In this document: piece by piece, positions 1-20,000 of the stretch | How the letters are laid out: each line of letters begins with the position of its first letter | How positions within the stretch are numbered: position 1 is the stretch's first letter | Virus record (IMG/VR): IMGVR_UViG_3300032220_002272 | DNA length: 20,000 bases | Origin: an uncultured virus (IMG/VR IMGVR_UViG_3300032220_002272) | Taxonomy: Duplodnaviria > Heunggongvirae > Uroviricota > Caudoviricetes | Reading direction: 5' to 3' (one strand) | The notes under the pieces: model-generated | Told to the model about the DNA's origin: nothing | What the model saw: only the letters and a program-made list of their open reading frames with translations | Database searches by the model: none | Made by a program: the position numbers and the translations under genes

Positions 1-10
1 TCGTCCAGTC

Positions 11-523
11 TCAGCGGACGCCCGCGGTGGGTGCGCGCAGCGTTTGACCCGTCATCCGCGGGCCAGCCCCGGCTTTGTCGAGCATAGTCGAAACCGCATG
101 TTCGACCGCCGCCGCCGGCGCATCCCCGTCGAACGACAGATGGTCGCCGATGCGATCCCGTTCGGCGAATGGACGGACGGTGACGGTCGTGCCACCCGGC
201 CCGCATTGCACCTCGACCCAATCCCCCTTGGTATGTTCGACACCAGCCGGCCAGTCTGGGCCAGGTCGCGCATAGACGGCGATGACAGCGCGCTTTGGCT
301 GCATGTCGTCGGCAAACTGAGGCTCGATCACGAGGACGACACCGGCGGACGCCAACTCGGCGGCGGCGCGCTCCAGTGCGGGCATCACCCGTTCCTGCAA
401 CTGATCGATAAACGGGCGCAGGATGGTCAGGCCGTTGCGCCGGTCACGCTCTGCGGCGGCGGCGGTGTTGAGGTCGAGGCGGATAGCCCCGGCGCGCGCG
501 ATCAGGGCGGCGAGATAGGTCAT
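11..523 (-). CDS. Hypothetical protein (170 aa)
   Basis: Protein-like composition, SD-like GGAG upstream of ATG, co-oriented with neighbours. Confidence 0.75.
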   Translation of the reverse strand: MTYLAALIARAGAIRLDLNTAAAAERDRRNGLTILRPFIDQLQERVMPALERAAAELASAGVVLVIEPQFADDMQPKRAVIAVYARPGPDWPAGVEHTKGDWVEVQCGPGGTTVTVRPFAERDRIGDHLSFDGDAPAAAVEHAVSTMLDKAGAGPRMTGQTLRAPTAGVR

Positions 524-545
524 AGGTATCTCCGTTTCCGGTCAA

Positions 546-1247
546 TCAGGAGGCGAGCGCAGCACGCAAAGCGTCGACCGCTTCGGGGTGGCGATCCCGC
601 ACGCCGCCGCCGCCGCGCTCCGCCACCAGCAGATAAACGCGCTCGTTGCCGGGTCCGACGAGCGACAGCGAGCTCTCCGGCGCGATGCGGCGTTGCAAGC
701 CATTGACGATGCCGCCCGGCCCGTCCGCCAGCCGCAGAAGGGAAAGCTCCTGCATAGGGGTGAGCACCTCGCGGGTCAGAACCTCCCAGCGCGTCAGCAA
801 TTCGGCGGCCAGGCCGTCATACGCCCCCCGCACGAACGCCTCCCATGCGTGCGCGCGATCGACCTGCCCCGCGGCGATGTCCGCTTCCAGCCCCGCGATC
901 TCGCCCTCGACCGCCGTCAGGGCCTGATGGAAAGCAGCCTGTACGGCGGCGGCGGCGTGATCCTGAACCGCCGCCGCCGCACGGCTATCGCGAAGCTGCG
1001 CCGTCGTGCTCGCGTCGATTGCCGTCGCCGGATCGGCAGCGAGGCGCGCAGCCAGATCGTCGGTTGCCGCGTCGGGTGCTGTCGACACAGCGCTTTCGCC
1101 TGCGATCCGCGCCGTAAGGGCATCGCGTCGGGCGCGCGCGCCGTCGAGGCGATCCGTGAAAGTCGCCAGGGCGGTATCGAGCTTGCGTACATCGGCGTCG
1201 AGCGCGGCAATGCGCTGACGCTCCGCCGTGTTGGTGAAGGGCGTCAT
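546..1247 (-). CDS. Hypothetical coiled-coil protein (233 aa)
   Basis: Start reassigned to ATG at 1247 (AAGGA SD upstream). Ala/Leu-rich heptad pattern (IAALDADVRKLDTALATFTDRLDGARARRDALTARIA). Confidence 0.75.
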   Translation of the reverse strand: MTPFTNTAERQRIAALDADVRKLDTALATFTDRLDGARARRDALTARIAGESAVSTAPDAATDDLAARLAADPATAIDASTTAQLRDSRAAAAVQDHAAAAVQAAFHQALTAVEGEIAGLEADIAAGQVDRAHAWEAFVRGAYDGLAAELLTRWEVLTREVLTPMQELSLLRLADGPGGIVNGLQRRIAPESSLSLVGPGNERVYLLVAERGGGGVRDRHPEAVDALRAALAS

Positions 1248-1413
1248 GGTGAATCCTTGTAATGGTGGGAGGCTGCCGGCGGACTGACATCGCCGGCTTG
1301 GGTCACGCCAGGCGATGGCGTGCCGGGTGGGGATGAGAAAGGCGACCAAGCCAGCGCGGTCCCCTGCCCGGTGCTATCCGCGCTTCGCTTCTCGGTAAGC
1401 GGTCACAGGCTGA

Positions 1414-1638
1414 TTACCGCGCCAGCGCCTTGCCGGCCTTGGCGAGCAGGCCAGCCCACCCATGGTCCGGCGCGGCGGCGGCGCGCTCGGCGGGCGCGGC
1501 GTTTTTCAGCGGTGCGCCGGCCTTCGCGAAGGCGCCTCCCCAGCCGTTCTTTGCGTCGGCGCGGTGAGCGGCGCCCCAATCGCGCAGGCCCGCGGTGGCC
1601 GCGGGCGTTCCGAAGTGCGAGAAATCGTGTTTCGGCAT
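1414..1638 (-). CDS. Hypothetical protein with repeated GW-x-x-x-x-AKAG motifs (74 aa)
   Basis: ATG at 1638 preceded by GAGGA; sequence MPKHDFSHFG...GWGGAFAKAG...GWAGLLAKAGKALAR. Confidence 0.65.
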   Translation of the reverse strand: MPKHDFSHFGTPAATAGLRDWGAAHRADAKNGWGGAFAKAGAPLKNAAPAERAAAAPDHGWAGLLAKAGKALAR

Positions 1639-1673
1639 GTGTCGTCCTCGCTGGCGTATTGAAGCGAACCCGA

Positions 1674-2009
1674 TCACCGCGGCCAGCGACGCGGGGGCGG
1701 GATCAGGTGCGCGAACGGAGACGATGGCGTGGGAGGTGGCGCGTCTGCATCGCCGCGAAGGTGCGCGAAAGGGCCTGACGGCGGTGGGACCGCTGCGCCG
1801 GGGCGAAGGTGTCCGAAGGTCCCGACCGGCGGGGCGTCGCGCTTGACCAGGTGCCATACCTGCCATGGCAGGCGCCTGCGGTCCGTCCTCCGCTTCGGCT
1901 CCGGCTGCTCTGCGTTCGCAAGCACGGGCGACGGCGCGGCGGCCGGTGCCTGCCCCTTCATTGTGCGGAACGCGGCCATGAGCATTTCGAAGGGGGAACG
2001 GCTCGCCAT
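1674..2009 (-). CDS. Hypothetical Pro-rich protein with three F(A/G)HL repeats (111 aa)
   Basis: TGATG coupling with the upstream gene; repeats TFGHLR / PFAHLR / PFAHLI. Confidence 0.6.
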   Translation of the reverse strand: MASRSPFEMLMAAFRTMKGQAPAAAPSPVLANAEQPEPKRRTDRRRLPWQVWHLVKRDAPPVGTFGHLRPGAAVPPPSGPFAHLRGDADAPPPTPSSPFAHLIPPPRRWPR

Positions 2010-2266
2010 CAGGACGCGTCCGCTGCTCGGCCCGCCCGGCGGAGGACGATCATATTGCGGCCGGACAGCTCATGAAGGGCGCGGCGCGTTACGTCGACCG
2101 GTAGGCCGGACGCAGCGGCGGCGGCGGCATCCGTGCCTCCATAGACGCCGGCAGGATCGACCATGCCACGGATCGCTCGCAGGACGGTGCGGGCGTTCAA
2201 CGACACATCGAACCCGCCAGGGCGCGACGCGGAGCGCGAACGCTGCGCGATCGTGCCGCGCTTCAC
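2009..2266 (-). CDS. Hypothetical protein, possible winged-HTH (85 aa)
   Basis: GTG start overlapping the upstream stop (GTGA); AAAASGLPVDVTRRALHELSGRNMI resembles a wHTH recognition helix and wing. Confidence 0.55.
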   Translation of the reverse strand: MKRGTIAQRSRSASRPGGFDVSLNARTVLRAIRGMVDPAGVYGGTDAAAAAASGLPVDVTRRALHELSGRNMIVLRRAGRAADAS

Positions 2267-2490
2267 TTCGCTTCCCCAGCCGATGAGCGCGCCGCCGCAG
2301 CTTCCTGGGCAGCGAAATGCTTCGCCAGCGTCGACCGCCGGGCGCAGACTGTCTTGCCCATCTTGAAGGTCGGAAGACCGCCGTTGCCGTGAAGGTGATA
2401 CACCTGCTTGGCGGTCAGATTGAGATGTTCGGCGATCGCGTTGACCCCATGAAGGAGGTCCGTTGTCGATGCGCCCTGTGCGTCGCTCAT
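2263..2490 (-). CDS. Excisionase-like HTH DNA-binding protein (75 aa)
   Basis: DLLHGVNAIAEHLNLTAKQVYHLHGNGGLPTFKMGKTVCARRSTL matches the MerR/Xis-like HTH pattern; GGAG SD upstream. Confidence 0.8.
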   Translation of the reverse strand: MSDAQGASTTDLLHGVNAIAEHLNLTAKQVYHLHGNGGLPTFKMGKTVCARRSTLAKHFAAQEAAAARSSAGEAK

Positions 2491-2586
2491 GCGTCACTCC
2501 ATGCGTTATTGAGGTGCCGGCCGATCTCGAAAAATGGCGGAAAACCGCCATTTATGCCGGCAGATGTCGGGAACACGCCTGACGTG

Positions 2587-2610
2587 AAAAAGGGGCGCCG
2601 TAGCGCCCCT
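2587..2610 (-). terminator. Intrinsic terminator between the truncated late gene and the xis-like gene
   Basis: Minus strand AGGGGCGC-TACG-GCGCCCCT followed by TTTT: perfect 8-bp GC-rich stem plus U-tract. Confidence 0.75.
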
Positions 2611-2642
2611 AAACTGTTGGAAAACTGCCGTTTTCTACCCTC

Positions 2643-2924
2643 TCAGCGTGAGAGGATACACAAGTATTCGGCCTGCACGTCTTTGAATGCCACGGTCGCC
2701 ACAGGCCGCGACTTGGTCGCCACTACGATGCGCGTCGCCTTCTGCGTAAAGGGCGTCGGCGTGTCGAACGTGTCGTTGATCTCGTCCTGCTCGACTGCGG
2801 CGACGCCGCGAGCGAGGTCGTTCAGCGCCAGCGACATCGCGAACGGGACCTGCTGCGCGCCTAGCGCGATCATCGCCCGGTGCAGTGGTTTGAGGTCAGC
2901 CTTAATGCTGATCCCGACGGGCAT
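2643..2924 (-). pseudogene. 5' part of a phage late-region protein (HK97 gp10/minor-tail-like), apparently truncated after ...KDVQAEYL
   Basis: QVPFAMSLALNDLA...FDTPTPFTQKA is typical of ~200-aa phage morphogenesis proteins (recalled, not searched). Here it stops at 93 aa with an atypical CILSR tail running into a palindrome. Confidence 0.6.
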
Positions 2925-3106
2925 CAGGCCCGACTGCGGCCGCGCACCGCGGCGCGCGCCTCGGCGGCGATCCGCTCAACGTTCGCGATGCGATCCTCGG
3001 CGCGGCCGTGGCTTTCGACATCAGTCTCGAAGTCAAACGCGGCGCTGTGCAGCTCGCCGGCCAAGCGCTCGAGGATCATCGCAGTGGTAGCGACAGGCTG
3101 GGGCAT
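2924..3106 (-). CDS. Hypothetical protein (~60 aa), first gene after the antiterminator
   Basis: GGGAGG SD upstream; TGATG coupling to the next gene. Confidence 0.7.
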   Translation of the reverse strand: MPQPVATTAMILERLAGELHSAAFDFETDVESHGRAEDRIANVERIAAEARAAVRGRSRA

Positions 3107-3241
3107 CAACGCCTCCCAACTTCCGAAACTTCGGTAGCCTTCGGACTTCCGCCGGCGCGGGCCGGGGAATGAGGTGGCGGGCGCGATTGGCTCATTGGCC
3201 AGCCTTCAAACCCGCGAGACTGCTTACGGCAGTGGCGCCCA

Positions 3242-3820
3242 TCAGCTGGGCTGGCGTTCCTGTACCTGATCCGTTCGCAAATGCATAGAGGCGATCTTGA
3301 AGTCGAACGGGCCGCCGAACGTCACGACTGTCCATGCGCCATCGGATTGCACCACTTCCCCGGTAAGACCGCGAAAGTGATTGCTTTCGACCCGCACCTG
3401 CTGCCCCGCGGCGAAGAGCGGCGCCCCTGCGCCGGTCGATCGCCGCGCCTTTCCACGCAGCTCCTCGGTGCGGAGGCGCTCGACCTCCGAATTCCATACC
3501 CGGACCACCTTCCCCAGGTGGTGGAAGATCGAAAACGCGGGGTAAGGTGAGACCGGCAGACGTAGGACGATTTGGAGATCATCGAGCCGATTGGCGCGAG
3601 CGAAAACGAACGTCGGCATAAGCGCGACCTCGACCTCGGTGGTCTTCGTCTTGCCCCGCAGCGCGCGACGTTTCTGCATGCGCGTCGGCGTCCAAACATC
3701 ATAGCCCGCTGCGCGCAACGCCTCGGCGAGGATCAACGTCCGCGGCGCAGCGGTGCGCAGCACAATCCATCGATCCGCATCACGCGCGGCGCCCGCCGCC
3801 TCAATCCTCTGGTGCATCAT
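3242..3820 (-). CDS. NusG/RfaH-family transcription antitermination protein (phage late antiterminator)
   Basis: NGN-domain motifs WIVLRT...GYDVWTP...ALMPTFVFA and a KOW-like FAAGQQVRVESNHFRGLTGEVV; located in the lambda Q position. Confidence 0.85.
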   Translation of the reverse strand: MMHQRIEAAGAARDADRWIVLRTAAPRTLILAEALRAAGYDVWTPTRMQKRRALRGKTKTTEVEVALMPTFVFARANRLDDLQIVLRLPVSPYPAFSIFHHLGKVVRVWNSEVERLRTEELRGKARRSTGAGAPLFAAGQQVRVESNHFRGLTGEVVQSDGAWTVVTFGGPFDFKIASMHLRTDQVQERQPS

Positions 3821-3914
3821 CCGCTATTCCCCGCATGCGATCACCGCGGGGACGGCTATCGCGTCACCTATGTGACGCGGGCCACGGCGGCGGAATAGTT
3901 GCCATTCCGTTCCG

Positions 3915-4199
3915 CTATGCGGCCAAAGGGGCAACGACCTGCCATCCCCGTCGCTGGAGCAGCGCAACGGCCGCCTCGACGTCACCCGGCACCGCCAGCC
4001 CATCGGCATGCCGCACCAACCGCCCGGCTGTGACGAGGCGCGCCACCGCGCGGCTGACGGCCGTCTTCGACCCCGCCCCCACCTCGAGCATGATCTCCCG
4101 AAGGCTGGGGCCGCGGTCGTATGTGAGCCGGAAGGCACGTACGAACGACACGATCTTGACGTCGATCCGAACGGCGCGCGGGATCGTCTGTTCGTTCAC
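3915..4199 (-). CDS. LexA DNA-binding-domain-like winged-HTH protein (94 aa)
   Basis: GTG start overlapping the upstream stop; GPSLREIMLEVGAGSKTAVSRAVARLVTAGRL matches the LexA N-terminal pattern; no peptidase domain. Confidence 0.75.
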   Translation of the reverse strand: MNEQTIPRAVRIDVKIVSFVRAFRLTYDRGPSLREIMLEVGAGSKTAVSRAVARLVTAGRLVRHADGLAVPGDVEAAVALLQRRGWQVVAPLAA

Positions 4200-4852
4200 G
4201 CCGCCTCCTGATGCCGACCCTCGAACGACATGGCGGCGGCGACCTGCTCCTCGGTCAGGAAGCCGGCACGAAGGCCCATGCGCCGTAGGTCGACCGTCAT
4301 GGCCCGTATGCTCTCGGCGGAGATCTCGACATCCGCCGGCGGCGGGAGGGCGGCGACCGGCGGGTTGAGCGCCCGATCGATCTCCGCGCGATGTCGCTGC
4401 ATGGCGGCTTCCCGCTCCTCCCGCTCGATGATCAGCTCCAGTGCGATACTGCGCAGCGTCGTCTCGATCTCTCCGATGAAGCGGAACGGGCAATGGATTG
4501 CCCGCTTGGCGGCAGTCAGCGAGATCATCGCCGGCAGATCGGCGAGCGCGTCCACCATGGCCTCGCGCCACGCCTGGGTATCCGCCGGCTTGGCGGTGGG
4601 GAGCACCTTGGCCGCCAGCCGCCGCAGGCGCTCGTCGATGGCATCGCCCCACTGCTTCCGGCCCTCGCTATCCTTGGGCACAGGCCGGAGATCATGAGCG
4701 ATTTTCGCGAGGGCCGCGTCGATGCACGCCGGGGCGTCAGCGCCGAGCCGCGTAGCGAGGGTCGTCGTCGTCGAGGGATGCAGGCTCAACGCCCGCCATG
4801 CCTGGTCGCGGAGCCCATCCACTAGCCCCCCGGTCGTCAGCCCGTTTTCCAC
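4196..4852 (-). CDS. Putative replication accessory protein (helicase loader/inhibitor-like, lambda P position)
   Basis: Follows the initiator gene; W...DALADLP...A..A.....F..EI pattern as in phage replication partners. Start uncertain because of a 116-nt overlap. Confidence 0.6.
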   Translation of the reverse strand: MENGLTTGGLVDGLRDQAWRALSLHPSTTTTLATRLGADAPACIDAALAKIAHDLRPVPKDSEGRKQWGDAIDERLRRLAAKVLPTAKPADTQAWREAMVDALADLPAMISLTAAKRAIHCPFRFIGEIETTLRSIALELIIEREEREAAMQRHRAEIDRALNPPVAALPPPADVEISAESIRAMTVDLRRMGLRAGFLTEEQVAAAMSFEGRHQEAA

Positions 4853-5633
4853 TGCGAAGCACTCCCTCGATGTAGCTGATGGGCTCGATGGCCCCTTCCC
4901 TCTGCGCCTTGCCCAGCGCGACGATCACCGCCTCTGGTCCGTGGCCGCCCTTCCACTTGCCGAGCAGCTTGCCCGCCTTCGGATCGACGATGCCGTGGCT
5001 GGCCAGGAACGCCTTGCCCTGATCCCACATGACCTTTTCCGGATCGATCGGCGGCGCTGCGGCGCCCGATCCGATAGGATCGGAATTAGAATCTCTCTGT
5101 CCCTGTCCCTCTCCCTGTCTCTTGGAGACTTCGTCCCCAAGGACACGCGCCGCTGCCCCTGGGGACAGGTGCGGGACAGAGGCGGGGAAATGCTGGGACA
5201 GGAAGGTGACGAAGTCCGGCGCGGCCACGTCTGTCTCGTGCCGCTGGTTATGCTTCTTCACCCGCGCGCATTCGGCGCGGTGACGCTGTTCGACCTTGCT
5301 GCGCCAGGCGGCCAGCACCTGCTCGGCGACCACTGGATGGTAGAGCCGGCCGTCCGCAGCCTCGACCCACCCGCGCAGCGCATCGGCGCGATGCTTGCGG
5401 AACGTCTTCAGGTCGCGCCCCAGCCCGCATAGGCGCGCCAGCACCGCATCCGCCGCCGGCAAAGACCCGGCCGGCAGCTGATGCCACGCCGCTGACCAGA
5501 GCAGCACGGCGTACCAGCACGCCTCCGGGTGGCTCTCCGCGGCGAGGTCGCTGTCGCGCAGCCGTGCAACATGCAGCGGCATGAACGGGAAGTCCTGCAG
5601 GTCCGCATCGGCGGGTGTCAGCGGCGCGGTCAT
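4737..5633 (-). CDS. DUF1376/YdaU-family phage replication initiator-like protein
   Basis: DLQDFPFMPLHVARLRDSDL...LWSAAWHQLPAGSLP...DGRLYHPVVAE; low-complexity linker containing ori-like repeats. Confidence 0.8.
   Translation of the reverse strand: MTAPLTPADADLQDFPFMPLHVARLRDSDLAAESHPEACWYAVLLWSAAWHQLPAGSLPAADAVLARLCGLGRDLKTFRKHRADALRGWVEAADGRLYHPVVAEQVLAAWRSKVEQRHRAECARVKKHNQRHETDVAAPDFVTFLSQHFPASVPHLSPGAAARVLGDEVSKRQGEGQGQRDSNSDPIGSGAAAPPIDPEKVMWDQGKAFLASHGIVDPKAGKLLGKWKGGHGPEAVIVALGKAQREGAIEPISYIEGVLRSGKRADDRGASGWAPRPGMAGVEPASLDDDDPRYAARR
5066..5200. repeat. Candidate replication origin: TGTCCC/GGGACA repeats plus palindrome
   Basis: TGTCCC at 5098 and 5104; GGGACA at 5162, 5173 and 5195; palindrome CCGATCC-GATA-GGATCGG at 5066-5083 next to a short AT-rich patch, all within the initiator linker. 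Confidence 0.5.
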
Positions 5634-5998
5634 GCGCGATCCTTTGCGGGGGGTGAGATGCGGACGATCACGGCGCCGCCGGTGACGGGCGCGCCGCGCG
5701 ACATGCTGAGTTCGAACAGGCTGTCGTCGATGCCGATCGCGGCGCTAACCGCGTCGAGGCCGGCTTTGATCGCGGCGAGCATGTTGTCGATGTCGCGGCG
5801 CTGCGCGTCAGGCGGGTGGAAGACGACCGTCACCGCCGCCGCCGTGTAGTCCACCGGACGAAGTCCGGCCGCCTTGCACGCCCAGCCGCAATCGGTCTTG
5901 TAGCGCTTGGCCGCCTTGGCGCGCTTGCTCCAGTGGAGGCGGCGCGCCTGGTTCGGGTTCAGCGATGGCGCGGGCCATGGGAGCGTGACCTCGATCAT
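5630..5998 (-). CDS. rusA: RusA-family Holliday junction resolvase
   Basis: IEVTLPWPAPSLNPN...FHPPDAQRRDIDNMLAAIKAGLDAV...IDDS. Start at ATG 5998 overlapping the upstream stop. Confidence 0.85.
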   Translation of the reverse strand: MIEVTLPWPAPSLNPNQARRLHWSKRAKAAKRYKTDCGWACKAAGLRPVDYTAAAVTVVFHPPDAQRRDIDNMLAAIKAGLDAVSAAIGIDDSLFELSMSRGAPVTGGAVIVRISPPAKDRA

Positions 5999-6846
5999 AC
6001 GCCACACATCCCCTCGCATTCGAGGTCGAAGCCGAGTTGCCGGTCATCGCCGCCGATTGGCGCCTCAGACAGCGGCAGCATGGACGGATGCATGAATTCT
6101 TGCCCGCGCATCTTGCCGCCATCCCCGAGGCGCATCTGGCGATCGACTTCACATGCGTCTGCCCATTCGGCGGGGGAGTTGTCCCGCATGTCGCGCCACA
6201 TCGCATTCGTGTGAAAGGGGCAGCCGATACAGGAGGACTTGGGGGCCGTTTCCTGCCGTTCCGCCATCCACCGGATGCAGTCCGCGCGAGACATGCCCGC
6301 CTCGATCAAAGGCCACCGATTCACCTGCCACTGCACGCGGCTGGGCTTCATGCGCGCGATCTCGTCCATGGAGATGCCGACCCACATCTCGACCGCGCCG
6401 GGCTTGATCCTAGCGCGGGGCCCTACGCCGAGCAGCTCGCGTAATTTTCGGCTGATGGGCTGGAGCTTGTACTCCTTGGTGCATTGGCGACGGCCCATAC
6501 CCTTCGTGCCGTCGGGATTGAGGACGAACCAGGGCACCGCCGCGTATCGGCCGCCTATCGTCGTGCGCCGCGCGATAACGTCCTCCCGTATGTTGCCGGC
6601 AGACACGACATGGACAGGGAAAGGCAGGCGATCGCGGAGGCGAGCCAGATGTTCGCGCACCGCCCGGGGTTCCCAACCTGTATCGGCGAATATGGCGCAG
6701 TCCGGCATCGGGCCGACGTCGCCCCGCGCCGCCGCCAGTGCGAGCGTGGTCGACTGTACGCCCGCCCCCAAGGACAGCACCCGCTTCTGGGGAGCGGGAA
6801 GCGGTGCCGACAATGTCGGCCACTCGTTCGGCCACTGATAGGTCAC
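5995..6846 (-). CDS. PAPS-reductase-like (adenine nucleotide alpha hydrolase/PP-loop) protein (283 aa)
   Basis: VLSLGAGVQST, AIFADTGWE, RQCTKEYKLQPI, KSSCIGCPFH and C-terminal CEGMCGV. GTG start overlaps the MTase stop. Confidence 0.8.
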   Translation of the reverse strand: MTYQWPNEWPTLSAPLPAPQKRVLSLGAGVQSTTLALAAARGDVGPMPDCAIFADTGWEPRAVREHLARLRDRLPFPVHVVSAGNIREDVIARRTTIGGRYAAVPWFVLNPDGTKGMGRRQCTKEYKLQPISRKLRELLGVGPRARIKPGAVEMWVGISMDEIARMKPSRVQWQVNRWPLIEAGMSRADCIRWMAERQETAPKSSCIGCPFHTNAMWRDMRDNSPAEWADACEVDRQMRLGDGGKMRGQEFMHPSMLPLSEAPIGGDDRQLGFDLECEGMCGV

Positions 6847-8249
6847 GCTGCGCGCACCTCCGCGCCATCCTGCGCCGCCATCACGTCGGCCAAGCCGTGC
6901 GCGATCCACCGCATCACGTTGACCGCTTGGCTGTTCCCCAGCGCCTTGTAGCGCGGCCCGTCCGCCGCCGGCTTCCCGCGATAGGTGATCGCGGTGAAGC
7001 CGTCCGGCGCGCCCATGAGCCGCTCGCATTCAGTGGGCGTGAGGCGGCGCACCGCCCACTGGTCGGCGATGTTCAGTTCCTGACGCCGACCGCCGCCGGA
7101 CGGCGCGTTGAGGCTATAGGCAAGCCCCTCCTGCCACTCGACGTTTCGACCGCCTTCCCGGCCGCGCTCCTGAAACGCGATCGGTTGCACGATCGCCTGC
7201 GCACTGCGGTCTGTCCCGGTCGTCAGCGATCCACTGACGCCGCAGGTTTCATAGGCGCCATCGTTCGGCGTGATGCGGTAGGCCACTGCGTCAGGGCGCT
7301 TGGCCCGCATAGCGTAGCCGACGTCCGGCTGCACGCCCAACCCGGAGCGCTCCGCTGCGGTGCCTCCGGCTCCTTCCCCGGACCGATCCAGCGCATCGCT
7401 GTGAATGGCATAGCACGGCACTATCGGCGTACCGCGCCCGGTGCCGTCTTCGCTGGCATCAAACCCTTCGGCGCGCAGGGCATGCGCCACGAAGGTTTCA
7501 ACCTCAAAATCGCATTTGTGCCCGCGCGCCGTCAGGCATGCCGCCTGCTCTACCGCTCCAGCCCGATTGCCACCGCCGAAAGCGCGCGCGCCAAGAGCGC
7601 CGGCAATGCCTTCCCCCGCTTGGCGGCGCGGCGCAGGATTCCCGCGCAGGCTTTCGCGCTCAAATAATACCGCTGCGGGACCGGCTGCGTCTCCAAGATG
7701 TGCGACAACGAACACACGCCGCCGCCGCTGGGGCACGGCCCCCTCGTGCCCGTCCACTCGGACGTATTGAGCGTCCAGCACTCGGTAGGCCCACCCATAC
7801 CCGAGTTCGCCCAGGAGCCGGAGGAAGGTTCCCATCGTTCGTCCGCTGTCGTGCGACAGGAAACCGGGGACATTCTCCCATACCAGCCATCGCGCGCGAA
7901 CGCGTCGAGCCAGCGCCAGGAACTCAAGGGTGAGGTTGCCGCGCGGGTCGTCCAGGCCAAGGCGCTTTCCTGCGACGCTGAATGCTTGGCAGGGGGTGCC
8001 TCCGGCAAGGAGGTCAACAGGTCCAACATGGTGGCTCTCGATCTTGGTGAAGTCGCCGAACAGGGGCGTCGTGTTGCTGCCGGGGACGAAGCGGTGATCC
8101 CACTCGACCGGCACCGCGCCGTGACGCTGCTCGAGCACCGCGCGCGGGAACGCTTCGATCTCGGAATAGCCGACGCAGCGGAACCCCAGCCCCGCCGACG
8201 CGAGGGTGAAGGCGCTGTAGCCCGAGCAGACGTCGAGGTAGCGGATCAT
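6843..8249 (-). CDS. DNA (cytosine-5) methyltransferase
   Basis: Motifs I (LDVCSG), IV (GGTPCQAFSVAG), VI (WENVPG), VIII (PQRRRRVF), IX (RRLTPTECERLMG) and X (RYKALGNS). Confidence 0.95.
   Translation of the reverse strand: MIRYLDVCSGYSAFTLASAGLGFRCVGYSEIEAFPRAVLEQRHGAVPVEWDHRFVPGSNTTPLFGDFTKIESHHVGPVDLLAGGTPCQAFSVAGKRLGLDDPRGNLTLEFLALARRVRARWLVWENVPGFLSHDSGRTMGTFLRLLGELGYGWAYRVLDAQYVRVDGHEGAVPQRRRRVFVVAHLGDAAGPAAVLFERESLRGNPAPRRQAGEGIAGALGARAFGGGNRAGAVEQAACLTARGHKCDFEVETFVAHALRAEGFDASEDGTGRGTPIVPCYAIHSDALDRSGEGAGGTAAERSGLGVQPDVGYAMRAKRPDAVAYRITPNDGAYETCGVSGSLTTGTDRSAQAIVQPIAFQERGREGGRNVEWQEGLAYSLNAPSGGGRRQELNIADQWAVRRLTPTECERLMGAPDGFTAITYRGKPAADGPRYKALGNSQAVNVMRWIAHGLADVMAAQDGAEVRAA
7550..8029 (-). 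CDS. Nested +1-frame ORF resembling the M.EcoHK31I beta polypeptide (159 aa)
   Basis: SWANSGM...CWTLNTSEW...CSLSHILE...PQRYYLSAKACAGILRRAAKRGKALP..L..AL; own ATG with GAGAG upstream. Confidence 0.65.
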   Translation of the reverse strand: MLDLLTSLPEAPPAKHSASQESALAWTTRAATSPLSSWRWLDAFARDGWYGRMSPVSCRTTADERWEPSSGSWANSGMGGPTECWTLNTSEWTGTRGPCPSGGGVCSLSHILETQPVPQRYYLSAKACAGILRRAAKRGKALPALLARALSAVAIGLER

Positions 8250-8542
8250 CAGGCGGCCTTCACCCGATCGCGACTGAAGAACGTCGGATCCGACGGGCGA
8301 ACCCGCTCGCGCAGATCGTCACCCAACACCGCCCCAGGCTGCGCGCCGTCGATCGGCAAAGCGAACGGCGGCCGGGGCGGAAGCGGCGCGGGCGGGTTCA
8401 CCGCGGTGCGCGCCCGGTAGATCGACGCCGCCCATTCCGGCTTCGTGTGCTTCAGCATCTCGAGTTCGGCGGCGGCGGCGTCGAAGTCGCGGGCCAGGAT
8501 CGCGCGCGCGAGACGTTCGCGCCAATCAAGTGCAGTTCCCAT
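8249..8542 (-). CDS. Hypothetical protein (97 aa)
   Basis: Strong GAGGAGG SD; TGATG coupling to the MTase. Confidence 0.75.
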   Translation of the reverse strand: MGTALDWRERLARAILARDFDAAAAELEMLKHTKPEWAASIYRARTAVNPPAPLPPRPPFALPIDGAQPGAVLGDDLRERVRPSDPTFFSRDRVKAA

Positions 8543-8576
8543 CGTTACCTCCTCTTCGTGGTGGTTGGTGGCCGCG

Positions 8577-9680
8577 TCAGACGCGGAGCGGCATCAGCAC
8601 GAGGCTCGCGGCCTTCGCCTTGGGGCTGGTGATCAGTGCGGGCGCCGCCGCATCGCCCAGCGAGAACTCGACATGATCAACGTCGAGCGCGGCGAGCGCG
8701 TCGCGCAGGTACTTGCTGTTGAAGCCGATGGTCAGTGGGTCGCCCTCGTATTCGCAGGGCACCTCGTCGACGGCTTCGCCATGCTCGGGCGTCGTGATGG
8801 AGACGCGTAGGAGATCTCGCTTCAGATCGAAGCGGACCGCGCGCACCTTGTCCGTCGCCACCAGGGCAAGCCGGCCGACCGCCACCCTCAGCGCGTCGCG
8901 ATCAACCGAGGCGACGGCTGGGGCTGGCGCCGGTATCGTGCGAGCGTAATCCGGATACGTCCCATCGACCACCTTGGCGACGATGACGAAATCGCCGGCG
9001 GCCATCGTGACCTTGCCGTCGCCGACCGCGACGTCGATCGACGTTTCGCGCGCTTCAGCCGCCGCGCGCGCCAGATCAATGCAGCGGGTGCGCAGGATGG
9101 TGTCGGGCATGCTTTGAGCGCCTTCCGGCAGGTCGTCGACATAGCGGGCGAGCCGATGGCCGTCGCACGATGCAAACCGGAGCGATCCTTCGAACGCGTG
9201 CAGGAAGACGCCGTTCAAATAATAGCGAACCTCTTCGGTCGACACCGCGTGGCGCACCACGTCCAGCGCGCACACCAACGCCTTGCTTTCCAGTGTGAAG
9301 CGCGCCTGCACGACCTCCTGCTTCAGGATCGGGAATTGGTCCTTCGGCAGCGTCGCGAAGCGGAACCGCGCCCGGCCGTTCGATACTGTCGCGGCCGATC
9401 CGTCGAACTTGATCGCCGTCTGGCTGCCGCCGCCGAACGACCCGACCACGTCCGCCAGGCGGTGCGCGTCGAGGGTGAAGCTGATCGGCCGCTCAACGAC
9501 GGCGGGAACGGTCAGCGTGACCATCACGTCCAGGTCGGAAGCGGTCAGGCGGACCATCCCGGCTTCCGCCTCGACCAACACGTTCGCGAGGATCGGGATG
9601 GTGTTGCGGCGCTGTACGGCGGCGCGCACCTCGCGCAGCGCGCGGTTGAGCTTGTCGGTTTCAAAGGCGATGGTCGTCAT
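8577..9680 (-). CDS. dnaN: DNA polymerase III beta sliding clamp paralogue (367 aa)
   Basis: RRNTIPILANVL, LTASDLD, AVSTEEVRYYLNGV, SCDGHRLA, DGTYPDY, IGFNSKYLRDAL and C-terminal VLMPLRV. Start at ATG 9680 (ATGA overlap). Confidence 0.95.
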   Translation of the reverse strand: MTTIAFETDKLNRALREVRAAVQRRNTIPILANVLVEAEAGMVRLTASDLDVMVTLTVPAVVERPISFTLDAHRLADVVGSFGGGSQTAIKFDGSAATVSNGRARFRFATLPKDQFPILKQEVVQARFTLESKALVCALDVVRHAVSTEEVRYYLNGVFLHAFEGSLRFASCDGHRLARYVDDLPEGAQSMPDTILRTRCIDLARAAAEARETSIDVAVGDGKVTMAAGDFVIVAKVVDGTYPDYARTIPAPAPAVASVDRDALRVAVGRLALVATDKVRAVRFDLKRDLLRVSITTPEHGEAVDEVPCEYEGDPLTIGFNSKYLRDALAALDVDHVEFSLGDAAAPALITSPKAKAASLVLMPLRV

Positions 9681-10003
9681 GCGATGGCTCCGATGGACGG
9701 GGCGGCGGGCTCGACAGGCCCCTCGCCAATTTCGCGGAAGAGGTTTGCGGACACGCGGGCGCAGCGCTCGGCGACCTTGGCGAGCTCGCGCGCCAGCATG
9801 CGGACTTCGAAATCCGTGATGGTCGTGTTGCCCTGCCGCTTGTCGTACAGGCCGCGCTCGCTGCACCCGATCAGGGCGGCGACGTTCTTGAACCCGCCGC
9901 GATCGCACATGATCTCGCAAGCAGTTTCGAGGCCGGCCATGCGTGGCACCGACAACCGCCGCGCGACTGCTTCCGAATGTTCGGAAGTGGCTTTTTCCAC
10001 CAT
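9677..10003 (-). CDS. Hypothetical protein, possible HTH (108 aa)
   Basis: Coupled on both sides; GGFKNVAALIGCSERGLYDKRQG is HTH-like. Confidence 0.7.
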   Translation of the reverse strand: MVEKATSEHSEAVARRLSVPRMAGLETACEIMCDRGGFKNVAALIGCSERGLYDKRQGNTTITDFEVRMLARELAKVAERCARVSANLFREIGEGPVEPAAPSIGAIA

Positions 10004-11220
10004 CACGCCACCTCCACATTGCTGAGCAGGACGCCCTGATCGGCCTCGATTCGGCGGCGTGCGATCGCCGCGTATTCCGGGTTCAACTCGATCAGGATCG
10101 CATCGCGCTGCAGGCGATCTGCGACGAGGCCGGTCGTACCAGCGCCGCCGAACGGGTCGAGGACGACGCCGCCGGCTGGGCATCCCGCAAGGATGGCGCG
10201 CGCAGCCAGCTCAGTCGGGAAAGTGGCGAAGTGGGCCTCTTTGAACGGCTGGATCGCGATCTCCCACACCGGAAGCGCCGCGGGTTCGTAATTGCGGAGG
10301 TATCGTCCGTCGCCACGAGGGGTGTTGGCGATCCCGGTGTGATTGACGTGACCCTCGTGGCGCGGGCCAACGGTGCGAGTCTTCCCCTTCTCACGGCCCT
10401 GACGATGGTGCGACCCATGGGCGCCAGCACCCGTGTCCCAGCCATCTGGCATCTTGATGCGACGGTTGCCCGTTACCGCGCGAGGCCCCGGTACGCCGCC
10501 GACATAGCTGCCACCCCGAAAGGTCGCGGCGTCCTCGTCCGACGTGCGTCCTTGGAGGACGGCGGCCGCATTGTAATAGGTGCCGATCTTGAGCCAGCGA
10601 GACCCATCCCGCTCCGGATCGGTGATCAGCGGGCAGCGCTCGGTCAGGTCGGGGCAGAACGACAGCTCGCCGGTGTCGCGGGCGCGCCAGATATCTCCGT
10701 CGTCCGACTTCGCCAGCCAGAAGACCTTCTCGTGCGAAGTAGATGGGCGCTGCGAACCCGAGCTGTCGGGCATCGGGTTGAGCTTGCCCCACACGATCTC
10801 AGAGCGCACCCACCAGCCCGCGTCCTGCAACGCGATGGCAAGCCGGTTCGGCACCATGCACAGATCCTTGGGCTTGATCCCGGCACCGACGGTGCTGAAC
10901 GGCTTGTCGCGGAAGGTGCGATCGTCGTTGCCCGCAACCTTCGCATCTGCCGCTGATCGCCCGTTCGGAGCGGAAGCATAGCAGTCGCCGTAATTCAGGA
11001 AGCAATTGCCGGTCGGCTTCAGAACCCGGCGCACCTCCTCGAACACCGCGACCATGATCTCGAGATGGTCTGCAAGCGTCGGCTCCAGTCCGATCTGCCC
11101 GGCGACGCCGTAATCGCGCAGCCCCCAATAGGGCGGCGACGTCACGCAGCAGTCCACGGAGTCGGACGGGATCAACGCGAGCTGCTCACGCACGTCCCCG
11201 AGCATGATGCGGACACTCAT
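10003..11220 (-). CDS. DNA N4-cytosine/N6-adenine methyltransferase (beta class)
   Basis: SVDCCVTSPPYWGLRDY near the N-terminus; HFATFP and VLDPFGGAGTTG near the C-terminus. Confidence 0.93.
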   Translation of the reverse strand: MSVRIMLGDVREQLALIPSDSVDCCVTSPPYWGLRDYGVAGQIGLEPTLADHLEIMVAVFEEVRRVLKPTGNCFLNYGDCYASAPNGRSAADAKVAGNDDRTFRDKPFSTVGAGIKPKDLCMVPNRLAIALQDAGWWVRSEIVWGKLNPMPDSSGSQRPSTSHEKVFWLAKSDDGDIWRARDTGELSFCPDLTERCPLITDPERDGSRWLKIGTYYNAAAVLQGRTSDEDAATFRGGSYVGGVPGPRAVTGNRRIKMPDGWDTGAGAHGSHHRQGREKGKTRTVGPRHEGHVNHTGIANTPRGDGRYLRNYEPAALPVWEIAIQPFKEAHFATFPTELAARAILAGCPAGGVVLDPFGGAGTTGLVADRLQRDAILIELNPEYAAIARRRIEADQGVLLSNVEVA

Positions 11221-11381
11221 GCCGCGCGACTCTCGCGCACCGGCAACCCGATCACCGGGTGCCAGCCCATCACGCAGCCGTTCACGGCATACAGGCGCGT
11301 TGCGAGCGCGCTGGCCGCAGGACGCAGAGGTTCGTCCGCCGTCCCGCCCTTCGACGGGATCGACGCTGTTCGCATCGTCAT
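11217..11381 (-). CDS. Small hypothetical protein (54 aa, not in ORF track)
   Basis: GGAG SD; MTMRTASIPS...GWHPVIGLPVRESRAA; stop overlaps the MTase ATG (ATGA). Confidence 0.55.
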   Translation of the reverse strand: MTMRTASIPSKGGTADEPLRPAASALATRLYAVNGCVMGWHPVIGLPVRESRAA

Positions 11382-11421
11382 GGTGTCACTCCTGGCGGGC
11401 GGCTGCCCGCGGGCTAGATCC

Positions 11422-11907
11422 TCAGGTCTGGTCGGTCAGGCGGCGTTGGGACTTGGCGCGCTGCTCACGCAGGCGGTCGATGTGTCGGGCGACAGCTTCG
11501 ATCTCGGGCCACATGCCGTCGAGCTCCTCGTCGTCGACGATGTTGTCGTTCTCGAGCGCCGCCGCCTTTTTCGCCATGAGGTCGGCGAGCGCCTTCAGTG
11601 CCGTGCGGCCTTCACAGGCGCCGGCCGCGTCGATCGGGCTGATCCGCATGCCAACGAGGCCCATGACGTCGTTGGCAAAGCGGCCGTCCCACTCGCGGCA
11701 GCCGCGCAGGAACGATACGACACCCATCTCGCCCAGGGCTGTGCGGTAGCGCGCGGCGGTGTCCTCGTGCTTTCCCAGCACCGCACCAAGGTCGGCATCG
11801 GTCGCCCCATCCTCCGTCTTGATCGTCTCGAGGCTCTTGCCGAGCGTCTCAAGCAGTAACGATGCGGGAACGGTGCGGTAGCGGTTGTGGATGTGCGGCG
11901 CGGTCAT
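11422..11907 (-). CDS. CII-like phage regulatory protein
   Basis: Position downstream of cro; HTH-like TDADLGAVLGKHEDTAARYR and C-terminal ALENDNIVDDEEL pattern. Confidence 0.65.
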   Translation of the reverse strand: MTAPHIHNRYRTVPASLLLETLGKSLETIKTEDGATDADLGAVLGKHEDTAARYRTALGEMGVVSFLRGCREWDGRFANDVMGLVGMRISPIDAAGACEGRTALKALADLMAKKAAALENDNIVDDEELDGMWPEIEAVARHIDRLREQRAKSQRRLTDQT

Positions 11908-12164
11908 GCTGCAAAGCCTTCGACATGAACAGGGAAACGATCCACCTCGCCCCGAAAGACGACCGCCTCGCGGTTGCCCGCGCGTTGGTCGACAAAGGTG
12001 CCGGTGACGCAGGTACGCGCGTCACCGGCGAGGGGGCGGCCGCCCGTCATGGTTTCAGCGGCCGCGGGGAGAGCTTGGGCGCGACGGATCGCGCAATCGG
12101 TGTGGGTGCAGGCGAAGGCCTCCGGATGCCAGGGGCCGATGCCGCAGCGATCGCAGGTGCTCAT
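11904..12164 (-). CDS. Hypothetical protein with Cys-rich N-terminus (86 aa)
   Basis: ATGA overlaps at both ends; CxxC...CxxxxC. Confidence 0.6.
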   Translation of the reverse strand: MSTCDRCGIGPWHPEAFACTHTDCAIRRAQALPAAAETMTGGRPLAGDARTCVTGTFVDQRAGNREAVVFRGEVDRFPVHVEGFAA

Positions 12165-12403
12165 GCGGCCGCGACCTCATCGATCGGATACAGGTCCGGC
12201 CGCAGATCGTGGCGGCTGCCGAAGCCTTCCCGTTCTGCCTTTAAAACGAACTCTCCCGGGAGCGGTCGGCCGTTCTTAAGCCAGTACGAAACCATCTGCT
12301 GCGAAGTGCCAATTGCCGCAGCGAAACGCGACTGGTTGTCCCCTGCGGCTGCGACAGCAGCCCTGAGTGCGGTGTGCATGGTGTCGGGAGAAGGATCGCT
12401 CAT
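12161..12403 (-). CDS. cro: Cro/YdaS-family transcriptional regulator
   Basis: NQSRFAAAIGTSQQMVSYW HTH and RHDLRPDLYP signature; divergent from the repressor. Confidence 0.88.
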   Translation of the reverse strand: MSDPSPDTMHTALRAAVAAAGDNQSRFAAAIGTSQQMVSYWLKNGRPLPGEFVLKAEREGFGSRHDLRPDLYPIDEVAAA

Positions 12404-12411
12404 GACCCGCA

Positions 12412-12478
12412 TTTATACAGAAGTTCTGTAGCCGTGCAACAGGACTTTTGTAGCCCCGCCAGCCGCAGTATTTTTGTA
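12412..12478. promoter_or_regulatory. OR-like operators and PR promoter
   Basis: 15-bp sites TACAGAAGTTCTGTA (12416, perfect palindrome), AACAGGACTTTTGTA (12438) and CGCAGTATTTTTGTA (12464). Minus-strand TTGCAC-16nt-TATAAA overlaps them. Confidence 0.8.
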
Positions 12479-12490
12479 GGTGCCGGTGCC

Positions 12491-13174
12491 ATGGATGCGC
12501 ACCTCACCGATCCGGATGCTGCCCAGGCTTGGATGATACGCGAGCGCAAGAAGCGCGGATGGTCGACCTCCAAGGTGGCAGACGTGGCCCGAGCCATCGC
12601 GCGACGCGAGGGAAGCGAAATGAAGCTGACCCAGCAGTCGGTATCGGGTTTCGAGACTGGTGATCCGAAGCGGATGCCGGAATGGATGCGTTACGTGCGC
12701 ATGGCGTTCGAGGAGGGGGAGCCGGAACCAGATGCTGACACCCAGCCCCGCGACGAGGTCGTGTACATTCGTCAGCTCGACATTCGATACGCCCTTGGCC
12801 CTGGCGCGGCCATTGAACGCGCCACGTCGGCCACGCTCGTTCCCTTCAATCTCGGCTTCATCCAGTCACTCACGAGGTCCCCGACTGAGCGCTTGTTTAT
12901 CGCTACGGGCTTCGGCGACAGCATGGAGCCGGTGCTGCTCAAACATGACCTGGTGCTCATCGATGCGAACGACACCAGCCTCGATTTGGGCGATACGCTG
13001 TGGGCGCTAGAGTATGCTGGCAGTGGGCTGATCAAGCGCCTTCGCGCAGTCATGCGAGATGGGAAGCGCAAGCTGGTCATTATGTCGGCGAACCCAGACT
13101 ATCCGGCGGAGGAGGCTGATCCGAAGGACGTCCGAATCATCGGGAAGGTGGTTTGGGTTGCGCGTCGGATGTAG
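12491..13174 (+). CDS. cI: CI-like repressor (HTH + S24 peptidase)
   Basis: N-terminal HTH (LTQQSVSGFETG), catalytic GDSMEP and LIKRL, C-terminal RIIGKVVW. Start set at ATG 12491. Confidence 0.92.
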   Translation: MDAHLTDPDAAQAWMIRERKKRGWSTSKVADVARAIARREGSEMKLTQQSVSGFETGDPKRMPEWMRYVRMAFEEGEPEPDADTQPRDEVVYIRQLDIRYALGPGAAIERATSATLVPFNLGFIQSLTRSPTERLFIATGFGDSMEPVLLKHDLVLIDANDTSLDLGDTLWALEYAGSGLIKRLRAVMRDGKRKLVIMSANPDYPAEEADPKDVRIIGKVVWVARRM

Positions 13175-13183
13175 GCTCGGCCA

Positions 13184-13594
13184 ATGGCTTGGTCTCAACT
13201 CAGCGTAAAGATCGTCGGCGCAAATCATCCGAATGCCGATGGCGGCAATCGGCGGAGCGAAATTGCTTTCTGCGATGCTGGCGAGCCAGTGGAACTTCGC
13301 CCGGAGCCTAAGAACCCGCACGACGAACATGCGATTGCCGCGTACTCGGCGCGCGGTTTTCAGATCGGCTATGTGGCTTCTGATCGAGCGGTATTGCTGA
13401 AGGGGCTAATGCGGGATGGCCACGTGGTCACCGCCATCTTTCAGGACGTAGCCACATGGGGTGCGATTGCCCGAATCGGTATCGACTGCTCGCCGGTCCT
13501 GCCGACGCCAACGGTTTCTGAGGATAGCCACGACGATCCGCTGCCGACTTCAGAGCCGGATTTTTGGCCGGACTACATCCCTCCCGACGACTGA
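13184..13594 (+). CDS. HIRAN domain protein
   Basis: IVGANH...VELRPEPKNPHDEHAIAAY...QIGYV HIRAN signature. Confidence 0.85.
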   Translation: MAWSQLSVKIVGANHPNADGGNRRSEIAFCDAGEPVELRPEPKNPHDEHAIAAYSARGFQIGYVASDRAVLLKGLMRDGHVVTAIFQDVATWGAIARIGIDCSPVLPTPTVSEDSHDDPLPTSEPDFWPDYIPPDD

Positions 13595-13600
13595 CGTATC

Positions 13601-13642
13601 TACAAAACTATTGTTGACATAACTACAGCACTTTTGTAGCTC
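13601..13642 (+). promoter_or_regulatory. OL-like operators and PL promoter
   Basis: TACAAAACTATTGTT (13601) and TACAGCACTTTTGTA (13624) match the OR consensus; perfect TTGACA -35 at 13614-13619. Confidence 0.8.
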
Positions 13643-13680
13643 GCTTCCAAGCCGCACAACGCGGCATGGAGGTTTCACCT

Positions 13681-14151
13681 GTGGCCACCGCCCTACGCAC
13701 CGACTGGCCGAGCGACGAACGCGATCCCCGCGTCGACGCCGCCGTCGAGGATTTTCGCGCCGCCGTCATTGATCTGCGCCGGCTGAGTGCTGCGCTGTTC
13801 GAGCTGCCCGCGGGCAGCTCGCATCGCCCACCGCTGAAGGAGCAGATCGACGATCTGGTCGGTGGCATGCAGGCGCGCTGCGACATGCTGGGGATCGACC
13901 TCGACCAGCTGTTCCAGCTCATCAACGCCGACCTCGCGGCCCGGCGCGGCGGCGGTAACGATCACCGCCCGCATGGCGATCACCTCCGCGCGCTTGTTGA
14001 TGAGGTGAACGGCGCCTACGCCGATGAGGCGACCATCCACCGCAACATCACCCGCCTGCAGGATCTGCTGCCCAGCGCCGCCGCGCGCCGGATCGCCGCC
14101 GACCGTGCATGCGCCGGTTTCGTCGCGGGCTGGCCGGAGCGCGGACGATGA
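13681..14151 (+). CDS. Hypothetical protein (first gene of PL operon)
   Basis: GGAGG SD before GTG 13681; helical protein-like composition. Confidence 0.7.
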   Translation: MATALRTDWPSDERDPRVDAAVEDFRAAVIDLRRLSAALFELPAGSSHRPPLKEQIDDLVGGMQARCDMLGIDLDQLFQLINADLAARRGGGNDHRPHGDHLRALVDEVNGAYADEATIHRNITRLQDLLPSAAARRIAADRACAGFVAGWPERGR

Positions 14152-14396
14152 GCGCCGCCGCGCCCGCCCCGCGGTCAGAAAAGCAAGAGCAGTTCCTCAT
14201 CTACCTCCGCCGCATTGGTCCGGAGGGTTGGGACAGGTCCCGCAACGACAGCGTCCTATGCGCGCTCGAGCGCGACGGCCTGGCCGAATATCGCGGCACC
14301 CGCGCCCGTCCCCGCGTCGAGGCATGGCACGCCACCCCCGCCGGCGCGAAGTGGGTCGAGGATGCCCGCGCCGCCGCCCTCGCACAGGAGGTCTGA
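14148..14396 (+). CDS. Hypothetical protein (82 aa)
   Basis: ATGA overlap; LERDGLAE...WHATPAG resembles a wHTH wing. Confidence 0.65.
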   Translation: MSAAAPAPRSEKQEQFLIYLRRIGPEGWDRSRNDSVLCALERDGLAEYRGTRARPRVEAWHATPAGAKWVEDARAAALAQEV

Positions 14397-14397
14397 C

Positions 14398-14625
14398 ATG
14401 ACCCGCGACACCTTCCTTCATATCGTCGGCTGGCTGTGCCTGATCGCGATCGCCGAGGTCGCCATCTTCACGATGAGCGAGACGGTCGCGCCGCAGTGGC
14501 GCCGGATCTGGCGTCTCGCCACCGGCCATATCGACCCGGCGCCCATCCCCCCAGCTGCCTCGGACGCGCGCGCCGCGTCGGCACTCCCCCAGAGTTCTGC
14601 GGAGGGACGATATCATGTTCAGTAA
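14398..14625 (+). CDS. Small membrane protein (75 aa)
   Basis: AGGAGG SD; hydrophobic stretch FLHIVGWLCLIAIAEVAIF. Confidence 0.65.
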   Translation: MTRDTFLHIVGWLCLIAIAEVAIFTMSETVAPQWRRIWRLATGHIDPAPIPPAASDARAASALPQSSAEGRYHVQ

Positions 14626-15100
14626 GGCTGTGGTCGAGCGGTTTAAATCGAAGATCGGCAACGGCGCTGCGGACGAATGTTGGATGTGGCAGGGCTATCG
14701 GACGAAGTTCGGCCATGGCCAATTCTGGATCGAAGGCCGAGCGGTTGTCGCATCTCGCATCGCTCTAGCGATCAAGTTGGGGAGGCCACTTACCTCCGCC
14801 GAAGCGGCTTGCCATTCATGCGATAATCCGGGGTGCTGTAACCCAGCGCATCTTTGGCTCGGTGATGTCGCCGCCAATAACAGAGACATGATCGCAAAAG
14901 GCCGGCAGCATCAGCAACGACAATCTGCGTGTCGCCACGGGCATCCATTCGTACCTCAAAATACCTACATGGCGCGGCGCGCCGATGGGCGAACTTTCCG
15001 CCGATGCCGAACCTGCCAGCGCGCGATTGATGCGAAACGCGATTATGCCGCAGAGGCTGCCCGCCGCGCCGCCGCGCCAGCTCTCCAGGTCGGCGCATGA
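14615..15100 (+). CDS. HNH (His-Me finger) homing-type endonuclease
   Basis: DECWMWQG...GHGQF...ACHSCDNPGCCNPAHLWLGDVAANNRDM plus a C-terminal CRHGH...CRTC zinc motif; visibly more AT-rich than neighbours. Confidence 0.9.
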   Translation: MFSKAVVERFKSKIGNGAADECWMWQGYRTKFGHGQFWIEGRAVVASRIALAIKLGRPLTSAEAACHSCDNPGCCNPAHLWLGDVAANNRDMIAKGRQHQQRQSACRHGHPFVPQNTYMARRADGRTFRRCRTCQRAIDAKRDYAAEAARRAAAPALQVGA

Positions 15101-15696
15101 AGGCGCCCCTCCCCACCGTGATCGTCGCTGGCCTGGGCCGCTGTGGCACGTCGATGGTCATGCAGATGCTGGCGGCTGGCGGCATCGCCACCGTCGGCAC
15201 GTTCCCCGATTTCGAGGACATGGACACGGATCGTCAGCGCAGCCTCAACCCGGCCGCGTGGCTTGCGAGGTGCGAAGGCCGCGCCGTGAAGGTGCTGGAC
15301 CCGCAGCGCGTGCCGCCGCCGGCAGGACAGTTATATCGCACGATCTGGCTGACCCGTGATCCCGAGCAGCAGGGCCGCAGCCAGATCAAGCTGATCGACG
15401 CCAACCCCAGCCGCGCGATGCGCAGGGCGATGGCGCAGTCGATCCGCCGGGATGAGCCACGCGCGCGGCGCGCGCTCGCCGCCGCCGATCTGTCGGGGCG
15501 GGCGATGCTGCAGCTGACGTTCGAAGGCATCCTCGGCGACCCATTCGCAGCGGCACGCGCGATCGTCGAGCACATCGGCGCCGAGTGGTTCGAAGAGGGG
15601 GCGGCATGGCGCATGGCCACGGCCGTGATGCCGCGCGGCCCGCATTGCCTGCCCTTCATGCTCGAAACCCACCTGCTTCAGGGAGCCGCCGCATGA
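15097..15696 (+). CDS. Sulfotransferase-like (P-loop) protein
   Basis: IVAGLGRCGTSMVMQML resembles the 5'-PSB loop, IWLTRDP the 3'-PB motif, plus LTFEGILGDP. Confidence 0.7.
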   Translation: MKAPLPTVIVAGLGRCGTSMVMQMLAAGGIATVGTFPDFEDMDTDRQRSLNPAAWLARCEGRAVKVLDPQRVPPPAGQLYRTIWLTRDPEQQGRSQIKLIDANPSRAMRRAMAQSIRRDEPRARRALAAADLSGRAMLQLTFEGILGDPFAAARAIVEHIGAEWFEEGAAWRMATAVMPRGPHCLPFMLETHLLQGAAA

Positions 15697-15917
15697 CGGA
15701 CGTATTGCCGCCGCCATTCTGGATTGTCTGGTCGCCTAGCGGCCAGCGCCCGCCCCGTTTCATGCACCCTTCTGAGGATGCCGCATGGGCGGAGGCCAAT
15801 CGCCTCGCAGACTGCCACCCCGGGCAGGAGTTCTACGTCATGCAGCCAACCGCGCAGGTCATCACCCAGCGGCGTCTGACCCAGCGCTACGCCGGCGACG
15901 ACGGGATACCTTTCTGA
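15693..15917 (+). CDS. Small phage protein ending in DDGIPF (74 aa)
   Basis: ATGA overlap; FWIVWSP...H.S...A..EANRLA...PGQEFYVM pattern; SSB-like acidic tail. Confidence 0.75.
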   Translation: MTDVLPPPFWIVWSPSGQRPPRFMHPSEDAAWAEANRLADCHPGQEFYVMQPTAQVITQRRLTQRYAGDDGIPF

Positions 15918-16129
15918 TGACCGATCACCGCCTCACCGCAACGCAGGCGGCGGTCAGCGTGCTGCTCAACGACATCGCCGGCCGGTTCAAGCCGGGCGCG
16001 AAGCTGACCCTCGTCGTTCGCAATCCGACCGCGGAGGCCGCGGGCAAGGATGCCGACTTCGTCATGACCAACGACACCCTGGATGAGGCGATGGCAGCCC
16101 TCCAGCGCAGGAAGGATGCCAAACGATGA
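15917..16129 (+). CDS. Hypothetical protein (70 aa)
   Basis: TGATG and ATGA coupling on both sides. Confidence 0.7.
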   Translation: MTDHRLTATQAAVSVLLNDIAGRFKPGAKLTLVVRNPTAEAAGKDADFVMTNDTLDEAMAALQRRKDAKR

Positions 16130-16812
16130 GCACGAGCGAACCGTTGAGTAATATGAGCAGCATCATCAGCGCCGCCGTGGCGGCCAAGATGACGCCCGAA
16201 TTCATCGAAGATCAGGTCGACAAGCGCGTCGAGAAGCTGGTCGTGGAAGCCGTGGACGGTGCGCTCCGGTCCTACAGCGACATCGGTCAGCTGATCAAGA
16301 AATCGGTGGAGGAGGCCCTCCGGGTCGACCGACTTGACTTGCCGACCTACGGGAACGTCGTCGCTGCGATGGTGAAGGCCCAAATCGAAGCAAGCGTTGC
16401 GCCGGTGATTGCCGGCCGCCTGTCCGAGGACGTTGCCGAGCTGCTTCAACTGGCGCCCGCCACAATCAAGCTGTCCCAGATCGCTGATGCCATGCGCAAG
16501 CGCCACGAGGATGACGGTTACGGCGACGTCATAACGGTGATTGTCGAGCGCACTGAGTATGGCTCCGCCTGGGTGTATCTCGACGAGGACGCCGTCCATG
16601 CCGAGCGCGATAAGTACCGGTGCGATTTCCGCCTTCTGATCGGCGGAGACGGGAAGATCAGCAGCGCGACGCTCCGCGAGCATGACATCAAGTCGTCGAA
16701 GCATTTCGGCAGCAGCTACGGGCTGGAGCAGAAACTGCGGGCCTACTTCGCATGCGGCACGATCATCGAGATCGACGAACACGCCGTATCCACCTCGGTA
16801 GGTGACTACTGA
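16126..16812 (+). CDS. Hypothetical phage protein (228 aa)
   Basis: Coupled to both neighbours; globular protein-like composition. Confidence 0.8.
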   Translation: MSTSEPLSNMSSIISAAVAAKMTPEFIEDQVDKRVEKLVVEAVDGALRSYSDIGQLIKKSVEEALRVDRLDLPTYGNVVAAMVKAQIEASVAPVIAGRLSEDVAELLQLAPATIKLSQIADAMRKRHEDDGYGDVITVIVERTEYGSAWVYLDEDAVHAERDKYRCDFRLLIGGDGKISSATLREHDIKSSKHFGSSYGLEQKLRAYFACGTIIEIDEHAVSTSVGDY

Positions 16813-17330
16813 TGGCGGGCGATATCTTACCCGAAAGCACGAACGCGGCGCCGCCGAGCTTGATCGCCTATGCAACGCCCGACCAGATGGTCGCCTGGGC
16901 GGCGGCGCAGATGCTGCGGCAGCCCGACTTCGTCATCGGCGAAGCATCCGCACCGTACCTGCGCCGCTGGTGGCAGGTGCCGCGCAACGAGCAGTGCAAC
17001 GTCTACCTGCACGAGATCCTGCGCAGCGACGACGATCGCGCGCTCCACGACCATCCCTGGCCGAACACCTCGTTCGTGCTGGCGGGCCGGTATGTCGAGC
17101 ACACGCCGGACGGGTCGTTCCTGCGCGAGGCAGGCTGGTCGGGCAGCCGGCCTGCCGAGGCGGCGCACCGGCTCGAGATCTTGCCCGGCGAGCGCGCGAT
17201 CACCCTGTTCATGACGGGGCCGAAGCTGCGCGAGTGGGGCTTTCACTGCGCGAAAGGCTGGGTGCATTGGCGCGAGTTCACCGGCGGCGCCAACGGCGAG
17301 CTGGTCGGCCGCGGGTGCGGAGAGGCGTGA
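16812..17330 (+). CDS. Cupin-fold protein
   Basis: NVYLHEILRSDDDRALHDHPW...SFVLAGRYVE...AHRLE...TLFMTGP metal-binding cupin motifs. Confidence 0.75.
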   Translation: MAGDILPESTNAAPPSLIAYATPDQMVAWAAAQMLRQPDFVIGEASAPYLRRWWQVPRNEQCNVYLHEILRSDDDRALHDHPWPNTSFVLAGRYVEHTPDGSFLREAGWSGSRPAEAAHRLEILPGERAITLFMTGPKLREWGFHCAKGWVHWREFTGGANGELVGRGCGEA

Positions 17331-17352
17331 CCATGAGCGAGATGATCTGGTG

Positions 17353-17826
17353 ATGGGCATCGACCTGCGCCCCGTCACGCGAGAGGAAGCACGCAGCTTC
17401 ATCCGCGATCACCATCGGCACCACGGCGTGCCGGTCGGTTGGATCTGGCTGCATGGCTGCCATGACGATGACGGGCGGCTTGCCGGTGTCGCTGTCGTGG
17501 GGCGCCCGGTGGCCCGTCCGCTTGATGACGGACTGACCATGGAGGTGACGCGCCTCGCGACGGACGGCACAAGCAACGCCTGCTCGCTACTGTACGGCGC
17601 GGCGCGGCGCGCAGCCATCGCCAAGGGCTATCGCCGCGGGCTGACGTACATTCTGGCGAGTGAAAGCGGCGCAAGCCTGCGCGCGGCCGGATGGCATCAT
17701 CTCTGGAATGTGGACGGCCGCAGCTGGGACGTGCCGGGGCGCCCGCGCACGGACAAGCATCCAACGGAGGATAAGGCGGCATACGGCTGGGGCGCTTGGC
17801 CGCAGATCGAAAGGCTAGCCGCATGA
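17353..17826 (+). CDS. XF1762-family (Mom/GNAT-like) protein
   Basis: FIRDHHRHH...GVAVVGRPVAR.LDDGLTMEVTRLATDGT.NACSLLYGAA...TYILASESGASLRAAGW. Confidence 0.8.
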   Translation: MGIDLRPVTREEARSFIRDHHRHHGVPVGWIWLHGCHDDDGRLAGVAVVGRPVARPLDDGLTMEVTRLATDGTSNACSLLYGAARRAAIAKGYRRGLTYILASESGASLRAAGWHHLWNVDGRSWDVPGRPRTDKHPTEDKAAYGWGAWPQIERLAA

Positions 17827-17966
17827 CCCCCGACATGCCGACCCGCTTGGCCGCAGCCGAGCGGAAAGCCGAAACCGCGCAGGCGCTGGCGATCGTAGCT
17901 CTCGTCCTTGCTGCCCGTCCACCCCGCCGCAAATCAATAGGAGCGCGACTGTGGGACTTGATATAG
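17823..17966 (+). CDS. Small hypothetical protein (47 aa, not in ORF track)
   Basis: ATGA overlap with the upstream stop; fills the gap to DUF1643; short hydrophobic segment ALAIVALVLAA. Confidence 0.45.
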   Translation: MTPDMPTRLAAAERKAETAQALAIVALVLAARPPRRKSIGARLWDLI

Positions 17967-18487
17967 TGATGCGTCGCGCCGCCGAGATCAGCCCGTGTGG
18001 GCTTTACCGCTACTGGCTCGAGCGGGAATGGGACACCGCCCTACCCAAGCTCGTCGTCTGCATGCTCAACCCGTCGACGGCAGACGCCGCTGTTGACGAT
18101 CCGACCCTCCTTACGCTGATCCATTTTGGGCGGCTGTGGGGGTACGGTGGGCTGGCGGTGGTCAACCTGTACGGATGGCGATCGCCCCACCCGTCGGTGA
18201 TGAAGAGCGCCGCCGCTCGGCTGGACGACGTCAACCTACGGCGCGGGCGCGAGGCGATGCTCGTCGCCGCCACGATGGGCGATCGCCGGCTGCTAGTCGC
18301 CTGGGGCAACGATGGCGACTTCGAAGGTCAGGCGACACGGTTCGCGGACTGCGCCGCCGACCTGATCGGGGTCGACCTCATCTGCCTCGGCACCACGCTA
18401 TCCGGCGCGCCGAAGCATCCGATGGCCCGCGGGCGCTCGCGCATCCCGCGGGATCAGCAGCCGATTATCTGGAGGAAAGCGAAGTGA
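17951..18487 (+). CDS. DUF1643 domain protein
   Basis: ISPCGLYRYWLER.W...MLNPSTADA..DDPT...WGYGG...VNLY...VAWG...G.PKHP. Confidence 0.9.
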   Translation: MGLDIVMRRAAEISPCGLYRYWLEREWDTALPKLVVCMLNPSTADAAVDDPTLLTLIHFGRLWGYGGLAVVNLYGWRSPHPSVMKSAAARLDDVNLRRGREAMLVAATMGDRRLLVAWGNDGDFEGQATRFADCAADLIGVDLICLGTTLSGAPKHPMARGRSRIPRDQQPIIWRKAK

Positions 18488-18711
18488 GCATCATGGGAAG
18501 GGTTGAGGCGGTGGATCGTCGAAACGACGTCTTCCTGCGCCTGCCGGACGTGATCCGCCGAACCGGGCTATCCCGGACGACGATCTATCGGAAAGCCGAC
18601 AAAGGCGAGTTTCCGGCGCCCCGCCGGATCGGGGCGAATTGCGTCGCTTGGTACGAAAGCGACGTGGCCGCATGGATCGCGGCGCCGATGGAGTGGCAGG
18701 CCGCGGCTTAG
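18484..18711 (+). CDS. alpA: AlpA-family excisionase/regulator
   Basis: FLRLPDVIRRTGLSRTTIYRK...GEFP.P..IG...VAWYESDVAAWI. GTG start overlaps the upstream stop (alternative ATG at 18493). Confidence 0.9.
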   Translation: MSIMGRVEAVDRRNDVFLRLPDVIRRTGLSRTTIYRKADKGEFPAPRRIGANCVAWYESDVAAWIAAPMEWQAAA

Positions 18712-20000
18712 CGGTCCTGCCCGTCCAGCAGATCGTTGGCGGGCAATAGATCGGCGGTCAGGAGATCCGCCCACACTTGCGCCAGCTCACGCCGCCGCGG
18801 CATATAAGCGGCGCGGTTGTACGCCATCTCCGATCCCGAGGTGCCCTTTGCGCGGTGCGCCAGCATGCCGTCGATGATCGCACGATCGTCCGGCCGCCGC
18901 TGCTCCACCGCATATTCGTTCATGATGGTCGAGAATGTCGACCGCCAGCCGTGCGGCACGTGGCGGCCGCTATAGCCGTTGCGCACGTACATGTAGCCGA
19001 GCGTGTTCTCGCTCATCGGCTGGTGCGTCGATCGCACGCTGTGGACGATGAACGGGAATTTGCCGGTAAGACGCCGCAACGCTCGCAGCACCTCGACGGC
19101 CTGCGCCGGCAGCGGCACGACGTGTTCAAACGCCTCGTCGGCCTTGTTCTCGAGCGCGAGCTTCATGCGTGCCGCCGGGATACGCCACAGCGCCGCCGGC
19201 GCCGCCGCCTTCGGCTCCGACCAGTCGATGCCCTCGAACTCCGACCAGGGCGCGGCGCGCAGGATTCCCGGCCGCACCGCGGTAAGGGCGAGCAGGCGCG
19301 ATGCCAGCTTCACCATCGGGCCCGACGTCGAGGCGTCCATGTCGGCGAGCAGCTGCCGCGCTGCCGCGAGGTCCTTCAGCGCCGGCTGCTTTCCGCCGGT
19401 CGGCGTCGGCTTCAGCGCGCGCTTGATGCCGGCGGCCGGATCGTGCGCCGCCAGCCCCTCGGCGATGCCGTAGCCGAAGACGGCCGAAACGTGCTGGCGA
19501 ATGCGCTTGGCGGTATCGATCGCGCCGCGCGCCTCGACCTTGCGCAGCATCCGCAGCACCATCGGCCCATCGATGTCGATCAGGGGCAGCGCGCCGATCG
19601 ACGGGAACACGTCGCGCTCGAGCGCTTGGATCACCTTCTTGCGCTGCACTGGCGACCAGCGCGGGCACTGCGCCTCGTACCAGCGCATCGCGACGACCTT
19701 GAACGTCGCGCCGGCGGCCGCGTGCGCCGCCATCTCGCGCTTCCGCTCTTCGAGGCCCGGATCCTTGTGATCGCGCAGCTCGGCGCGCGCGCGGTCGCGC
19801 CGATCGCGCGCCTCCTTCAGCGACACCTCAGGATATGCGCCGAGCACAAGCAGCTTCTCTTTTCCGGCGAAACGGTACTTCAACCGCCAGGATTTGAAGC
19901 CTTTGGTGGTGACGAACAGATGGAGGCCGGCCGAATCGGCCAGCTTGTACGGCTTCTCGCTGGGGAGGGCTTTGCGGGCCTGCGTGTCCGTTAGCGGCAT
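18708..20000 (-). CDS. int: P4-type tyrosine integrase with arm-binding domain
   Basis: MPLTD...KPYKLADSAGLHL...W..KYRFAGKEK.L.LGAYP.VSL; catalytic R (AVRPG), HGWR, LAH and Y (AYNR). Confidence 0.96.
   Translation of the reverse strand: MPLTDTQARKALPSEKPYKLADSAGLHLFVTTKGFKSWRLKYRFAGKEKLLVLGAYPEVSLKEARDRRDRARAELRDHKDPGLEERKREMAAHAAAGATFKVVAMRWYEAQCPRWSPVQRKKVIQALERDVFPSIGALPLIDIDGPMVLRMLRKVEARGAIDTAKRIRQHVSAVFGYGIAEGLAAHDPAAGIKRALKPTPTGGKQPALKDLAAARQLLADMDASTSGPMVKLASRLLALTAVRPGILRAAPWSEFEGIDWSEPKAAAPAALWRIPAARMKLALENKADEAFEHVVPLPAQAVEVLRALRRLTGKFPFIVHSVRSTHQPMSENTLGYMYVRNGYSGRHVPHGWRSTFSTIMNEYAVEQRRPDDRAIIDGMLAHRAKGTSGSEMAYNRAAYMPRRRELAQVWADLLTADLLPANDLLDGQDR

Follow-up and report, generated by a model that had tools for sequence, protein, structure and literature searches.

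Is the prophage late gene that stops after 93 codons in this DNA, close to an intrinsic terminator and a co-oriented excisionase-like gene, the seat of a satellite, and if so, what decides when the satellite leaves? The window (the whole stretch analysed, 20,000 nucleotides) forms the right-hand 20 kb of an uncultured virus record of 50,676 bp (G000 C1; IMG/VR IMGVR_UViG_3300032220_002272), and a window position equals the C1 position minus 30676. Genes for cI, cro, replication and RusA mark the record as a prophage of the lambdoid type, and this helper is a dormant virus of the Sphingomonas type. ARAGORN found no tRNA in the window or in records L001 and L002.

A late gene split by an integrated element

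The helper carries a 19,547-bp element, co-oriented and site-specific, that is integrated within its late gene. The 5' half of this gene (phrog_1924; 2643..2924, minus strand) is the 93-aa reading frame, which terminates in ...KDVQAEYLCILSR*, as a sequence-only reading of the window had reported; its final residues and stop codon are supplied by the arm of the element. The same reading foresaw, for the DNA further left, another integrase, a short repeat and the missing 3' half of the gene with terminase/portal genes behind it. All three are there: left of the window lie a tyrosine integrase, the second copy of a 7-bp repeat, and the 3' half (C1 13391-13793, also a phrog_1924 match), beyond which lie the helper's terS, terL, portal, protease, capsid, sheath, tube and tape measure genes. 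The repeat, CCGAATA, is found as the upstream attachment core, attL (2665..2671, minus strand), and as its partner, attR (C1 13794-13800), and these two cores delimit the element. The two gene halves match adjoining positions of the phrog_1924 profile (4-92 and 90-237).

The further prediction, that excision would restore the gene that the satellite splits, is borne out by an intact copy in virus record L004 (220 aa), which agrees at 663/663 nt with the computed join of the two halves, as well as by an empty-site joint in sequencing run X8. The flanks of the intact L004 gene are 98.6% identical to the present record, and a second record (L003) carries the identical attR junction. The intact late protein has 393 homologues, and the 120 listed, from a search restricted to 121-385 aa, are 191-235 aa long. 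Foldseek gave no match for this protein; a wide structural search aligned its model with chain P of the SaPI1 neck structure (9mu2_P; Z 9.6, rmsd 3.3, 102 residues aligned), and because of this match of the model the split gene probably encodes a tail-completion protein.

Run X8 comes from a study other than the marked sources of the record, and it was compared, like all runs, as assembled contigs. One of its contigs (depth 365.5) joins positions 194 and 19742 of L164, skipping exactly 19,547 nt with 7 letters shared, and a variant of the element forms a single contig of 18,894 nt (depth 84.2) that runs from an internal position up to the core; the other 486 letters of this variant contig correspond to the sum of the 456 missing bases and an overlap of 30 letters. 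Together, the empty-site contig and the element-variant contig wholly account for the depth in the first bin. The attP joint was not among the 15 X8 joints listed, of 25. X8 probably holds the closed element circle beside the empty helper, and given a near-identical helper without the element and one sample that seemingly contains both separated forms, the system is probably still active.

The 7-bp core is short, and longer chance repeats occur between the flanks, as might be expected if the locus had arisen by deletion, chimera formation or misassembly without any mobile element. That explanation is refuted by the intact allele (identical to the computed join), the L003 junction and the joint that skips precisely the length of the element, and variant copies of the element are also present in runs from other studies; we regard it as wildly improbable.

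Gene content of the element

Positions 1..2671 of the window (minus strand) belong to the element, which overruns the left window edge. In order of transcription, it begins with an excisionase-like (Xis-like) gene, followed by genes without family matches, among them those for proteins of 233 aa (546..1247, minus strand) and 170 aa (11..523, minus strand; a homologue is present in the related element L086). Left of the window these are succeeded by an HTH_36 replication initiator (C1 29074-29823), a 104-bp copy of the helper's pre-terS stretch (C1 26987-27089), which we take to be cos-like from its position and the layout in lambda, a terS-like gene (C1 26072-26692), a tail-assembly chaperone (C1 24213-24779) and a tape-measure-like gene (C1 22364-24010). 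Tail-fibre-like genes and a RelE/HigA pair come next, then a Bro-N/ANT antirepressor (C1 15903-16694), a three-HTH Xis-like gene (C1 15061-15906) and, as the last gene, the tyrosine integrase (C1 13820-15061; PF00589, E 2.4e-23). A PadR gene of the element diverges from the integrase-side operon.

Scans of the element proteins found no capsid, portal or large terminase, and no Phage_AlpA or primase match; HTH_17-like and HTH_36 initiator proteins are present instead. Rfam had no meaningful match in the element. It is a satellite in the broad sense, being without its own capsid, portal and TerL and carrying a terS-like gene and a cos-like copy that matches the helper. The earlier description of its cargo as small non-structural genes needs widening, since terS-like, tail-chaperone, tape-measure and tail-fibre-like genes lie further left.

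An integrase clade that targets late genes

The search for related integrases gave 159 loci, of which 66 were kept after distant matches, short records, L003 and eight visible duplicates were dropped; this set retains the near-identical integrases of L008/L089 and of L022/L026/L099. Three of the 66 had no downstream DNA, leaving 63 to be scored. Late genes follow the integrase in 49/63 (38 matched from an internal position and 11 with a late gene next), and the other 14 showed none, but at least three of these (L022, L033 and L121) are probably late-gene sites as well, because the L022 integrase is the same as that of L099 and both L033 and L121 have the 5' part of a capsid gene upstream. Among the genes targeted are those for terL, terS, portal, protease and capsid. 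For nine pairs the two gene halves continue along one profile or query, and computed joins at candidate cores gave an open frame in all seven cases tested, with element sizes of 9.8-11.0 kb and 19.1 kb.

The named hosts of the clade are mostly Alphaproteobacteria. Among GenBank phages there was no close integrase (25 matches listed, all <=29%), and a quick tree, with many open forks, groups the present element with L086 and L006, at a long distance from the integrase of 11capE.

The Xis-like gene and its leader

The first gene of the element (2263..2490, minus strand) encodes 75 aa with an HTH_17 character, and the sequence-only reading had called it a co-oriented Xis-like HTH gene. Its own match to TIGR01764 (E 0.0012) is under the cut-off; ESM Atlas places it (0.95) with an excisionase-family cluster, and its L016 homologue matches HTH_17 at the curated score (E 1.2e-6). 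The presence of this gene in all 37 elements of the set used below is circular, because those elements were found through it.

The leader protein might instead be a transcription regulator, with the three-HTH gene beside the integrase providing the directionality factor, a reading that is compatible with the others considered here. That gene overlaps the start of int and matches TIGR01764 (E 0.0005), and AlpA-type proteins are described as both activators and excisionases (PMC10111431); an additional Xis-like copy beside the integrase, however, occurs in just 11/37 elements and is absent in 26/37, and we consider this division of labor unlikely.

The leader of aligned relatives has a regular order: core, IHF-like site, hairpin, second site and tandem repeats across the xis start. 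The consensus generally given for IHF is found exactly in 10/37 leaders vs 7/370 random windows. The second site (2527..2552, minus strand) is capable of forming a hairpin in this element, and it was considered as a second tandem terminator; we rejected this, as aligned relatives conserve the motif and not the hairpin, and a DNA site for an accessory protein, in an IHF-like position, is more likely. The tandem repeats TAACGCA/TGACGCA (2488..2508, minus strand) overlap both the ribosome binding site of the Xis-like gene and its ATG, and recur at the 3' end of the integrase gene; they are probably integrase arm sites, and the pattern is present in 31/37 elements, a count made without a control.

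The leader terminator and its conservation

The intrinsic terminator noticed earlier in this leader (2587..2610, minus strand) is confirmed: 54 nt past the core, an 8-bp GC hairpin with a UACG loop (2591-2610) is followed by a U-run just 5 long (2587-2591). For the 51-nt segment the folding energy is -19.4 kcal/mol (z -3.5; 0/200 shuffles equal it). A custom scan ranked it the stronger of just two strict terminators on the minus strand of the whole 50.7 kb and found no other within the element on that strand. Standard promoter and terminator scans did not list it, probably because an A-U pair is counted into the stem, leaving 4 U, and showed no promoter near it.

For the clade as a whole, 37 elements were used whose left end could be located via the Xis-like gene, and a terminator was sought 20-250 nt upstream. 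One precedes the Xis-like gene in 24/37 elements under strict and 29/37 under relaxed settings, against 3/444 and 11/444 control starts. In an earlier set of 32 loci, a strict terminator stood 117-187 nt ahead of the Xis-like match in 19/32, and in 18 of those 19 a candidate core lay 52-70 nt ahead of the hairpin (35-95 nt being searched); three loci of that set were not at the true left end, and two were dropped and one re-anchored for the final set. In alignment A4 stems and loops vary in length, and the assumed structure was out of register, a +2 slide scoring higher; the conservation reported here comes from folding each sequence separately and not from column-wise covariation. The claim that the terminator guards the Xis-like gene can be kept in this form: across the clade, the terminator is found again at comparable distances, and a guarding role is suggested by that conservation.

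What the terminator would do

Our proposal, held with about even confidence, is that the leader terminator has two jobs, serving in the lysogen as a gate opened by late read-through and in the circle as the terminator of int. In the lysogen, it would keep leaky helper late transcription out of the Xis-like gene and the co-oriented replication, terS and tail genes beyond. Once the prophage is induced, late transcription from the helper would pass the terminator, so that excision would come only after the composite had been replicated; here the NusG paralogue in the Q slot would probably assist, and other helpers might rely on whichever late regulator each carries. In the circle, the terminator would part int from xis, favoring integration in the next host. 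In favor of the proposal are the insertion with its exact restoration, the conserved leader terminator with no promoter-like pattern behind it, and the lack of an int-side Xis-like copy in 26/37 elements; against it, the present element has a second Xis-like gene next to int.

Of 62 integrated loci, only 1 has a terminator in the 250 nt that follow int, which makes the leader hairpin the natural int terminator in the circle, where it would sit 80 nt behind the integrase stop. In an alternative, the hairpin is mainly the int terminator of the circle and an insulator, and xis is turned on from a promoter of the element by a trans factor of helper or element, such as an antirepressor or an AlpA-like activator, with no late read-through. 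The circle's need for a terminator speaks for it, as do the presence of the hairpin regardless of the helper regulator (15/23 without a NusG-like gene), the element's Bro-N/ANT gene and diverging PadR gene, and the precedent of lambda, whose tI/sib terminator lies beyond attP and is parted from int by integration. Between terminator and Xis-like gene, however, a promoter-like pattern (a relaxed one of our own choosing) occurs in 0/24 leaders vs 4.1 expected, and the repeated co-oriented targeting of late genes (49/63) makes better sense if the elements exploit late transcription. We judge expression from an own promoter to be somewhat unlikely.

The NusG paralogue and its possible tie to the terminator

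If the gate is opened by late read-through, the candidate opener in this helper is the NusG paralogue (NGN + KOW; 3242..3820, minus strand) towards the end of the early operon on the cro side, with cI, cro, RusA and replication genes upstream of it. Its identification in the sequence-only reading proved correct (phrog_6386, E 1.5e-23), and its model (pLDDT 84.8) matches NusG/RfaH structures (best E 1.6e-7). The best curated match is UpxY (46 bits, cut-off 100, E 4e-12), and RfaH is more distant (17 bits, cut-off 144.5, E 0.004). The first gene downstream (2924..3109, minus strand; 61 aa) has no family match and has a homologue in L004 and L005. The custom scan found no terminator between the nusG-like gene and the late gene.

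Among GenBank phages the NusG-like protein had no match. A phrog_6386 match lies upstream, co-oriented and on the same contig, in 13/50 clade loci, and a local profile found no further NusG-like genes beside clade elements in the regions fetched. With the present element added, there are 14 elements with such a gene in the helper, and all 14 carry a relaxed terminator, vs 15/23 of those without a NusG-like gene (Fisher p 0.015), and for strict terminators the figures are 12/14 and 12/23 (p 0.074); neither p-value is clean, since the rows are related and several of the misses are low-GC Brucellaceae-like loci, and the class "without NusG" may include missed or off-contig genes. The nearest relative that occupies this site (L165/L086) has the terminator, and no NusG-like gene was detected in its helper. 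The slot genes of NusG-less helpers are unannotated or match only families without an assigned function, and 18 downstream leaders read by eye had no clearly shared loading motif.

The earlier claim that antiterminated late transcription opens xis through the NusG paralogue therefore divides in two: the gate is plausible, and the control by NusG is unproven, as the terminator is clade-wide, occurs in 15/23 elements without a NusG-like gene and would also end the int transcript. That the NusG paralogue opens the terminator is, in our estimate, possible at somewhat less than an even chance.

A gate might also work by dose, with strong late transcription leaking through a moderate terminator while the NusG paralogue acts, in RfaH fashion, on Rho-dependent polarity only. 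RfaH is inefficient against hairpin (intrinsic) terminators and LoaP reads through them (PMC7819879). Like the L165/L086 case and the terminator-free stretch between the nusG-like gene and the late gene, the poor action of RfaH counts against the NusG-specific reading. For a gate by dose, the U-run here is only 5 long, and with one other strict terminator on the helper late strand, the helper would have little need to override hairpins. The paralogue, however, is closer to UpxY than to RfaH, although both matches fall under the cut-off, and every one of the 14 NusG-bearing helpers hosts an element with a terminator, so that a gate by dose appears distinctly improbable beside the gate by regulated read-through that we favor.

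Discussion

The nearest known systems are the helper-embedded PICIs (HE-PICIs), of which 11capE, in prophage 50icd, is an example (Tommasini, Mageeney & Williams 2023, PMC10111431). Like the present element, they are tyrosine-integrase satellites of 10-20 kb, co-oriented in a prophage late gene that excision restores; one integrase clade serves many late-gene sites, and they carry Bro-N genes as well as captured late genes and a cos-like copy. The precision of restoration is likewise shared, there being no replacement sequence in attP. In contrast, the element integrase has no BLASTP similarity to that of 11capE (best E 0.49), and it is the helper's own integrase that resembles it (25%). The gene order also differs, HE-PICIs having int and alpA, then Bro, Replication and Late, and the element having Xis-like, Rep, late and Bro-N genes with int last; the doubled TGTATTGC motif around attP has 0 copies in the element vs 4 in 11capE; an HTH initiator takes the place of the primase, there is no Phage_AlpA match, and the hosts are alphaproteobacterial. 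A conserved leader terminator is a further difference, as the main text of PMC10111431, in the portion available, holds no description of one. The element works like a helper-embedded PICI and yet is outside that family.

The NusG paralogue resembles RfaH, LoaP and UpxY in its NGN + KOW fold, and its gene adjoins a long operon as loaP and upxY do (PMC7819879 and PMC12691694). Unlike these three it is phage-encoded and occupies the Q slot, and it scores under the curated cut-offs for UpxY and RfaH. The literature searched, in which subscription journals were thinly covered, held nothing on alphaproteobacterial embedded satellites, on a phage NusG late antiterminator or on tail-carrying embedded satellites.

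Lambdoid phages carry Q at the end of the early operon, and in lambda the order int-attP-tI/sib places a terminator across att. The present locus is like lambda in that a regulator closes the early operon and a terminator across att follows int only in the circle; it is unlike lambda in that the regulator is NusG-like and not Q, no tR'-like terminator follows the nusG-like gene, and xis sits behind the terminator.

Taken at its fullest, our reading is of a second, independently evolved embedded clade in which one arm terminator times the life cycle and a NusG paralogue is the opener in many helpers, and in this complete form we offer it tentatively, as more doubtful than the two-job terminator by itself. 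Late-gene targeting by satellites has arisen in a second, unrelated integrase lineage, which spans many Alphaproteobacteria and uses many sites. In 2023 it was hypothesized that late transcription of the helper enters the embedded satellite (PMC10111431); this can now be tested on a 24-bp hairpin, and the element is a natural reporter for the phage NusG paralogue. If our reading is true, a phage-encoded NusG paralogue would do the job of Q in a large share of these helpers.

Genes carried by the elements

Several members of the integrase clade carry a tape-measure-like gene of their own, mostly alongside a tail chaperone; these regions lie at 22364-24779 in the full virus record (G000 C1) and, among the related loci, at L086:1150-3364, L104:1977-4409 and L168:5000-8529. 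The tape-measure-like gene of the G000 element is 72% identical over 330 nt to the helper's own. In the closest element, which occupies the same site, an intact spare copy of the interrupted late gene (L165:17386-17976) is followed by terS, and of that stretch the G000 element retains only a cos-like segment and terS. A similar intact copy of that late gene lies upstream of the L104 integrase (L104:4667-5266).

Cargo genes on the opposite strand of the G000 element are Abi_alpha (G000 C1 25360-26085), a RelE/HigA-type pair (19586-20217) and PadR (18699-19013). Many swapped blocks distinguish element variants in the regulatory and cargo regions (L164:1637-12509 in sequencing runs X8 and X13).

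Helper genes

The helper encodes two DNA methyltransferases and one protein each of the PAPS-reductase-like, sliding-clamp-like and Mom-like kinds (window 5995-11220 and 17350-17826). In helpers lacking a NusG-like gene, that slot is occupied by unannotated genes (L165:9976-10819, L169:8032-8607, L174:12044-12841 and L170:12024-12632); in L165, a tRNA-Met immediately precedes the late gene.

Neighbors of the clade integrases

The integrase most similar to that of the G000 element (76%) is the one in L006, which is followed by an SMC/SbcC-like gene and no late gene (L006:5302-7354); the element there may have inserted off target or may be a relic. One provirus (G032) contains two clade integrases (L102 and L124). 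In two loci, another Xis-like gene comes after the integrase (L106:7793 and L124:11701), which suggests tandem or neighboring elements.
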